Part shown: positions 1-64,000 of the stretch, one piece after another | How positions within the stretch are numbered: position 1 is the stretch's first letter | Layout of the letters: every line of letters begins with the position of its first letter | Origin: Alphaproteobacteria bacterium | GTDB lineage: Bacteria; Pseudomonadota; Alphaproteobacteria; UBA6615 | Assembly: GCA_965261975.1 (NCBI GenBank) | Contig: CBDHEC010000017.1 | Span: forward strand, 17,664 to 81,663 | Direction of reading: 5' to 3' | DNA length: 64,000 bases | Program-made: the position numbers and the translations under genes | The notes under the pieces: generated by a model | Told to the model about the DNA's origin: nothing | Seen by the model: only the letters and a program-made list of their open reading frames with translations | Databases searched by the model: none

Positions 1-1
1 G

Positions 2-109
2 GAATTCGGTCACCCGGTCCTGCAGCTTGACGATGGCGAACTCATCGTCCGCCGCAACATCGCTCCCTCTGCTGCGCCCGCCACGGCCGCAACGACAGAA
101 GCCGTATGA
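2..109 (+). CDS. ftsE: Cell division ATP-binding protein FtsE, C-terminal end (partial)
   Basis: Frame 2 reads EFGHPVLQLDDGELIV...EAV*. The TGA at 107-109 overlaps the ftsX ATG (ATGA). Expected position directly upstream of ftsX. Confidence 0.7.
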   Translation, partial: EFGHPVLQLDDGELIVRRNIAPSAAPATAATTEAV

Positions 110-981
110 TGTTGAGACGCCGCATCGATTTGCCATTCGAGCGCGACCAATCCACCCGGTTTCTGCCCTGGATCGTCGCCCTCATGGTGTTCCTCGGGGC
201 CTTGATGTTTGCCGGTGCGTTGGTGATCTCCGATACCATCGACAGTTGGGACAACAAGTTGACCGGTCGGGTGACCGTCCAGATCCCGCAGGATTCTGCC
301 ACCGACAAGGCCACCGAAACCCTGGTCAAAATGCTTGGCGCCACACCCGGCATCACGGCCGTCCGACCGGTTCCGACCAGCGAAGCACGTGCTCTCCTGG
401 TTCCCTGGCTCGGCGAGGAGGTCGTGAATTCGGGTCTGCCCGTCCCTGCGCTGATCGATGTCGAACTGGCCGCCGACGCCCGCCTCGACCCCAATCTGCT
501 GGCCGCGCGCTTGTCCCAATCGGTCTCCGGCACGACCGTAGATGACCATCGGGTGTGGCTATCCGCCCTCATAAATCTGGGCCGGACCGTTGAAATTCTC
601 GCCTTTGTCATCCTCGCGCTCATTGCGTCGGCCGCCGTCGTCGCGGTGATATTCACGACCCGCAGCGGGCTGGCCGTCCATGCCGCCATTATCGAGTTGC
701 TGCATCAAATGGGCGCCCAGGACACCTACATCGCAGGTCAGTTCCAGATACAGGCGATGAAGCTCTCGCTTCGTGGCGGCATTGCCGGGGCGGCGGCGGC
801 GGCGATCGTTCTGCTGATCTTCGCCTGGGTCGGGCGCGGCATCGATGCTGCCTTCCTGCCACCCGTTACGTTGGCGATTGCCGAATGGGTCGCGCTCCTG
901 ATCGTCCCTGCGGGTGCTGTGGCCATCGCCATGCTCACGGCGCGACTGACCGTCCTGCGCGCACTCGCGCGCATGCCGTAA
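106..981 (+). CDS. ftsX: Cell division permease FtsX
   Basis: 291 aa with an N-terminal TM, periplasmic domain and LVPWLG, LPVPALIDV, VDDH, IIELLHQMGAQDTYIA motifs typical of alphaproteobacterial FtsX. Confidence 0.93.
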   Translation: MMLRRRIDLPFERDQSTRFLPWIVALMVFLGALMFAGALVISDTIDSWDNKLTGRVTVQIPQDSATDKATETLVKMLGATPGITAVRPVPTSEARALLVPWLGEEVVNSGLPVPALIDVELAADARLDPNLLAARLSQSVSGTTVDDHRVWLSALINLGRTVEILAFVILALIASAAVVAVIFTTRSGLAVHAAIIELLHQMGAQDTYIAGQFQIQAMKLSLRGGIAGAAAAAIVLLIFAWVGRGIDAAFLPPVTLAIAEWVALLIVPAGAVAIAMLTARLTVLRALARMP

Positions 982-1597
982 TGGCCCGCAAGCCCCAACG
1001 TCGCTGGCGCCGGGTGCTCATCCCTGCGGGAGGGTTGGCCGTCGCCTGGGTCATTGGCCTGTTCGTGTTCGTCGACCGCATCCCGGCGGTGGCCGAAGCC
1101 ACAGGTCGCGACATCCGTACCGATGCCATTGTTGTGTTGACCGGGGGGCGCGGCCGGGTCGAACAGGGCACCGCGCTGCTGGCGCGCACGGCGGCACAGA
1201 AAATGCTGATCTCCGGTGTCGCGCCGAACGTCACGCCGCGCGACGTCATACCTGCATCCCGGCTCGGATCCACCATCCTGGAATGCTGCGTGACCTTCGG
1301 CCGCGCGGCGCGCAACACGCGCGAGAATGCGGTGGAGACGGCCGGTTGGGTGGCCGCGAATGAAATTACCAGCCTGCGCCTCGTCACGGCCGACTTTCAC
1401 ATGCCGCGCAGCCTGCTGGAATTTCATTCGCGCTTGCCCGACGTGATGATCGTGCCCGATCCGGTCAGATCGGAGAATGTCCGCCTGTCGCGTTGGTGGC
1501 TCTGGCCCGGCACGGCGGCTCTCCTGGCCGGGAGTACAACAAATACCTGGCCGCGCGTGCGCGCGTGTTCGTGGCCCAGTTCGCGGACGGGAGATAA
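981..1597 (+). CDS. YdcF/DUF218 family protein (one-base frameshift near 1531)
   Basis: MARKP start at 981; DAIVVLTGG, NTRENA and LVTADFHMPRS motifs. The conserved end EYNKYLAAR appears if one G is added to the G-run at ~1530-1532, giving a TAA stop at 1595-1597. Confidence 0.85.
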
Positions 1598-1602
1598 CCC
1601 GG

Positions 1603-2360
1603 ATGCGCGCGGTTCTCTTCACCATCCTTTTCTATGGATGGACCGTCATTGCCGGCCTTCTCGTGTTGCCGCTTCTACTCGGCCCGCCGCGGCCACTTAT
1701 GGCCTATAGCCGGTTCTGGATCCGCGTTGTGCTCTGGCTGTTGAGGAACACCGTGGGCCTGTCGCATCGGGTCGTCGGACGCGAACACATCCCCCCCGGG
1801 CCGGCGCTGTTCGCCGTCAAGCATCAATCGGCCTGGGACACCCTGGCCATTAACCTGATCGTCCGCGATCCGGCCATTGTGCTGAAACGCGAGCTCACCT
1901 GGATTCCGCTCTTCGGCTGGTGCCTCATCCGCACACGCCAGATCGCCATCGACCGGGCCGGCGGCATGTCGGCTTTGCGCGGCATGGTCAAAGCCGCGCG
2001 CGCGGCACTCTCCGAGGGGCGCCCGATCGTCATCTACCCCGAAGGAACCAGGGTCGCTCCGGGCGTGAAACAGCCCTATCACGCCGGAATATCGGCCCTC
2101 CACGGCGCCCTCGATGTTCCCGTTGTTCCGGTGGCCCTGAACTCCGGCGTGTTTTGGCCTCGACGATCGCTCAAACTGCGTCCCGGGGTCATCACGATCG
2201 AGTTCCTGCCCCCTTGCCCGCCGATATCCCGCGGCGCGAATTCATCGAAACGCTTGAAACGGCGATAGAAGATGCCTCGGATCGGTTGTACCGGGAAACC
2301 AATGTGACAACCGCCCGACCGAACGGCCGAGAGGCTGTGGATAAAGTTGTGGAAGATTGA
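1603..2360 (+). CDS. plsC: 1-acyl-sn-glycerol-3-phosphate acyltransferase (frameshift in C-run near 2210)
   Basis: KHQSAWDT, YPEGTR and VVPVALNSG acyltransferase motifs. C-terminus LPADIPRREFIETLETAIEDASDRL continues in another frame to 2360. Confidence 0.88.
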
Positions 2361-2635
2361 CAGTCCGCCGCGGCGCCAAGCGAACGGGTAATTGGCGGCG
2401 AGTAATAATTACACATTGCGAGAACCGCTGGGCGTTGTTGCATCAATATTCTCTGTTTATTTCAGTTATCTTTCACGACTGCCGCAATAGCACGCTCACT
2501 TTCCCTTTCGGCCTGTTGCAAAATCCAGGCGAAAACCGTCATTTCCGCTTTGGCAGCATCGCGGAATGCTGGCGCACAACCTCTCAGCGCTTCCCGGAAG
2601 CATCCGGCCCATCGCAATTAACGTTCTGTGGATAA
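2336..2635. promoter_or_regulatory. DnaA-box cluster flanking an AT-rich intergenic segment
   Basis: Perfect TGTGGATAA (rc TTATCCACA) at 2336-2344 and 2627-2635, degenerate TGTGGAAGA at 2348-2356, and an AT-rich tract at ~2400-2475. Confidence 0.55.
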
Positions 2636-2701
2636 ACCATCGCCGGGTATGCCGTGTGCGGCAGAACCAATTGCAATGGTTCGGATATTAGCAAATACGA
2701 G

Positions 2702-3378
2702 TTATACCGACCCGGCGGGCGTGTGACGGGCCGCCCGCTTATGCAGACGACGCAGGGGGCGATCGGCGATCCCAAGTTCGTCGAGATGGCTCACCGTGTT
2801 GCTCAGATATTCCGTATTCGGCCCGCTTCGGCCATGTCCCTGCAATATCAGTCGTAACGCCTCGTCCTCGGACAATCGCCCGGCATACTGAACATGATTA
2901 TGCGCCGCGGTGTAGTGTGGGCCCTGACCGTCTTGCTGCCGATCCGGGCCGTCACCCAGCGCGGCATGTAGACCCGCGTCACCATTTCGCGGCGAATCAG
3001 GTATTCGACGGCGCCCTCCGCATCCGCAGCCGCAACGCGATAGGCCACGCCGGTACAGCTGCCGCCATTGTCGAGCCCCAGCACCAGACCGGGCTGTTCT
3101 CGGGTCCCACGATAGACGTGGGAATAGACGCAGAAAGAGCGGTGATAGCCATGCACCTGCGCGCGCGCCCGGTCGATGAAAGGAAAATCAGGGCGCCACA
3201 TCAAGGAGCCATAGCCGAAGATCCACAAATCCTCGCCCGGCGGATGGGTTTCCATGACCGCCCGCAACGTCCAGTCCAGTTCGTCTTCGGTCAGCTCATA
3301 CTGATCGGTCAGATGCGTGAGATCGGGCTGTTCTTTCAACATCGTCATGGCGTCAGGATCGGTTCCGTTGCTGGTCAT
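2702..3378 (-). CDS. chaC: ChaC-family gamma-glutamylcyclotransferase (frameshift near 2914)
   Basis: LWIFGYGSLMWRP and YRGTREQPGLVLGL motifs. C-terminus HVQYAGRL...GRSGPNTEYLSNTVSHLDELGI continues in a shifted frame to TAA at 2702-2704. Confidence 0.88.
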
Positions 3379-3463
3379 GGGTATGAAATCACGCAGCGCA
3401 TCTCGACGCCGCTGCGAACCCCGACTAGGTTGATCGGCAAGCTTCTTAGGCAACTGGCTTCAT

Positions 3464-4537
3464 ATGATCCAGCGAAAGTATTTGATTCCCGTCGGCGTGA
3501 TCACCCTGCTGGTGACCATCTGGACAATTGGATGGTTCTGGTTCGCCCGGGAAATCCAGACCGGCATGCAGGAATTCGCGGCCCAACACAACGGTACGCC
3601 GGCCCGTATTTCCTGGGACGGGGTGCGAATCTCGGGCTATCCGAACCGGCTGAACACCCATATCGCACAACCCCGCGGCAGCTGGTCGGGCCCGGACGGT
3701 GATATCAGCTGGGCGGGCGCGGACGCGATTCTGGGATTCTTCAAGGATGGCGGGCGCACGGTATCCTTCCGGGCCCCGGGCGCACATGATTTCACGCTGC
3801 GCGCCGACGGCACGGAAAGATCGATGTCCGCCCTCACTCAGGGGTTTCGCGGCCGATTGGATTTCGATGGCAACGGTCAGGCAACGGGACTGCGCGGGCT
3901 GGCGACCGGCCTTGATATAAAGATTGATGACAATCCGACAACGCGCCTCGACCGCGCCGCGTTCGACTGGTCCCAAACGGGCACGCGCGGCAACGCTTCC
4001 GCAGACGAAGTTCATCCTGATTCCATCGGCCAATCCCTGACATTCTCCTTGTCGGGCGTGTCTCTGGCCTCGGCCAAACTTGATCCGAACCTCGTGGATA
4101 TGCTCGGCCGTGATCTCGATCAGCTGGCGGGGCAGTTTTCTGTCCGCGGCCGGCTCAACCCGACTGACTTGTCGCCCGATGGGCTGACACGCTGGCGCGA
4201 CGCGGGTGGAACCCTCGAACTCACGGATTTTTCGCTGGCCTGGGGACCGCTACAGATCGCCGGTGACGGAACGCTCGCCGTCGATGACGCCCTGCAGCCC
4301 GTCGGTGCTTTCACGGCACAGATCGCCGGCCTGGACCGGGTGGTCAGTCTGCTCGAGAAAACCGGGCAGATGCGTCCGCAACAGGCTGCGATTGCGCGGA
4401 TCGCGTTGGCGGTGCTGACCCGTGCGCCTGCAAATGGCGGGGCGCCGCAAGCCCGGGTCCCGGTTTCAATCCAGGACCGGCAGCTATCGATCGGCCCGAT
4501 CCCGCTTCTGCGGCTGCCAACCGTTCACTGGGACTAG
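3464..4537 (+). CDS. DUF2125 domain protein
   Basis: N-terminal TM with W-rich WTIGWFW, ISGYP, WRDAGGTLEL and C-terminal GPIPL. Sits between chaC and tyrC, as is typical in alphaproteobacteria. Confidence 0.8.
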   Translation: MIQRKYLIPVGVITLLVTIWTIGWFWFAREIQTGMQEFAAQHNGTPARISWDGVRISGYPNRLNTHIAQPRGSWSGPDGDISWAGADAILGFFKDGGRTVSFRAPGAHDFTLRADGTERSMSALTQGFRGRLDFDGNGQATGLRGLATGLDIKIDDNPTTRLDRAAFDWSQTGTRGNASADEVHPDSIGQSLTFSLSGVSLASAKLDPNLVDMLGRDLDQLAGQFSVRGRLNPTDLSPDGLTRWRDAGGTLELTDFSLAWGPLQIAGDGTLAVDDALQPVGAFTAQIAGLDRVVSLLEKTGQMRPQQAAIARIALAVLTRAPANGGAPQARVPVSIQDRQLSIGPIPLLRLPTVHWD

Positions 4538-4538
4538 A

Positions 4539-5504
4539 TCAGCCGTCTTCGGACGGCTTGCCGTTCTCGGTGTATTGGAACCGCCCGGCCTGGCGCGCCT
4601 CGATAACACCCCGGCGAATATCGCGCGTGCGGGTGAACAGCTCGAACAGGGCGTCGCCATCATCCTTGCGGATCGCACGCTGCAGGGCCGTCAAATCTTC
4701 GGTAAACCGGCCGAGCATCTCGAGCACCGCATCCTTGTTGAGCAGGAAGACGTCGCGCCACATGACAGGATCGGAAGCCGCGATCCGCGTGAAATCACGG
4801 AACCCGCCGGCCGAGTATTTGATCACCTCACGGGTGGTCACCACCTCGTCGTCTTGCGGCTTTGCTTCCAGTTCTTTCTCGAGGTCCGCGGCGGTGGCAA
4901 CGATGGTGAAAGCAATCAGATGCGGCAGATGACTGGTGATCGCCAGCACGCGGTCATGATGCTCGGCATCCATGACCTCGACATCCGCCCCCATTCCCTG
5001 CCAGAGCCGCGACAGTCGCTCAACCGCGTCGGCATCGGCGTTGGGCGGCGGGGTTAAAATCGAGAACCGGTTCTGGAACAGCTCGGCGAAACCGGATTCC
5101 GGCCCGGAATGCTCCGTACCCGCAACGGGATGCCCCGGCACCAGGTGCACATTGTCAGGAATATGCGGTGCCATTGCCTTGATGACCGAGCCCTTGACCG
5201 ACCCCACATCGGTGACGATTGCTCCCGGCTTCAGATGCCCCGCCATCGCCGCCGCGACGGCGCCGACGGCACCCACCGGCGTCGCGACGATGATCAGGTC
5301 CGCATCGTCCACGGCGGCGGCAATGTCGGCATGCATGCTGTCGACAATATCGAGTGCATCGGCGCGCGCGCGCACGTCCGCATCGGCATCGTGACAGGCG
5401 ACATGTGCCGCCAGCCCGTTCGCCCGGATCGCATGGGCCAGGGACGAGCCGATCAGGCCGATCCCGATGATGGCCACCCGGTCAAATATCCGTGTATCGC
5501 TCAT
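4539..5504 (-). CDS. tyrC: Cyclohexadienyl (prephenate/arogenate) dehydrogenase
   Basis: GIGLIGSS Rossmann motif, TDVGSVK, GHPVAGTEHSG, HDRVLAITSHLPH and GFRDFTRIAASDP. Confidence 0.93.
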   Translation of the reverse strand: MSDTRIFDRVAIIGIGLIGSSLAHAIRANGLAAHVACHDADADVRARADALDIVDSMHADIAAAVDDADLIIVATPVGAVGAVAAAMAGHLKPGAIVTDVGSVKGSVIKAMAPHIPDNVHLVPGHPVAGTEHSGPESGFAELFQNRFSILTPPPNADADAVERLSRLWQGMGADVEVMDAEHHDRVLAITSHLPHLIAFTIVATAADLEKELEAKPQDDEVVTTREVIKYSAGGFRDFTRIAASDPVMWRDVFLLNKDAVLEMLGRFTEDLTALQRAIRKDDGDALFELFTRTRDIRRGVIEARQAGRFQYTENGKPSEDG

Positions 5505-6592
5505 GCGCCCTCAACAAACGCGCGCAGCGCTTCCAGGACATCGCGCATCTCGTCGCGCGTGCCGATTGACATGCGCACCCAGTCGGGCAGGCCATAGCCG
5601 GCCACGCGGCGAGTCACGATCCCGCGGTCGAATAAAAACCGGTAGGCCGCCTCGGCGTTCCGGTCGCCATCGGGATCGAAACGGACGATCACGAAGTTGC
5701 CCACCGACGGATTGACCGTGAGACCGAGCGCCTCGACCTCTGCCGTGAACCAGGGCAAGAGCTCGGCGTTGAGATCGCGCGAGCGCGCGGTGTGTTCGAC
5801 ATCGTCAAGCGCCGCGATACCCGCCGCAATCGCCGGCGCGGACACGTTGAACGGCGGTCGCACGCGGTCGAGAATCTCGATGATCTCGGCGGGGCCATAG
5901 GCCCAGCCGATGCGCAGGCTCGCGAGCGCATAAATCTTCGAGAACGTCCGCGTCATCACCACATTCGACGCCTCACGCACCAGCGCGATGCCCGGGTCAT
6001 AGTCCGGCTCCGTCACATATTCAGCGTAGGCTGCGTCGAGGACCAGCAGCACATCTTCCGGCAGGCCCGCATGCAAACGGCGCAACGCATCGTCGCCGAG
6101 ATAGCTGCCGGTCGGATTGTTCGGGTTGGCGAGGAACACGATCTTGGTACGTTCATTCACCCGGTCCAGGATCGCATCCACGTCAGCCGTCAGATCGGTT
6201 TCGGGTGCCGCCACGGGTGTCGCACCGACCCCACGCGTGGCGATCGGATACATGGTGAAACCATGTTCGCTGTAGATGGTCTCGTCGCCGGGCCCGGCAT
6301 AGGCCAGCGCGAGCAAGTCGATAAGTTGGTCCGAGCCGCAGCCGCAGATGATGCGCTCGACCTCAAGCCCATGATGCGCGGCGAGCGCCAGCCGCAGGCT
6401 CCGCGCATCGATCTCGGGATAGCGGTGCATCTCCTCGCTGGACGCAGAATATGCCTCCATCGCACGCCAAGATGGCCCAAACGCGCTTTCGTTCGAGCTG
6501 ATGACTATGCGGTCCGCGCCGCCTGATCCGACCTCGCTACCGGCGTAGGGCGTAATCTGGAGCACGCCGGGTTTGGCTTTTGGCGGTGCCAC
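5501..6592 (-). CDS. hisC: Histidinol-phosphate aminotransferase
   Basis: SSNES, RYP, ANPNNPTG, LDAAYAEY and RTFSKIYALASLRIGW (PLP lysine) motifs. Confidence 0.95.
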   Translation of the reverse strand: MAPPKAKPGVLQITPYAGSEVGSGGADRIVISSNESAFGPSWRAMEAYSASSEEMHRYPEIDARSLRLALAAHHGLEVERIICGCGSDQLIDLLALAYAGPGDETIYSEHGFTMYPIATRGVGATPVAAPETDLTADVDAILDRVNERTKIVFLANPNNPTGSYLGDDALRRLHAGLPEDVLLVLDAAYAEYVTEPDYDPGIALVREASNVVMTRTFSKIYALASLRIGWAYGPAEIIEILDRVRPPFNVSAPAIAAGIAALDDVEHTARSRDLNAELLPWFTAEVEALGLTVNPSVGNFVIVRFDPDGDRNAEAAYRFLFDRGIVTRRVAGYGLPDWVRMSIGTRDEMRDVLEALRAFVEGA

Positions 6593-7465
6593 CTATTTAT
6601 CTCCTGTTGTGCTGTCGGGCACGTACGGTCGGGCAAACGCGCCCAGCAAACGGACATTCGAGGCCTCCAGCATCATGGCAACGGCCTGGATGCGATCGTC
6701 GTCGGCGTCGATGAAGCCGTCCAGTTCGACGATATGGATACGCGCGTCAGCCGCGTGGGGATCGTCGGTGACGGCCTGGGCCGCGACCGTTAGGCCGCTC
6801 TCGGCGCATGCATCGCCCACCCGCGCACGGCTTGCCGGCTTGGAGCAGGTGAACATCAACAGGCTGCGGTCATCACCGGATTCCTCCGGCACGCCACGGG
6901 CCAGGACTAGTGCGCCAACGGAAGCCCCACCGGCCGCATCCGCCACGTCGTCAAACCAGGGCAGGCGCGCGACCACATACACATCCGACGCGTCGCGAAT
7001 ATCGCCCCACCAACCCGGCGCATCCGCAGCTTCGGGCAGCGGCACCAGACCGACCGAAATCTCGCCACGATGGACAGCGGAGACAACGTGGGATGCCGAT
7101 TCGAAACGCTGCGTGGACGTGTCCAGACCGAAATGTCCGTTCGCAAGGCGCAGCGCGGAACCATGTCCTTCGATCGGGCAATAACCAACAGTCAGCCGCC
7201 CCTGGATCCGGATCGACGCGGCAATGATTTCGCGCCAGAGACGGACGATGGAGGCGTGAGACAAATCACCCCGATGGCGCGTCAGCAACCGGTGCAGCAG
7301 TTGGGCCTCACGTGCCGGGCGAAACGTGACCTGACCATCAACAGCCTTGCGACGGCCGATCTCAGACACGACTTCACCACGCCGCATCAGCAGATCATGC
7401 AGCTGCTCATCGATCGAATCGATCTCGCGGCGCAACGCCGCCAGGTCGTCTGGCGCGGGGCTCAT
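6593..7465 (-). CDS. Chorismate mutase (AroQ domain with C-terminal extension)
   Basis: LAALRREIDSIDEQLHDLL, RPAREA and IVRLWREII motifs. Start taken at MSPAP (7465). Confidence 0.85.
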   Translation of the reverse strand: MSPAPDDLAALRREIDSIDEQLHDLLMRRGEVVSEIGRRKAVDGQVTFRPAREAQLLHRLLTRHRGDLSHASIVRLWREIIAASIRIQGRLTVGYCPIEGHGSALRLANGHFGLDTSTQRFESASHVVSAVHRGEISVGLVPLPEAADAPGWWGDIRDASDVYVVARLPWFDDVADAAGGASVGALVLARGVPEESGDDRSLLMFTCSKPASRARVGDACAESGLTVAAQAVTDDPHAADARIHIVELDGFIDADDDRIQAVAMMLEASNVRLLGAFARPYVPDSTTGDK

Positions 7466-7622
7466 TGGCTCACTCTTCCGGGAAATTAGCGGCCAAATAT
7501 GTATCGCTCCCTCGGGAATTTGGCAAAGAAAACGTTGACACCCCTCCATGGCCCCACATAGCTATGCCCCCGTTGCGGTTGCGTTTTGCCCCGCAACACT
7601 GGCTTCAAATCACGCTCAGACG

Positions 7623-8834
7623 ATGACAAAGCACGAACCAGACGGCGCGCAGAGCGCCGGCGAGGCAATCGCAGTTGAACCGGCGGTCACCGACCTTCCG
7701 GGCCATCAACTTGTGCTGGGCGCCGATGAACCCCTGCGGCTCGCGTCGGGCCAGATGCTGGGGCCGTTTACGGTCGCCTACCAGACCTACGGAACACTCA
7801 ACGACGACAAGTCGAATGCAATACTGGTCTGCCATGCCCTGACCGGCGACCAGTATGTTGCCGAAACCCATCCCGTGACCGGCAAGGACGGCTGGTGGGG
7901 GAGCATCGTCGGCCCGGGACGCACGATCGACACCGACAGCTATTTTGTCATCTGCATCAATGTTCTTGGCGGGTGCATGGGAACCGCGGGGCCCAAAGAC
8001 ATCGACCCGCGAACTGGGGGTCCGTTCGGGCTTAATTTCCCCGTTATCACCATCGCCGACATGGTCGCGGCCCAGAAGCGCGTTATCGAGCATCTGGGCA
8101 TCACCAGGCTATTCGCCGTCATCGGCGGGTCCATGGGCGCCATGCAGGCGCTAGAATGGGCGTCGCGCTATCCGGAAATGGTATTCTGCGCGATCCCGAT
8201 TGCCGGGGCGGCGCGGCACTCGGCTCAGAACATCGCGTTCCACGAAGTCGGCCGCCAGGCGATCATGGCGGACCCGAACTGGTGCGGTGGCGCTTACTAT
8301 GGCCAGGATGTCGATCCGGAACGCGGGCTCGCTGTCGCGCGCATGGCCGCGCACATCACCTATCTTTCCGATTCCGCATTGCATCGAAAGTTCGGGCGCA
8401 ACCTGCAGGATCGGCAGGAGATCACATTCGGTTTCGATGCGGACTTTCAGATCGAGAGCTATTTGCGCCACCAAGGTCGCTCCTTCGTCGAGCGGTTTGA
8501 CGCGAATTCCTATCTCTACATCACCCGCGCGATGGATTATTTCGACCTCGCCGCCGAACATAACGGACTTTTGCCGGCCGCCTTCGAGGGATCACCGGTC
8601 CGGTTCTGCCTGGTCAGCTTCACATCCGACTGGCTGTTCCCGACCGCAGAATCCCGGCAAATCGTCCATGCCCTGAATGCCGTGGCCGCGTCGGTCAGTT
8701 TTGTCGAAATCGAAACGGATTCAGGACACGACGCCTTCCTTCTCGAGGAGCCGGAGTTCTTTCGAATCCTGTCCGGTTTCCTGCGGGGTGCCGCAGACCA
8801 GCGCGCGCGGAAAGCAACCGGGGCGAACGCATGA
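7623..8834 (+). CDS. metX: Homoserine O-acetyltransferase
   Basis: CHALTGD, GWW, GGSMG nucleophile elbow, DANSY and GHDAFL motifs. Confidence 0.95.
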
Positions 8835-9463
8835 ACAGGCAAGATACAACCGGCGCGGCCCGCATCCGCGTCGACCAGAAACTGATCGCCGATATGGTGA
8901 CCCCCGGCAGCCGGCTGATCGACGTCGGTTGCGGTGATGGCGTGCTGCTGGACCTGCTGGTCCAGGAACGCCAGGTCGACGGACGCGGCATTGAGCTCAG
9001 CCAGGAGGGGGTGAACACATGTGTCGCGCGCGGGCTGGCTGTGGTGCAGGGCGATGCCGAAACCGACCTACACAATTATCCCGACGACGCATTCGATTTC
9101 GCCCTCTTGTCGCAAACACTGCCGGCGATCTTCGATGTAAAGGGCGTGTTGCACGAATTGCTGCGCATCGGCCGCTGTGCCGTGGTCAGTTTTCCCAATT
9201 TTGGCTACTGGCGAGTCCGCACCGATTTGCTGTTCCGCGGTCGCAGCCCCGTCTCGGACAACTTGCCCAACGCCTGGTACGAGTCACCGAACATTCGGTT
9301 CTTTACCCTGACGGATTTCATGGACCTTCTGGCCGAACTTGATCTCACCGCTCAGCAAATCATTACGATCGATCGGCGCGGCAAGGCACGATCTCACAGC
9401 GAGATCGGCCATTGGACTAATCTTCTGACGGAGCAGGCGATCTTTCTAATCGGCCGGAACTAA
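8831..9463 (+). CDS. metW: Methionine biosynthesis protein MetW
   Basis: DVGCGDG SAM motif, VSFPNFGYW and WYESPNI. ATGA overlap with metX. Confidence 0.92.
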
Positions 9464-10223
9464 TGAACCGCCGAGACGCCTTTGCGGGCGCCATCGCCGT
9501 CCCGCCCGCCGGCAATGCGACATAAGACCGACGGCGCACTTTCTCGCCCACACTGGCGCCGCCATAGATTTGTTTCGTCGCCTCGACAATCGTCACCCCG
9601 CCAACGGGATTGAGCCAGCGCAGCCCCATGCGCTCCCAGGCCGACGCCGCCGAGAGCCAGAACCGGCGACGCGACGGCGGGAAAAACAGCGCGCGTGAAC
9701 TGCGAACCGGCGTGAACATCGATTGGCGCAAGGCCTTGTTGAGCTGCTCTGTCGAGAACGGATACCCATGTCCGAACGGAGTGTGATCCGCGCGTGCCCA
9801 GATCGAACGGCGGTTCGGCACGACCACCAGCAGGCGGCCTCCTTCGGCAAGAACCCGCCACATCTCCCGAAGCATCAAATGGGCGTTCTCGCTGTATTCC
9901 AGCCCGTGCACCACGAGGATCCGGTCGACGGAAAGATCGGGCAGCGGAATCTCATCCTCGTGGGCGACAAGCGCCAAATTGCGTTCCTCGGTAATCCGCT
10001 CGGGCCAGGCCAGAACCCCCATACGTGTCGGCATCACCGCTGCCACACGCTCGGCTTCTTCCACGAACGGGGTCAGGTAAGGGGTCGCGTAGCCAAACCC
10101 CAACACCCGCATGCCGCGCAGATCCGGCCACAACGTGCGCAGCTGTCGCCGGATCATACGGCGTGCGATGGACCCCAGGCTGGACGCATAAAAATCGCGC
10201 AAATCGACGACATCGAGAATCAT
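9417..10223 (-). CDS. Class I SAM-dependent methyltransferase (type 11, YafS-like)
   Basis: DVVDLRDFY..LG, GFGYATPYL, VHGLE, VPNRRSIWAR and TPFGHG motifs. The 3' end overlaps metW. Confidence 0.85.
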   Translation of the reverse strand: MILDVVDLRDFYASSLGSIARRMIRRQLRTLWPDLRGMRVLGFGYATPYLTPFVEEAERVAAVMPTRMGVLAWPERITEERNLALVAHEDEIPLPDLSVDRILVVHGLEYSENAHLMLREMWRVLAEGGRLLVVVPNRRSIWARADHTPFGHGYPFSTEQLNKALRQSMFTPVRSSRALFFPPSRRRFWLSAASAWERMGLRWLNPVGGVTIVEATKQIYGGASVGEKVRRRSYVALPAGGTAMAPAKASRRFISSGRLERSPAPSED

Positions 10224-10375
10224 GGCCGGACGTTAACACAGGAGGCCAAAACGAGAGCTGCAACCGGGGTGCGCGCGCGATTTCGTTCACCCAACCGCGC
10301 GTGTAAGCTGTTTCTCATACCCATGAAACAACGCCACATGAACGGTATTCCCAATGCCGACCCAACGAGGACGAT

Positions 10376-10978
10376 ATGAAACTCATTTACTCCGCCGCCT
10401 CTCCCTATGCACGCAAGGCCCGAGTAGCCGCGATTGAAGCCGGGGTCACCGACAAGCTCGAACTCGAGGAAATTCTCCCCTGGGAAGACCCGGACGGGTA
10501 CCGGGACATCAACCCTGTCGGCAAGGTACCCGCGCTGGTCCGCGACGACGGTCCGCCGCTCTATCAGTCGACCCTCGTTTGCGAATATCTCGATTCCCAG
10601 GGCACGAACAAAATCTATCCCGATCCCGGCCCCGCGCGCTGGACGGCACTACGCCAGATCGCCGCCGCCGACGGCATACTTGATGCGTCGGTCGGCGTGC
10701 GAATGGAAGGCATGTTCCACGAGGGTGACGCAGTCTCCAGCAAGTTCGTCGAACGGCAGGAACTCTCGGTCAATGCCGCCCTGGACCAACTCGAGGCGGA
10801 AGCCGACGACCTGGCCGGACCGGTCACCATCGGACAAGTAGCGGTGGCCTGCGCGCTGGGCTATCGGGATTTCAGGTTCGCCGAAATAGACTGGCGCACC
10901 AGCCGACCCAACCTGGCAAGCTGGTTTGCGACCTTTGCGGAACGCCCCTCCATGATCGAGACCGACCCCGAAGCCTGA
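10376..10978 (+). CDS. Glutathione S-transferase family protein
   Basis: SPYARK, NPVGKVPAL and ACALGYRDFRF motifs. Confidence 0.9.
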   Translation: MKLIYSAASPYARKARVAAIEAGVTDKLELEEILPWEDPDGYRDINPVGKVPALVRDDGPPLYQSTLVCEYLDSQGTNKIYPDPGPARWTALRQIAAADGILDASVGVRMEGMFHEGDAVSSKFVERQELSVNAALDQLEAEADDLAGPVTIGQVAVACALGYRDFRFAEIDWRTSRPNLASWFATFAERPSMIETDPEA

Positions 10979-11004
10979 CGGGCCCGAGTTCCCGTCGTCC
11001 GCGT

Positions 11005-11724
11005 CTAGTAGAAGAACGACGTCAGCAGGGCGTAGACCCCGAAGCCGGCCAGTACGAACGCGACGATACGGTCCATCCAGAGCTGATACGACCCGTCGAC
11101 GAACGGACGGAAGGCGTTCGCCGTCGTCGAAAGCGCGATCCACCAGAGCGCCGAACCTGCAAACACGCCAGCCACCAGGATCGAGGCGTTGCCAATTGAC
11201 CGGCCCGCCTCGGTAAACCCGAGGGTCGCCAGCAAGCCGGCGAACGCGATAAAGGTTATCGGATTGGTAATCGCCAACATGAAGGTCGACAGGAAGTCCT
11301 TCACGAGGCTGTGGGTCACAATCCGTTTTTGAATTTTTTCGTCCGTCCCGTCGGTTACCGGATGCGCCTGAACCATCGCGACCACGGTCCGCAGCGCCAG
11401 CAGGAGCAGTATGATGCCACCGACGAGGCGCAACGCCCCCTGGTGCCCGGTGATCCAGTCCTCGACTGCAGAGATGCCGAATGCGGCGATGGCGCCGTAG
11501 AGCGCGTCACCAAAAGCCGCGCCCAGACCGGAAATCAGGCCATGCATGCGGCCCTGAGACAATGTGCGCTGCACGCACAACACACCAACCGGCCCCACCG
11601 GCAATGCGAGGAAAAACCCGAACACAATGCCCTGGATCAGAATGTAATCAGTTACGGCCAAAATACTGTGTTCCTGTTCCCCGATAGGCGTCGCTGGACG
11701 GCGCGCCCTCCCCCGACCGTTCAT
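11005..11724 (-). CDS. LysE/RhtB family translocator (start uncertain)
   Basis: ALPVGPVG..C..RTL, GLGAAFGD, AITNPIT and GVFAGSALWW motifs. Confidence 0.88.
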   Translation of the reverse strand: MNGRGRARRPATPIGEQEHSILAVTDYILIQGIVFGFFLALPVGPVGVLCVQRTLSQGRMHGLISGLGAAFGDALYGAIAAFGISAVEDWITGHQGALRLVGGIILLLLALRTVVAMVQAHPVTDGTDEKIQKRIVTHSLVKDFLSTFMLAITNPITFIAFAGLLATLGFTEAGRSIGNASILVAGVFAGSALWWIALSTTANAFRPFVDGSYQLWMDRIVAFVLAGFGVYALLTSFFY

Positions 11725-11759
11725 AGCAGATTAAGGGCGCGGTAAAAAACCGGAGGAGA

Positions 11760-12638
11760 TCAGACAATCGGTTGTGCGGCGAAATGTTGCGCCGGCGATA
11801 CAATCGCGTCGCGCGCAGCAACCAGCTCGAGCTCCGTGCCGCCCCGCCGCGCCGTCTCCGAAAGAATAGCGAACACGGTGGCCACGCTGTGTTCCAGCGC
11901 CCCGGGAAGGGAGTTGCGTGCTGCGATGGAGGCTCCAAAGAGGGCGCTGAGCAGGTCCCCCGTACCATGCGGTTCCGACGGGAAAACCAGCCGGGGAGTC
12001 TCGACGCACCAGGCCTTCGAGTCGTCGAATGCGACCACCGCGATAGTCTCCGGATTCAAATCTCGATGGTCGGCGCTGGTCACCATGACGGTGGCACCCG
12101 GTCGCATGTGCGACAAAAGCTTGCGCCCGGCTGCGACAATGTCACTGACCGGCGCCGCCTTCAGTGCACCGGCTTCAAGACCACACAACAAGGACAATTC
12201 GTACAAGTTGGGCGTCGCGATGTCCGCGACGGGAAGCGCTGCCGTTCGGAAATGATCCGGCAGTGCGCCATCCACATACACGCCGGAACCGTCATCTCCC
12301 ATTACGGGATCGCAGCAATAGACCATATCGGGATTTTCGCCCCGGACCTGGCCCACGGCGCGTGTGACCACCGCTGCAAGCGCCGGATTGCCGAGATACC
12401 CGGTGACCATCAGGTCACAATTGGGAAAAACCCCGCGATGACCGAGACCGCGAATCAGGTCCGCGACGGTCTCGGGCGGCAAGACCTGACCGCCAACATC
12501 CGGATAGCCGGCATGGTTTGAGAGGACCGCCGTGGGGACGGACCAGACTTCATGCCCAAGACACTGAAGCGGGAATGTGGCGGCCGAATTGCCGACATGG
12601 CCAAACACCACCTGAGACTGGATCGAAAGAATATGCAT
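11760..12638 (-). CDS. pdxY: Pyridoxal kinase
   Basis: ILSIQSQVVFGHVGNSAA, SNHAGY, CDPVMGD, TPNLYEL and GTGD motifs. Confidence 0.93.
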   Translation of the reverse strand: MHILSIQSQVVFGHVGNSAATFPLQCLGHEVWSVPTAVLSNHAGYPDVGGQVLPPETVADLIRGLGHRGVFPNCDLMVTGYLGNPALAAVVTRAVGQVRGENPDMVYCCDPVMGDDGSGVYVDGALPDHFRTAALPVADIATPNLYELSLLCGLEAGALKAAPVSDIVAAGRKLLSHMRPGATVMVTSADHRDLNPETIAVVAFDDSKAWCVETPRLVFPSEPHGTGDLLSALFGASIAARNSLPGALEHSVATVFAILSETARRGGTELELVAARDAIVSPAQHFAAQPIV

Positions 12639-12721
12639 CGCTGGGTATCGGTTTTGCGCTTGTCGCGGCGCCAGCACAAGAATTCGTTTGACCGACGCGA
12701 AACGCCATTGATACCTGTCGA

Positions 12722-12798
12722 ATATTGATCTGCCTGGATGCGGAGCCCGGCCAAAGACGCCTGAGAAAGAGCCTGGTGCGAAAGCACCGGGCTCTTTT
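12722..12798 (+). ncRNA. Candidate ~75-nt small RNA (boundaries approximate)
   Basis: TTGACC at 12688-12693 upstream (weak -10), no ORF, ends in a plus-oriented intrinsic terminator. Contains a near-copy of 12865-12889. Confidence 0.35.
12766..12798 (+). terminator. Intrinsic terminator with GAAA loop
   Basis: aaaGAGCCTGGTGC-GAAA-GCACCGGGCTCtttt: 11-bp stem whose U-G wobble and GNRA loop favour the plus strand, followed by a T-tract. Confidence 0.8.
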
Positions 12799-12841
12799 CA
12801 TATCCCGATAGGTCTCGCACGACCCGATGCGCAGCTTGCGG

Positions 12842-13745
12842 AAATGAAGAAGGCGCCAGGTGCATGGACGCGGAGCCCGTGACGCCTGACGCCTTCCTCG
12901 ATCTTCCAACCCCGGAGTCACCCCCGGAACTTCAGATCTTTCGGGTCCCACCCGCCGGGCTTGCGCCCCGCCGGCTTCGACCCAATACCCACATCGGCAT
13001 CCAGCTTCTCATCGCTCCGCGCGTGGGACGCACCCCTGGCCGATACGTCGTCCATCGCGCTTCGCTTTTCCGGTATCGTCCGCTTTGACACGTCCCATAC
13101 CGTCCCCGAAGGGATCGAAGCCTAGGTCAGCCGCCGTCCTGCAAACCCGTCCGATTGGTCGCCGCGGCTCCGAAGAACCGGGGTTTCCGACCGGCCGTCG
13201 TCTCGAATTCCTGGCCGGCGAGAGCCTGGATAACGAAACGCTGCCGTCCTTCCTGCGCCCCGAGCCCGCCGAAGCTGGCATCCGGGCGGAGCGCGCGCTC
13301 CGAGGAGCTTGCGCTTCCGGAAAGACCGCTGGATTGCGCAACGGTGCCTTCCTTACCGGCCGACCTCTGGCTGTGTTCTTCCGAGGAAGCACACCTCCGT
13401 CCGGTCTGCCGACCGTGCCCGACCGTTGCATGGTTGCCCATGTATCGGACCGAACACATGAATGAACATCCACCGAGGCGATCGATCCCGAAGGATCATG
13501 TCCATCCGCCGACTTTCCCCCCGACCTGGCGTCACCTTGCGGCAACCCCGTTGATCCGGCGTTCGGTTCCCGTCGATCCGGCACGCCCCCTTGGTGACCG
13601 TTCCGAACCTGTCCGAGCCAACCGCAGAGCGGCTAATCCGACCCGACAGAAACCCGTCGACACGCCAATGCGTGCACGGACATGTTCGACCGCTGCCGCA
13701 AAGGCGGCAATGTCCAATCGGCCCCGGCATCCAGTTTCTTGTGCA
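12842..13745 (-). ncRNA. Candidate large (~900 nt) highly structured non-coding RNA, family not recognised
   Basis: Minus-strand stems capped by c(UUCG)g at 13107-10, 13171-74, 13270-73, 13489-92; c(CUCG)g at 13301-04, 13382-85; GCAA at 12961-64, 13434-37, 13537-40. G-U wobbles mostly favour minus. No credible ORF. A 3' hairpin at 12849-12896 is followed by UUCAUUU. Confidence 0.6.
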
Positions 13746-13757
13746 AAACTCGCCCGG

Positions 13758-13799
13758 TAGATCACAACTCCTCCACAGGTTTTCCACACGCTACCCACG
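13758..13799. promoter_or_regulatory. Four 11-bp-phased DnaA-box-like motifs
   Basis: TAGATCACA (13758), TCCTCCACA (13769), TTTTCCACA (13780; fits TTWTNCACA), CTACCCACG (13791). Confidence 0.45.
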
Positions 13800-13848
13800 A
13801 CACCGACGCTGTGCCCGTCGATCCAAGCTGTTGCGCGCGGCAGTGTCA

Positions 13849-13878
13849 TTGACGAAACGGGGGGCGGGGGTCTAAATC
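13849..13878 (+). promoter_or_regulatory. Putative sigma70 promoter of sdhCDAB
   Basis: TTGACG at 13849-54 and TCTAAATC at 13871-78, resembling the alphaproteobacterial GCTANAWC -10 element. Confidence 0.5.
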
Positions 13879-14000
13879 TGCTTTCTAGAAATACATACGC
13901 ACGTGACCGTCACGAACGACTGTTTGACGGCGCGCGGCACACGGAAAACCACCGGAACCATTTCCCTGGTTCCGGCTTTGCAGCAAAGTCAGGGGGCATC

Positions 14001-14396
14001 ATGGCGACCGACAACAGACCGCTATCGCCGCACCTTCAGGTCTATCGCCCGCAGTTCACATCGGTGCTGTCGATCCTTCATCGCATCACGGGTATCGGCC
14101 TCGCCGTCGGCACACTGCTTTTGGTCTGGTGGCTGATCGCCGCCGCCGCAGGGCCCACGGAATTTGACGCGGTGCAGAAATTCATTGGTTCGGTCATCGG
14201 GCGAATACTGCTGCTCGCCTGGAGCTTCGCGCTCTACTATCACCTCTGCAACGGCATCCGGCATCTGGTCTGGGACGCCGGCAAGGGATTCGAACTGAGT
14301 ACCGCATTCGCTTCGGCCTGGCTGGTGGTCGTCGCCGCGAGCGTTCTCACCGTCATCAGCTGGGTCGCTGGTTACGCCAGCCTCGGAGGGCTCTAG
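14001..14396 (+). CDS. sdhC: Succinate dehydrogenase cytochrome b556 subunit
   Basis: RPLSPHLQVYR, SILHRITG and HLCNGIRHLVWD motifs. Confidence 0.97.
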   Translation: MATDNRPLSPHLQVYRPQFTSVLSILHRITGIGLAVGTLLLVWWLIAAAAGPTEFDAVQKFIGSVIGRILLLAWSFALYYHLCNGIRHLVWDAGKGFELSTAFASAWLVVVAASVLTVISWVAGYASLGGL

Positions 14397-14398
14397 AG

Positions 14399-14776
14399 AT
14401 GAACATGCGCTCCCCCCTGAGCCGCGCACGCGGCCTCGGATCCGCCAAGAGCGGCACCAACCATTGGTGGGCACAGCGACTCACGGCGCTGGCGTTGATC
14501 CCGCTCGTGATCTGGTTCGTCGTGTCCATGATTATTGTCACCGGCGCCGACCATGCAGCGGCCGTCGACTTCATCAGCAGCCCGGTCAACTCGGTTCTGC
14601 TTATCCTCCTGATCGTCGCCACATTCCATCATGGGCAACTCGGCCTGACGGTGGTGATCGAGGACTACATCCACACACGCTGGCTCGAAGTGGGCCTGAT
14701 CATCGCGGTCAAAGGCGCGGCCATTTTCCTTGGCGTCGCCTCTGTCTACGCCGTGATCGCAATCGCATTGAATTAA
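14399..14776 (+). CDS. sdhD: Succinate dehydrogenase membrane anchor subunit
   Basis: [16 protein letters not shown] and [13 protein letters not shown] motifs. Confidence 0.97.
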
Positions 14777-14786
14777 GGAGTTAACG

Positions 14787-16580
14787 ATGGCGACCAACGG
14801 CGATTACGAGATCATCGACCATGACTACGACGTTATTGTCGTAGGCGCGGGCGGTGCCGGGTTGCGTGCCACATTCGGCATGGCGAACCAGGGCCTGAAA
14901 ACGGCATGCATCTCGAAAGTATTTCCCACACGCTCCCACACGGTGGCGGCTCAGGGCGGCATTTCGGCGGCACTCGGCAATATGGGCGAGGATGACTGGC
15001 GCTGGCACATGTACGACACCGTGAAGGGGTCGGACTGGCTGGGCGATCAGGACGCCATCGAATACATGGTGCGCGAAGCGATACCGGCGATCATCGAACT
15101 CGAGCATCAGGGCGTACCGTTCAGCCGCACCGAAGCGGGCAAAATCTACCAGCGCCCCTTCGGCGGCATGACCACCAACTATGGTGAAGGCACGGCCCAG
15201 CGCACCTGCGCGGCGGCCGACCGAACCGGCCACGCAATCCTGCACACGCTGTATCAGCAGTCGCTGCGCTACAACGCGGAATTCTTCATCGAGTATTTCG
15301 CCCTCGACCTGATCATGGAAGACGGCAAATGCCGCGGCGTTATGGCCTGGAACCTGGCCGACGGCACGATGCACCGCTTCCGTGGACACCTCGTATGCAT
15401 GGCGACGGGCGGCTACGGCCGGGCCTACTTCTCGGCCACCTCCGCGCACACCTGCACGGGCGACGGCAACGCGATGGTTGCACGCGCCGGACTGCCGCTC
15501 GAGGACATGGAGTTCGTACAGTTCCACCCGACCGGCATTTACGGTGCCGGCGCGCTGATCACCGAAGGATCGCGTGGCGAAGGCGGCTACCTCACCAACT
15601 CCGAGGGCGAGCGTTTCATGGAACGCTATGCGCCGTCCGCCAAGGACCTGGCCAGCCGCGATGTCGTCAGCCGTTCGATGACCATCGAAATGCGCGAGGG
15701 CCGCGGTGTCGGTGACGAGAAGGACCATATCCATCTCCACCTCGAACATCTCGACCCCGACGTGCTGGCCCAGCGCCTGCCCGGCATTTCCGAGACAGCG
15801 CGTATCTTCGCGGGCGTCGACGTCACCAAGGAGCCGATCCCGGTCCTGCCGACCTGCCATTACAATATGGGCGGCATCCCGACGACCTATCAGGGTCAGG
15901 TCCGGACCTGGACGGAGGATGATCCCGAGGCGGTCACGCCGGGCCTGATGGCCATCGGCGAGGCGGCCAGCGTGTCGGTGCATGGCGCCAACCGACTGGG
16001 CTCGAACTCGCTGCTCGACCTGGTCGTCTTCGGCCGGGCGGCGGCATTGCGCGCGGCCGAACTGGTCACGCCAGGCACGCCACATGAACCGCTTCCCGAG
16101 GGCGCCGGCGACGAGGCGCTCGCGCGCTTCGACAAGCTGCGCCACGCCTCGGGCAGCACGCCGACCGCGAAGCTGCGCCTCGAGATGCAACGCACGATGC
16201 AGAACAACTGCGCCGTGTTCCGCACCGGCGAGGTCTTGCAGGAAGGCGCAAGCAAACTGGACGAACTCTGGGGCGCGCGTGACGACCTGAGCGTGTCCGA
16301 TGACTCGCTGATCTGGAATTCCGACCTGGTCGAGACTCTCGAGCTCGAGAATCTGATGATGCAGGCGGTGATCACGATGAATGGCGCGAAGGAGCGCGAA
16401 GAAAGCCGCGGCGCACATGCTCGTGAAGACTTCCCCGATCGAAACGACGATGACTGGATGAAGCACACGCTTGCCTGGGTCGACGAGAAGGGCAAAGTCG
16501 ACCTCAAATATCGCCCGGTGCACCTCCAGACAATGACCAACGAAGTCCAGAGCTTCCCGCCGAAGGTGCGGTCCTACTAG
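14787..16580 (+). CDS. sdhA: Succinate dehydrogenase flavoprotein subunit
   Basis: [16 protein letters not shown] (FAD histidine), QFHPTG and [11 protein letters not shown] motifs. Confidence 0.98.
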
Positions 16581-16611
16581 GCCGCCCCCGGCGACGAGGA
16601 GAATTTAAGAC

Positions 16612-17391
16612 ATGGCTGAGTTTACGCTGCCGAAGAATTCCAAAGTGACCGAAGGCAAGGAATGGCCCAAGCCCTCGGGTGCGACCAACACCAAGGCCTT
16701 CAAGATCTACCGCTGGTCCCCGGACAGCGGTGAGAATCCGCGGGTCGACACCTACCATATCGATCTCGATGATTGCGGGCCGATGGTCTTGGACGCGCTG
16801 ATCAAGATCAAGAACGAGGTCGACCCGACGCTCACCTTCCGGCGGTCATGCCGCGAGGGTGTGTGCGGTTCCTGTGCGATGAACATCGACGGCACCAATA
16901 CGCTGGCCTGCACCAAGTACATCGCCGACGCGAAGAAGGACGTGCGGGTCTATCCCCTGCCCCATCAGTCGGTCATCAAGGACCTGGTGCCAGACCAGAC
17001 CCATTTCTTCGCCCAGTACCGGCAGATCGAGCCCTGGCTCAAGACGGACAGTCAGCCCCCTGAGCGCGAGCGCCTGCAAAGCCCCGAAGACCGGGCCAAG
17101 ATCGACGGCATGTGGGAATGCGTCCTGTGCGCGTGCTGCTCGACATCCTGCCCGAGCTACTGGTGGAACGAGGATCGCTACCTCGGCCCGGCCATCCTGT
17201 TGCAGGCCTATCGCTGGCTCGCCGACAGCCGCGACGAGGCAACTGGCGACCGTCTCGACCAGCTGGAAGACCCGTTCCGCCTGTATCGTTGCCACACGAT
17301 CATGAACTGCACGCGCACCTGCCCGAAGAGCCTGAACCCGGCCAAGGCAATCGCAGAGATCAAGAAGATGATGGTGGAACGCCGGGTTTGA
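16612..17391 (+). CDS. sdhB: Succinate dehydrogenase iron-sulfur subunit
   Basis: [22 protein letters not shown] and [12 protein letters not shown] Fe-S motifs. Confidence 0.98.
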
Positions 17392-18308
17392 CGATCCGGC
17401 GCGATACCAAGACCCTCGACAGGCGCGCGCGCCCAGCCCGGGCTTGCGTTAATCGAATCATCACCGCCGCGGCCCTGTCCGCGGCGGTCGTGTTTTCAGC
17501 CGCTGCCCCGGCCCATGGACAGGGCGAGGCCGAACGTGTTCCCGCCGGCCCCGCCAACATGTTCAAGCCCGGCGCCGCATTCCTGTATTACGCCGGCACC
17601 GCGGACCCGGCCCGGATCGAGGGTCTCAACGCGGCCCTCAACACAATGACCGTGCAAAGCGCGGAAACCGCCGCGGCCATGCAGTCCGTGCGGGCCGGAA
17701 TCGACAAAGGCGTGGCCGACAGCAGCCGGGACAACCTCGCGCGCACCGTGGCGACGAGCATCGAAGGCACCTTTTCCGTAGCGGTGCAGGCTGGCTTTCT
17801 GCAAGCGCTGGCCCGGACCGACCCGGCTTTCGGCCAGGTGCTGCAGACCGCGCAGATGAACATTCGTTTGCCGGACGGTGAGACGATCGATCTGCCAATC
17901 CTGCTGGCCGCCGCCGTGCACTCATTGAGTGTGGTCAGCGCCGGCAAAAGAATGCGCAGCGAAAGCCTGCCGCGCGACCTGGCGGGCAGCTATGAACTGC
18001 AGGCGACAGGCACCTGCTCCGTGCCGGACGGCATGATCCAGATTTCCCAGCAGGATTTCGTCATCGAGGGCGTCAGCGAAGACCGGCTGACCCTCTTCGG
18101 GGCCGTGGGTGACGGAAGCGTCTATCTGTTCTCGAACGAGCAACGCTTCGCCCGGGTCACGGACAATGCCGGCAATACACCGCAAATCGACGTCCCGGAT
18201 ACCCCGTCCGACCTGTTCGAGGCTGAACTGCCGGCAAAGGGCGAACCAATCACTTTCCAAAGCATTGCGCGCGGTGCATGCAGCTTCACCTTGACGCCAG
18301 CTTCATAG
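17388..18308 (+). CDS. Hypothetical exported protein (start uncertain; TTG overlapping sdhB stop is plausible)
   Basis: Signal-peptide-like [22 protein letters not shown], normal GC-rich codon pattern, two Cys in the C-terminal half. No family recognised. Confidence 0.7.
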
Positions 18309-18327
18309 ACAAACGGGAAGCCGCCGC

Positions 18328-18954
18328 ATGTTCATACCGGACCTGTTTCGCGAAACCGACAACGCTGTCCTGCATGAGCTGATTGCAACCAATCCGTTCG
18401 GAATTTTGATTGGCCAATATGATGGCGAGCCGTTCGCGACCCACATACCCTTCATGCTCGATCGCGCAACCGGGCCTAACGGCACCCTGATCGGCCATGT
18501 GGCGAGGAACAATCCGCATGGTTCACTCTTCGATGGCACCACGAGCTTGCTGGCCATCTTCGAGGGGCCACACGCCTATGTTTCGCCGCGCTGGTACAAT
18601 CCCGGCAATGCTGTCCCCACCTGGAACTATGCCGTCGTACACGCCTATGGGACAGCGCAGGAAGTGACCGACATCGACACCGTGCGTGCTCATCAGGAAG
18701 CGCTCATCGCGGCTTTCGAGGGCAATGCCCCGGGCGCATGGACAATGGATGAACAGCCCGAGCGCTACATCGAGGGAATGCTCCGCGGCGTGAGCGCGTT
18801 CGAAATACCCATCGACCGGCTCGAAGGCAAGTTCAAGCTGAGCCAGAACCGGCCCGAGGCCGACCGCGCCAATGTTGCAAGCGAGTTGGCGAAAAGTACC
18901 CGCGAGACAGACCGAAACCTGGCCGCCCTGATGCAGGCACGCGCAGACCGATAG
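18328..18954 (+). CDS. FMN-binding negative transcriptional regulator (PaiB family)
   Basis: ATHIPF, GHVARNNP, HAYVSPRWY, VPTWNY and GKFKLSQNR motifs. Confidence 0.92.
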   Translation: MFIPDLFRETDNAVLHELIATNPFGILIGQYDGEPFATHIPFMLDRATGPNGTLIGHVARNNPHGSLFDGTTSLLAIFEGPHAYVSPRWYNPGNAVPTWNYAVVHAYGTAQEVTDIDTVRAHQEALIAAFEGNAPGAWTMDEQPERYIEGMLRGVSAFEIPIDRLEGKFKLSQNRPEADRANVASELAKSTRETDRNLAALMQARADR

Positions 18955-18957
18955 CCG

Positions 18958-19308
18958 CTATTTGACCCGCCGCAAATGTGGCGGTTTGCGATCCTGCTTC
19001 GGTGGCCCGCTGTCATGCGGCCCGCTGCCGCCGGATCGCCGTCGCATCAACCGATACAAATAGAAAACACCCATGGTGACGATCAGCGCGCCGACGAGCC
19101 TCAGACAGGTCTGGGCGATCAACCCCTGCAGATCCAGAAACGAGACCCGGCCCAGCGCCAAGGCAAATATCTGTACCGCAAGCCCCCAGAGGACCGCATA
19201 CTTGAAGGCTCGCCATGGCGTTGTGGCGTAGACGCCAAGACCGATATAACCGGCCAGTGCGATCGGGCTCGCGGTAAGTTCTAGGGCGAGGTTCAGGTAT
19301 GAAAGCAT
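18958..19308 (-). CDS. Small hypothetical membrane protein
   Basis: 116 aa, about three hydrophobic segments, C-terminal PPHLRRVK tail. Confidence 0.7.
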   Translation of the reverse strand: MLSYLNLALELTASPIALAGYIGLGVYATTPWRAFKYAVLWGLAVQIFALALGRVSFLDLQGLIAQTCLRLVGALIVTMGVFYLYRLMRRRSGGSGPHDSGPPKQDRKPPHLRRVK

Positions 19309-19473
19309 CGGTCGGTCCGGCGGTTAACAAGCCGCTTGAATCTAGCGACAAACACCTTGCGTCACCAGCCGGGATACCCCCTTGCGGGAACAACCGCCCG
19401 CGCCTACTCGTCTGTCAGCACCATGCGAGCTATAATCGCCTGAACGACAAATACATTGGCCGGGAGCCGCGCC

Positions 19474-20277
19474 ATGGAACTGACCCAGGAACAGCTCGAA
19501 CAATTCGACTCCGAAGGCTGGGTGTTTTTGCCCGACGTGTTCAGCCAGGCGGAAATGGACGTCCTGTCAGGCGAGTTGCCGGAAATCTTCGCGATGGATC
19601 GCGATGAAGTCTGGCGCGAATCCAATGGCGAGGCCGTGCGCACCGCATTTGCCGCCCATTACTACAACGAGGCGTTCCGCCGCCTGGGCCGCCACCCGCG
19701 TCTGATCGGCCCGGTGCAGCAGCTGCTCGACGGCGATGTCTACATGCACCAGTACAAGATCAACGGGAAGGCCGCCTTCGACGGCGATGTCTGGCAATGG
19801 CATCAGGATTACGGGACCTGGGCGCGCGACGACAAGATGCCCGAGGCCCGGGCCATGAACATCGCGCTGTTCATCGACGAGGTGACCGAATTCAACGGCC
19901 CTCTCTACCTGATCCCGCGCAGCCACAAGGGTGGCGTGATCGAAGCCGGGCATGACCTCGCCACCACGTCATACCCGCTGTGGACCCTCGACAAGGAAAA
20001 CGTCGCGAAGCTGGCCGAAGAAGGCGGCATGATCGCGCCCAAGGGCAAACCGGGCTCGGTCCTGCTGTTCCATTCGAACCTCGTACATGCCTCGGCGCCG
20101 AACATCAGCCCCTGGGGCCGGGTGATCGTCTATCTGAGCCTGTGCCATGTCGACAACCACATCCGCCAGTTCAAGCGCGAGGAATGGATCGCCCACCGCG
20201 ACTTCACGCCGATCGAGCCACTCGACGACGATTGCCTGCTGGAACTCGCCCGGGAGCGTGCGACGGCAGCGGAGTAG
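19474..20277 (+). CDS. PhyH-family Fe(II)/2-oxoglutarate dioxygenase (EctD/proline hydroxylase-like)
   Basis: HQYKINGK, WQWHQDYGTW (HxD), NGPL and FHSNLVHAS (distal His) motifs. Confidence 0.88.
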   Translation: MELTQEQLEQFDSEGWVFLPDVFSQAEMDVLSGELPEIFAMDRDEVWRESNGEAVRTAFAAHYYNEAFRRLGRHPRLIGPVQQLLDGDVYMHQYKINGKAAFDGDVWQWHQDYGTWARDDKMPEARAMNIALFIDEVTEFNGPLYLIPRSHKGGVIEAGHDLATTSYPLWTLDKENVAKLAEEGGMIAPKGKPGSVLLFHSNLVHASAPNISPWGRVIVYLSLCHVDNHIRQFKREEWIAHRDFTPIEPLDDDCLLELARERATAAE

Positions 20278-20278
20278 C

Positions 20279-20836
20279 CTAGTCCGGCATCGGGGTGCGT
20301 TCGATCGTGTCCTCGATCGGCACGTGCAGCGTCGTGCAGAAGGTGCCGACGAGCTGGTAGTAGCCGACCATCACCGTCAGATCGACGAGACCCCGGTCGC
20401 CCAGGGCGTCGCGAATTTCTTCAATCAATGCGTCGTCGGCTTTCCCGTTGTTGGCGACGATGCGTGAGAACCGCAGCACCGGGCCGACAGGAGACGGCAG
20501 ATCCTCGGCCGCCGGCATCCCGCAGATCGCGCGCATATCATCCGGCATCCGGTGAATGTGATGGGTCCATTCGTACCAGTTGCCGACCTCCTTCGAGACC
20601 GTGCAGATGATCATCTCGCGCAACACCTCGTCGAAGACGCTATGGAAGCGCACATGCTCGCCGACCGATGCCACGGCCTCGAGCGCGCCGGGGCTGCTGG
20701 CCATCCGCGCAAACAGTTCGGCCATGAACTCGAGCTTCCGGGTCTCCATGATGTGGTCATAGACGCCAACCCGCTCGGCGGGGAAATCTTCCCGTGACAC
20801 GTGCGGCACCCGCGCGTCCTCGTTGTAGTCGGTCAT
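20279..20836 (-). CDS. Carboxymuconolactone decarboxylase/AhpD-like protein
   Basis: LREMII, YEWTHH and VDLTVMVGYY motifs. SD GGAGGGG precedes the ATG at 20836. Confidence 0.8.
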   Translation of the reverse strand: MTDYNEDARVPHVSREDFPAERVGVYDHIMETRKLEFMAELFARMASSPGALEAVASVGEHVRFHSVFDEVLREMIICTVSKEVGNWYEWTHHIHRMPDDMRAICGMPAAEDLPSPVGPVLRFSRIVANNGKADDALIEEIRDALGDRGLVDLTVMVGYYQLVGTFCTTLHVPIEDTIERTPMPD

Positions 20837-20913
20837 GCTTCCCCTCCAGATTTTGAATGCAATTCGTTGTAGGTTGCGTTGATAGAATAGCGGGAAATGC
20901 AAAGGACGTTGCA

Positions 20914-22272
20914 ATGAACCTCCACGCGATGCTCGGCCGGCGCGCCGAAGACGGGCGGCCTGTCCGGGTTGGCCTGATCGGCTCGGGCAAATTCGGCACC
21001 ATGTATCTATCCCAGGCGGCGCGGACGCCAGGCATCCACGTCGTGGCGATCGCCGACCTGGACCCGGAGCGCGCCCGCGCGGCCTGCGCGCGGGTCGGGG
21101 GGCTCGATCCGTCCGCCGCGACATTCGAGGCCGCCCTGTCCGGAGGCAACACCCATCTGACCGACGATTCGATGGCGCTGGTCGCCGCCGACGGGATCGA
21201 CGTGGTGATCGATGCGACCGGCAGCCCCGCCGCCGGTATAGCCCACGCGCTGGCGGCCTGCGAGTACGGCAAGCACATCGTGATGGTCAACGTGGAAGCC
21301 GATGTCCTCGCCGGGCCGTTACTGGCTGAACGGGCTCGCCAGGCGGGGGTCGTCTATTCGCTCGCCTATGGCGATCAGCCGGCCTTGATTCACGAGCAGG
21401 TCGACTGGGCCCGGGCCTGCGGCCTCGAGGTGATCGCCGCCGGCAAGGGCACCAAGTATCTCGATGGCTACCACTATGTGACACCGGATGACGTCTGGGA
21501 GCATTACGGGCTGACCCCGGAACAGGCCGCGGCCGGCGGCATGAACCCGCAAATGTTCAACTCCTTCCTCGACGGCACCAAGTCAGCCATCGAGATGGCC
21601 GCCGTCGCCAACGCCACCGGGCTCACGCCCGCGCCCGACGGGCTCGCCTTCCCGGCCTGCGGCGTCCACGACCTGCCGCATGTGATGCGGCCTGCCGCCG
21701 AGGGTGGCCAGTTGCATCACAAGGGACAGGTCGAGGTCATCAGCTCGGAGGAACGCGACGGCCGCCATGTGACCGGCGATCTGCGCTGGGGGGTGTATGT
21801 GGTGTTCGAGGCGCCGAGCGAATATGTCCGCGCCTGCTTCGATGAATATGGGCTGGTCACGGATGTCTCGGGCAACTATGCCGCCCAGTGGAAGCCCTAC
21901 CACCTGATCGGGCTGGAACTCGGCATCTCCGTCGCCAGCGCCGCGCTGCGCAATGAGCCCACCGGATCCCCGACCGGCTTCCGTGGCGACGCCGTGGCAA
22001 CCGCCAAACGTGACCTGAAACCAGGCGACGAGCTGGACGGCGAAGGCGGATTCACCGTCTACGGGAAACTGATGCCGGCCGCGGCCAGTCTCGCCGCCGG
22101 CGGGCTTCCCATCGGGCTGGCCCATGGCGTGACGCTCAAGCGCGCCGTGCCCAGGGATCAGCCCGTCGGATGGGCCGATGTCGAGATCGACGCGAACATC
22201 CAGGCCGTGCAGGTGCGCCGCGAGATGGAAGCGATGTTCGCCGACCCGGCCGCACACGAAGCCGCACAATAA
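20914..22272 (+). CDS. NAD(P)-dependent oxidoreductase with C-terminal SAF domain (COG4091, homoserine dehydrogenase-like)
   Basis: GLIGSGKFG, MVNVEAD, YGDQP, FLDGTKSAIEM, HLIGLELG, AKRDLKPG..LDGEGG and GLPIGLAH motifs. Confidence 0.88.
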   Translation: MNLHAMLGRRAEDGRPVRVGLIGSGKFGTMYLSQAARTPGIHVVAIADLDPERARAACARVGGLDPSAATFEAALSGGNTHLTDDSMALVAADGIDVVIDATGSPAAGIAHALAACEYGKHIVMVNVEADVLAGPLLAERARQAGVVYSLAYGDQPALIHEQVDWARACGLEVIAAGKGTKYLDGYHYVTPDDVWEHYGLTPEQAAAGGMNPQMFNSFLDGTKSAIEMAAVANATGLTPAPDGLAFPACGVHDLPHVMRPAAEGGQLHHKGQVEVISSEERDGRHVTGDLRWGVYVVFEAPSEYVRACFDEYGLVTDVSGNYAAQWKPYHLIGLELGISVASAALRNEPTGSPTGFRGDAVATAKRDLKPGDELDGEGGFTVYGKLMPAAASLAAGGLPIGLAHGVTLKRAVPRDQPVGWADVEIDANIQAVQVRREMEAMFADPAAHEAAQ

Positions 22273-22322
22273 CGCTGCCGCCGGTTGCGCCCGGCGCCAA
22301 GCTGGCCTACGTAACCGCCGCC

Positions 22323-23465
22323 ATGCCCGACGACACGCCCGATTCGGAATTGCTGACCCCGCTCGAACGCTATCGCAACATGCGAGAAGCGAACGAGTTG
22401 ATGCGCGACCCGACGCAGAAACTGGCCGTCGAAAAACTCCAGATCCTGCATCACGCGCTGAAGGGCTATCAGCCGGCGGGCGACGGCTTTCTGTCGGGTT
22501 GGAAAGACCGGTTCGGACTGGGTCGACGCAACGAAGAACCACCGATGGGGCTTTATCTCTACGGCCCGGTCGGGCGCGGCAAATCCATGTTGATGGATCT
22601 GTTCTTCGACACAGCGCCGGTCGAGCGCAAACGCCGGGTGCATTTCCACGCCTTCATGCTGGAAATCCAGCAGCGCCTGAACGAACTGCGCAAGCACGAG
22701 AAACGCGCCGACCCGCTGATGCAGGTCGCCGCAGACGTCGCCGACGAGAGCTGGCTGCTATGTTTCGACGAGTTCCATGTCGTCAATATCGCCGACGCCA
22801 TGATCCTGGGCCGTTTGTTCCAGGCCTTCTTCGATCACGGCGTGGTGGTGATCGCCACATCCAATGTCGCCCCGCGCGATCTCTACAAGGACGGCCTGCA
22901 GCGCGACCGGTTCCTGCCCTTCATCGATCTGATCGTCGAGAAACTCGACGTGCTCGATATCGGTGCCGGTACGGATTTCCGGCTCGACCGGCTGAAGGGG
23001 GAGCCCGTCTGGCACACACCGATCGGCCGCGCCGTGACCGCCAAGCTCGACGCGACCTTCGCCACCCTGACCGACAACGCCGACCCGGTCCCGTTCGAGG
23101 TCGAAATTCAGGGCAGGAGCATCCACGCTCATCAGGCCGCTCGCGGCATCGCCCGGTTTACCTTCGACGAATTGTGTAACAAGCCGCGAGGCGCGTCGGA
23201 TTTCCTGACCATCGCAACCCAGTTCCATACCGTCATGGTCGACAACATCCCCGTTCTCGACGAGCGCGAGCGCGACGCCGCGAAGCGTTTCGTTGTGCTG
23301 ATCGATTCGCTTTACGAGCATCATGTGAACCTGTTCGCCAGCGCCGACGGTGAGCCCGACGCGCTTTACATGAAAGGCGATACGGCATTTGAATTTCAGC
23401 GCACGGTATCGCGGCTCATGGAAATGCAGGCCGAAGACTATCTGAACAGCCCGCACGCACCATAG
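22323..23465 (+). CDS. zapE: Cell division ATPase ZapE (AFG1 family)
   Basis: GPVGRGKSMLMD Walker A, HFHAFM, CFDEF, ATSN and FQRTVSRLMEM motifs. Confidence 0.93.
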   Translation: MPDDTPDSELLTPLERYRNMREANELMRDPTQKLAVEKLQILHHALKGYQPAGDGFLSGWKDRFGLGRRNEEPPMGLYLYGPVGRGKSMLMDLFFDTAPVERKRRVHFHAFMLEIQQRLNELRKHEKRADPLMQVAADVADESWLLCFDEFHVVNIADAMILGRLFQAFFDHGVVVIATSNVAPRDLYKDGLQRDRFLPFIDLIVEKLDVLDIGAGTDFRLDRLKGEPVWHTPIGRAVTAKLDATFATLTDNADPVPFEVEIQGRSIHAHQAARGIARFTFDELCNKPRGASDFLTIATQFHTVMVDNIPVLDERERDAAKRFVVLIDSLYEHHVNLFASADGEPDALYMKGDTAFEFQRTVSRLMEMQAEDYLNSPHAP

Positions 23466-23536
23466 ATTCGCCCCGCGGCGGCACCGATCCGGCGGCACAA
23501 ATGCCTTGCCCCGGCCATGCCTTGAACCACCCCTGA

Positions 23537-24571
<1,035 letters not shown>

Positions 24572-24587
24572 ACACAGAACCCGCGAC

Positions 24588-24711
24588 AGTCCGACTTTAG
24601 ACCCGGTTGCGCACTGCAACATGAGTGCTACAGTCGGACTTCGTTAACCATGTTCGGCCCCATCAACCGGGCTATATCGCGACGGTGAGCGAGAAATTAA
24701 CCATACGGTAA
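24588..24711. promoter_or_regulatory. Inverted repeat plus CtrA-like sites upstream of sucC
   Basis: AGTCCGACT(24588)...AGTCGGACT(24640) inverted repeat; TTAACCAT at 24644 and 24697; TTAA-N7-GTAA at 24697-24711. Confidence 0.45.
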
Positions 24712-24769
24712 TCCCGGACGTTCATCGTCACCGCCACTTTCCACATTTTCCTCTCGGAACAGACCGCCA

Positions 24770-25966
24770 ATGAACATTCACGAGTATCAGGCCAAAGGCC
24801 TGCTGGCGAAATTCGGTGTCGCCGTGCCCCGCGGCGCGGTTGCCTATACGCCGGAAGAAGCCAGCAAGGCGGCCCAGGATCTGGGCGGCTCAATCTGGGT
24901 TGTAAAATCCCAAATTCACGCCGGCGGACGCGGTGCAGGACATTTCGCCGAAGACCCGGATGGCGGCGGCGGCGTCCGCCTCGCCAAGAGCGACGACGAA
25001 GTCCGCGCCCATGCCGCAGCCATGCTGGGCCAGACGCTGGTCACCAAGCAGACCGGCCCGGACGGCAAGGAAGTGAAACGGATCTATGTCGAGGAAGGCT
25101 GTGATATTGCACGCGAGCTCTACCTGAGCCTGCTGGTGGATCGCGAGACCTCACGAATCGTCATCGTCGCCTCGACCGAAGGCGGCATGGACATCGAGAC
25201 CGTCGCCGAGGAAACACCTGACAAGATTGCCCAGGTGGTGATCGACCCCGTCACCGGCATCATGCCGTTCCACACCCGCGAGATTGCCTTCGGGCTCGGC
25301 CTCGAAGGCAGCCAGATCAAGAGCGCCGCCAAATTCTTGACGGCGATGTATGACGCGTTCCTCGAGCTCGACGCTTCGATGGTCGAAATCAACCCGCTCG
25401 TGGTGACCGGGTCGGGCGATGTCATCGCGCTCGATGCGAAGATGAACTTCGACGACAACGCGCTCTACCGTCAGGCCGATGTCGAGGCGCTGCGCGACGA
25501 GGACGAAGAAGACCCGATGGAGCTCGAAGCCTCGAAGCACGAGCTCAATTACATCAAGCTCGACGGCGTGATCGGCTGCATGGTGAACGGCGCCGGCCTG
25601 GCCATGGCCACGATGGACATCGTCAAACTGCATGGTAGCGAACCCGCCAACTTCCTGGACGTCGGCGGCGGTGCGACCAAGGAACGGGTCACGTCGGCCT
25701 TCAAAATCATCCTGTCCGATCCGAATGTCGAAGGCATTCTGGTCAACATCTTCGGCGGCATCATGCGTTGTGACGTGATCGCCGAAGGAATCGTTGCCGC
25801 GGCTCGCGAAGTTTCGCTGCATGTACCGCTGGTTGTCCGCCTTGAAGGCACAAACGTCGATCTCGGCAAGAAAATCCTTGCAGAGTCGGGGCTCCCGATC
25901 GTCTCGGCAGACGATCTCGGGGATGCCGCCGAAAAAATCGTCAACGCGGTGAAGGAGGCGGCCTAA
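24770..25966 (+). CDS. sucC: Succinyl-CoA synthetase beta subunit
   Basis: [30 protein letters not shown] and NIFGGIMRC motifs. Confidence 0.98.
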
Positions 25967-25970
25967 CGCC

Positions 25971-26846
25971 ATGTCCGTACTCGTCGGCAAAGAAACCAAA
26001 GTCATCTGTCAGGGCTTCACCGGAGCCCAGGGCACCTTTCATTCCGAGCAGGCTATCGCCTACGGCACCCAGATGGTCGGCGGCGTGACGCCGGGCAAGG
26101 GCGGCACCTCGCATCTCGACCTTCCCGTGTTCAACACGGTGGACGAAGCGGTCAGCACGACCGGAGCGAATGCCTCCGTCATCTATGTACCGCCGCCATT
26201 TGCGGGCGATGCCATCCTCGAGGCAATCGACGCCGGTGTTGATCTCGTGGTGTGTATCACCGAAGGCATCCCGGTCCTCGACATGGTCCGGGTCAAGCGG
26301 GCCCTCAGCGGCTCCAGTACCCGCCTCATCGGCCCGAACTGCCCGGGCGTCATCACGCCTGACGAGTGCAAGATCGGCATCATGCCGGGGCATATTCATC
26401 GCCGCGGCAACATCGGCATCGTCTCGCGGTCGGGCACCCTGACCTATGAGGCCGTTGCGCAAACGACCGCGGTCGGACTTGGCCAGAGCACCTGCATCGG
26501 CATCGGTGGCGATCCCGTGAACGGCACCAATTTCATCGATTGCCTGGATATGTTCCTGGAAGACGATGAGACCGAGGGCATTATCATGATCGGCGAAATC
26601 GGCGGTTCGGCCGAAGAAGACGCCGCCGATTTCCTGAAATCGTCAAAGATCAAAAAACCGGTCGCCGGGTTCATCGCCGGCGTCACGGCACCTCCCGGAA
26701 AGCGCATGGGCCATGCCGGCGCCATCATTTCGGGCGGCAAAGGCACCGCGGATGCAAAAATGGACGCCATGAAATCTGCGGGCATTCTGGTTGCGGAGTC
26801 GCCGTCGGCGCTCGGCACCACGATGATGAAGGCATTGAAGGGCTAG
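25971..26846 (+). CDS. sucD: Succinyl-CoA synthetase alpha subunit
   Basis: [20 protein letters not shown] and RMGHAGA motifs. Confidence 0.98.
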
Positions 26847-26924
26847 GTAGGTCACCTATCTGTTGGTGAGGGGGACACCGACGCTTTGTAACAAGGGACC
26901 GCAGCCTCATACCGCGGCTAGAAC

Positions 26925-29864
26925 ATGAATAGTTATATTGGCCACTCCTCGTTCCTGAATGGCGCCAACGCAACCTTCGTTGCGCAACTTTACGCGAACT
27001 ACCTCGAGCAGCCGGATAGCGTCGATCCTGAATGGGGCGAGTTCTTCGCCACGTTGCACGATGATGCCCGCGCCCTGCTGGAAGATCTGCGGGGTGCCAG
27101 CTGGGCGCCACGCGACGCGCGCATCATCGGTGAGTATCGTGGAAACGGAGCCAACGGTGCGCAGCCGGGCAACGGACACGCGTCCCCAGCCTCCCCGGGT
27201 GCCAACGGCGCTCCTTTGAAAGGCGCCCCTCTTTCCTACGGTGCGGGCGGCGATTCCCAGGCCTCACCCGACCAGGTTCGCCGCGCGACTCTCGATTCCA
27301 TTCGCGCCCTGATGCTTATCCGCGCCTACCGTGTGCGCGGGCATCTCGAGGCGCGGCTCGACCCGCTCGGCCTGGTGAAACCCGATGCCCACCCGGAACT
27401 TGACCCGCGCACATACGGTTTTGCGGATTCAGACCTGGATCGGCCCATCTTCATCAACTATGTGCTCGGCCTCGAAACCGCGACGATGCGCCAGATTATC
27501 GACGTGGTGCGCGAGACCTATTGCGGCAATATCGGCATCGAGTTCATGCACATCCAGGGCCCGGAAGAGAAGGCCTGGATCCAGGAGCGCATCGAGGGTG
27601 TCCGCAACCACACCGAATTCACCGAGCAGGGCAAACAGGCAATCCTCGGTGCCCTGACACGCGCGGAAATCTTCGAGCAGTTCCTCGACAAGAAATACAC
27701 CGGCGCCAAACGGTTCGGGCTGGAAGGGGGCGAGACCCTGATTCCGGCCCTCGAGCAGCTGGTCAAACGCGGCGGCCAACTGGGCTTGCGTGAACTGGTG
27801 ATCGGCATGCCCCACCGCGGCCGCCTGAACGTGCTGGCCAACTTCATGGACAAGCCGTTCCGCGCGATGTTCTCGGAATTCGAGGGCAACTCGCCCAACC
27901 CCGACGATGTCATGGGATCCGGCGATGTGAAGTACCATCTCGGCACCTCATCCGACCGCTCCTTCGACGGCAACAATGTGCATTTGTCGCTAACGCCGAA
28001 CCCGAGTCACCTCGAAGCGGTGAACACCGTCGTTCTGGGTAAGGTCCGCGCCAAGCAGCAGCTGCGCAGCGATACCGAGCGCGACAAGGTCATGGGCCTG
28101 CTGATGCACGGCGATGCCGCGTTTGCCGGTCAGGGCCTCGTGGCCGAGACGCTCGACCTTTCCCAGCTGCGCGGCTACCGCACCGGCGGCACGTTCCATC
28201 TGATCGTCAACAACCAGATCGGCTTCACGACCAATCCGACGGCGGCGCGCTCGTCGCCCTATTCGTCGGATGTCGCCAAGATGATCCAGTCGCCGATCTT
28301 CCATGTAAACGGAGACGACCCCGAATCAGCCGTCCATGTGGCGCGGATCGCGACCGAGTATCGATACCGCTTCAAGGCCGACGTGGTCATGGACCTGTGG
28401 GGCTATCGCCGCGCCGGGCACAACGAATCCGACGAGCCGGCCTTTACCCAGCCGCGGATGTACAAATCAATCTCCGAGCAGCCGACGACGCGCGCGCTCT
28501 ACGCGGAGCAACTCGAAGCCGAGGGCGTGATCGAGGCGGGTGGCGGCGACCGCATGGTCGAGGAGTTCCAGGCCCATCTGGAACAGGAGTTCGAGGCCGC
28601 CCAGAGCTACAAACCGAACAAGGCCGACTGGCTTGAAGGCCGCTGGGCCGACCTCGGCATGGCGGAAGGCGATGAGCGCCGCGGCGAGACAGCCGTGGAC
28701 AACGACCTCCTGAACGAGGTCGGGCATGCCATTTCCGAACCCCCGCAGGGGCTCGAGATGAATTCGAAGATCCTTCGCCAGCTCAAGAACAAGCGCAAGA
28801 TGATCGAGACCGGCGAAGGCATCGACTGGGCAACGGGTGAAGCACTCGCGTTCGGCACTTTGCTGTGTGAATCCACGCCCGTGCGTCTGTCCGGCGAAGA
28901 TGTGGGCCGCGGCACCTTCTCGCAGCGCCATGCCGTGTTGGTGGACCAGACCCATGAAGAAAAATATCTGCCGCTGGCGAACATCCGCTACGGCCAGGCG
29001 CCAATCGAGGTCATCGACAGCCCCCTGTCGGAGTTCGGCGTCCTCGGTTTCGAATATGGCTACAGCCAGGCCGAGCCCCACGCGCTTGTGCTCTGGGAGG
29101 CGCAATTCGGCGACTTCGCCAATGGCGCGCAGGTCATCATCGACCAGTTCATCGCATCGGGCGAATCCAAATGGCTGCGCATGTCAGGCCTGGTCATGCT
29201 CCTGCCCCATGGGTTCGAAGGCCAGGGACCGGAGCATTCCTCGGCCCGCCTTGAGCGTTACCTGCAGCTGTGCGGCGACGACAACATGCAAGTCTGCAAC
29301 ATCACCACACCGGCGAATTACTATCACGCGCTGCGCCGGCAGATTCGCCGCAACTTCCGCAAGCCGCTGATCGTGATGACGCCGAAGTCCCTGCTCCGGC
29401 ACAAACTGTGCGTGTCGAATCTGGAAGACTTTGGTCCCGGAACCAGTTTCCACCGGGTCCTCTATGACAATGAAAAGCTGTGCGACGACAAGGATGTGAA
29501 GCGCGTCGTGCTGTGCTCGGGCAAGGTCTATTACGATTTGTATGAAGAGCGCGCAAAACGCGGGATCAAGGATGTCTTCTTCCTGCGGCTTGAGCAGCTC
29601 TACCCCTTCCCGCGCAAGGCGCTGATCGAGGAGCTGTCGCGCTTCAAGCATGCCGAGATCGTCTGGTGCCAGGAAGAGCCCGAAAACATGGGCGGCTGGA
29701 CATTCGTCGATCGGCGCCTCGAGGACGTCCTCGTGGAGATCGATGCCTACCAGACCCGTCCGAAATATGTCGGCCGCGTCGAATCGGCCTCACCCGCCAC
29801 GGGTAACGCCGCGCGCCACAGACGCGAACAGGAAAAATTGGTCGACGAAGCGCTCACGGTCTGA
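26925..29864 (+). CDS. sucA: 2-oxoglutarate dehydrogenase E1
   Basis: [35 protein letters not shown] and GPEHSSAR motifs. Confidence 0.98.
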
Positions 29865-29892
29865 GCCGGTCGATGACAACGGGGATTACAAA

Positions 29893-31476
29893 ATGACCAT
29901 CGAGATCAAAGTGCCCGACATGGGCGAGTCCGTGACCGAAGGCACTGTGGCGCGCTGGTTCAAGGCCGTGGGCGAGGCCGTGACCGCCGACGAGCCCCTG
30001 GTCGAGATCGAGACCGACAAGGTCACGGTGGAGGTGCCCGCACCGAGCACCGGTGTCCTCACCGCGATCGGCGCCGACGAAGGCGTGGACGTCGAGGTCG
30101 GCACGGTCATCGGCTCTATCGACGAGAACGCAACCGCCGCACCTGCTCCGGCAGCAGACCCTGCTGCGGAAAGCGCACCGGCCGAAGAAAAACCTGCAGA
30201 GACGCCCACCGCTGCGGCTGCCGGCGGTGAGACCATGGATGTAACCGTGCCCGAACTGGGCGAATCCGTTACCGAAGGCACGGTCGGACGCTGGCTCAAA
30301 CAGGTCGGCGAAAGCTTTGCGGCCGACGAGCCGCTGGTCGAGATCGAAACCGACAAGGTAACCGCGGAACTGCCGGCGCCCGGGGCCGGTACCCTTATCG
30401 AAATCATCGCCAATGAAGGCGTCGACGTTGAAGTCGGCGCCATCGTCGGCCGCATCACGACCGGCGACGCCCCGGCAGCTGTTCCTCCCGCAGCTGAAAC
30501 ACCGGCGGCGGCCGAAGAACCGGCCCCGGCCGAGGCTCCGGCCGCGAGCGCGAATACGGACCACCCGCTCTCGCCGGCGGTACAGAAGCTGGTCGACGAG
30601 AACGGGCTCGACCCATCGGCCATCCCTGTCACAGGTCGCGACGGACGCATCACAAAGGGTGACGTGATGCGCTACCTCGACAGCCGCGGGTCCGGCGCCA
30701 GCGCCGCGCCGGCAACGGCACCCGCCGCCGCGGCCTTTGTCGCCGCGAGCGATCTGCCGGAACGCGCAGAAGACCCGCGCGGCGAAGAACGCGTGCGCAT
30801 GACCAAGTTGCGCCAGACCGTCGCCACGCGCCTCAAGCAGGCACAGAACACGGCGGCGATGCTGACCACCTTCAACGAGGTCGACATGCAGGGCGTGATG
30901 GATCTGCGCGCCCGCTACCGTGACGATTTCGAGAAGAAGCACGGGGTCAAGCTGGGTTTCATGAGCATCTTCGTGAAGGCGGCGATCAACGCCCTGAAGG
31001 AGCTGCCCTCGGTGAATGCGGAGATCCATGGCGACGAGATTATCTACCGCAACTACTACGACATCGGGATCGCAGTCGGCGGCGAACAAGGCCTTGTCGT
31101 CCCGGTCCTGCGCGATGCAGACAAGCAGAGCTTCGCCCAGATCGAAGGTCAGATTTCGGACTTCGGACAGCGCGCCCGCGACGGCAAGCTGACGATGAAG
31201 GAACTCACAGGCGGCACCTTCACGATCACAAATGGCGGCATCTTCGGCTCGATGCTTTCAACACCGATCCTGAACCCGCCGCAGTCGGGAATTCTCGGCA
31301 TGCACAACATCGTCAAGCGGCCGGTCGTGATCGACGACGAAATCGTCATCCGACCGATGATGTATCTGGCGCTGAGTTACGACCATCGGATCATCGATGG
31401 CCGCGAGGCGGTTACCTTCCTGGTCCGGCTCAAACAGGCAATTGAGGACCCGGAGCGTCTTCTGATCGAGGTGTAG
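29893..31476 (+). CDS. sucB: Dihydrolipoamide succinyltransferase E2 with two lipoyl domains
   Basis: Two EIETDKV lipoyl motifs, GRDGRITK E3-binding domain, TTFNEVDM and YDHRIIDG. Confidence 0.97.
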
Positions 31477-31482
31477 AAAGCC

Positions 31483-32895
31483 ATGGCAGACGAACAGAGT
31501 TTCGACCTCGTTGTAATCGGCGCCGGCCCGGGCGGTTATGTTGCCGCCATCCGCGCCGCGCAACTCGGCCTCAATGTGGCTTGCGTGGAGAAACGCGCGA
31601 CGCTGGGCGGCACCTGCCTCAATATTGGCTGCATCCCCTCGAAAGCCCTGCTGCAATCATCCGAGCACTACACCCACGCCCAGCATGGGCTGGGGGCGCA
31701 CGGCGTCAAGGTTGGCAAGGTCTCGTTCGACCTCGACGCGATGATGGCGCACAAGACCAAGGTCGTGGACGATAACACCCAGGGCATCGAGTTCCTGTTC
31801 AAGAAGAACAAGGTCACCTCCGTGTTCGGCACAGCCGAAATCAAAAGTGCCCAGGAAGTCGTGGTGACACCGGATGACGGCGCACCGCAAACTCTGAAAA
31901 CCAAGTATGTCCTGATCGCGACAGGCTCCGAGTCCATGCCCCTGCCCGGCGTGGACGTCGATGAGAAACGCATCGTCACGTCGACAGGCGCACTCGAGCT
32001 CGAGAGCGCTCCCAAACATCTGGTGGTTATCGGCGGCGGTTACATCGGCCTCGAGATGGGCTCCGTCTGGGCCCGTCTGGGTGCCAAGGTCACGGTGGTC
32101 GAATTCCTCGACCGTATCACGCCCGGCATGGATGGCGAGGTGGCCAAGACCTTCCAGCGAACCCTGAAGAAGCAGGGAATGACGTTCAAACTCGGCACCA
32201 AGGTGACGGGAGCGAAAACCCTGAAGACCAAGATCAAGCTGGCCGTCGAACCGGCAGGCGGCGGTGACGGCGAGACGGTCGAGTGCGATACGGTGCTGGT
32301 GGCCATCGGCCGCCGGCCCTACACAAACGGCCTCGGCCTGGATGCTGCGGGCGTCAAAACGGACGACCGCGGATTCATAGAGATCGATGCCGATTTCCAG
32401 ACCAATGTGGCCGGCATATTCGCCATCGGCGACTGCGTGCCGGGCCCGATGTTGGCCCATAAGGCCGAGGATGAAGGTGTGGCGGCGGCCGAAATTATCG
32501 CCGGCGAGACGGGGCATGTGAACTACGACGCCATCCCCGGGATCGTCTACACCTGGCCGGAGGTCGCGGCAGTCGGCAAGACCGAGGAACAACTCAAGGA
32601 GGCCGGGGTCGAATATAGCAGCGGCACTTTCCCCTTCTCCGCGAATGGCCGCGCACGCGCCGCCAACGAAACAGACGGATTCGTGAAAATCCTCGCGGAC
32701 GCCAAGACCGACCAGGTCCTCGGCGCCCACATCATCGGACCGGATGCCGGCACGCTGATTCACGAGATCGTCGTGGCCATGGAGTTCGGCGCATCGGCCG
32801 AGGACATCGCGCGCACCTGCCACGGTCACCCGACCCTGGCCGAAGCCGTCAAGGAAGCCGCGCTCGCCGTGGGCGGGCGCACCATTCATATCTAG
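31483..32895 (+). CDS. lpdA: Dihydrolipoyl dehydrogenase
   Basis: [20 protein letters not shown] and HPTLAEA motifs. Confidence 0.97.
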
Positions 32896-32914
32896 CCGGG
32901 CGCCCGGACAGACG

Positions 32915-33283
32915 TCAGCCGGTTTTCAGGTTGGCGCTGAAAGCAGCCGCGAGTTCGTTCAGGTCGAGCGGTTTGCGCAACAGCACCGTCGCGCCCGCAT
33001 CGAGGGCTTCCGCCTCCGCTTCCCGCAGGACCTGACCGGTCACGACGATTATCGGCAGTTCCGTGTCGCTGGACCGGATGGCGTGAATCAACTCCACCCC
33101 GTCACCGTCCGGCATGCGCAAGTCGGTCACGATCATGTCGGCGGGGTCGCTTGAATGGAGGGCCAAAGCGCTGCGCCCACTGCCCGCTGTGCTGGTGCGC
33201 ACGGACGCGCTTTCGAGAAAGCGCGCCACCTGTTCGGCAGCGAGCGGTTCGTCATCGACAACAAGGATATGCGCGTCGGTCAT
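32915..33283 (-). CDS. Single-domain response regulator (receiver only)
   Basis: ILVVDDE, TDLRMP (phosphoacceptor Asp), VTG and KP motifs. Confidence 0.92.
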   Translation of the reverse strand: MTDAHILVVDDEPLAAEQVARFLESASVRTSTAGSGRSALALHSSDPADMIVTDLRMPDGDGVELIHAIRSSDTELPIIVVTGQVLREAEAEALDAGATVLLRKPLDLNELAAAFSANLKTG

Positions 33284-33287
33284 TGGC

Positions 33288-34976
33288 TTATTCTAGATCG
33301 TTATCTGCTGCTGATGCACCCGCAACATCGGCAGGCATAATCCGCGGCAATTCCACGCGAAACAGGGCACCATCGCCGGTGTTCTCCGCGACCAGCGTTC
33401 CGTTCATCCCGCTGACGATGCCATAGGAAATCGAAAGCCCCAGACCTGTGCCCGAACCGGGACCTTTGGTGGTGAAGAACGGTTCGAAGAGCCGCTCGAT
33501 GTCACCGGCGGAAATACCTGGTCCGTCGTCGTGTACTTCGATCGTAACAATCTCTCGCGCGGGGTCGTCAGAGACGATGACACGCACAATACCCGCCTGA
33601 TCCGATGTGACGGAATCATCGCGCCCGGTTTCAACGGCGTCCCGGGCGTTGATCAACAAGTTGATGACCACCTGCTCGAACCGGGAAGGTTCTCCAAACA
33701 CCCGCCCACAGGCCGCGGGTGCAGACAGGCTAAGCGCAACACCACGCTGATCGAACTCCGGCCGCAACCAATCGATCGCCTGCGCCACGGACTGGGCCGG
33801 ATCGAACGCGACCTTTCGGCCATAATCATCGCGACTGACGATACGCATGCTCTGGATGGTCTCGGCCATGCGTTCGGTCTGGCCGGCAATGATTTCGAGC
33901 TGACCGTGGATCGTCTCGCCTTCTGACCCGGCATCGGCCGCCCGGAACTTGCTCTGGGTCCGCTCCGTTGCCATTCGGATGATATTCAGCGGCTGGTTGA
34001 GTTCGTGCACGACCCCGGCAGCCATCTCGCCGAGCAACGCGAGCTTGCTCGACTGGGCGAGTTGACGGTCCTTTTCGGCGATCTGGCGATCGTGATCCGC
34101 GATGCCACGCGCGGTGCGCAGCACCTGACGGACAAAAAGCAGGCTCAGCAGCAGAACAACGAGGACACCCAGGCCCCACCAAACACGCAGAGACGAGATC
34201 AATTCGGCCCCGGGATGAGGGGCGGCCCAGGTCAGCCACGCGACCGGCTGACCGTCGGGTGCATGCAGAGATATCGACGGGTTACGCAGATCTTCGGCCG
34301 GTGGCTCAAATGTGAAAGTTAGCCCCTTGACCAGAAACTCGTCTGAAATATCGCCCAGAAGTTCGGGTGATATCTCCTGGGCGTATACGAGAACTTCGCG
34401 GACGCGCCGTTCGGTTTGAGCCCCGATCGGGTTCTCGTGTGTGATCGCGCTCGCGGAGACCAGATGCAGCTTTCCGTCACGCATGAAGTATCCCGCCTCG
34501 GGCACCGGTTCGAACATGGACGCGCCCCGGGCGCGCGCGATCAGCAGGTCGAGCCCGGGGCCGAAATACCGGCGCGCATCCTCCCTGGAAGGAACACCGA
34601 AAACATATGCAATTCTCGTCGAGCCGTCCGGCGCGACGACGAAGGATTCGGAGATGCCATAAACTTCGGCTGCGTAGGTTCCGATATTGTTGTCGGCCCA
34701 ATCCTTGTTGAGGCCCTCCACCAGGTTCTCAACCGCGAGATCCCACCAGCTATTGTCATAGACCAGCGTGTCGAGATCCTCCTCGAACCCCGAGATCAGG
34801 GAACCGACAAGTGTCTTCGAACCCTCGGCCGCAATCTGGTCCTGGCCACGCGCCGAGAGGTTGATGACGATCGCGGCAGAGACAGCGACGAGCAACACGG
34901 CGAGCACAAAGGGCGTCACGAGAGGCCAAAACACCCGGACTTCGAAACGGCGTGGCGCGGAATCGGACTTGGACAT
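33288..34976 (-). CDS. Membrane sensor histidine kinase with CHASE4-like domain
   Basis: Two TMs flanking DNSWWD (CHASE4-like); H-box [10 protein letters not shown]-box [22 protein letters not shown] and GTGLGL. Confidence 0.9.
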
Positions 34977-35135
34977 GTGTGTAAACGGACCCCAGAAATC
35001 TCCATTCAGGCTAACGCCGGCCACCGCGGCATGCAAATGTAGCCAAGTGCGGTTTGGCGCGATTCAATGTTACCTTCCGGCAGCTATCGCGCCCGGTATC
35101 ACCGGAATGATTCAACCCCAAACGGCAGCCAGATC

Positions 35136-35852
35136 ATGGTCGGATTCACACGCAAGCTTGCCCGTCGCTTTGGCGTTGACCTCACGCCTTTTCCGGGAGG
35201 TGCAAAGCATTGGAGCCATATCGTCTCGCTGCTGGCAGACCATGAGATCGATTGCGTGTTTGATGTCGGTGCCAATGTCGGCCAGTACGCGACGTCGCTC
35301 AGAAGAAACGGCTACACCGGAAGGATCGTCTCGTTCGAGCCGCTTGCCGCGGCCCATGCCGAAACCGCCAAGCGAGCGGCAAACGACCCCAAATGGGAGG
35401 TGGCCCCGCGCGCTGCCATCGGTGCCGCACCCGGCGAGACCGAAATCCATGTCTCGGCGGAATCCGACATGAGCTCCATCCTGCCACTCGACGCAACCGC
35501 GCAAGAACGCCTTGCCAGCACCCGCCCGACAGGTATCGAACGGGTTGTGGTCACGACAATCGCCGAAGCGCTCGACACTCACACTACGACGGATACACGC
35601 GTGTTCGTGAAATCCGACACCCAGGGCTACGAGGCCCAGCTGCTTGCCGGAATCGGCACATCATGGGACCGCGTCTCGGGGATACAGCTCGAACTCTCCA
35701 TCCAGTCGATCTATGAGGGACAGCCCGACCATCTTCCCCTGCTCACCGAGCTCGCCGCGCAGGGACTGCGGCCACATCTCGTGATCCCCGGCTACTGGAG
35801 CCGCCACTATGGCCGGATGCTGGAGTATGACGTGGTGTGTTTCCGCGACTAG
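35136..35852 (+). CDS. FkbM family methyltransferase
   Basis: FDVGANVGQY, SFEP, MSSIL and KSDTQGYE motifs. Confidence 0.9.
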   Translation: MVGFTRKLARRFGVDLTPFPGGAKHWSHIVSLLADHEIDCVFDVGANVGQYATSLRRNGYTGRIVSFEPLAAAHAETAKRAANDPKWEVAPRAAIGAAPGETEIHVSAESDMSSILPLDATAQERLASTRPTGIERVVVTTIAEALDTHTTTDTRVFVKSDTQGYEAQLLAGIGTSWDRVSGIQLELSIQSIYEGQPDHLPLLTELAAQGLRPHLVIPGYWSRHYGRMLEYDVVCFRD

Positions 35853-36820
35853 CTTTTCTGCGCCCGGGGGTGCGCCTTGCTGTAGACATCAAGCAGGCGC
35901 GCACTATCGACGTCGGTATAGCGCTGGGTGGTCGACAAGGATTCATGGCCGAGCAACTCCTGGATAGCCCGCAAATCCCCGCCGGCAGACAGCAGATGTG
36001 TCGCGAAGGAGTGGCGCAACGCATGCGGGGTGGTCTCGCGCGGCAACCCCAGGGCGAGCCGCAAGGCCTGCACCCGCTTTTGCACCACCCGCGGACCGAG
36101 CCGTCCACCCCTGACCCCGACAAACAGCGGACCATTCGGCGTCAACGGATGCGGGCAGGTCGACAGATACACGTCGAGCGCTTCGCTGACAGCGGGCAAG
36201 ACCGGCACCATCCTCGTCTTCCCGCCCTTGCCTACCACTGTAAGGCTCCCGTCCCGGGGCATGTCTTTCTGGTTAAGCTCCAGCGCTTCGGAGATCCGCA
36301 GCCCGCAACCGTAGAGCAACAGGATGACCGCAATATCGCGCGCAGTGATCCATGCCGGCGCCGCGTCCCCCTGATCCAGAGCCTGCAGCAGATCTTCCGT
36401 TTCGGGGCGACTCAACGCCTTGGGAACGGCGTGGGGCAACCGGGGGCCGCGCACTGCACCAATGGCAGGGTTGTGGCCAAGCCCTTCCCGATCAAGATAC
36501 CGGAACAGCATGCGCACGGACGAAAGCGCGCGGGCGGTCGAACTCCGGGCGTATCCGGACGTGCTGCGCATCGCCAGCCAGGCGCGGAAGTCGCCCGGCT
36601 TGAGAGCGAAAAGGGTCGCGAGTGAAATCGTTCCACCGCAATGTTCGGACAGAAACTCCAGGAACGCGCTTACATCACGGAGATAGGCCGATATCGTGTG
36701 TTCAGATGCACGACGTTCGGTGAGAAGCAGGTTCTGCCAAAGCTCCAGCGCACCGCTCAGGTCGCGCGCAGCCGGCACTGATGAGAAATCAAATTTTTTC
36801 AGCGCGGCAGGTCGAGCCAT
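35849..36820 (-). CDS. xerC: Tyrosine recombinase XerC
   Basis: LYGCGLRISE, GKGGK, TPHALRHSFATH and LLGHESLSTTQRY motifs. Downstream of DUF484. Confidence 0.93.
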   Translation of the reverse strand: MARPAALKKFDFSSVPAARDLSGALELWQNLLLTERRASEHTISAYLRDVSAFLEFLSEHCGGTISLATLFALKPGDFRAWLAMRSTSGYARSSTARALSSVRMLFRYLDREGLGHNPAIGAVRGPRLPHAVPKALSRPETEDLLQALDQGDAAPAWITARDIAVILLLYGCGLRISEALELNQKDMPRDGSLTVVGKGGKTRMVPVLPAVSEALDVYLSTCPHPLTPNGPLFVGVRGGRLGPRVVQKRVQALRLALGLPRETTPHALRHSFATHLLSAGGDLRAIQELLGHESLSTTQRYTDVDSARLLDVYSKAHPRAQKS

Positions 36821-37530
36821 GTGCGGATGCTGTGCTCCATGATAGCCGCCAGGAACACCAGAAGTTCCGATCCCTGGCCTTCGTGAAAGCGTTGCGGATC
36901 CCGGCTCCCGAGCGCCAGCAGCGCGACCGGCGCATCCTCGCGCACAGTCAGGCGCAACAACACCTCAGACCGGACGAGACCTGCCGCTTCGCCATACAGC
37001 CTGCGATCACCCTCTATGTCTTCACGAAGGGTTACCGCTCGCGAGATATCAACAAGACGCTCGATGGTGCCCACGGGGACAACGCGCACACCTTGATTGT
37101 TGCCCGGCGCAACCGTGCCGCCCTCGAGACACAGCGCGGCCGCATCGACGTGCAAAAGACCGACCAGGTCGATCGTGAGAATTTCAATCAGATGATCGAG
37201 CGAGCGCGCCTTGAGAAGCGCGACGACGGCGGCATGAACCCGGTTCTGGCTTTGCAGGTTCGAGCGGCCGGCATCGATAAGGTCGGTACACTGCTCACGT
37301 TGCTTGCCGAGGTCCGCGCGCACACGTGCGAGCATGGCATCCTGTAAATCGACAACCTCGCCACCCGCCGGATCAACATCGGCGAACGCGCGTTCGGGTG
37401 CTTCGAGAACCGACAGCAGCTCGGGGCGGCGCTTGAGGAAATCGGGGTTGGTTTTCAGAAACTCCGCGACCCGGTCTTCGCTCAGCTCGACCGGTTCCGG
37501 CGCGTCCTGCCGCGGGGCCTTGGTGCTCAC
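36799..37530 (-). CDS. DUF484 family protein
   Basis: FLKTNPDFL, VVDLQ and LLALGSRD..RF..GQGSELL motifs; canonical position upstream of xerC. Confidence 0.88.
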   Translation of the reverse strand: MSTKAPRQDAPEPVELSEDRVAEFLKTNPDFLKRRPELLSVLEAPERAFADVDPAGGEVVDLQDAMLARVRADLGKQREQCTDLIDAGRSNLQSQNRVHAAVVALLKARSLDHLIEILTIDLVGLLHVDAAALCLEGGTVAPGNNQGVRVVPVGTIERLVDISRAVTLREDIEGDRRLYGEAAGLVRSEVLLRLTVREDAPVALLALGSRDPQRFHEGQGSELLVFLAAIMEHSIRTWLDLPR

Positions 37531-37554
37531 GCCCGCACCCCCGCGATCTGTTCT

Positions 37555-38244
37555 CTATTCTGCGGCATTCTTCCGGTCATTCGCCTGTTCCAGGATCGAC
37601 TGCCCGGTTGCCTCCCAATCCTTCATGAATGCCGCGAGCCCCTTATCCGTCAGCGGGTGCTGATAGAGCTGCCGCAGAACACCCGGCGGCAAGGTCGCGA
37701 CATGCGCACCGGCCACCGCGGATTCGACCACATGCGCGGGGCCGCGGATCGACGCGACCAGCACCTCGGTCTCGAAGTTGTCATACTGGGAATAGATTTC
37801 GACGATATCCTCGATCAGGTCGAGGCCACGCAAACCCATGTCGTCGAGACGCCCGACAAACGGTGAAATGAAACTCGCGCCCGCCTTGGCGGCCAGAACA
37901 GCCTGTGCGGCAGAGAAACAAAGGGTCACGTTGACCATGATGTCGCGATCACGCAGCGTCTTGCATGTCTTCAGGCCGTCCGGCGTCAGCGGGACCTTGA
38001 TCGCCACGTTCGACGCGATGGCGGCGAGCACGTCGGCTTCGGCCATCATGGTCTCGAAATCCGGCGCGGTGACCTCCGCGCTAACCGGTCCGGGGACGAC
38101 GTCGCAAATCTCGGCAATGACATCGAGCATGTTGCGCCCAGACTTCGCGATCAGGGACGGGTTCGTGGTCACACCATCCACAAGGCCGCTATCGGCCAGA
38201 TCACGAATTTCCGCCAGATCGGCAGTATCCACAAAAAACTTCAT
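37555..38244 (-). CDS. tal: Transaldolase / fructose-6-phosphate aldolase (TalC family)
   Basis: [37 protein letters not shown] and HPLTDKGL motifs. Confidence 0.93.
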
Positions 38245-38396
38245 TCCCCGAATTCCTTCTTCTGCGCCATGTTTTCGAAGCGCCAGGACTCTATCCCCGC
38301 AGAGACCTGCGCCATGCGTTGGCCCGCTGCGAGTCGCCGGATAAAGTGTACCCGATGCCCCTGACCGACACCACTGCACCCAGACAGGACAACCCG

Positions 38397-40571
38397 ATGG
38401 ACGAGGCCGGCGAAACGGTCAGTGTTTTGCTGCCGCTGCCGGTCGCCGGCCCGTATGACTACAAGGTGCCGCCGGACATGACCCTGCAACCGGGTGACTT
38501 CGTACACGCCCCCCTGGGGTCGCGCGAGATGACCGGCGTGGTATGGGGCCCGGCCATCGGCGACGTGGACGAGAAGAAACTGCGCCCCGTCACCGACCGG
38601 ATCGACACCCGCGCGCTGCCCGAAGAGCTCCGGCGCTTCGTCGACTGGGTCGCCGCCTATACGCTGAGTGCACCCGGCGCCGTGCTGCGGATGGCGCTAC
38701 GCTCGCCGGACGCACTGGCACCGCCGAAGCCTGTCACGGCTTTTCTGGCCGCGACACCGCCCGAAGGGCTGCGCATGACGCCGGCGCGGATCCGGGTTCT
38801 TGATGCATTGCGTGACGGCCCCCCTCTCACCGCCCGCGATCTGGCGAGTGAAGCCGGAGTCACACAGGGTGTGATCAAGGGACTGGCCGATGCCGGTGCC
38901 GTCGAGCGTGTCGAACTTGCGCCGCCGCCCGCCTTCGCCGTCCCGGACATCTCCCGACCGGGCATGGCGCTGTCGGACGACCAGACCCAGGCCGCGACCG
39001 CGCTCTGTCATGATGTGGAGGCCGATAGTTTTTCGGTCACATTGCTGGATGGGGTCACGGGCTCGGGTAAGACGGAAGTCTATTTCGAGGCACTCGCAAC
39101 CGCGCTGGGCGCTGGCAGGCAGGTGTTGGTGCTGTTGCCGGAAATAGCCCTGACGCCGCAATGGCTCGACCGTTTCGAACGACGCTTTGGCGTCGCCCCC
39201 GCGGTCTGGCATTCGGACCTCGGCCAGGTTCGCCGCCGCAAGACCTGGCGCGCTGTGGCCGACGGCGAAGCGCGTGTCGTGGTTGGTGCGCGCTCGGCGC
39301 TTTTCCTGCCCTTTCCCGAACTGGGCCTGATCGTCGTTGATGAAGAGCATGAATCCGCCTTCAAGCAGGAAGACGGGGTGGCCTATCACGGCCGCGACAT
39401 GGCCGTCGTACGCGCCAGGATCGCCGATTGTCCGATCATTGTCGCGTCCGCCACACCCTCCCTGGAAACCCGCGTCAATGTGGCGCGAGAACGCTATAAG
39501 GCGATCGCGCTGCCCGAAAGGTTCGGTCGCTCGGCGCTGCCGACGATCGAGACCATCGATATGCGTGACGGCGACTTGCGCGCCGACCGCTTTCTCTCCG
39601 AACCGCTGGTCGAGGCACTCAAGGCAAACATGGCCGACGGCGAGCAGGCGCTGCTGTTCCTCAACCGCCGCGGCTACGCGCCCCTCACCTTGTGCCGCAC
39701 CTGCGGCCACCGCTTCGCCTGCCCGAGCTGCAGCGCGTGGTTGACGGAGCACCGTTTTCGAAAGCGACTCCAGTGCCATCACTGCGGCTATGAGGTCCCG
39801 ATCCCGACAAATTGCCCCTCCTGCGACAACACCGACACGCTCGTGGCGTGTGGCCCGGGTGTCGAGCGCATCGCCGAAGAGGTCAGAACGATGCTGCCCG
39901 AAGCGCGCATGGAGATCATGACCAGCGACACCATGCGGGGTCCGGAGGCCGCGCAGCGGCTGGTCCGTTCGGTCGAGGACCAGGAGATCGACATCCTGAT
40001 CGGCACCCAGATGGTCGCCAAGGGTCATCATTTCCCGAACCTGACCCTCGTCGGGATCGTCGATGCTGATTTGGGCCTCGCCGGCGGTGACTTGCGTGCG
40101 GCCGAGCGCACCTATCAGGTATTGCAGCAGGTTTCGGGCAGAGCGGGGCGCGCCGAGCGTCCTGGCCGGGTGCTGATTCAAACCTTCCAGCCCGAACATC
40201 CCGTCATGAAAGCACTGGCTTCCGGTGACAGGGATGGTTTCATGGCGCTCGAGACGGATGCACGGCGAATGGGTGACTGGCCGCCATTCGGACGTCTGGC
40301 GGCCATTATTGTGTCCAGCCGGGATCCGCAGGTGGCCGATGAACTTGCACGCGCACTAGCGCGTTGCGCACCCGACGGCCCCGGCGTGCGAGTGCTCGGG
40401 CCGGCACCGGCACCTCTGTCACTGCTGCGCGGCCGGCACCGTCGGCGGCTCTTGCTCAAGGCCGGCCTGGACCAGCAAATTCAGGGTCTTGTCAGGTCCT
40501 GGCTATCGCAGGTCAAGGTTCCTTCCAGCGCGCGGGTGCGGGTGGACATCGATCCCTACAGCTTCCTCTAG
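38397..40571 (+). CDS. priA: Primosomal protein N'
   Basis: [21 protein letters not shown], four CxxC pairs, QVSGRAGR and DIDP motifs. Start could alternatively be 38355. Confidence 0.96.
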
Positions 40572-40769
40572 AGGCGCGGTTTTCGTTGCCGCCGGTTCGC
40601 GCGAACATGCGCGACGAAACGCCGCCATGGCGAACCTCTGAAAACCCGGTGTTTTTCTACAGTTTTTGCGCTGCGGTACGCTTGCCAGCCCCCAAGCCGT
40701 ATGCTACCAAGCGCCTGCCTTATCGGCGGGTCTCTTCCCGTTATCTGGCAGCCGAAAAATATCAATAGA

Positions 40770-40782
40770 TATCAATCGGTTA
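40770..40782 (+). promoter_or_regulatory. IHF consensus site upstream of atpH
   Basis: TATCAATCGGTTA matches WATCAANNNNTTR, with an A-rich 5' flank. Confidence 0.5.
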
Positions 40783-40829
40783 CAACTAATCGCGCAAGCA
40801 AAAACAGGCTCCGGGGGGGCAGTCGCACA

Positions 40830-41387
40830 GTGGCGGCAGATACAAGTGTTGTCGGCGATATTGCAGAACGGTACGGGCTCGCGTTGTACGAGCTCGCGGA
40901 CGAGGCAAAATGCCTCGACGAAGTGGCCGGCGATCTCGCGGACCTGAAACAACTCATCACGGACAGCGAGGAGCTGACGAAGCTCCTGCGTTCCCCGCTG
41001 ATCGACCGCGACGACAAGGCGCGTGCGATGGGGGTGATCCTCGAGCGAGGCGCCGCGAACGAACTCACCCGCCGATTTGTCGGTGTGGCCGCCGGGAACA
41101 ACCGGCTGTTCGCGCTATCCGCGATGATCGAGGCCTATCTGGCCGAACTTGCGCGCCGACGCGGCGAAATCACCGCCGAGGTGACATCAGCCCGCGCGCT
41201 GAATGACGAACAACTGCAGCAGCTCACCGAGAGCCTGCGTGCAAAGTTGGGTGGAAAAATAGCCGTCGAACCGAAAGTGGACGCCTCGCTCATTGGCGGG
41301 CTGGTGGTCCGGGTTGGTTCGCGGATGATCGATGCATCGCTGAAAACAAAGCTTCAGCGCCTGCAATACGCCATGAAGGGAGCGTAG
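40830..41387 (+). CDS. atpH: ATP synthase F1 delta subunit
   Basis: GTG start; IAERYGLAL and LIGGLVVRVGSRMIDASL motifs. Confidence 0.95.
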   Translation: MAADTSVVGDIAERYGLALYELADEAKCLDEVAGDLADLKQLITDSEELTKLLRSPLIDRDDKARAMGVILERGAANELTRRFVGVAAGNNRLFALSAMIEAYLAELARRRGEITAEVTSARALNDEQLQQLTESLRAKLGGKIAVEPKVDASLIGGLVVRVGSRMIDASLKTKLQRLQYAMKGA

Positions 41388-41390
41388 AGG

Positions 41391-42920
<1,530 letters not shown>

Positions 42921-42949
42921 CACCGACCGGACAGGGCAAAGACAAGACG

Positions 42950-43852
42950 ATGGCCAGTCTCAAGGAATTCCGCGTCAGGATCGCTTCGGTGAAGTCGACG
43001 CAGCGTATTACGTCGGCGATGAAGATGGTCGCCGCCGCAAAGCTGCGCCGTGCGCAGGAAGAAGCGATCGCGGCCCGACCCTATTCCGAACGCATGGAAC
43101 GCATGCTGGGGTCGCTCGCGGAAAGCGCCGCGGCATCAGGCAATGCACCGCCCCTGCTCGCCGGCAGCGGCAAGGACAACGTCCATCTGCTCGTGGTCAT
43201 GACCACCGACCGCGGCCTGTGCGGCGGCTTCAACGGCAGCATCACCCGCTGGGCCCGCCAGCGAATTCTTGAACTCCGCGCCGACGGCAAAGAGGTCAAG
43301 ATTCTCATGGTCGGCCGCAAGGGACGCGGCATTCTGCGCTCCGAGTTCGACAGCATGATCATCGACACCCTCGAGGACACGGCGCGTCCCGCGCCCCGCT
43401 TCGAGACCGCGGTTGAGATTGCCCAGCGCGTGCGCACCATGTTCGAGGCGGGCGAAATCGATGTCTGCACGATTGTCTACAACAAGTTCATTTCTGCGCT
43501 GACCCAGGATGTCACGCCACAGCAGCTGATCCCGTTCGCGCTGCCCGAGGCCGACGAGTCCAACGCCGAGGACGCCAACTCGGATATCGCCGGCAACGCG
43601 GCCTATGAATACGAACCCGACGAAAAAGAAATCCTCACGGATTTGCTGCCGCGCAACCTGTCGGTTCAGGTTTTCCGCGCGATGCTCGAATCATTCGCCT
43701 CCGAACAGGGTGCGCGGATGACGGCCATGGACAGCGCCACACGAAACGCGGGCGACATGATCAACCGCTTGACCATCGAGTATAACCGAACACGCCAGGC
43801 GGCGATCACAACAGAACTCATTGAAATCATCTCTGGCGCGGAAGCGCTCTAG
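42950..43852 (+). CDS. atpG: ATP synthase F1 gamma subunit
   Basis: [21 protein letters not shown] and [19 protein letters not shown] motifs. Confidence 0.98.
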
Positions 43853-45309
<1,457 letters not shown>

Positions 45310-45330
45310 CGGCCTAGCAGGAGACGACGC

Positions 45331-45753
45331 GTGGCGGACAACGCGGTTCAGTTCGAACTTGTTTCACCCGAGAAGCTTTTGCTCTCGGAAGACGTCGAGA
45401 TGGTGGTGGTTCCCGGTGCCGAAGGTGACTTCGGTGTTCTGCCGGGACATTCACCCATGATTTCGACCGTACGCCCCGGCGTGATCCACGTTTTCGAAGG
45501 TGGATCGGTTACATCACGCATTTTCGTGGCAGGCGGCTTTGCTGAAGTCACGGCGGAGCGCTGCACCGTCCTGGCCGAAGAAGCCGTGCCGCTCGACGAG
45601 ATCGACCGCGCGGGTGTCGAGAAAGACCTGCGGGACGCGAATGAGGATATTCGTGATGCTGCCGGTGACGAGGCCCAGCTGGGCCTGGCGGAAGCGCGGG
45701 CAGCTACGGCACGTGCGAAACTCACCTCACTCGACAATCTGGTCTATCAATAA
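45331..45753 (+). CDS. atpC: ATP synthase F1 epsilon subunit
   Basis: ELVSPEK, GDFGVLPGH and FVAGGFAEV motifs. Confidence 0.96.
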   Translation: MADNAVQFELVSPEKLLLSEDVEMVVVPGAEGDFGVLPGHSPMISTVRPGVIHVFEGGSVTSRIFVAGGFAEVTAERCTVLAEEAVPLDEIDRAGVEKDLRDANEDIRDAAGDEAQLGLAEARAATARAKLTSLDNLVYQ

Positions 45754-45766
45754 AATCAACGATTTG
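45754..45766 (+). promoter_or_regulatory. IHF consensus site immediately after atpC
   Basis: AATCAACGATTTG matches WATCAANNNNTTR. Confidence 0.45.
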
Positions 45767-45873
45767 CCCTAATTCGCACTTCTGTGCACAGGGTTTTGAC
45801 TGCACAGCATATCCGACGATATATAATGGTGACGTGGACATCGGGTCCGCAGGCCATTCGTTGATGTGACGTC

Positions 45874-46722
45874 ATGATCGCAGACCAAAGCCGACATTGG
45901 ACGCCCGACGACATCCCGTGGGATCAGTTTGATCCGGCGAAGGTTGATCCGGAGATGCTGAGCATCGTCAAAGCCGCGGCGATGGTCGAGTATAACGGCA
46001 ACACCTATGCCGACTATTTGTGCAATGTCTTCAATGACGACCCGGATTTCCAGCAGGCCGCACGACGCTGGTCGCTCGAAGAGGTCCAGCACGGAGAGGT
46101 GTTGGCGCGCTGGGCGCAGATGGCCGACCCGTCGTTTGATTTCAGAACCCGTTTCACCGATTTCTCGGAGAAGATTCAACTCCCCATGGCGGCTGAAGAA
46201 TCAGTCCGCGGCACACGCTGCGGCGAGTTGGTCGCGCGCTGCATGGTGGAAGTCGGCACCTCGTCCTACTACACCGCCTTGCGCGAAGCGACCGACGAAC
46301 CCGTGCTACGCGAAATTTGCCGCCGCATCGCCCAGGACGAAATCCGGCACTACAAGCTGTTCTATATGCATATGGAACGCTACCGGACGATCGAGGGTCT
46401 GGGGAAAATCAAGCGGTTGATGGTCGGCATCGGCCGGATTGGCGAAAGCGAAGACGATGAACTCGCCTATGCTTACTACGCAGCCAACAACCATGGTGAG
46501 CCCTATGACCGCAAGCGCTGCATTCGCGCCTACATGTCTCGGGCTTACGGCTTCTACGAGACCCACCATGTGGAACGCGCGGTCACATTGATCTTCAAGG
46601 CCGTGGGCTTTTCGCCGCACGGAAAGATCGCCAACTGGATTGCCCGCGCGACCTGTTGGTTCATGAACTTTCGCGCCAACGACCGCGATGAGACGCCCCC
46701 TGGGCGCCCTCAGGCGATATAA
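45874..46722 (+). CDS. Ferritin-like di-iron protein (acyl-ACP desaturase-like)
   Basis: [17 protein letters not shown] and IAQDEIRHY (paired ExxH motifs). Confidence 0.82.
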
Positions 46723-47189
46723 GGCCGAAATATCTCGACCACAGCCTCATACAAGGGGCGTTTGAACTCGACAATAAGCTGCGGTACTTCGTCGAGATCG
46801 ACCCATCGCCAACGCGCGAATTCGGGTGATTCCACACCACTCACATCGATTTCGGAATCGCTGCCGAGATAGCGAAAGGCAAACCATTTCTGCATCTGGC
46901 CCCGCCAGCGCCCTTTCCAGGCCCGTCCCGCCAGTTCCGCAGGCAGATCATACTTCAACCAATCCGGCGCCTCGGCCAGGAACGAGACGTTCGAAACACT
47001 GGTTTCCTCGTTGAGTTCCCGCAAGGCCGCGGACCGGGGGTCTTCGCCGGTATCGATCCCCCCCTGAGGCATCTGCCAGGCGCCGGGAAAATCATGGCGC
47101 TCACCGACCCAAACCCGACCCTCGGCATTCGCCAACATGATGCCGGCGCAAGGGCGATAAAATCGTGCGTCAGTCTCGTTCGCGATCAA
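46710..47189 (-). CDS. rppH: RNA pyrophosphohydrolase (Nudix)
   Basis: [28 protein letters not shown] Nudix box, GQMQKWF. TTG start overlaps the upstream stop. Confidence 0.93.
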
Positions 47190-48620
47190 CGGTCGGCCTG
47201 CGTGTTGACCACCGCAGACACGGGCACCAGGGCGAGCCCCTTGCTCTCCAGCGTCTGTGCCCATTCGCGAACGCGTTCGATCGTAACGGGGAACGCCTGC
47301 CCGATCGCAATCGAGACGCCCGCATCCTTGGCGATCCGTTCGAGCTCTATCAATCGGGCATCGATGGTCACGCGAGACACCTCCCGCGAATCCAGGAATC
47401 GGTCATTGATCGCACGGGTCATGCCTGCATTTCGCGACGCCAATTTGTCGGTCGCAAGGCTTCGACGCCGATTTTCCCGCGTGTCGACCATACAGCAGGC
47501 CGCGACGCCTTCAATCTCCGCCAGGATGGGACTTCATCGCTTCGCGCGTGGCTTCGTGCCGAGCCCGGATCCCATATAGGTCGACCACTCCGACATACCC
47601 CGTTCACCCGGCTGAGAACGCCCATTCGCAGCTCGCTCGAAGGTTCTGGTCGATCCGGTGACAGGGTGGCAAGCAGCGTGCGCGGACCCGGATCGCTGGC
47701 AGGGATAGTCGAGCAGGCTCCATCGGGAAGATCGATCAAGACCTCGTGCCCTGCCGTCGCGCGCGAGCTCTTGTCGATCCACTCTTTCTGGATTCTTGTC
47801 TGCAAGGCGGCTGAAAGGACAGCGTGACTTCGCCCGGCATCGACTCTGATATGGCTGCTTGCGTGGCAGAGATTCCGAGAGGCCGAGCCCGCTGAGAATG
47901 ACGATGGCGATGCGGGGTCGATCTCGTCTAGCAGGCTGTAGGGCCGGGCGCGCATAGACCCGCCACGGTTCGAACCCGTCCGTCTTTGCCGATCACTCGG
48001 CAGCGGGCCGAGACTCGACTTTGCTCGATCAACGCCGGATTCGGAGCCGGCCGTAATCCGCGATGCAGGTTGTATCGGCAACTGCCGGAACTGGCGGCGA
48101 TTTGTTCGCCTGCTTGGGCGCATCCGTTTCGGGCGCCGGCGGTGGCACGGTTGCCGTATCGCTTGGCTTCCCGGACGCCGGCTCGAGCGACCGGGTCCTG
48201 CCGTCGACCGCCGCTGGCGTCCGGCCGGCAACGGTTTGGCAGGCGTCTCGATAGCCTTGTTCAAGGACATGCGTGATCTTTCGCGGCCTCATCGTCCGGA
48301 CCGCCCGGCTGTATCCGACTGGACCCGGCAAGAAAGCCGCCATGTTCGTCCGCCGCCGGCACATCGGGTGGCGTCGACACACCCTCGCCGGTGAGTGCCG
48401 TTTCAGGCTCGGCAATCAGCAACGACCGTCGCCGAAGCGAGTTACTGTCAGGCCGCGTTGTCGCGGCGGTTTCCGGATTCTCGGGCGGATCGGCCGTAAT
48501 GCCGATGACAACCGCCGCGATCAGCCCGGCCAGCACGACAAAAAGCGTGACGGCAATTGCAGACGGCAGGAGAACGCGCCAGCTCAACCCGAACTTCGCT
48601 TCGCCGAATTCCTCGCTCAT
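47186..48620 (-). pseudogene. Divergent polysaccharide deacetylase (YibQ-like) broken by multiple frameshifts, probably sequencing errors
   Basis: Fragments [37 protein letters not shown] and LVPVSAV lie in different frames; position between ctpA and rppH. Confidence 0.7.
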
Positions 48621-48654
48621 ACCTTGATCCGCATCCCGAGATGCGCCCGATTGC

Positions 48655-49923
48655 CTAGTTCGTCGCCCGAACATTATAGGTTGCGATACCCTTCAGCAGG
48701 TCGAGCGCTCGGGCAAGCTGGTAATCCTGTTGTGCAGACGTCTCCTTGGCAGCAGATGCACTGTCTTCGGCGTCCAGGCCTTCGTTATCACGAGCATTGC
48801 GCAGATCACTCTCACGCGGCCCCTGCTGCACATCCTCGGTCTCGATTGTCGCCTGTTCGACCTCGATGTCCGGTGTGATTCCGGTCTGCTGAATGGAGCG
48901 TCCGCTTGGTGTGAAATAGGCAGCCGTCGTCAGGCGCATGGCGCCATGGCCCGGAATGGGCATGATCGTCTGCACGGACCCCTTGCCGAAGCTCTCGGTT
49001 CCCATAATTACCGCGCGTTTATGATCCTGCAGCGCACCGGCGACGATCTCCGATGCCGAGGCCGAACCCCGATTGATCAGAACCACCATCGGCAGACCGT
49101 TTGCCAGATCTCCCTCCCGCGCGTTGAAGCGTTGCGAGTCGTCGTTCTCACGCCCCCGGGTCGAGACAATTTCGCCGCGATCGAGAAATGCATCGGACAC
49201 TTTCACGGCCTGATTGAGCAACCCGCCGGGATTGCGCCGCAAGTCGAGCACGACACCGATCAATTCGTCACCCAGCTCCTGCTTGATATCGGCCATGGCG
49301 GCCTCGAGGCCATCATTGGTCTGCTCATTGAACGTGGTGATACGGACATACCCAACCTTGCCCTCAACCCGGCTGCGCACCGACTTGATTCGAACGACGT
49401 CACGGGTGACCGCCACGTCAAATGGGTCCTGACCTTCACGGCGGATGGTGAGCTCGATATCGGACCCGACCCGGCCGCGCATCTTGTCGACCGCCTCCGC
49501 AAGGGTGAGCCCAAGCACGGTCTCGCCGTCCAGATGGGTAATAAAATCACCCGCCTCGATGCCCGCACGCGCCGCGGGGGTTTCATCGATGGGCGAAACC
49601 ACCCGTACAAAGCCCTGTTCCATGGTCACTTCGATGCCCAGGCCGCCAAACTCGCCGCGGGTTTGCACCTGCATGTCGCGGAAATTGTCCTCATTCAGAT
49701 AGCTCGAATGAGGGTCGAGAGATTGCAGCATGCCGTTGATCGCAGCCTCAATGAGGTCTTTATCCGCGGTTTCATCGACATACTGGGAACGCACCCGTTC
49801 GAAGATATCGCCGAACAGTTCGAGTTGTCGGAATGTTTCCTCATCGGAATCTGCGGCAATCGCAGCGGCGGGAACGGCAGTGAGCATCGCCGAGAATGCG
49901 AACGCGGTGATCAGTTTGCGCAT
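48655..49923 (-). CDS. ctpA: S41 carboxy-terminal processing protease
   Basis: LDPHS, GLGIEV (PDZ), DLRRNPGG, SASASEIVAGALQD and SFGKGSVQ motifs. Confidence 0.95.
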   Translation of the reverse strand: MRKLITAFAFSAMLTAVPAAAIAADSDEETFRQLELFGDIFERVRSQYVDETADKDLIEAAINGMLQSLDPHSSYLNEDNFRDMQVQTRGEFGGLGIEVTMEQGFVRVVSPIDETPAARAGIEAGDFITHLDGETVLGLTLAEAVDKMRGRVGSDIELTIRREGQDPFDVAVTRDVVRIKSVRSRVEGKVGYVRITTFNEQTNDGLEAAMADIKQELGDELIGVVLDLRRNPGGLLNQAVKVSDAFLDRGEIVSTRGRENDDSQRFNAREGDLANGLPMVVLINRGSASASEIVAGALQDHKRAVIMGTESFGKGSVQTIMPIPGHGAMRLTTAAYFTPSGRSIQQTGITPDIEVEQATIETEDVQQGPRESDLRNARDNEGLDAEDSASAAKETSAQQDYQLARALDLLKGIATYNVRATN

Positions 49924-51200
49924 TAGCCTTGTGTCCTGTTCGTTTGCGCTGCCAACCAGGGCAACGGATTAATCGGTTTTCCGTCAAGGCGGAGCTCCAC
50001 ATAGAGCTTCGATCCGCCCGATCGGTCTTCGGCCCTCACGGCCTGCCCCCCGCTTTTCGTGCCTTCGCCGGAATCCTGAGCCTGCCCGGCATCATCGGTC
50101 GTGCGCCCCAGCGGTTCTCCCGCGAGGACCCATTGGCCAACCTCCGCCTCGATACGCCCCAGTCCGGCGATAAGTGTATGATATCCCTCGCCATGATCGA
50201 TGATCAAGATTTGCCCGAAGCGCCGAAACGGCCCGGCAAACGCGATGCGTCCATCCCAGGGTGCCACCACTGACGCGTCGGCACGGGTTTGCCACGTAAC
50301 GCCCCGTGCCCGCGGCCCCGCCGTTGTGTCATCGCCAAAGCCCTGAATCACCCTGCCAAAGGCGGGTGGCGTCAGGTTCCCGCGCGCCGATGCGATGGAC
50401 GGGCCCGCCGGCGCCAACTTCGGGGTGACGAAATCCGCCGGCGGGGCACCCGGCCGAGGCCGCGGTTGCGGCGTCGCAGCCGTCGTACTGTCACGCAGAC
50501 GTGACAGCAATTCCTCCAGCGTTTGCGCCTCGCGGCGAAGATCAGAGACACGCGCCTCGGCTGCTGATTGTGCGCCACGCGTCTGTTGTAGGATGTCGTT
50601 CTTCGTCTTCGAGAGTGTTTCCAGCCGGCCCCGGTCGCGGTTCAGATCGACCGCCGCCTGCTGCAAGGCACCGCGACGAAGCTCGATCCGGTTCCGCAGA
50701 TCTGCGAGTTCCGCGATATCGTCGCGTAGTATTCGGGCCTGGCGTTCGATTTCCGGCACCGCCGTGCGCAACAGCAGGCCGCTGCGAACAATGTCGTTCG
50801 GATCGCCTGGGCTGACGAGCAAAGCCGCCGGAGGTCGCAAGGACAGGCGCTGCAGCGCGCCCAGGGTGCCGCCGAGTTGTGCACGGCGTTCTTCGAGTTC
50901 GATCTCCTTGCGCGCGGCGTCACCACGAAGTACGGCAAGTTCGGTTTCGATGTTGTTGAGGGCGGCTTCGTGAGATTGCACCGCGCGTGCCGCTGCACGC
51001 AATTCTGCCCGAATGGACTGCAATTCGCGTGCTCGTTTCGCGGCCTCCTGGGCCAATGATTCGGCAGATTTCTGATCTGTCGCGATCGCATCGCGGACCG
51101 ACTTGAGACGGTTCTGCACCTCGTCGGGCTCGCCCGACTGCGCGATCACACCGGGAGCTGCGATACTCGTTAGAAGAATGGGGACAAACGCGATCGCCAC
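49923..51200 (-). CDS. envC: Murein hydrolase activator EnvC (M23/LytM; start approximate)
   Basis: Signal peptide, long coiled coil, then a degenerate LytM domain (VVAPWDG, IIDHGEGY, LYVELR, INPLPW). Confidence 0.88.
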   Translation of the reverse strand: MAIAFVPILLTSIAAPGVIAQSGEPDEVQNRLKSVRDAIATDQKSAESLAQEAAKRARELQSIRAELRAAARAVQSHEAALNNIETELAVLRGDAARKEIELEERRAQLGGTLGALQRLSLRPPAALLVSPGDPNDIVRSGLLLRTAVPEIERQARILRDDIAELADLRNRIELRRGALQQAAVDLNRDRGRLETLSKTKNDILQQTRGAQSAAEARVSDLRREAQTLEELLSRLRDSTTAATPQPRPRPGAPPADFVTPKLAPAGPSIASARGNLTPPAFGRVIQGFGDDTTAGPRARGVTWQTRADASVVAPWDGRIAFAGPFRRFGQILIIDHGEGYHTLIAGLGRIEAEVGQWVLAGEPLGRTTDDAGQAQDSGEGTKSGGQAVRAEDRSGGSKLYVELRLDGKPINPLPWLAAQTNRTQG

Positions 51201-51237
51201 CGCACCCCGCAGGCGGCGGGCGGTCCCGAATATCCGG

Positions 51238-51885
51238 CTACTCGCCGAGATAGTAGCTCTTCTGCTTGACGCCATCGACGAACTCGAACACCAGCGGCCG
51301 GCCAGTCGGCAATTCCACCCCCGGGATTTCGTCCGCCGTGTACTCGCCCAGAATGAGCAAGAGTGCGCGCAGGCTGTTGCCATGAGCGGATACCAGCAGG
51401 TTCTTGCCCGTACGGACCATCGGGCCGATTTCAGACTCATAGTAAGGCCGCACCCGCTCGACCACATCGGCAAGGCTCTCACCATTGGGCGGGCGAACTT
51501 CAAACCCACGCCGCCAGAGATGGACCTGCTCGTCACCGTACTTCTCGGCCGTCTCCGCCTTGTTCAACCCGACCAGATCGCCATAGTGACGCTCGCGCAA
51601 CGCATCATCCCGGATAATGTTCCAGCCGTCTCCGTCACGCAGCCCCGCCAGATCGGCACCGGCTTCGGCGGCGGAATCCAGCGCCATCTCGACCGTCCGG
51701 CGCGCGCGCTTCAGGGTCGATGAATAGACCGCATCAATCGGGAAATCCTTCAGCAACACGCCTGCATTGCGCGCCTCATCTTCGCCAGCCGGGGTCAGAT
51801 CAACATCTTCCCATCCGGTAAATCGGTTCTCCAGATTCCACTGGCTCTGGCCGTGGCGCATGATGATCAGATAATTCATCCGCAT
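51238..51885 (-). CDS. gpmA: 2,3-bisphosphoglycerate-dependent phosphoglycerate mutase
   Basis: RHGQSQWNLENRFTGW, ERHYGDL.GLNK, PPNGESL, AHGNSLRA and LPTG motifs. Confidence 0.93.
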   Translation of the reverse strand: MRMNYLIIMRHGQSQWNLENRFTGWEDVDLTPAGEDEARNAGVLLKDFPIDAVYSSTLKRARRTVEMALDSAAEAGADLAGLRDGDGWNIIRDDALRERHYGDLVGLNKAETAEKYGDEQVHLWRRGFEVRPPNGESLADVVERVRPYYESEIGPMVRTGKNLLVSAHGNSLRALLLILGEYTADEIPGVELPTGRPLVFEFVDGVKQKSYYLGE

Positions 51886-51975
51886 TTCCTTGTGCCTTTG
51901 CGGTTTAACGGTTCGCGTGCCCGTGGTTTTGCCCGATTCGAGCCCGGTCCGCCAGCGTCAAGCACGGCGGTCAAT

Positions 51976-52443
51976 TCAGGCCCGATGATACGGGTGCCGG
52001 GCAATGATCTGTTGCGCGCGGTATATCTGTTCGACGAGAAGGGTCCGCATCAGCATATGGGGCCATGTGTTGCGGCCGAAGGCGATCATCCGGTCGGCAC
52101 GCTTACGCACAGCGTCCCCATGTCCGTCGGCCCCGCCGATCAGAAACACGAGGTCCCGGCAGCCCGAATCCTGCAGATCCGCCATGTCCTGCGCAATCCC
52201 CGCACTGGTCGAGATTTTCCCCGTTTCATCGAGAACCACCACATGCGCGCCATCCGGGATGGCCGCCAGCAGCAACGCGCCCTCGGCTTCCGAGACACGG
52301 TCCGGTGCGACTTTCTTCTTCACTTCGAACTCACGCAGCGCCAGGGGCCACGCCGTGATTCGTTTCTGGAAATGTTCGAGGAGCGCGGCCTCGGGTCCAG
52401 CTCGCAGCCGACCGACCGCACCGATGGTGATCTGCAATGCCAA
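51976..52443 (-). CDS. rlmH: 23S rRNA pseudouridine-1915 N3-methyltransferase
   Basis: LDETG, FLIGGADG, TWPH and EQIYRA...HPYHR motifs. Confidence 0.95.
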   Translation of the reverse strand: MALQITIGAVGRLRAGPEAALLEHFQKRITAWPLALREFEVKKKVAPDRVSEAEGALLLAAIPDGAHVVVLDETGKISTSAGIAQDMADLQDSGCRDLVFLIGGADGHGDAVRKRADRMIAFGRNTWPHMLMRTLLVEQIYRAQQIIARHPYHRA

Positions 52444-52452
52444 GCTCCGCTA

Positions 52453-52842
52453 TCAGGCCGGCACAGATTCCTGCGACGCCCGATCCATGAATTCAGCTTC
52501 CCACAGCTTCTCAATCGCATAATGCTCGCGGGATTCGGGTCGGAAAAGATGGACGATGACGTCGCCCGCATCTACCAGCACCCATTCTCCCGACCGACGC
52601 CCCTCGGCGTGCGTGTCTTTCACACCCGCCGCTTTGAGGCGCGCTATGAGATGCTCCGTGATCGAATCCAACCGGCGTGAAGACGTACCGCTGGCAACAA
52701 CCATGAAGTCGGCGATGTCCGATTTACCGGCAAGGGGTACGACCTTGACGTCGTCGGCCTTGTCTTCATCGAGGGATTCCTCGACGAGGGCGAGAACTTC
52801 CTCCGCTGTGGGCCGCGGAGCCGCCTTTTTCTTGCGTGCTAT
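52453..52842 (-). CDS. rsfS: Ribosome silencing factor, probably starting at a non-canonical ATA codon
   Basis: SLDEDKADDV, IADFMVVASG, WVLVDAGDVIVHLF and Y.IEKLW motifs. The frame extends 46 codons upstream of ATG 52704 to an ATA with SD GAGGGA. Confidence 0.9.
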   Translation of the reverse strand: MARKKKAAPRPTAEEVLALVEESLDEDKADDVKVVPLAGKSDIADFMVVASGTSSRRLDSITEHLIARLKAAGVKDTHAEGRRSGEWVLVDAGDVIVHLFRPESREHYAIEKLWEAEFMDRASQESVPA

Positions 52843-52900
52843 AACGATTCCCTCGTTCTCAAACTACGCTTCCGGATGCAACCGGGTCTCCCCGCTGCGT

Positions 52901-53551
52901 TCACTCGTCTTTATCAACGACGTCAGCCGAAGGCCAAACGCCGCTTCTGCGTATCTCCGTCGCCGTCGCCGGGTGCGGCTTTATACGCAAGAACACCCAG
53001 GCAGGTGGCGCGGTACCTGGCAGCAACCGCGCTGCACGTTCCGGCAATCGCGCGCGACGAAACCGAACTGCCGCGAGCCCCGACAACGCCTTCGAATCAT
53101 ATGAATCACGCGCGAAGACGGCAATGGGAACCTTGCTAAATATTTGTTCCCAGGCGCGCCACCGCGGTATCTGGACCAGATTATCGGCGCCCATCAGCCA
53201 GACGAATTGCGCCGCCGGATACCGGTTTTGCAGGGCATCGAGGGTGTCGGCTGTGTAGCGCGTGCCGAGCTCCGCCTCGATCGCGGACACCCGGATTCGC
53301 CGGTCCCGGGCAACCACGTTGGCAGATTTCAGCCGCGACTCGAAGGCGGCCATCCCGTCTTCGGACTTGAGCGGATTCTGTGGCGAGACCAGCCACCAGA
53401 CCTCGTCGAGGCCCAGCTTGGTTAGCGCCAGCTGGCTGATATGACGATGTCCGTCATGCGCAGGATTGAACGACCCGCCCAACAGTCCGATTCGCCTTCC
53501 ACGATGGCGAAAGCCGCCGGACCCGAGCACCTGATTCCCCGAAGTCGTCAT
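52901..53551 (-). CDS. nadD: Nicotinate-nucleotide adenylyltransferase
   Basis: GGSFNPAHDGH, SPQNPLK and WLMGADN motifs. Confidence 0.95.
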   Translation of the reverse strand: MTTSGNQVLGSGGFRHRGRRIGLLGGSFNPAHDGHRHISQLALTKLGLDEVWWLVSPQNPLKSEDGMAAFESRLKSANVVARDRRIRVSAIEAELGTRYTADTLDALQNRYPAAQFVWLMGADNLVQIPRWRAWEQIFSKVPIAVFARDSYDSKALSGLAAVRFRRARLPERAARLLPGTAPPAWVFLRIKPHPATATEIRRSGVWPSADVVDKDE

Positions 53552-53556
53552 CCGGG

Positions 53557-54846
53557 TCAGGGTCGGGTTTGCCCGGCGCCGCGCACCACATACTTGTAGC
53601 TGGTCAACTGCTCGGCACCCACCGGGCCCCGCGCATGCATCTTGCCCGTCGATATCCCGATTTCGGCACCCATGCCGAACTCGCCACCGTCGGCGAACTG
53701 CGTCGACGCGTTGTGCAGCACGATGCCGCTATCGATGCGCGCCAGGAAACGCTCGGCCACATCATCATCCGATGTCACGATTGCATCGGTGTGATTCGAG
53801 CCATGGCTGTTCACATGATCGATGGCAGCCTCGACGTCATCGACCACCCGGACCGAGACAATCGCGTCGAGATATTCCGTGTTCCAATCATCATCGTCGG
53901 CCGGGACGATGCGATCATCGATGGCTTGCGCTGCATCATCGCCGCGCACTTCACACCCCGCACCCGCAAGGTCATCGATGATGGGCCCCAGCATGTCCGT
54001 CGCGATCGACCGGTCTATCAACACGGTCTCGGTCGCACCGCAGATGCCGGTCCGGCGCATTTTGGCGTTCAGCACGATATCGCGCGCCATCTGTGGGTCC
54101 GCTGCGTCATGCACATAGGTATGGCAGAGACCTTCGAGGTGCGCGAACACCGGGATACGGCTCTCTGTCTGTACCCGCTCGATCAGTGATTTGCCGCCGC
54201 GCGGCACGATCACATCAATATGGTCGACCATGGTCAGCATCGCGCCGACGGCCGCGCGATCGGTCGTCGGCGGCGCCTGAATCGCCGCTTCCGGCAACCC
54301 CGCCGCACGAAGACCGTCCTGAAGGCATGACAGAATGACGTTCGAGGATTCAAAACTCTCAGAGCCGCCGCGCAGCACCGCCGCGTTCCCGGCCTTGAGG
54401 CAAAGCCCGCCCGCATCCGCGGTCACATTCGGGCGCGATTCATAGATCACGCCAATCACGCCCAGCGGCACGCGCACCCGCGCGATCCGCAGTCCGTTCG
54501 GCCGGTCCCACTCCGCCAGCACGGTACCGATCGGGTCATCCAGCGCGGCAACTTCCTCAAGGCCGTTGGCCATCCCCTCGACCCGCTCATCGTTCAGGAC
54601 CAACCGATCGAGAAAGGACCCCTTCACACCATTGCTTTCCGCGCGCGCGACATCATTGGCGTTCGCCGCCAGGATCTCATCCTTCCGGGTACGGATGGCG
54701 GCCGCGGCAGCGTGCAACGCTGCATTCTTCGATTCCGATGTGGCGACCGCCAGTTCGAGCGCAGCCGTCTTCGCCGCCGCGCCGATAGCTTGCATCGTCG
54801 TCGCGATGTCGGCGGTATCCGCCGAGATGTCATGTGCAGCCGTCAT
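53557..54846 (-). CDS. proA: Gamma-glutamyl phosphate reductase
   Basis: [29 protein letters not shown] and HARGP motifs. Confidence 0.96.
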
Positions 54847-54907
54847 GTCTCTTCTCCGACCGTTTCTGCGGCCTGGCGGGCGACGATAGTCAATTTGCCC
54901 ACAAAAT

Positions 54908-55816
54908 TCATCCCGTTTGCTCCGTCAATCGGCTGTCCCCGGCCCGCACGCCCAAATAGATAGCCGCGAGTATCAACACCCCGCCGATCGCGGTTTCTTC
55001 GGCAAACCCTTCGCCGAAGTAGAACCAGCCCAGCGCGGTGCTCAAAAGCGGCTCGGTGAGAAACAGCAGGGCCAGCACCATCGGTGAGATCGCGCGCACC
55101 GCCCAGTTGAAACCCGTATGCCCGATGATCTGGCTGACCAGGCCCAACCCGATGAAAGCCAGATAGGTTTCCACAGACAGCCCGGCAAGCGGCAGGCCCA
55201 GCGCGAGCACCGCCGACCAAAGCAAGATCGCCGCGCCGCTATAGACCAATGTGACGAATGCGACGATACCAACCGTCCGGCGTGCGGCCTCGGCCAGCAG
55301 CAGGAAGCCGACGAAAAGCAAACCGCCCAGAAGCGCGAGACCGTCACCGAGCAGCGTTTCCATTCCGAGCCGCGCGCTGCCCCACCCCATGACGACGCTG
55401 CCCACCAATGCGAGGCCGACTGCCAGCCATGTGCGCAGGCCCGGGGGCTGACGCAGCGCCACCACCGCCCAGATGGCCAGCCAGACCGGCGTCAGGGTGA
55501 CCAGCACGACGGAATTGGCGATCGAGGTGAAGTCGAGGGAAGCAATCCAGGTTGCGAAATGAAGGGCCAGAAACACCGCCCCACCGGCGATCAACTTCCA
55601 TTCCCGCTTGCTGAGCCGGCAAATCTCCTGTCGCGCCGTCACGACTGCGAGCGGCAACAACACAGCCGATGCGATCAGCATCCGGTAGGCGGCCGTCACC
55701 AGCGGATCCGCATCCGCCATCCGCACGAAGATCGCGGCATGGGCAACCGCGATCAGCGCGGCCACCAGGACGACGGTATAGGTGATAGGGCTTTCGGCAC
55801 GTGCGGCAGCCATCAC
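54908..55816 (-). CDS. DMT/EamA family transporter
   Basis: About ten TMs; [14 protein letters not shown] and [11 protein letters not shown] motifs. Confidence 0.88.
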
Positions 55817-55823
55817 GAAATGC

Positions 55824-58109
<2,286 letters not shown>

Positions 58110-58367
58110 TTAGGCCGGCGGAACCACAGATACGAAGTTACGGCCGCCACGCTTGCGGGTGAACTGCACCTTGCCTTCGCTCATGGCGAAGATCGTGTGG
58201 TCCTTGCCAATGCCGACATTCTCGCCGGGATGGAACTTGGTACCGCGCTGGCGAATGATGATGTTGCCCGGGATAACGGTTTCGCCGCCATACTTCTTGA
58301 CGCCGAGCCGACGGCCCGCTGAATCGCGGCCGTTGCGTGAGCTACCACCTGCTTTTTTATGCGCCAT
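58110..58367 (-). CDS. rpmA: 50S ribosomal protein L27
   Basis: [17 protein letters not shown]-terminus. Confidence 0.98.
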
Positions 58368-58373
58368 GTCTGA

Positions 58374-58928
58374 TTACTCCTTGTCCGCAGCCGGCTTCTT
58401 GGCTGCAGGTTTCTTCGCGGCAGGCTTCTTGGCCGCAGGTTTCTTGGCCGCGGCCTTCTTGGCGGCGGGCTTTTTCGCCGCCGGCTTCTTGGCTGCAGGC
58501 TTCTTCGCGGCCGGCTTGGCCTCTGCGGCAGGTGCCGCCTCGGCCGGCGCGTCATCGGTCTTCGGATCCGCAGCCTTCGGTGCCGCCTTCGCGGCCTTCT
58601 TCGCCGGCGCCTTCGCCTTGCCCGTCACGTCGACGATGCGCAGAACCGTCTGGTCCTGGCGATGGCCATGCGTGCGCTGATAGCCCTGGCGGCGCTTCTT
58701 CTTGAAGACCACGATCTTCTTGCCCCGGGTCTGCTCAACCAGCTCGGCGGTGACGGCCGCACCCTCGACGATCGGCGTGCCGACCTGGGTTTCCTTGCCA
58801 TCGTCGAGCATCAGCACCGGCTCTATCGCCAGGGTGCTGCCCGCTTCGCCTTCGAGCTTCTCGACGGTGATCACATCGCCATTGGCGACGCGATACTGCT
58901 TCCCGCCGGTTTGAATGACTGCGTACAT
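58374..58928 (-). CDS. rplU: 50S ribosomal protein L21 with Lys/Ala/Pro-rich C-terminal tail
   Basis: [12 protein letters not shown] and GHRQ motifs followed by a PAAKK repeat tail. Confidence 0.97.
58384..58519 (-). repeat. 15-bp tandem repeat encoding (K)PAAK
   Basis: About nine units such as ggcttcttggccgca on the + strand. Confidence 0.85.
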
Positions 58929-59051
58929 GTTCCGCATCCGTTATGTCGTGGCCATCGTGCCACGCCTCAGCGCGGTCTCACGAGTGCCGAATGTTCCAGC
59001 AAAAACAAGGCGGACCGCGAATAAATCCGTCGGCCCGGCCAATGCGGGCGG

Positions 59052-59079
59052 ACTATACGCCGCCAGCCACGCGTGTCAA
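59052..59079 (-). promoter_or_regulatory. Sigma70 promoter of rplU-rpmA
   Basis: Minus strand TTGACA-N16-TATAGT. Confidence 0.7.
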
Positions 59080-59219
59080 CCGCCCTGCGCGCAGGAAAAC
59101 ACCGAATAATCGCCCACCCACAGCGGGTTGCAGGTTTGTCGCCGGGTGCGGTAGAACCCCTGCGCCCGTGCATAATACGGGTCCGTTCAGGATATCGCAT
59201 GCGATACCCGAATATCGGC

Positions 59220-59309
59220 GGAGGGGTGCCGGAGTGGTTGAACGGGGCAGTCTCGAAAACTGTTGAGCGTGCAAGCGTTCCGAGAGTTCGAATCTCTCTC
59301 CCTCCGCCA
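59220..59309 (+). tRNA. tRNA-Ser (CGA)
   Basis: GGAGGGG/TCCCTCC acceptor stem, anticodon arm GCAGT-CTCGAAA-ACTGT, long variable arm, GTTCGAATC T-loop and encoded CCA. Confidence 0.96.
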
Positions 59310-59479
59310 TTTTTTCCCGCATTGCTCCATTCGAAATGGCGTGAACAGGCTCAAATCGGCCTGTACGCCCATATTGTCGCGCGCCAATCGCCATTTATAC
59401 TGAACCGGCACACCTAGCGGTCGGCCGGATGCGACCAGTCACATATCGGCGGCCCGTCATCACGAGGATCGGATAAACC

Positions 59480-60361
59480 ATGGCTCGTCCCGTTATCATC
59501 GCCTGCGCCGTCACCGGCTCGGCGGATTCAACCGCGATGAACCCTGCTGTCCCGGTCACCCCCGAAGAGATCGCCAACGAAGCCATCGCCGCCAACAAGG
59601 CCGGTGCGGCGATCGCACATATCCATGTGCGTAACCCCGAAACCGGCAAGGCGAGCACCAAGCTCGAATATTACGAGGAGGTCGTGAAACGAATTCGCGA
59701 TTCCGGCTCGCCGGTCATCATCAACCTCACGACCGGACCCGGCGGCCGCTTCATCCCGGACCCGGCGGATCCGATGACGGCGGGGCCGACAAGCGGGATG
59801 TTCACCGCCGAACGACGGGTGGAACATGTCGTAAAGCTCAAGCCCGACATTTGCTCTCTCGACGTTGCCTCGATGAACTTCGGCGAGTGGAACATGGTCA
59901 ACTCGCCCGCGATCCTGCGCGATATGGCACGGATGATTCAGGAGGCCGGGGTTAAACCCGAGCTCGAGGTGTTCGATACCGGCCATGTGCGCCTGGCAGC
60001 ACAGATGTGTGCCGACGGCGACATCGCCGACCCGATCCCGCTGTTCCAGTTCTGCCTGGGCATTTCCTGGGGCGCGCCCGCTTCAAGTGACGCGATGGCG
60101 TTGATGCGCGACCTGGCGCCCGAGAATGCCGTATGGGCGTCCTTCGGCATCTCGCGTCATGAAATGCCTATGGTCGAGACCGCGACCAAGCTGGGCGGCC
60201 ATTGCCGCGTGGGCCTGGAGGACAACCTTTATATATCGCGGGGCAAGCTCGCCTCCGGCAATGCCGAGCTGGTCGAACATGCCGTGGGGATTGTTCAATC
60301 GCTGGGCGAAGACATTGCCACGACGGATCAGGTGCGGGAGATTCTCGGCCTACAAAGCTGA
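59480..60361 (+). CDS. Beta-keto acid cleavage enzyme family (BKACE/DUF849, Kce-like)
   Basis: IIACAVTG, P.TPEEIA, AHIHVR, INLTTG, ELEVFD.GH and RVGLEDN motifs. Confidence 0.92.
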   Translation: MARPVIIACAVTGSADSTAMNPAVPVTPEEIANEAIAANKAGAAIAHIHVRNPETGKASTKLEYYEEVVKRIRDSGSPVIINLTTGPGGRFIPDPADPMTAGPTSGMFTAERRVEHVVKLKPDICSLDVASMNFGEWNMVNSPAILRDMARMIQEAGVKPELEVFDTGHVRLAAQMCADGDIADPIPLFQFCLGISWGAPASSDAMALMRDLAPENAVWASFGISRHEMPMVETATKLGGHCRVGLEDNLYISRGKLASGNAELVEHAVGIVQSLGEDIATTDQVREILGLQS

Positions 60362-60377
60362 CTAGTGGCGCCCCCGA

Positions 60378-61247
60378 TCAATCCGACCGGGAGAACGCAT
60401 CCGCATAATCGGAGATGAAGGCTTCGAGCGTACGCGCCGGGTGGCCCGCGATGTCGGCGGTTACGTTCGTCACATAGGAATAGGCGCCGTTGGCGGCGAA
60501 GCCGATCATTTTTACCTGATGCTCGATCAGCCATGACGGCAGGCCCCGTTTCGTGACGATATCCTCCCAGACCTCGACATCGACCATCTCGTAGCGAATG
60601 TCCCGGCCCAGGACCCGACTGAAGGTTGCCGCAACATCGTCGAGACTGACCGCAGCACCGGTCTGGTAGTAACCCTCGCCGTCATGTTGATTGTCCTCGG
60701 CAAGGACCGTTGCCGCGAGATCCGCGACATCGCGCGGATCGGTCATGCTCATGGTCACATCGCGCGGGATCGCGCTGGTGAACACGTCTGCGTCTTTCAA
60801 CCCGGCGGCCACATAGTAGAGATTGGTCATATAGAAGTTCGGCCGCAGGAAGGTTTAGCGCAGCCCGCACGCCGCGATCTTCGCCTCAAGGGCCTTATGG
60901 GCCTCCGGGATCGGCGCTGGCGAATCGATATTGCCCGACAGCTTGACGATGCGCCCGCAACCCGCGGCGACCGCCGCCTCGATCGCATTGGTCTGCTGCT
61001 CTTCAAGCACCGGGCTATGACCGGAATTCAGATATAATGTGTGGACCCCCTGGAGCGCCTGGTCGTAGGACGCACGGTCGTCCAGATCGGCCGCGACCAG
61101 CTCGGCGTCGGGCCCAACTATGGTCCGCGCTTTGTCCAGGTCGCGCACCAGATAGCGGACGTTGAGTCCGCGTTCCGCCAGCAACGGCGCCAGAAGTTGA
61201 CCCGTCACCCCGGTTACCCCGGTCACCGCGATCAAACGTTCAGTCAT
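60378..61247 (-). pseudogene. NmrA-like/atypical SDR oxidoreductase with an in-frame TAA at 60855-60857
   Basis: VTGVTGVTG and GLR*TFLRPNFYM...DPRDVA. The two ORFs are in the same frame, separated by one stop. Confidence 0.75.
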
Positions 61248-61270
61248 CGCCCCGCCCCTGTTCGATCTGC

Positions 61271-62149
61271 TCAGCTCAGATGCGCCTGGAAGAATGCGAC
61301 AAGCGGCCCCAGCAGCGCCGGATCGGAGCGGTTGCCTTGGTCGACATGGACGATCTCGATCGTGCCGCCCGCCTTGCGGTAATTCTCCGCAAAACGCTCC
61401 GGCTCGTTGAGGTCGAGGGGAGATTCCGGGTCGCGATAATCATGCACCGGGTCCGGCGTGCCCTGGAACCATATGGCCGGCAGTATCTCGACGGCCTCGC
61501 CACGCTCCAGCGCCAGCATCGGGTTGCGCCTCCTCCATATTCGCCTCGTTCACCCAGTAGGTGTCGTGGCGCTCGGGCAGATCGGCGACCCAGGCCGGCG
61601 GGTCACCCGCCGCGCGCAACCCCACGACGCGGCGGTAGCGCGACAGCGGATTGATCACCGGCCACATCATGCCGACGCAGCGCACGGTCGCGTCCACATC
61701 GGGCGCATCGGCGGCTCAAGTGGCAGCGCGGCGTAGCGCTGGATCGTTCGGGTCGCATCGACGGCCAGCATTGCGAGATGACCACCGCTGGACTGGCCCA
61801 GAATTCCAATTCGCGTCGGGGTCGAGGCCGCAGTTCCCCGGCATGCGCCTTCAGCCAGCGCAGCGCGTAGTTGATGTCTTCCAGCGAGGATGGATATCGC
61901 GTCATCCGCCTGGCGGAAATCCAGCGCCGCGGAGGCCATCCCGTTGCCTCGGCGAAAGACCTCACCGCGTGTGCCGCATTCGCTCGGCCCGCCCTTGCAC
62001 CAGCAGCCGCCATGCAAATCGAGGATGGCCGGAAACGGACCCGCACCGTCGGGCCGGATCAGCCGGATCGATCAGGGGCCGGTCGCCGTGGCGGATAAAT
62101 CTCGATGTCCTCGGCGGGGCGTACGAGCGTGTCTGTCGGTCACTGTCAT
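61271..62149 (-). pseudogene. Alpha/beta hydrolase (HSL-like esterase) fragmented by multiple frameshifts
   Basis: GPFPAILDLHGG, YPSSLEDINYALRWLK, GILGQSSGGH and QGTPD fragments lie in different frames. Confidence 0.7.
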
Positions 62150-62466
62150 GGCTTCTGATCCCTGTATACTCTTATGCGGAGCTGTCGACACCGATCCTAA
62201 CCGGGGATGGCGTGGTCCGAAACGCACCGAAAGATTCGGCTAAAACCCGGCCCGCAACGCTGCCGCCGAAGCATGGTTTATTATCTGTCCGGACAATTGT
62301 GCACCAAATCTTCATCTGACGAAATGCAACCACACGAGGCTGTTACTTGAGCAACTGTGAGTCATAATCCATTAGTTAAATCGTCATTCTATGAAACGTA
62401 TCGTCATCGAAATGCCGCCGACACCAAGAGCCAGATCGACGCACAATCTCTGGGAGGAGATTACGC

Positions 62467-63502
62467 ATGTCACTCAAAATTGCACCATCACCGGCACTTC
62501 CTGTCGGGCGCACGTCGTCGCAACCGGTTTGCTGTTACACGCACAGCCGGCATCGGCGCACAGACCGAAGTCCTGATCAACAACTACCTGCCGCCGAAGC
62601 ACCCGTTCCAGACGCAGATCGTCGCGCCGTGGATCGATGAGGTCATCGTTGCGACCGGCGGTTCGGTCACGCCGACGCTGTCGGCCGCCGCTGTCGGCCC
62701 GCCGCCGAAGAACTGGCAGACCGTGGTCAAGGGTGTCGCCGACGTGGTCGTGCTGGCCAACCTGTTCCAGCCCAAGCGCATCCAGCTCCCGACGGTCGCC
62801 GAGATTCCGCTGAACTCGGGATCGTCCGAGAAAACGTCCGCGGCGCTGTGGAGCACCCACGAGAAATTCTTCGCGGCCGCCAACGAATATGACGGTGCGG
62901 TTCTTCTCGGTTCCTTCTCGCTGACGCCGAATGTCATCCACAGTGGCACCGGCCCCATCGTCGGGCTCAGCCGATCTCAAGGGTTACAAGCTGCGTGCTT
63001 CCCCGGGCGTTGCCACCAACGTCCTCAAGGAACTCGAACGCGGTGCCGGTCGCATCGGGACCGTCGAAGATTTTCGGCCTGATCTCCAAGGGCGTCGTTG
63101 ACGGTGTTGCCGTTCCGGCACACGGGCTGCGTGGCGTTCCGCATGGAGCCGTACATCAAGGCCGTCACGACATTCCCCGGTGGCATGTCGAACACGACCT
63201 TCTCCTTGCTCATGAACAAGGACAAGTGGGACAGCCTGACCGCCGAGCAGCAGACGCAGGTGATGAGCGTGTCCGGTGCCCATGTTTCGTCCAAGGGACC
63301 GGGCATGGATCGGATCGCAAACGGCGCCATGAAGAAGCTGCAGGCGAAGGTGGCGGCCAGGTGGTCGAAGCGGACGCAGAGGTTCTGGGTGTGATCCGCA
63401 CAGTTCGCCGACAAGATGGAAGCCGATTGGGTCAAGATGGCCGACTCCAAGGGCGTTGACGGCAAGGCCGCGCTGGCCTTCTTCCGCGGCCAACTGCAGT
63501 AG
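62467..63502 (+). CDS. dctP: TRAP transporter substrate-binding protein DctP (multiple frameshifts)
   Basis: SD GGAGGA before ATG 62467; NYLPPKHPF, GVADV, ISKGVVDG and LLMNKDKWDSL motifs across frames. Confidence 0.8.
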
Positions 63503-63531
63503 CGATCGCCAGCATCAAATCGATGCCGGTA

Positions 63532-63565
63532 CAGCCGCCGTCGGGGACAAACCCGACGGCGGCTG
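63532..63565 (+). terminator. Perfect 14-bp stem-loop after dctP (mRNA-stabilising or attenuating hairpin)
   Basis: CAGCCGCCGTCGGG-GACAAA-CCCGACGGCGGCTG with no strong T-tract. Confidence 0.6.
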
Positions 63566-63594
63566 ATCCGCTGCCTTCCATTCAAGAATTGCGT

Positions 63595-64000
63595 GTGACC
63601 TCTTGACCGCAGATCCCCTCGAAATCAACGAAGACGCGCTGGCCGAGGACTATGCCGTGCCGGCATCGAAGGCCGGCGGGTTCGCCTGGCCGATCCGTAT
63701 CCTCACCGGAATCGCGGCAATCTTCATGGCATCGATCGCGGGTGTCACATTCGTCGATGTGACGGGTTGCTATGTGTTCACCGCACCAATACCGGGAGGC
63801 GTCGAGATCATCGAGTTCCTGCTCGGGCTTCTCATCTTCTCTTCCCTGCCGCTCGTGGTCGTCAAGAACGCGCACATCTCGGTCGAACTGTTTGACGGAT
63901 TCATGAGCGAGGGCTTCAAGCGTGTACGTGAGATCATCGTCCTCCTGGGCAACGCGGCCGTGCTGGGCTTCATCACATCGCGCATGTGGGCGACCGGGCT
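63595..64000 (+). CDS. dctQ: TRAP transporter small permease DctQ (partial, frameshifted, start uncertain)
   Basis: APIPGGVEIIEFLLGLLIFSSLPLV...HISVELF motif, downstream of dctP. Confidence 0.72.

What the first reader, a model, noticed from the sequence alone, without database searches (positions are those of the whole stretch)
12688..12896. Convergent small RNA complementary to the large RNA's 3' hairpin: possible two-RNA module
Seen: 12735-12764 (TGGATGCGGAGCCCG-gccaaa-GACGCCTGA) is a near direct repeat of 12865-12889 (TGGACGCGGAGCCCG-t-GACGCCTGA). The first copy lies between a TTGACC -35 (12688) and a terminator oriented for the plus strand (12766-12798), although no plus-strand gene ends there. 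The second copy forms the loop and one arm of the large minus-strand RNA's terminal hairpin. Inference: a ~75-nt plus-strand sRNA could pair (15 + 9 bp, one G-U) with the large RNA and open its 3' hairpin, acting as an antisense regulator, processing guide or second strand of a two-piece RNA.
Basis: partly seen in the sequence, partly recalled or inferred. Interest (0 to 1): 0.78.

Follow-up and report, generated by a model that had tools for sequence, protein, structure and literature searches.

The report
Small RNA paired to large RNA's end
A conserved small RNA gene sits tail-to-tail with a previously undescribed, structured RNA of about 0.8 kb in uncultured marine alphaproteobacteria, and its conserved core matches, and has co-evolved with, the loop of the large RNA's end hairpin.

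Summary
The two-part repeat occurs exactly twice in the window and in 0 of 100 shuffles.

Copy 1 lies in a plus-strand small RNA gene of about 78 nt (about 12722-12800). It has a conserved promoter-like block. Its terminator stem is 98.3% paired across 28 sequences, with two-sided changes at 8 of 13 pairs.

Copy 2 is the loop plus the end of the 5' arm of the terminal hairpin of a minus-strand structured RNA of about 0.8 kb. That RNA has 143 consensus pairs, 81 with two-sided changes. It is non-coding, matches no Rfam family, and parts of it appear in marine metatranscriptome contigs.

The large RNA is in 43 of 46 genomes of one order of uncultured marine alphaproteobacteria, always diverging from sdhC where checked. 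The small RNA was found in 38, never without the large RNA.

Complementarity is kept everywhere. A second clade carries a different seed and a matching different loop, even where the gene lies 4-5 kb away.

Pairing is well supported. Its effect is inferred, and no transcript of the small RNA was seen.

The parts
12686..12715 (+). Promoter-like block of the small RNA: TTGACC (12688-12693), a 16-nt spacer whose first part (GACGCGAAAC) is conserved, then GATACC (12710-12715).
   Evidence: Mean identity over 12683-12702 is 0.93 across 26 loci. The same layout stands in front of the divergent small RNA genes of G013, G015, G018 and G059. Not found by the E. coli-type scan. Function is inferred.
12722..12800 (+). 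Small RNA gene, about 78 nt. The 5' end is inferred from the promoter-like block and the 3' end from the terminator.
   Evidence: Alignment A1 holds 28 sequences. Model R1 scores 93.9 bits with E 2.7e-20 at this place and finds the gene in 35 of 46 family genomes. No transcript was seen.
12735..12749 (+). Seed segment A (TGGATGCGGAGCCCG). It is complementary to large-RNA bases 12879-12865: 15 bp with one U-G.
   Evidence: This is the longest gap-free Watson-Crick/G-U run, 15 nt.
12756..12764 (+). Seed segment B (GACGCCTGA). It is complementary to large-RNA bases 12889-12881 (9 bp), reaching into the 5' arm of the hairpin.
   Evidence: The linker between A and B varies in sequence and in length, 5-9 nt.
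12766..12802 (+). Rho-independent terminator of the small RNA: a 13-14 bp stem, a GAAA loop and a T-run.
   Evidence: 98.3% of cells are paired, 8 of 13 pairs change on both sides, and 0 of 500 shuffles reach this. Twelve of 28 sequences have U-G at columns 60/69, which would be C-A on the minus strand, so the plus strand is the RNA.
12836..12898 (-). 3'-terminal hairpin of the large RNA: stem 12896-12885 with 12860-12849, a 24-nt loop, then a U-rich tail (12848-12836). Terminator-like.
   Evidence: Nearly invariant across the family: mean identity 0.91-0.97 over 12843-12902. In helix 26, 16 of 20 pairs never vary and one pair changes on both sides. A U-G pair on the minus strand would be an A-C mismatch on the plus strand.
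12899..13674 (-). Body of the large structured non-coding RNA. The 5' end near 13674 is inferred.
   Evidence: Alignment A2 holds 25 sequences. The consensus has 143 pairs, 81 with two-sided changes, 0 of 500 shuffles. There is no 3-base periodicity, and indel lengths mod 3 are 326/93/53. Metatranscriptome contigs lie on 12921-13664. No Rfam match.
13682..13710 (-). Promoter-like pair for the large RNA: TTGCCG (13710-13705), a 17-nt variable spacer, then GAACAT (13687-13682).
   Evidence: TTG is invariant and AACAT is at least 90% conserved, with a variable spacer between them (columns 84-112). Contigs from two runs end at 13661-13664, which is a weak hint only. Inferred.
13763..13788 (-). Invariant upstream block TGTGGAAAACCTGTGGAGGAGTTGTG, with three TGTG(G/A) repeats about 11 bp apart, between the large-RNA and sdhC promoters.
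   Evidence: Invariant in 25 of 25 sequences at most columns. Role unknown: a regulator site or part of a longer primary transcript.
13849..13877 (+). sdhC promoter-like site: TTGACG, 17 nt, CTAAAT. It diverges from the large RNA.
   Evidence: Conserved in the alignment. sdhC (14001-14396) matches Pfam Sdh_cyt at 1.8e-34. sdhC lies next to the large RNA in 24 of 24 loci that hold the RNA.

Best explanation
Three things are present.

(1) A plus-strand, Rho-independently terminated small RNA of about 78 nt (about 12722-12800).

(2) A minus-strand, highly structured non-coding RNA of about 0.8 kb (about 13674-12836). It is transcribed towards the small RNA gene and away from sdhCDAB, and it ends in a nearly invariant hairpin followed by a U-rich tail.

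(3) An RNA-RNA contact between them. The two conserved segments of the small RNA (15 nt and 9 nt, separated by a variable linker) pair with the 24-nt loop and the last bases of the 5' arm of that terminal hairpin.

Likely mechanism (inferred). Contact starts in the exposed loop and spreads into the 5' arm, opening the terminator stem. The resulting duplex of 15 + 9 bp, or the loss of the protective 3' hairpin, exposes the large RNA's 3' end to nucleases (RNase III-type cleavage or 3' exonucleases). The small RNA would therefore set the 3'-end maturation and the level of the large RNA.

What is shown by comparison of genomes: both genes, their strands, their structures, and co-evolving complementarity. 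What is inferred: expression of the small RNA, both 5' ends, and the consequence of pairing.

My odds: about 0.75 that the pairing is functional, and about 0.4 that its main effect is on processing or stability of the large RNA.
For: Small RNA gene.
- The promoter-like block is conserved (0.93 identity).
- The terminator is 98.3% paired with 8 of 13 two-sided changes, 0 of 500 shuffles, and wobble pairs that fit only the plus strand.
- The covariance model finds it in 35 of 46 family genomes. Divergent copies with the same promoter layout and a terminator were read in G013, G018 and G059.

Large RNA.
- The minus-strand fold is -368 kcal/mol against -256 on the plus strand.
- The consensus has 143 pairs, 94.1% paired, against 38-49% for slid partners. 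81 pairs change on both sides, against 28-44 for slid partners.
- It is non-coding.
- RNA-library contigs lie on 12921-13664 in 4 of 4 marine or salt-marsh runs.
- It is present in 43 of 46 genomes.

Pairing.
- The conserved columns of the small RNA are those of the two complementary segments, and the linker varies.
- In 29 loci the 24-position core has 612 Watson-Crick, 54 G-U and 30 mismatched cells. The wrong-strand control has 17 G-U and 67 mismatched. A second set of 28 loci gives 596/48/28.
- At the inner positions, all 5 classes of transition difference go in the wobble-compatible direction.
- Where copy 2 changed A to G (L033, L034, L069, L072), the small RNA has G.
- Across clades, the seed and the loop both read GGACGCGGGGTYCATCG-like in G013, G015, G018 and G059. 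Relative to the main clade this gives C-G to U-A, G-C to A-U and A-U to G-C. G018 and G059 have an 18-nt gap-free run although the gene lies 4-5 kb away and is inverted.
- Duplex energy beats all 200 shuffles in 24 of 25 loci, with 1 of 200 in L015. The same test on the sdhC leader is null in 13 of 13 loci.
- The small RNA was never found without the large RNA.
Against: - No transcript of the small RNA was observed. Its expression and both 5' ends rest on conservation only. The E. coli-type promoter scan found 0 sites.
- Copy 2 is almost invariant, so within the main clade most variation is one-sided. If duplex edges are included, the event classes are 7 wobble-compatible against 6 incompatible transitions.
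- The cross-clade compensation may be only a few events on one deep branch. For adjacent copies, gene conversion is an alternative.
- The matrix is asymmetric. Second-clade small RNAs can still pair with the main-clade hairpin through G-U (runs of 19-21 nt).
- The stem of the hairpin is also invariant (16 of 20 pairs). Pairing with the small RNA does not explain that, so another constraint acts there, perhaps a protein or a processing site.
- G016 (98% complete) keeps the large RNA with a diverged loop, and no small RNA was found in it. The partner is therefore dispensable for the large RNA.
- Nothing here distinguishes cleavage or decay from titration or a stable complex.
Confidence: 0.55

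Rival explanations
1. Sponge or titration. The abundant large RNA displays a decoy site in its terminal loop and sequesters the small RNA. The real targets of the small RNA are mRNAs elsewhere in the genome, or the reverse applies.
For: It rests on the same complementarity and co-evolution. The large RNA appears in RNA-library contigs with high word depth. The loop is exposed and invariant. G016 keeps the large RNA without a detectable small RNA, so the large RNA has a function of its own.
Against: No other target was found. The sdhC leader shows no complementarity beyond shuffles in 13 of 13 loci. The only long match to the loop elsewhere in the genome (17 nt, C8:27645-27661) lies deep inside long open frames. 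The seed co-varies with the loop, which a multi-target seed would resist. No genome-wide target prediction was run.
Confidence: 0.2
2. Two-piece RNA. The small RNA stays stably paired to the large RNA's 3' domain and is a subunit of one functional RNA or RNP.
For: Co-occurrence is strict. The pair has co-evolved. Adjacency is kept in 28 of 28 main-clade loci parsed. The predicted duplex is stronger than the hairpin's own fold.
Against: The partner is missing in G016. The gene can lie 4-5 kb away. The small RNA has no conserved part other than the seed and the terminator.
Confidence: 0.1
3. No functional RNA-RNA pairing. The two copies are a local duplication or two DNA or protein recognition sites, each conserved for its own reason.
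For: They are direct repeats 130 bp apart. Copy 2 and its stem are invariant beyond what pairing needs. With edges included, event classes are 7 against 6.
Against: The two RNAs are read from opposite strands, so the repeat is complementarity at the RNA level. Inner differences are wobble-compatible. The seed and the loop change together between clades, also when 4-5 kb apart and inverted. The linker is free to vary while the seed is not.
Confidence: 0.1
4. Antitermination by the small RNA. Binding to the nascent 5' arm and loop prevents the terminator from forming, so transcription of the large RNA reads on towards the bidirectional small-RNA terminator and the gene beyond it (a pdxY-like kinase in this genome).
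For: The site includes 5'-arm bases. A second hairpin, partly symmetric, follows.
Against: The downstream gene is not conserved: pdxY was found in only 2 of 26 loci searched. In G018 and G059 the small RNA gene is elsewhere. The time window for binding before the 3' arm is made is very short. In 12 of 28 loci the second hairpin has a C-A mismatch on the minus strand.
Confidence: 0.05

Closest known systems
Trans-encoded base-pairing small RNAs and their RNA sponges (for example GcvB with SroC, or RyhB/RybB with the 3'ETS of a tRNA precursor; recalled, not tested here)
   Same: A short conserved seed in a small RNA with a Rho-independent terminator pairs with another non-coding transcript.
   Different: The partner site is the loop of the 3' terminator hairpin of a 0.8-kb structured RNA. 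The two genes are neighbours, tail to tail, in most genomes and co-evolve as a dedicated pair. No mRNA target is known.
Loop-targeting antisense RNAs of plasmids (CopA/CopT, RNA I/RNA II, FinP/traJ; recalled)
   Same: First contact is in a hairpin loop, then the helix spreads and opens the target stem. The duplex is long enough for RNase III.
   Different: The genes do not overlap: there is a 48-nt gap here, and 4-5 kb in G018 and G059. The locus is chromosomal, and the target is the 3' end of a non-coding RNA rather than an mRNA leader or a primer.
tracrRNA with pre-crRNA (recalled)
   Same: A small RNA encoded beside a longer non-coding RNA pairs over about 24 nt and could guide its processing.
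   Different: There are no repeats, spacers or cas genes. There is a single site at the 3' end. Processing is not shown.
Large ornate bacterial RNAs: OLE, GOLLD, ROOL (Rfam; for PMC12286853 I saw only the search listing and the start of the abstract)
   Same: Several hundred nucleotides, many covarying helices with UUCG and GNRA loops, restricted to one lineage, present in RNA libraries, function unknown.
   Different: No match to any of 4227 Rfam models. The lineage is different. It is always next to sdhCDAB. It has a dedicated partner small RNA.
Two-piece (permuted) tmRNA of alphaproteobacteria
   Same: Two RNA pieces held together by base pairing, in the same class of bacteria.
   Different: This genome's alpha-type tmRNA is elsewhere, at C57:186672-187006, 257 bits. 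ARAGORN finds nothing at this locus.

Membership tests
Trans-acting base-pairing small RNA (generic class) | Own promoter and defined 5' end | tested here: inconclusive
   A conserved promoter-like block lies upstream. The E. coli-type scan found 0 sites, and no start-site data exist.
Trans-acting base-pairing small RNA (generic class) | Rho-independent terminator on the strand of the RNA | tested here: met
   The 13-bp stem is 98.3% paired, 8 of 13 pairs change on both sides, and a T-run follows. Wobble pairs fit the plus strand only.
Trans-acting base-pairing small RNA (generic class) | Conserved seed complementary to a target, kept through evolution | tested here: met
   There are two-sided changes between clades.
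Trans-acting base-pairing small RNA (generic class) | Detected transcript and an effect on the target | not testable with these tools
   Only contigs of RNA libraries were available, and the one read-laying run was used.
Any Rfam 15 family (including OLE, GOLLD, ROOL, 6S, tmRNA, RNase P, known alphaproteobacterial small RNAs) | Score at or above the family's gathering threshold | tested here: not met
   In the window only a tRNA at 59220-59306 passes. The best hits in 12400-14300 are terminator look-alikes, for example Thr_leader at 22.7 bits against a threshold of 55. Five homologous loci give nothing relevant.
Leader-peptide attenuator (Thr_leader-like) | Conserved small ORF in front of a terminator, and a regulated gene downstream on the same strand | tested here: not met
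   The 8-codon frame 12738-12764 loses its ATG in L017, L028, L044 and the second clade. Linker length changes shift its frame. No plus-strand gene follows.
Cis-encoded (overlapping) antisense RNA | The two genes overlap on opposite strands | tested here: not met
   A 48-nt gap separates the two terminators here. The distance from seed end to hairpin is 61-139 nt in 28 loci, and 4-5 kb in G018 and G059.
Large structured non-coding RNA (generic class) | Non-coding, with many helices supported by covariation | tested here: met
   One search shows no periodicity and indel lengths that are not multiples of 3. One search shows 26 helices, of which 20 have at least one two-sided change.
Chromosomal replication origin | GC-skew switch and a cluster of DnaA boxes | tested here: not met
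   GC skew is negative over nearly the whole window (slightly positive only in the bins 38001-44000), with no switch near 13 kb. Only one box-like site lies here, at 13780-13788.

The most novel reading that the evidence does not exclude
A dedicated two-RNA module. An undescribed, abundant, ornate RNA of about 0.8 kb is fixed beside the succinate dehydrogenase operon in a whole order of uncultured marine alphaproteobacteria. Its 3' end would be matured or gated by its own co-evolving guide small RNA. That would be a bacterial analogue of guide-directed processing of a non-coding RNA (as with tracrRNA or snoRNAs), outside CRISPR and outside the ribosome.
Probability: 0.3. Interest if true: 0.88.

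Novelty: new variant of a known kind. Interest (0 to 1): 0.78.

Why it matters
New classes of large structured bacterial RNAs are rare, and most have no known partner or handle for experiments. This one comes with a built-in handle. It has a small partner RNA, and the pairing site is defined to the nucleotide and supported by co-evolution, so binding, cleavage and compensatory-mutation tests can be designed directly.

The pair is restricted to one order of uncultured marine bacteria. Parts of the large RNA appear in many ocean and salt-marsh RNA libraries, so it may be a major transcript of these cells.

Its fixed position beside sdhCDAB hints at a link with respiration or central metabolism. 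A small RNA aimed at the terminator loop of another non-coding RNA would also add a new type of target to small RNA biology.

Tried and rejected
- **Rfam.** The whole window at gathering thresholds, the locus at E up to 10, and five homologous loci at E up to 1 gave nothing relevant.
- **tRNA/tmRNA.** ARAGORN found none in 12000-14500.
- **Divergent housekeeping RNA.** In G000, RNase P RNA and alpha-type tmRNA are found elsewhere. 6S RNA was not found, but the element is about five times too long to be a 6S RNA.
- **Coding.** Two long ORFs on the minus strand and one on the plus strand have no Pfam family. There is no 3-base periodicity, and indel lengths are not multiples of 3.
- **Replication origin.** Rejected.
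- **Leader peptide.** Rejected.
- **sdhC leader as a target of the small RNA.** Null in 13 of 13 loci.
- **Third copy of the motif.** Motif-like stretches at 13719-13734 and 12995-13009 (I2 and D3) are not conserved in the alignment. I treat them as chance.
- **Other copies in G000.** Only short matches were found. The longest is 17 nt, inside long open frames on C8.
- **Small RNA in G016 and G058.** Not found by the model at E up to 1 or by two patterns.
- **Strand-asymmetry test.** It is not significant once duplex edges are counted: 7 against 6 event classes.
- **Metatranscriptome cover.** In the four runs laid (contigs only), no contig lies on 12400-12911, which holds the small RNA and the terminal hairpin, or on 13680-13999. 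I note only that it is compatible with a mature RNA of about 12906-13664 and with loss of small RNAs from such libraries. Contig depths (up to about 2,757 on the RNA against 1.5-2.4 on sdhC in X2) cannot rank genes.
- **Order-level search.** It returned the same 46 genomes as the family search, so it added nothing.
- **Literature.** Three searches and passages of PMC5069720 gave no description of this RNA or pair. Supplements were closed and not seen. Subscription journals are not covered.
Full report
**Setting.** The finding lies in a 1.35-kb stretch without genes. On one side is a pdxY-like kinase on the minus strand (11760-12640; Pfam Phos_pyr_kin, 6.9e-16). On the other side is sdhC on the plus strand (14001-14396; Sdh_cyt, 1.8e-34), followed by sdhA. 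The three longest ORFs inside the stretch have no Pfam family.

Across 26 homologous loci the stretch shows no 3-base periodicity of substitution. Its indels are mostly not multiples of three: lengths mod 3 are 326, 93 and 53 for remainders 1, 2 and 0. It is therefore non-coding.

**The observation.** The two-part repeat occurs exactly twice in the window, at 12735-12764 and 12865-12889, and never in 100 shuffles (D1).

**The small RNA gene.**
- The region 12683-12800 is conserved in all 11 other genomes of the genus and in most other genera of the family.
- The pattern of conservation is that of a gene for a small RNA. There is a strongly conserved promoter-like block (0.93 identity), two conserved segments separated by a linker that varies in sequence and length, and a stem-loop followed by a T-run.
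- The stem is 98.3% paired across 28 distinct sequences. Eight of 13 pairs change on both sides. None of 500 shuffles reaches this, and slid partners give 26-56% pairing.
- Many pairs are U-G in the plus-strand reading, including 12 of 28 sequences at one position. These would be C-A on the minus strand, so the plus strand is the RNA.
- A covariance model built from the alignment finds one strong copy in 35 of the 46 genomes of the family, in 10 of 18 genera.
- The 8-codon frame inside the RNA is not conserved. No plus-strand gene follows. A leader-peptide attenuator is therefore excluded, and the weak Thr_leader hit (22.7 bits against 55) reflects the terminator alone.
- I found no direct evidence of the transcript, and the E. 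coli-type promoter scan is negative. The promoter-like block resembles alphaproteobacterial housekeeping promoters as I recall them, but that was not tested.

**The large RNA.**
- On the minus strand the region reads as a chain of hairpins closed by UUCG and GCAA loops.
- The alignment folds much better on the minus strand (-368 kcal/mol) than on the plus strand (-256 kcal/mol).
- For 25 sequences from at least 8 genera, the consensus structure has 143 pairs in 26 helices and 94.1% of cells paired. Eighty-one pairs change on both sides. None of 500 shuffles reaches any measure. Slid controls give 38-49% pairing and 28-44 such pairs. Several helices are long-range, for example columns 588-594 with 706-712 and 789-794 with 1039-1044.
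- Length varies. It is 908-961 nt in most loci when measured from the upstream invariant block to the hairpin. It is about 1105 nt in one group with insertions, and 582 nt in one complete chromosome that lacks a 5' domain.
- Two conserved hexamers, TTGCCG and GAACAT, are separated by a variable 17-nt spacer (13710-13682). They look like its promoter. That would put the start near 13674 and the primary transcript at about 830 nt.
- No Rfam family matches. The genome has its RNase P RNA and tmRNA elsewhere.
- There is no GC-skew switch near 13 kb.

**Expression.** Twenty-two RNA-library runs from 16 studies hold small shares of the stretch's sampled words. I laid four of them, all kept as contigs. 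Contigs 80-99% identical to the window lie on 12921-13664 in all four, including one 684-nt contig in a library of only 16 million letters. Contigs in two runs end at 13661-13664. They carry 1-nt indels, and some skip 13048-13200, as expected of a structured RNA with a variable arm. It does not show level, strand or ends.

**Distribution and synteny.**
- The large RNA is found in 43 of 46 genomes of the family, in 15 of 18 genera. The family is also the whole order.
- It was found in none of 16 genomes of other families of the class that were sampled.
- An exact pattern for the main-type hairpin hits 26 species among 185,579, all MAGs labelled as uncultured marine Alphaproteobacteria or Rhodospirillaceae.
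- sdhC lies divergently next to the large RNA in 24 of 24 loci holding the RNA that I tested, including the most distant genera. The pdxY-like gene is a neighbour only in close relatives: 2 of 26 loci searched.
- The three genomes without the large RNA also lack the small RNA. The small RNA never occurs without the large RNA.

**The hairpin.** Copy 2 lies in the terminal hairpin of the large RNA: a 12-bp stem, a 24-nt loop, then a U-rich tail on the minus strand. One stem pair is U-G on the minus strand and would be A-C on the plus strand. One pair changes on both sides in two AT-rich genomes (helix 26). The hairpin is the most conserved part of the whole locus (0.91-0.97 identity).

**The pairing.**
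- Because the two RNAs are read from opposite strands, the direct repeat in DNA is complementarity in RNA. Small RNA 12735-12749 pairs with 12879-12865 (15 bp, one U-G). Small RNA 12756-12764 pairs with 12889-12881 (9 bp). A 6-nt bulge in the small RNA faces 1 nt in the target.
- In 29 loci the 24 core positions give 612 Watson-Crick, 54 G-U and 30 mismatched cells. The wrong-strand control gives 17 G-U and 67 mismatches. An overlapping set of 28 loci taken from the model hits gives 596, 48 and 28.
- Mismatches sit at the duplex edges. At inner positions all five classes of transition difference are in the wobble-compatible direction.
- With edges included the classes are 7 against 6, so this test alone is weak.
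- Where copy 2 itself changed (A to G), the small RNA has G, giving G-C. Relatives show the G-U intermediate.

**The strongest evidence comes from a second clade.**
- G013, G015, G018 and G059 have a divergent large RNA beside sdhC. They also have a small RNA gene with the same promoter layout and a terminator.
- Both the seed and the hairpin loop differ from the main clade at the same positions. This turns C-G into U-A, G-C into A-U and A-U into G-C.
- It extends the duplex to a gap-free 18-19 nt in G013, G018 and G059. In G015 the run is 10 nt and then continues past a bulge.
- In G018 and G059 the small RNA gene lies 4-5 kb from the hairpin and is inverted. That makes homogenisation by gene conversion unlikely.
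- Main-clade small RNA cannot pair well with second-clade hairpins (9-nt runs). The reverse combination still pairs through G-U.
- G016 keeps the large RNA with yet another loop sequence, and no small RNA was found.

**Energetics.** The predicted duplex between the small RNA's 5' part and the hairpin region is better than all 200 shuffles in 24 of 25 loci, with 1 of 200 in L015 and z from -3.6 to -7.5. The same test against the sdhC leader is null in 13 of 13 loci, which also serves as a negative control. Absolute energies are inflated by GC content and should not be read literally.

**Mechanism.**
- Shown by comparative evidence: two convergent non-coding genes, their strands and folds, and co-evolving complementarity between the seed and the loop plus 5' arm of the terminal hairpin.
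- Inferred: loop-first contact that spreads into the stem and opens it. The consequence would be control of 3'-end processing and stability of the large RNA.
- I prefer this to titration because the seed co-varies with this one site, because the genes are kept together in most genomes, and because no other target was seen.
- Titration, a stable two-piece complex and antitermination remain open. The invariance of the hairpin stem points to an additional partner, most likely a protein or a nuclease site.

**Comparison and novelty.** The small RNA works like known base-pairing small RNAs and loop-targeting antisense RNAs. It is not a member of any described family. Its target type, the terminator loop of a large non-coding RNA, is unusual. 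The large RNA resembles the ornate large RNAs (OLE, GOLLD, ROOL) in kind but matches none of them. Three literature searches and one paper read in passages found no description, with the limits stated under Tried and rejected.

**Verdict.** The element is a new variant of a known kind of system, attached to a new large RNA, and of high interest.

Noticed in passing
window 12836-13674 (minus strand): The 'large RNA' that the finding only mentions is an undescribed structured non-coding RNA of about 0.8 kb. It has 143 consensus pairs, 81 with two-sided changes, and no Rfam match. It is in 43 of 46 genomes of one order and always lies beside sdhCDAB.
   Followed up: yes
window 13763-13788 and 13740-13751: An invariant block with three TGTG(G/A) repeats about 11 bp apart, plus a nearby invariant GAGTTTTGCACA, lies between the large-RNA and sdhC promoters. 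It may be a shared regulator site or part of a longer primary transcript.
   Followed up: partly
window 13951-13976: A conserved hairpin lies in the sdhC 5' leader. The scan lists it as terminator-like on the minus strand. Its arms vary between loci in the alignment, which suggests a structured leader.
   Followed up: no
L024 (complete chromosome), and L015-L018 and L036: There are size variants of the large RNA. One genome lacks about 445 alignment columns of the 5' half (582 nt from upstream block to hairpin). One group carries two insertions with their own UUCG hairpins (about 1105 nt).
   Followed up: partly
G000 C57:205801-206172 and C11:8227-8639: The assembly holds two full-length RNase P RNA genes (328 and 284 bits). 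This could be contamination (estimated at 2.8%) or a true second copy.
   Followed up: no
G000, whole assembly: No 6S RNA (RF00013) was found in the 94.6%-complete assembly.
   Followed up: no
window 2336-2344 and 2627-2635: Two perfect TGTGGATAA (DnaA-box-type) sites lie 291 bp apart on the plus strand. There is no GC-skew switch in the window.
   Followed up: no
G000 C8:27645-27661: A 17-nt exact copy of the hairpin-loop sequence, in large-RNA sense, lies inside long open frames (E 0.007). It is either chance or a possible second site for the small RNA.
   Followed up: partly
window 12738-12764: An 8-codon frame (MRSPAKDA) lies inside the small RNA. It is not conserved: the ATG is lost in several loci and the frame is shifted by linker length changes.
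   Followed up: yes

Follow-up and report, generated by a model that had tools for sequence, protein, structure and literature searches.

A predicted large structured RNA gene between pdxY and sdhC in uncultured marine Alphaproteobacteria

To our knowledge, few large, intricately folded bacterial RNAs have been described beyond ribosomal RNA, RNase P, and tmRNA. OLE, GOLLD, ROOL, and raiA are large ornate bacterial noncoding RNAs (ncRNAs) of unknown function, and each of them raised questions about what RNA is able to do with or without proteins. That bacteria have large structured ncRNAs is nothing new in itself; no such large RNA is on record for uncultured marine Alphaproteobacteria in Rfam or in the parts of the literature covered by our searches. 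The abstracts searched and the passages covered of PMC5069720 do not describe the RNA reported here; supplements may list unnamed abundant transcripts.

The RNA lies in a 64,000-nt stretch of alphaproteobacterial DNA (the window; contig CBDHEC010000017.1 of assembly GCA_965261975.1). An original prediction, made from the letters alone, had placed an unannotated large structured RNA in the gap between pdxY and sdhC, on the minus strand, divergent from sdhCDAB and without a known family, and every check that we ran supported it. We consider it very likely that positions 12842 to 13675 are a minus-strand structured RNA gene, in the following setting:

11760 to 12641, minus strand: pdxY-like kinase gene (Phos_pyr_kin family)
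12842 to 13675, minus strand: predicted large structured ncRNA, ~834 nt, with a covarying fold in 32 homologues and inferred ends
14001 onward, plus strand: sdhC (Pfam Sdh_cyt)

Like OLE, GOLLD, ROOL, and raiA, this RNA spans several hundred nucleotides, has a multi-domain covarying structure with many stable tetraloops, lacks coding capacity, and is present in RNA libraries. Unlike them, it gives no covariance-model match, belongs to marine Alphaproteobacteria and not to Bacillota or lake and rumen samples, varies about fivefold in body length among relatives, and comes with a cluster of DnaA-box-like sites upstream of its promoter, a 3′ hairpin that does not vary, and a complementary small RNA of its own. 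As a descriptive class, it is a large ornate ncRNA, being longer than 500 nt, noncoding, and built of covariation-supported helices.

The Rfam 15 covariance models, which include OLE, GOLLD, ROOL, raiA, HEARO, RNase P, 6S, tmRNA, SRP, and group I/II introns, were searched against positions 11500 to 15000 on both strands at E values up to 10. No family matched the element; the search returned three hits of 14.9 to 18.5 bits (gathering scores 37 to 42), two on the terminator of the small RNA and one inside sdhC, and a search of eight loci with short forms of the element (see below) gave nothing on it. Divergent versions of known stable RNAs were also considered and rejected. The window's own assembly (G000, 3.03 Mb) has its own RNase P RNA (327.8 and 284 bits) and alpha-tmRNA (257.2 bits) on other contigs, and 6S RNA, although not found in G000, has full-length matches elsewhere in 37 of the 46 genomes of the host's family. 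6S RNA is likewise a stand-alone stable RNA gene present in RNA libraries, but it is a single long hairpin of ~160 nt. As the large RNA can be assigned to no known family or mechanism, we rate it as a new class.

Strand and fold of the element

All nine tetraloops named in the original prediction are present on the minus strand where it had placed them. A census of loops closed by at least 3 pairs between 12845 and 13680 found seven C[UC]UCGG and seven GNRA loops on this strand, compared to zero and one on the plus strand; when the minus strand was shuffled 1000 times by mononucleotide, the two types averaged 0.68 (maximum 4) and 2.0 (maximum 7), respectively. Folding of 12840 to 13682 gave −425.6 kcal/mol for the minus strand (z = −6.11; 0 of 20 dinucleotide shuffles as good) and −330.4 kcal/mol for the plus strand (z = −1.31; 1 of 20), and RNAalifold gave −351.3 in the RNA orientation compared to −244.5 for the reverse complement. 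Among pairs with at least two Watson-Crick types, 772 G-U and 154 A-C cells were counted in the RNA orientation, whereas the plus strand's own predicted fold had 138 G-U and 367 A-C cells. This asymmetry, together with the z-scores, points to the proposed minus strand.

With regard to its extent, the RNA had been drawn from 12842 to 13745. The minus-strand gene stood, but its 5′ end was ~70 nt too long and is best placed near 13675, as judged from the −10 element and the first base of a long-range helix, P1; we thus infer a transcript running from ~13675 to ~12842. Within the 5′ part given up in this way lies a putative promoter (13682 to 13710), with a DnaA-box-like cluster (13740 to 13788) upstream of it. 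That first reading had overlooked the promoter, the cluster, and the partner small RNA.

In the predicted fold, helix P1 encloses about 30 helices that make up a multi-domain core, and many of these end in UUCG or GNRA tetraloops; 3′ of the core, two hairpin domains would be followed by an invariant terminator-like hairpin. The landmarks of this model are:

12987 to 13675, minus strand: core closed by helix P1 (13675-13663 paired with 12999-12987)
13204 to 13230, minus strand: invariant block UCCAGGCUCUCGCCGGCCAGGAAUUCG, with GGCCAGG within it; nearly all columns invariant in 32 sequences
13027 to 13049, minus strand: invariant hairpin GACGUAUC-GGCCAGG-GGUGCGUC, with loop GGCCAGG at 13041-13035, at the top of helix 32
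12849 to 12896, minus strand: 3′ hairpin, putative intrinsic terminator, near-invariant in 30 to 32 loci and followed by U-rich sequence as far as about 12842

The fold was predicted and counted on one MAFFT alignment of related sequences, and the shuffle and slide controls therefore overstate the support that follows: in the long forms (alignment A2, 32 sequences, 235 pairs in 39 helices), 87.1% of cells were paired, compared to 78.2 ± 0.3% in shuffles, and double-sided changes occurred in 140 pairs, compared to 102.6 ± 4.4 (0 of 500 shuffles as high in either case), while shifting partners by 1 to 3 columns left 38.5 to 45.1% of cells pairing and lowered the covariation score from 0.356 to at most 0.121. 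Helix P1 has 12 pairs, 8 of them with changes on both sides, and 89.6% of its cells are paired; H12 (67.7%), H14 (68.4%), and H17 (73.3%) are weak. The short forms (alignment A1, 10 sequences, 59 pairs) reached 94.0% paired cells, compared to 88.3 ± 0.7% in shuffles, and 20 double-change pairs, compared to 11.8 ± 2.0 (0 of 500). Covariation is uninformative for the core of the 3′ hairpin and for both GGCCAGG blocks, which show no variation; in helix 25, at the block 13204 to 13230, this applies to 4 of the 7 pairs. The hairpin at 13027 to 13049 is invariant in the 32 long forms and retained in the distant locus L020.

The 48-nt hairpin at 12849 to 12896, followed by UUCAUUU on the minus strand, was found as described. 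It corresponds to helix 38 of the model, with 11 outer pairs and an invariant minus-strand U-G wobble that would be C-A on the plus strand, and the short forms have compensatory changes in 4 of 13 outer-stem pairs. A T-rich tail follows it on the minus strand in all 30 to 32 loci, reading UUCAUUU (a weak U-tract) in the window and UUCUUUU or UUUUU in relatives. The hairpin is probably an intrinsic terminator. A simple terminator scan did not list it; the scan listed 13976-13951 (minus) and 13357-13373 (plus), neither of which is this hairpin.

Conservation, coding potential, and presence in RNA libraries

The element was matched in 43 of the 46 genomes of the host's family, and the pattern of its 3′ hairpin had a single match per genome in 41 of the 46. 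With one copy in G000 as well, the element is no dispersed repeat or mobile element, a possibility that the original prediction had left to be checked; plasmid and phage collections held no match to it. The DNA of the gap is 95, 89, and 88% identical to that of G008, G010, and G007, compared to 79, 77, and 74% for the pdxY protein, and the gap is conserved beyond its coding neighbors.

Short forms (~385 nt) occur at other loci in other marine alphaproteobacterial MAGs, where the flanking genes are unrelated and neither sdhC nor pdxY lies in the 8-kb loci. Because flanks differ among families, the large RNA can be regarded as an independent gene. Altogether, the homologue search yielded about 50 diverse homologues with widespread compensatory changes and bodies of ~275 to >1200 nt. 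The body shrinks to about 275 nt in some relatives and in others is an array of 7 to 9.5 near-identical 32- to 33-nt hairpin units (33 nt × 9.5 copies in L081; 32 nt × 7 in L092); no tandem repeat was found in the window's RNA. Despite these changes, the promoter, the boxes, the 3′ hairpin, and the partner small RNA are kept. As far as searched, the RNA is limited to uncultured marine Alphaproteobacteria, and among these to a few families; hits came from three families besides that of the host.

The gene order pdxY-gap-sdhC is preserved in 17 loci, as would be expected if the element were a long cis-acting leader of pdxY, which lies downstream on the same strand, or of sdhCDAB. This is highly improbable, since the short forms sit beside unrelated genes, and the terminator hairpin and a convergent small-RNA gene (see below) separate the RNA from pdxY. 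Furthermore, sdhC has its own conserved promoter (13849 to 13877) on the strand opposite to the large RNA and downstream of the element, and a long sdhC leader was rejected on this ground.

The gap had been said to contain only junk ORFs, and the two longest internal ones (191 and 201 aa) indeed have no Pfam family. Four relatives have minus-strand open frames of 339 to 447 aa, including one of 447 aa that spans the whole gap (L009) and others of 403 aa (L010) and 377 aa (L006), and the element could on these grounds be a gene or pseudogene for a disordered Arg/Gly/Pro-rich protein. We give this next to no credence. The open frames change frame between species, extend through the promoter and terminators, and look like junk of a G-rich strand; codon-phase mismatch fractions differ by at most 1.71-fold (17 windows), with no 3-base periodicity, and of the 99 indels seen when ten same-genus pairs were compared, 11 have a length divisible by three. 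In addition, the 30 nt at 12852 to 12881 average 98% identity over 17 loci, among which pdxY falls to as low as 38%. The gap thus has neither a conserved ORF nor a coding signature.

Relatives of the element were found in metatranscriptome assemblies, as contigs that carry no information on strand, ends, or level. Logan contigs from all four metatranscriptomes examined (four studies) cover 12921 to 13664, among them a 684-nt contig over 12925 to 13591. Three contigs from two studies end at 13661 to 13664, a weak hint at a 5′ end near the predicted start, and contig joints skipping 13049 to 13199 and similar spans probably come from relatives without that domain. Cover was zero in the bins 12300 to 12902 (pdxY, small RNA, 3′ hairpin) and 13707 to 13974 (boxes, sdhC promoter); contigs lose short, rare, or shared sequence, and uncovered bins therefore say nothing on absence. 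Summed word depth, which is unfit for ranking genes, reached about 2700 on the element (run X2) and 0.4 to 3 on sdhC. The other 18 RNA runs, with only 6 to 11% of words, were not counted as evidence.

The DnaA-box-like cluster and the companion small RNA

The sequence upstream of the large RNA contains two conserved features:

13682 to 13710, minus strand: predicted sigma-70-like promoter of the large RNA, conserved in position; −35 TTGCCG (13710-13705), 17-nt spacer, −10 GAACAT (13687-13682)
13740 to 13788, no strand assigned: three DnaA-box-like sites, nearly invariant in 30 loci
13740 to 13748, reverse orientation: DnaA-box-like site TGTGCAAAA
13769 to 13777: DnaA-box-like site TCCTCCACA
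13780 to 13788: DnaA-box-like site TTTTCCACA

Positions A2, A5, and T6 of the −10 element are invariant in the 32 long forms, and ten short forms have TTGNNN-N17-NANNAT in the same place with differing letters. A simple consensus scan of promoters returned 0 sigma-70 sites, TTGCCG-N17-GAACAT falling below its threshold. A sigma-54 promoter picked out by eye was rejected, as it is not conserved in the alignments. The boxes were identified by the DnaA-box consensus TTWTNCACA; two of them match it at 9 of 9 positions and one at 7 of 9. They also occur in the short forms, with a perfect TTATCCACA in several. With several 9-mers in a short span, 13740 to 13788 fits the sequence pattern of a DnaA-box cluster, and nowhere else in the 3.03-Mb assembly do at least 2 strict boxes lie within 80 bp or at least 3 relaxed boxes within 60 bp. 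The promoter sits 55 to 105 bp downstream of the cluster.

An oriC, suggested by the DnaA-box-like sites, was considered and rejected, given that GC skew does not switch sign on the 81.7-kb contig, that G+C of the region is 59 to 67%, and that dnaA and hemE lie elsewhere, on other contigs in G000 and 0.6 to 0.9 Mb away in the complete genomes G019 and G052. Over ~30 kb on the left side of the element and 10 kb on its right side, the skew stays negative apart from one bin near zero; five isolated bins farther right are slightly positive.

The datA and DARS loci of E. coli likewise have a tight DnaA-box-like cluster far from the origin region, and the primary function here could similarly lie in the DNA, as a DnaA-titrating or -regulating locus whose transcription is secondary. 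The cluster is the sole one in the assembly, is remote from dnaA and hemE in both complete genomes, and has its boxes conserved in long and short forms, all of which would agree with such a locus. However, the boxes span ~50 bp, whereas the other 830 nt show strand-specific RNA covariation and are present in RNA libraries, and we consider a primarily DNA-level function very unlikely. Unlike datA and DARS, moreover, the cluster, whose binding of DnaA is predicted, lies just upstream of an RNA promoter and travels with the RNA gene across families. A DNA-level role of the boxes is in itself compatible with an RNA gene.

On the other side of the large RNA, the gap contains a second candidate gene:

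12688 to 12800, plus strand: companion small RNA gene, predicted transcript of ~80 nt at about 12722-12800, with conserved promoter and covarying terminator
12688 to 12693 and 12711 to 12716, plus strand: small RNA promoter, −35 TTGACC and −10 ATACCT, conserved in 36 unique loci including short-form loci
12732 to 12747, plus strand: invariant seed GCCUGGAUGCGGAGCC
12769 to 12794, plus strand: small RNA terminator, 7 of 12 pairs with compensatory changes (28 sequences)

Positions 12688 to 12800 form a separate gene, convergent with the large RNA, and the G-U pairs and U-run of its terminator fall on the plus strand. The seed shares 13 nt of complementarity with the 3′ hairpin of the large RNA (12 Watson-Crick pairs and 1 G-U), and this hairpin is the seed's best non-self complement in the assembly; the complementarity arises because the two are paralogues. 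In 37 unique loci, the motif recurs at a distance of 90 to 245 nt from the hairpin. At the variable R position, the two copies read A/A in 20, G/G in 8, G/A in 8 (a G-U wobble in RNA), and A/G in 1, so that pairing is kept in 36 of the 37, a wobble-compatible bias that rests on few independent events. A genome-wide search for other seed targets, run at a lax threshold, gave 142 sites.

In RNA I/RNA II of ColE1 and in CopA/CopT, antisense pairs that act through loop contacts, a conserved segment of a small RNA is similarly complementary to a hairpin of the adjacent larger RNA. Here, in contrast, the partners are non-overlapping, convergent paralogous copies with 3′ ends about 40 nt apart, the locus is chromosomal, single copy, and without plasmid or phage match, and the pairing is predicted from sequence. 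The two RNAs could also form a sponge pair, in which the large RNA would sequester the small RNA, itself directed at other mRNA targets, or in which the small RNA would only destroy the large one. The complementarity in 37 unique loci, with copy differences that are mostly wobble-compatible, and the rank of the 3′ hairpin among the seed's matches are consistent with this reading. Nevertheless, a single binding site would require neither a covarying fold of 830 nt nor two additional invariant blocks, the other 13/13 seed sites in the genome require 2 to 3 G-U pairs, and some short-form loci have no second motif copy under the strict pattern. Overall, we find a sponge pair quite unlikely.

Proposed mode of action and its meaning

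Our best explanation overall, mechanism included, has a probability of about 0.6. Transcription would start near 13675 from the sigma-70-type promoter. Because this promoter lies so close downstream of the genome's only three-site DnaA-box-like cluster, the output of large RNA is probably tied to the replication initiator DnaA. The small RNA contains a paralogue of the inner part of the hairpin; it could therefore pair with the 3′ hairpin over 13 nt and would probably set the stability or availability of the large RNA. As to the mode of action, our tentative proposal, to which we give a chance of roughly one in four, is an RNA that acts in trans, as a multivalent scaffold or by sequestration. 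Its many GA-rich helices with tetraloop caps would either bind a protein in multiple copies or assemble with one another. The spread in body length and the tandem arrays fit multivalent binding better than one precise three-dimensional architecture.

Protein-sequestering RNAs of the CsrB/RsmZ type are comparable in several respects. The element likewise behaves as an independent gene, relatives contain repeated hairpins in varying number (7 tandem units in L092 and 9.5 in L081), and a short purine motif, GGAA, is enriched, with 12 copies compared to 3.9 ± 1.9 in shuffles. The loops here, however, are UUCG or GNRA and do not bear GGA, for which reason a CsrB/Rsm-type sequestering RNA was rejected; moreover, in the window's RNA a long-range helix closes a unique covarying fold, and there is no tandem repeat.

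The element could instead act through RNA alone, as an assembly or as a catalyst, and not as a protein-binding platform; a self-associating ornate RNA of the ROOL, GOLLD, or OLE kind would be one example. Tetraloops and GA-rich loops would then serve for RNA-RNA contacts, both tertiary and quaternary. GOLLD, ROOL, and OLE are reported to form homo-oligomers (PMC12286853), and the element is large and multi-domain, has the 7 UUCG-type and 7 closed GNRA loops counted above, and contains two invariant GGCCAGG segments, both complementary to CCUGGC of the invariant 3′ hairpin. On the other hand, there is no match to the ROOL, GOLLD, or OLE families, a pair resembling the 11-nt tetraloop receptor (CCUAGG...UAUGG), noted by eye, is not conserved in the alignments, and relatives' bodies range from ~275 to >1200 nt and include arrays of tandem units. 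We therefore regard an RNA-only element as unlikely and retain multivalent binding as the tentative proposal.

The wider picture would be that of a first large ornate RNA class of Alphaproteobacteria, kept across families as a three-part module: a DnaA-box cluster coupling transcription to the replication initiator, a multivalent body capturing a cellular factor or self-assembling, and a convergent small RNA gating the 3′ hairpin, which together would link replication or cell-cycle state to physiology. In this full form, the picture is speculative and rather doubtful. On paper, the system is unusually tractable, given that its ~50 homologues of ~275 to >1200 nt define a minimal form and that it is present in metatranscriptomes of several studies, and it offers three testable handles in the DnaA-box-like cluster, the invariant 3′ hairpin, and the complementary partner small RNA. 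If the link to DnaA is true, the element would offer one of the rare examples in which a stable structured RNA is coupled to the replication initiator.

Fold and anatomy of the large RNA

The pdxY-sdhC gap spans 1359 bases; its ORFs are Arg/Gly/Pro-rich in composition, and the longest pair, of 191 and 201 aa, matched no Pfam family. The nine tetraloops and the 48-nt hairpin claimed in the original prediction were all found in the sequence. The gap, its neighbors and the candidate large RNA are laid out as follows.

Features of the large RNA and its surroundings
11760-12641, minus strand: ribokinase-family kinase gene, pdxY-like (Pfam Phos_pyr_kin)
12849-12896, minus strand: invariant 3' hairpin with U-rich tail
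12938-12900 and 12983-12943, minus strand: hairpin domains between the core and the 3' hairpin
13675-13663 with 12999-12987, minus strand: long-range helix P1 (8/12 pairs compensatory)
13027-13049, minus strand: invariant hairpin with GGCCAGG
13204-13230, minus strand: invariant block with GGCCAGG
13710-13682, minus strand: predicted sigma-70-like promoter (TTGCCG 13710-13705, 17 nt, GAACAT 13687-13682)
13740-13788: three DnaA-box-like sites, upstream of the large-RNA promoter
13849-13877, plus strand: sdhC promoter TTGACG-N17-CTAAAT, conserved in 30 loci
14001, plus strand: start of sdhC (Pfam Sdh_cyt)

Thirty-two long relatives were aligned in RNA orientation (alignment A2), with the RNAalifold consensus taken as the structure. 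This consensus has 235 pairs in 39 helices, with 87.1% paired compared to 78.2 ± 0.3 in shuffles and both-sided changes at 140 pairs compared to 102.6 ± 4.4. None of 500 shuffles reached either value, and sliding the partners by 1 to 3 columns left 38.5 to 45.1% pairing and took the covariation score from 0.356 to ≤0.121; these controls overstate the support, as the structure was derived from that very alignment and its members are relatives of one another, although the margin is still large.

We take the minus strand as the RNA strand because of three measures: the RNAalifold energy (-351.3 in RNA orientation versus -244.5 for the reverse complement), the mismatch counts (G-U 772 versus A-C 154 at pairs with at least two Watson-Crick types, and A-C 367 versus G-U 138 in the plus strand's own best structure), and the folding z-scores of 12840-13682, which at -6.11 for minus and -1.31 for plus bear out the proposed strand bias. 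The element is present once in its 3.03-Mb assembly, and so is not a dispersed repeat. Together, the comparative analysis demonstrates, at the level of sequence, that this single-copy, independent locus has a conserved RNA fold that is multi-domain and specific to one strand.

P1 encloses a core of ~30 helices, and the predicted start (~13675) is its first base. The key -10 positions of the promoter are invariant in the 32 sequences, and short forms (~385-nt relatives at other loci) have the same promoter layout with different letters. The large RNA would be transcribed from this promoter and ended by its own terminator. GGAA occurs 12 times, compared to 3.9 ± 1.9 in shuffles. The periphery is variable at 13049-13199: in two runs, RNA-library contigs bridge this domain and skip 80 to 161 nt, and shorter relatives (the g11 forms and locus L046) are without domains here. 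The RNA of locus L036 (genome G054) is interrupted at A2 columns 415-427 by Ns, bases either withheld or unassembled.

Distribution and relatives

Among sampled relatives, the element was matched in 22 of 41 genomes (same genus, 11/11; rest of the family, 21/24) and in none of the 16 genomes that represented other families of the class in the sample; for the whole family, the count was 43 of 46. The pdxY-gap-sdhC order was kept in 17 loci, with gaps of 1334 to 1555 nt and a mean identity of 98% over the 30-nt stretch 12852-12881. The gap DNA is better conserved than the adjoining pdxY protein (95, 89 and 88% nucleotide identity versus 79, 77 and 74% amino-acid identity for genomes G008, G010 and G007, respectively).

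To find relatives beyond the family, a genome collection was searched for exact matches to a degenerate pattern built from the 3' hairpin. It returned 51 loci, all in MAGs labelled Rhodospirillaceae, Kiloniellaceae, Kiloniellales or just Alphaproteobacteria/Proteobacteria, except L054 and L085, where the pattern sits inside unrelated sequence and was taken as a chance match. Once duplicates were removed, 50 elements of 344 to 1402 nt were left. In a 401-genome sample of the class, the pattern occurred in 8 genomes from four families (reversed-pattern control, 0). The original prediction called for a search for homologues; they were found both within the family and elsewhere in Alphaproteobacteria MAGs.

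One rival reading is a cis leader. The ~385-nt forms had no sdhC or pdxY near their loci; their neighbors are unrelated genes (AMP-binding enzyme, GroEL, Crp-family regulator, PanC, 2-hydroxyacid dehydrogenase, phosphoribosyltransferase). The short forms have a structure of their own: over 59 pairs, they are 94.0% paired compared to 88.3 ± 0.7 in shuffles, with double changes at 20 pairs compared to 11.8 ± 2.0. Two relatives have a body built of tandem repeats, of a kind not found in the window.

Tandem-array bodies
L081:1339-1652: 9.5 x 33-nt hairpin units
L092:4147-4372: 7 x 32-nt hairpin units

Folded by eye, each array unit can form a hairpin that has a UUCG cap and a GA-rich internal loop. 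Loci of the same genus have a hairpin in the 5' untranslated region of sdhC (CCGGAACCA...UGGUUCCGG, 13951-13976). A simple promoter/terminator scan scored it as a minus-strand terminator-like site, and it may serve sdhCDAB as a leader element.

Coding, known-RNA and replication readings

A coding gene was a further rival, and minus-strand open frames do reach 447, 403 and 377 aa in relatives (L009, L010 and L006). It was rejected: these frames vary between species, cross promoters and terminators and give low-complexity translations; codon-phase substitution ratios peaked at 1.71 over 17 windows without 3-base periodicity, and across ten comparisons within the genus just 11 of 99 indels had lengths divisible by three. 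We read the long frames as a by-product of the G-rich strand, and the proposed lack of a conserved coding ORF held.

As the claim of novelty had anticipated, even with E-values up to 10 no Rfam 15 family matched the element, and none matched it at the eight short-form loci. A housekeeping RNA copy was rejected, since RNase P RNA and alpha-tmRNA were found elsewhere in the genome. 6S RNA was not found in the window's own assembly (G000); 37 of 46 family genomes have full-length 6S matches at loci other than the element. G000 has two full-length RNase P RNA matches (C57:205801-206172, 327.8 bits; C11:8227-8639, 284 bits); the extra match is a second copy or else sits on a contaminant contig (estimated contamination, 2.8%). 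A mobile element was rejected on its absence from the plasmid and phage collections searched.

The sites at 13740-13788 are DnaA-box-like by the consensus that we assume. Strict matches number just 40 in G000 and cluster only here, with no cluster elsewhere in the assembly, origin region included; the G000 origin may be unassembled or have degenerate boxes (assembly 94.6% complete). Among the true loci, 44 had sufficient sequence, and in 41 of these box-like sites occupied the far end of the element (regex). A replication origin was rejected: GC skew on the 81.7-kb contig is negative around the element, a few isolated bins farther right being slightly positive, without a sign switch, and dnaA and hemE lie 0.6 to 0.9 Mb away in two complete relatives. 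DnaA would control the large RNA through these upstream boxes; the rival is a DNA-level DnaA-titration site.

RNA-library matches, a partner small RNA and proposed working

Twenty-two metatranscriptome runs contained 6 to 11% of the stretch's words. Contigs of four of these runs, from four studies, were placed on the window; they are 80 to 99% identical to it and cover 12921-13664 (among them one of 684 nt over 12925-13591), so relatives of the element do occur in RNA libraries. Two of the studies gave three contigs that stop at 13661-13664, near the predicted start, a weak hint of the 5' end given that such contigs carry no strand, ends or level.

A conserved unit of ~80 nt lies between pdxY and the large RNA.

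Partner small RNA
12688-12800, plus strand: whole unit
12688-12693, plus strand: TTGACC of the conserved promoter, followed by 17 nt and ATACCT
12732-12747, plus strand: invariant segment GCCUGGAUGCGGAGCC
12769-12794, plus strand: terminator (7/12 pairs compensatory, 28 sequences)

The G-U pairs and U-run of the terminator fall on the plus strand, and Rfam gave no family for this RNA, only weak terminator-level matches. The invariant segment and the inner part of the 3' hairpin are paralogues that run the same way along the DNA, which makes the small and the large RNA complementary over 13 nt. The second motif copy lies 90 to 245 nt from the 3' hairpin in 37 unique loci, short-form loci included. 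At the R position, the two copies read A/A in 20, G/G in 8, G/A in 8 and A/G in 1, and differences nearly always leave a G-U wobble. Self-matches aside, the site in the assembly that best complements the seed is the 3' hairpin. The kept complementarity is suggestive of pairing between the small RNA and the 3' hairpin, the independent events being few; a small-RNA sponge pair is the corresponding rival.

For the folded body, our guess, at about one chance in four, is a multivalent scaffold or sequestering RNA. The reasons are that the regulatory shell persists when the body gets shorter, gets longer or turns into an array of tandem units, and that the body has many tetraloop-capped helices and an excess of GGAA. 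The rival here is an assembly of RNA alone, as with ROOL or GOLLD. The large RNA had no description in Rfam or in the literature searched. Large structured bacterial RNAs are a known phenomenon; what is new is this particular family, together with the DnaA-box-like cluster and the partner small RNA that accompany it.
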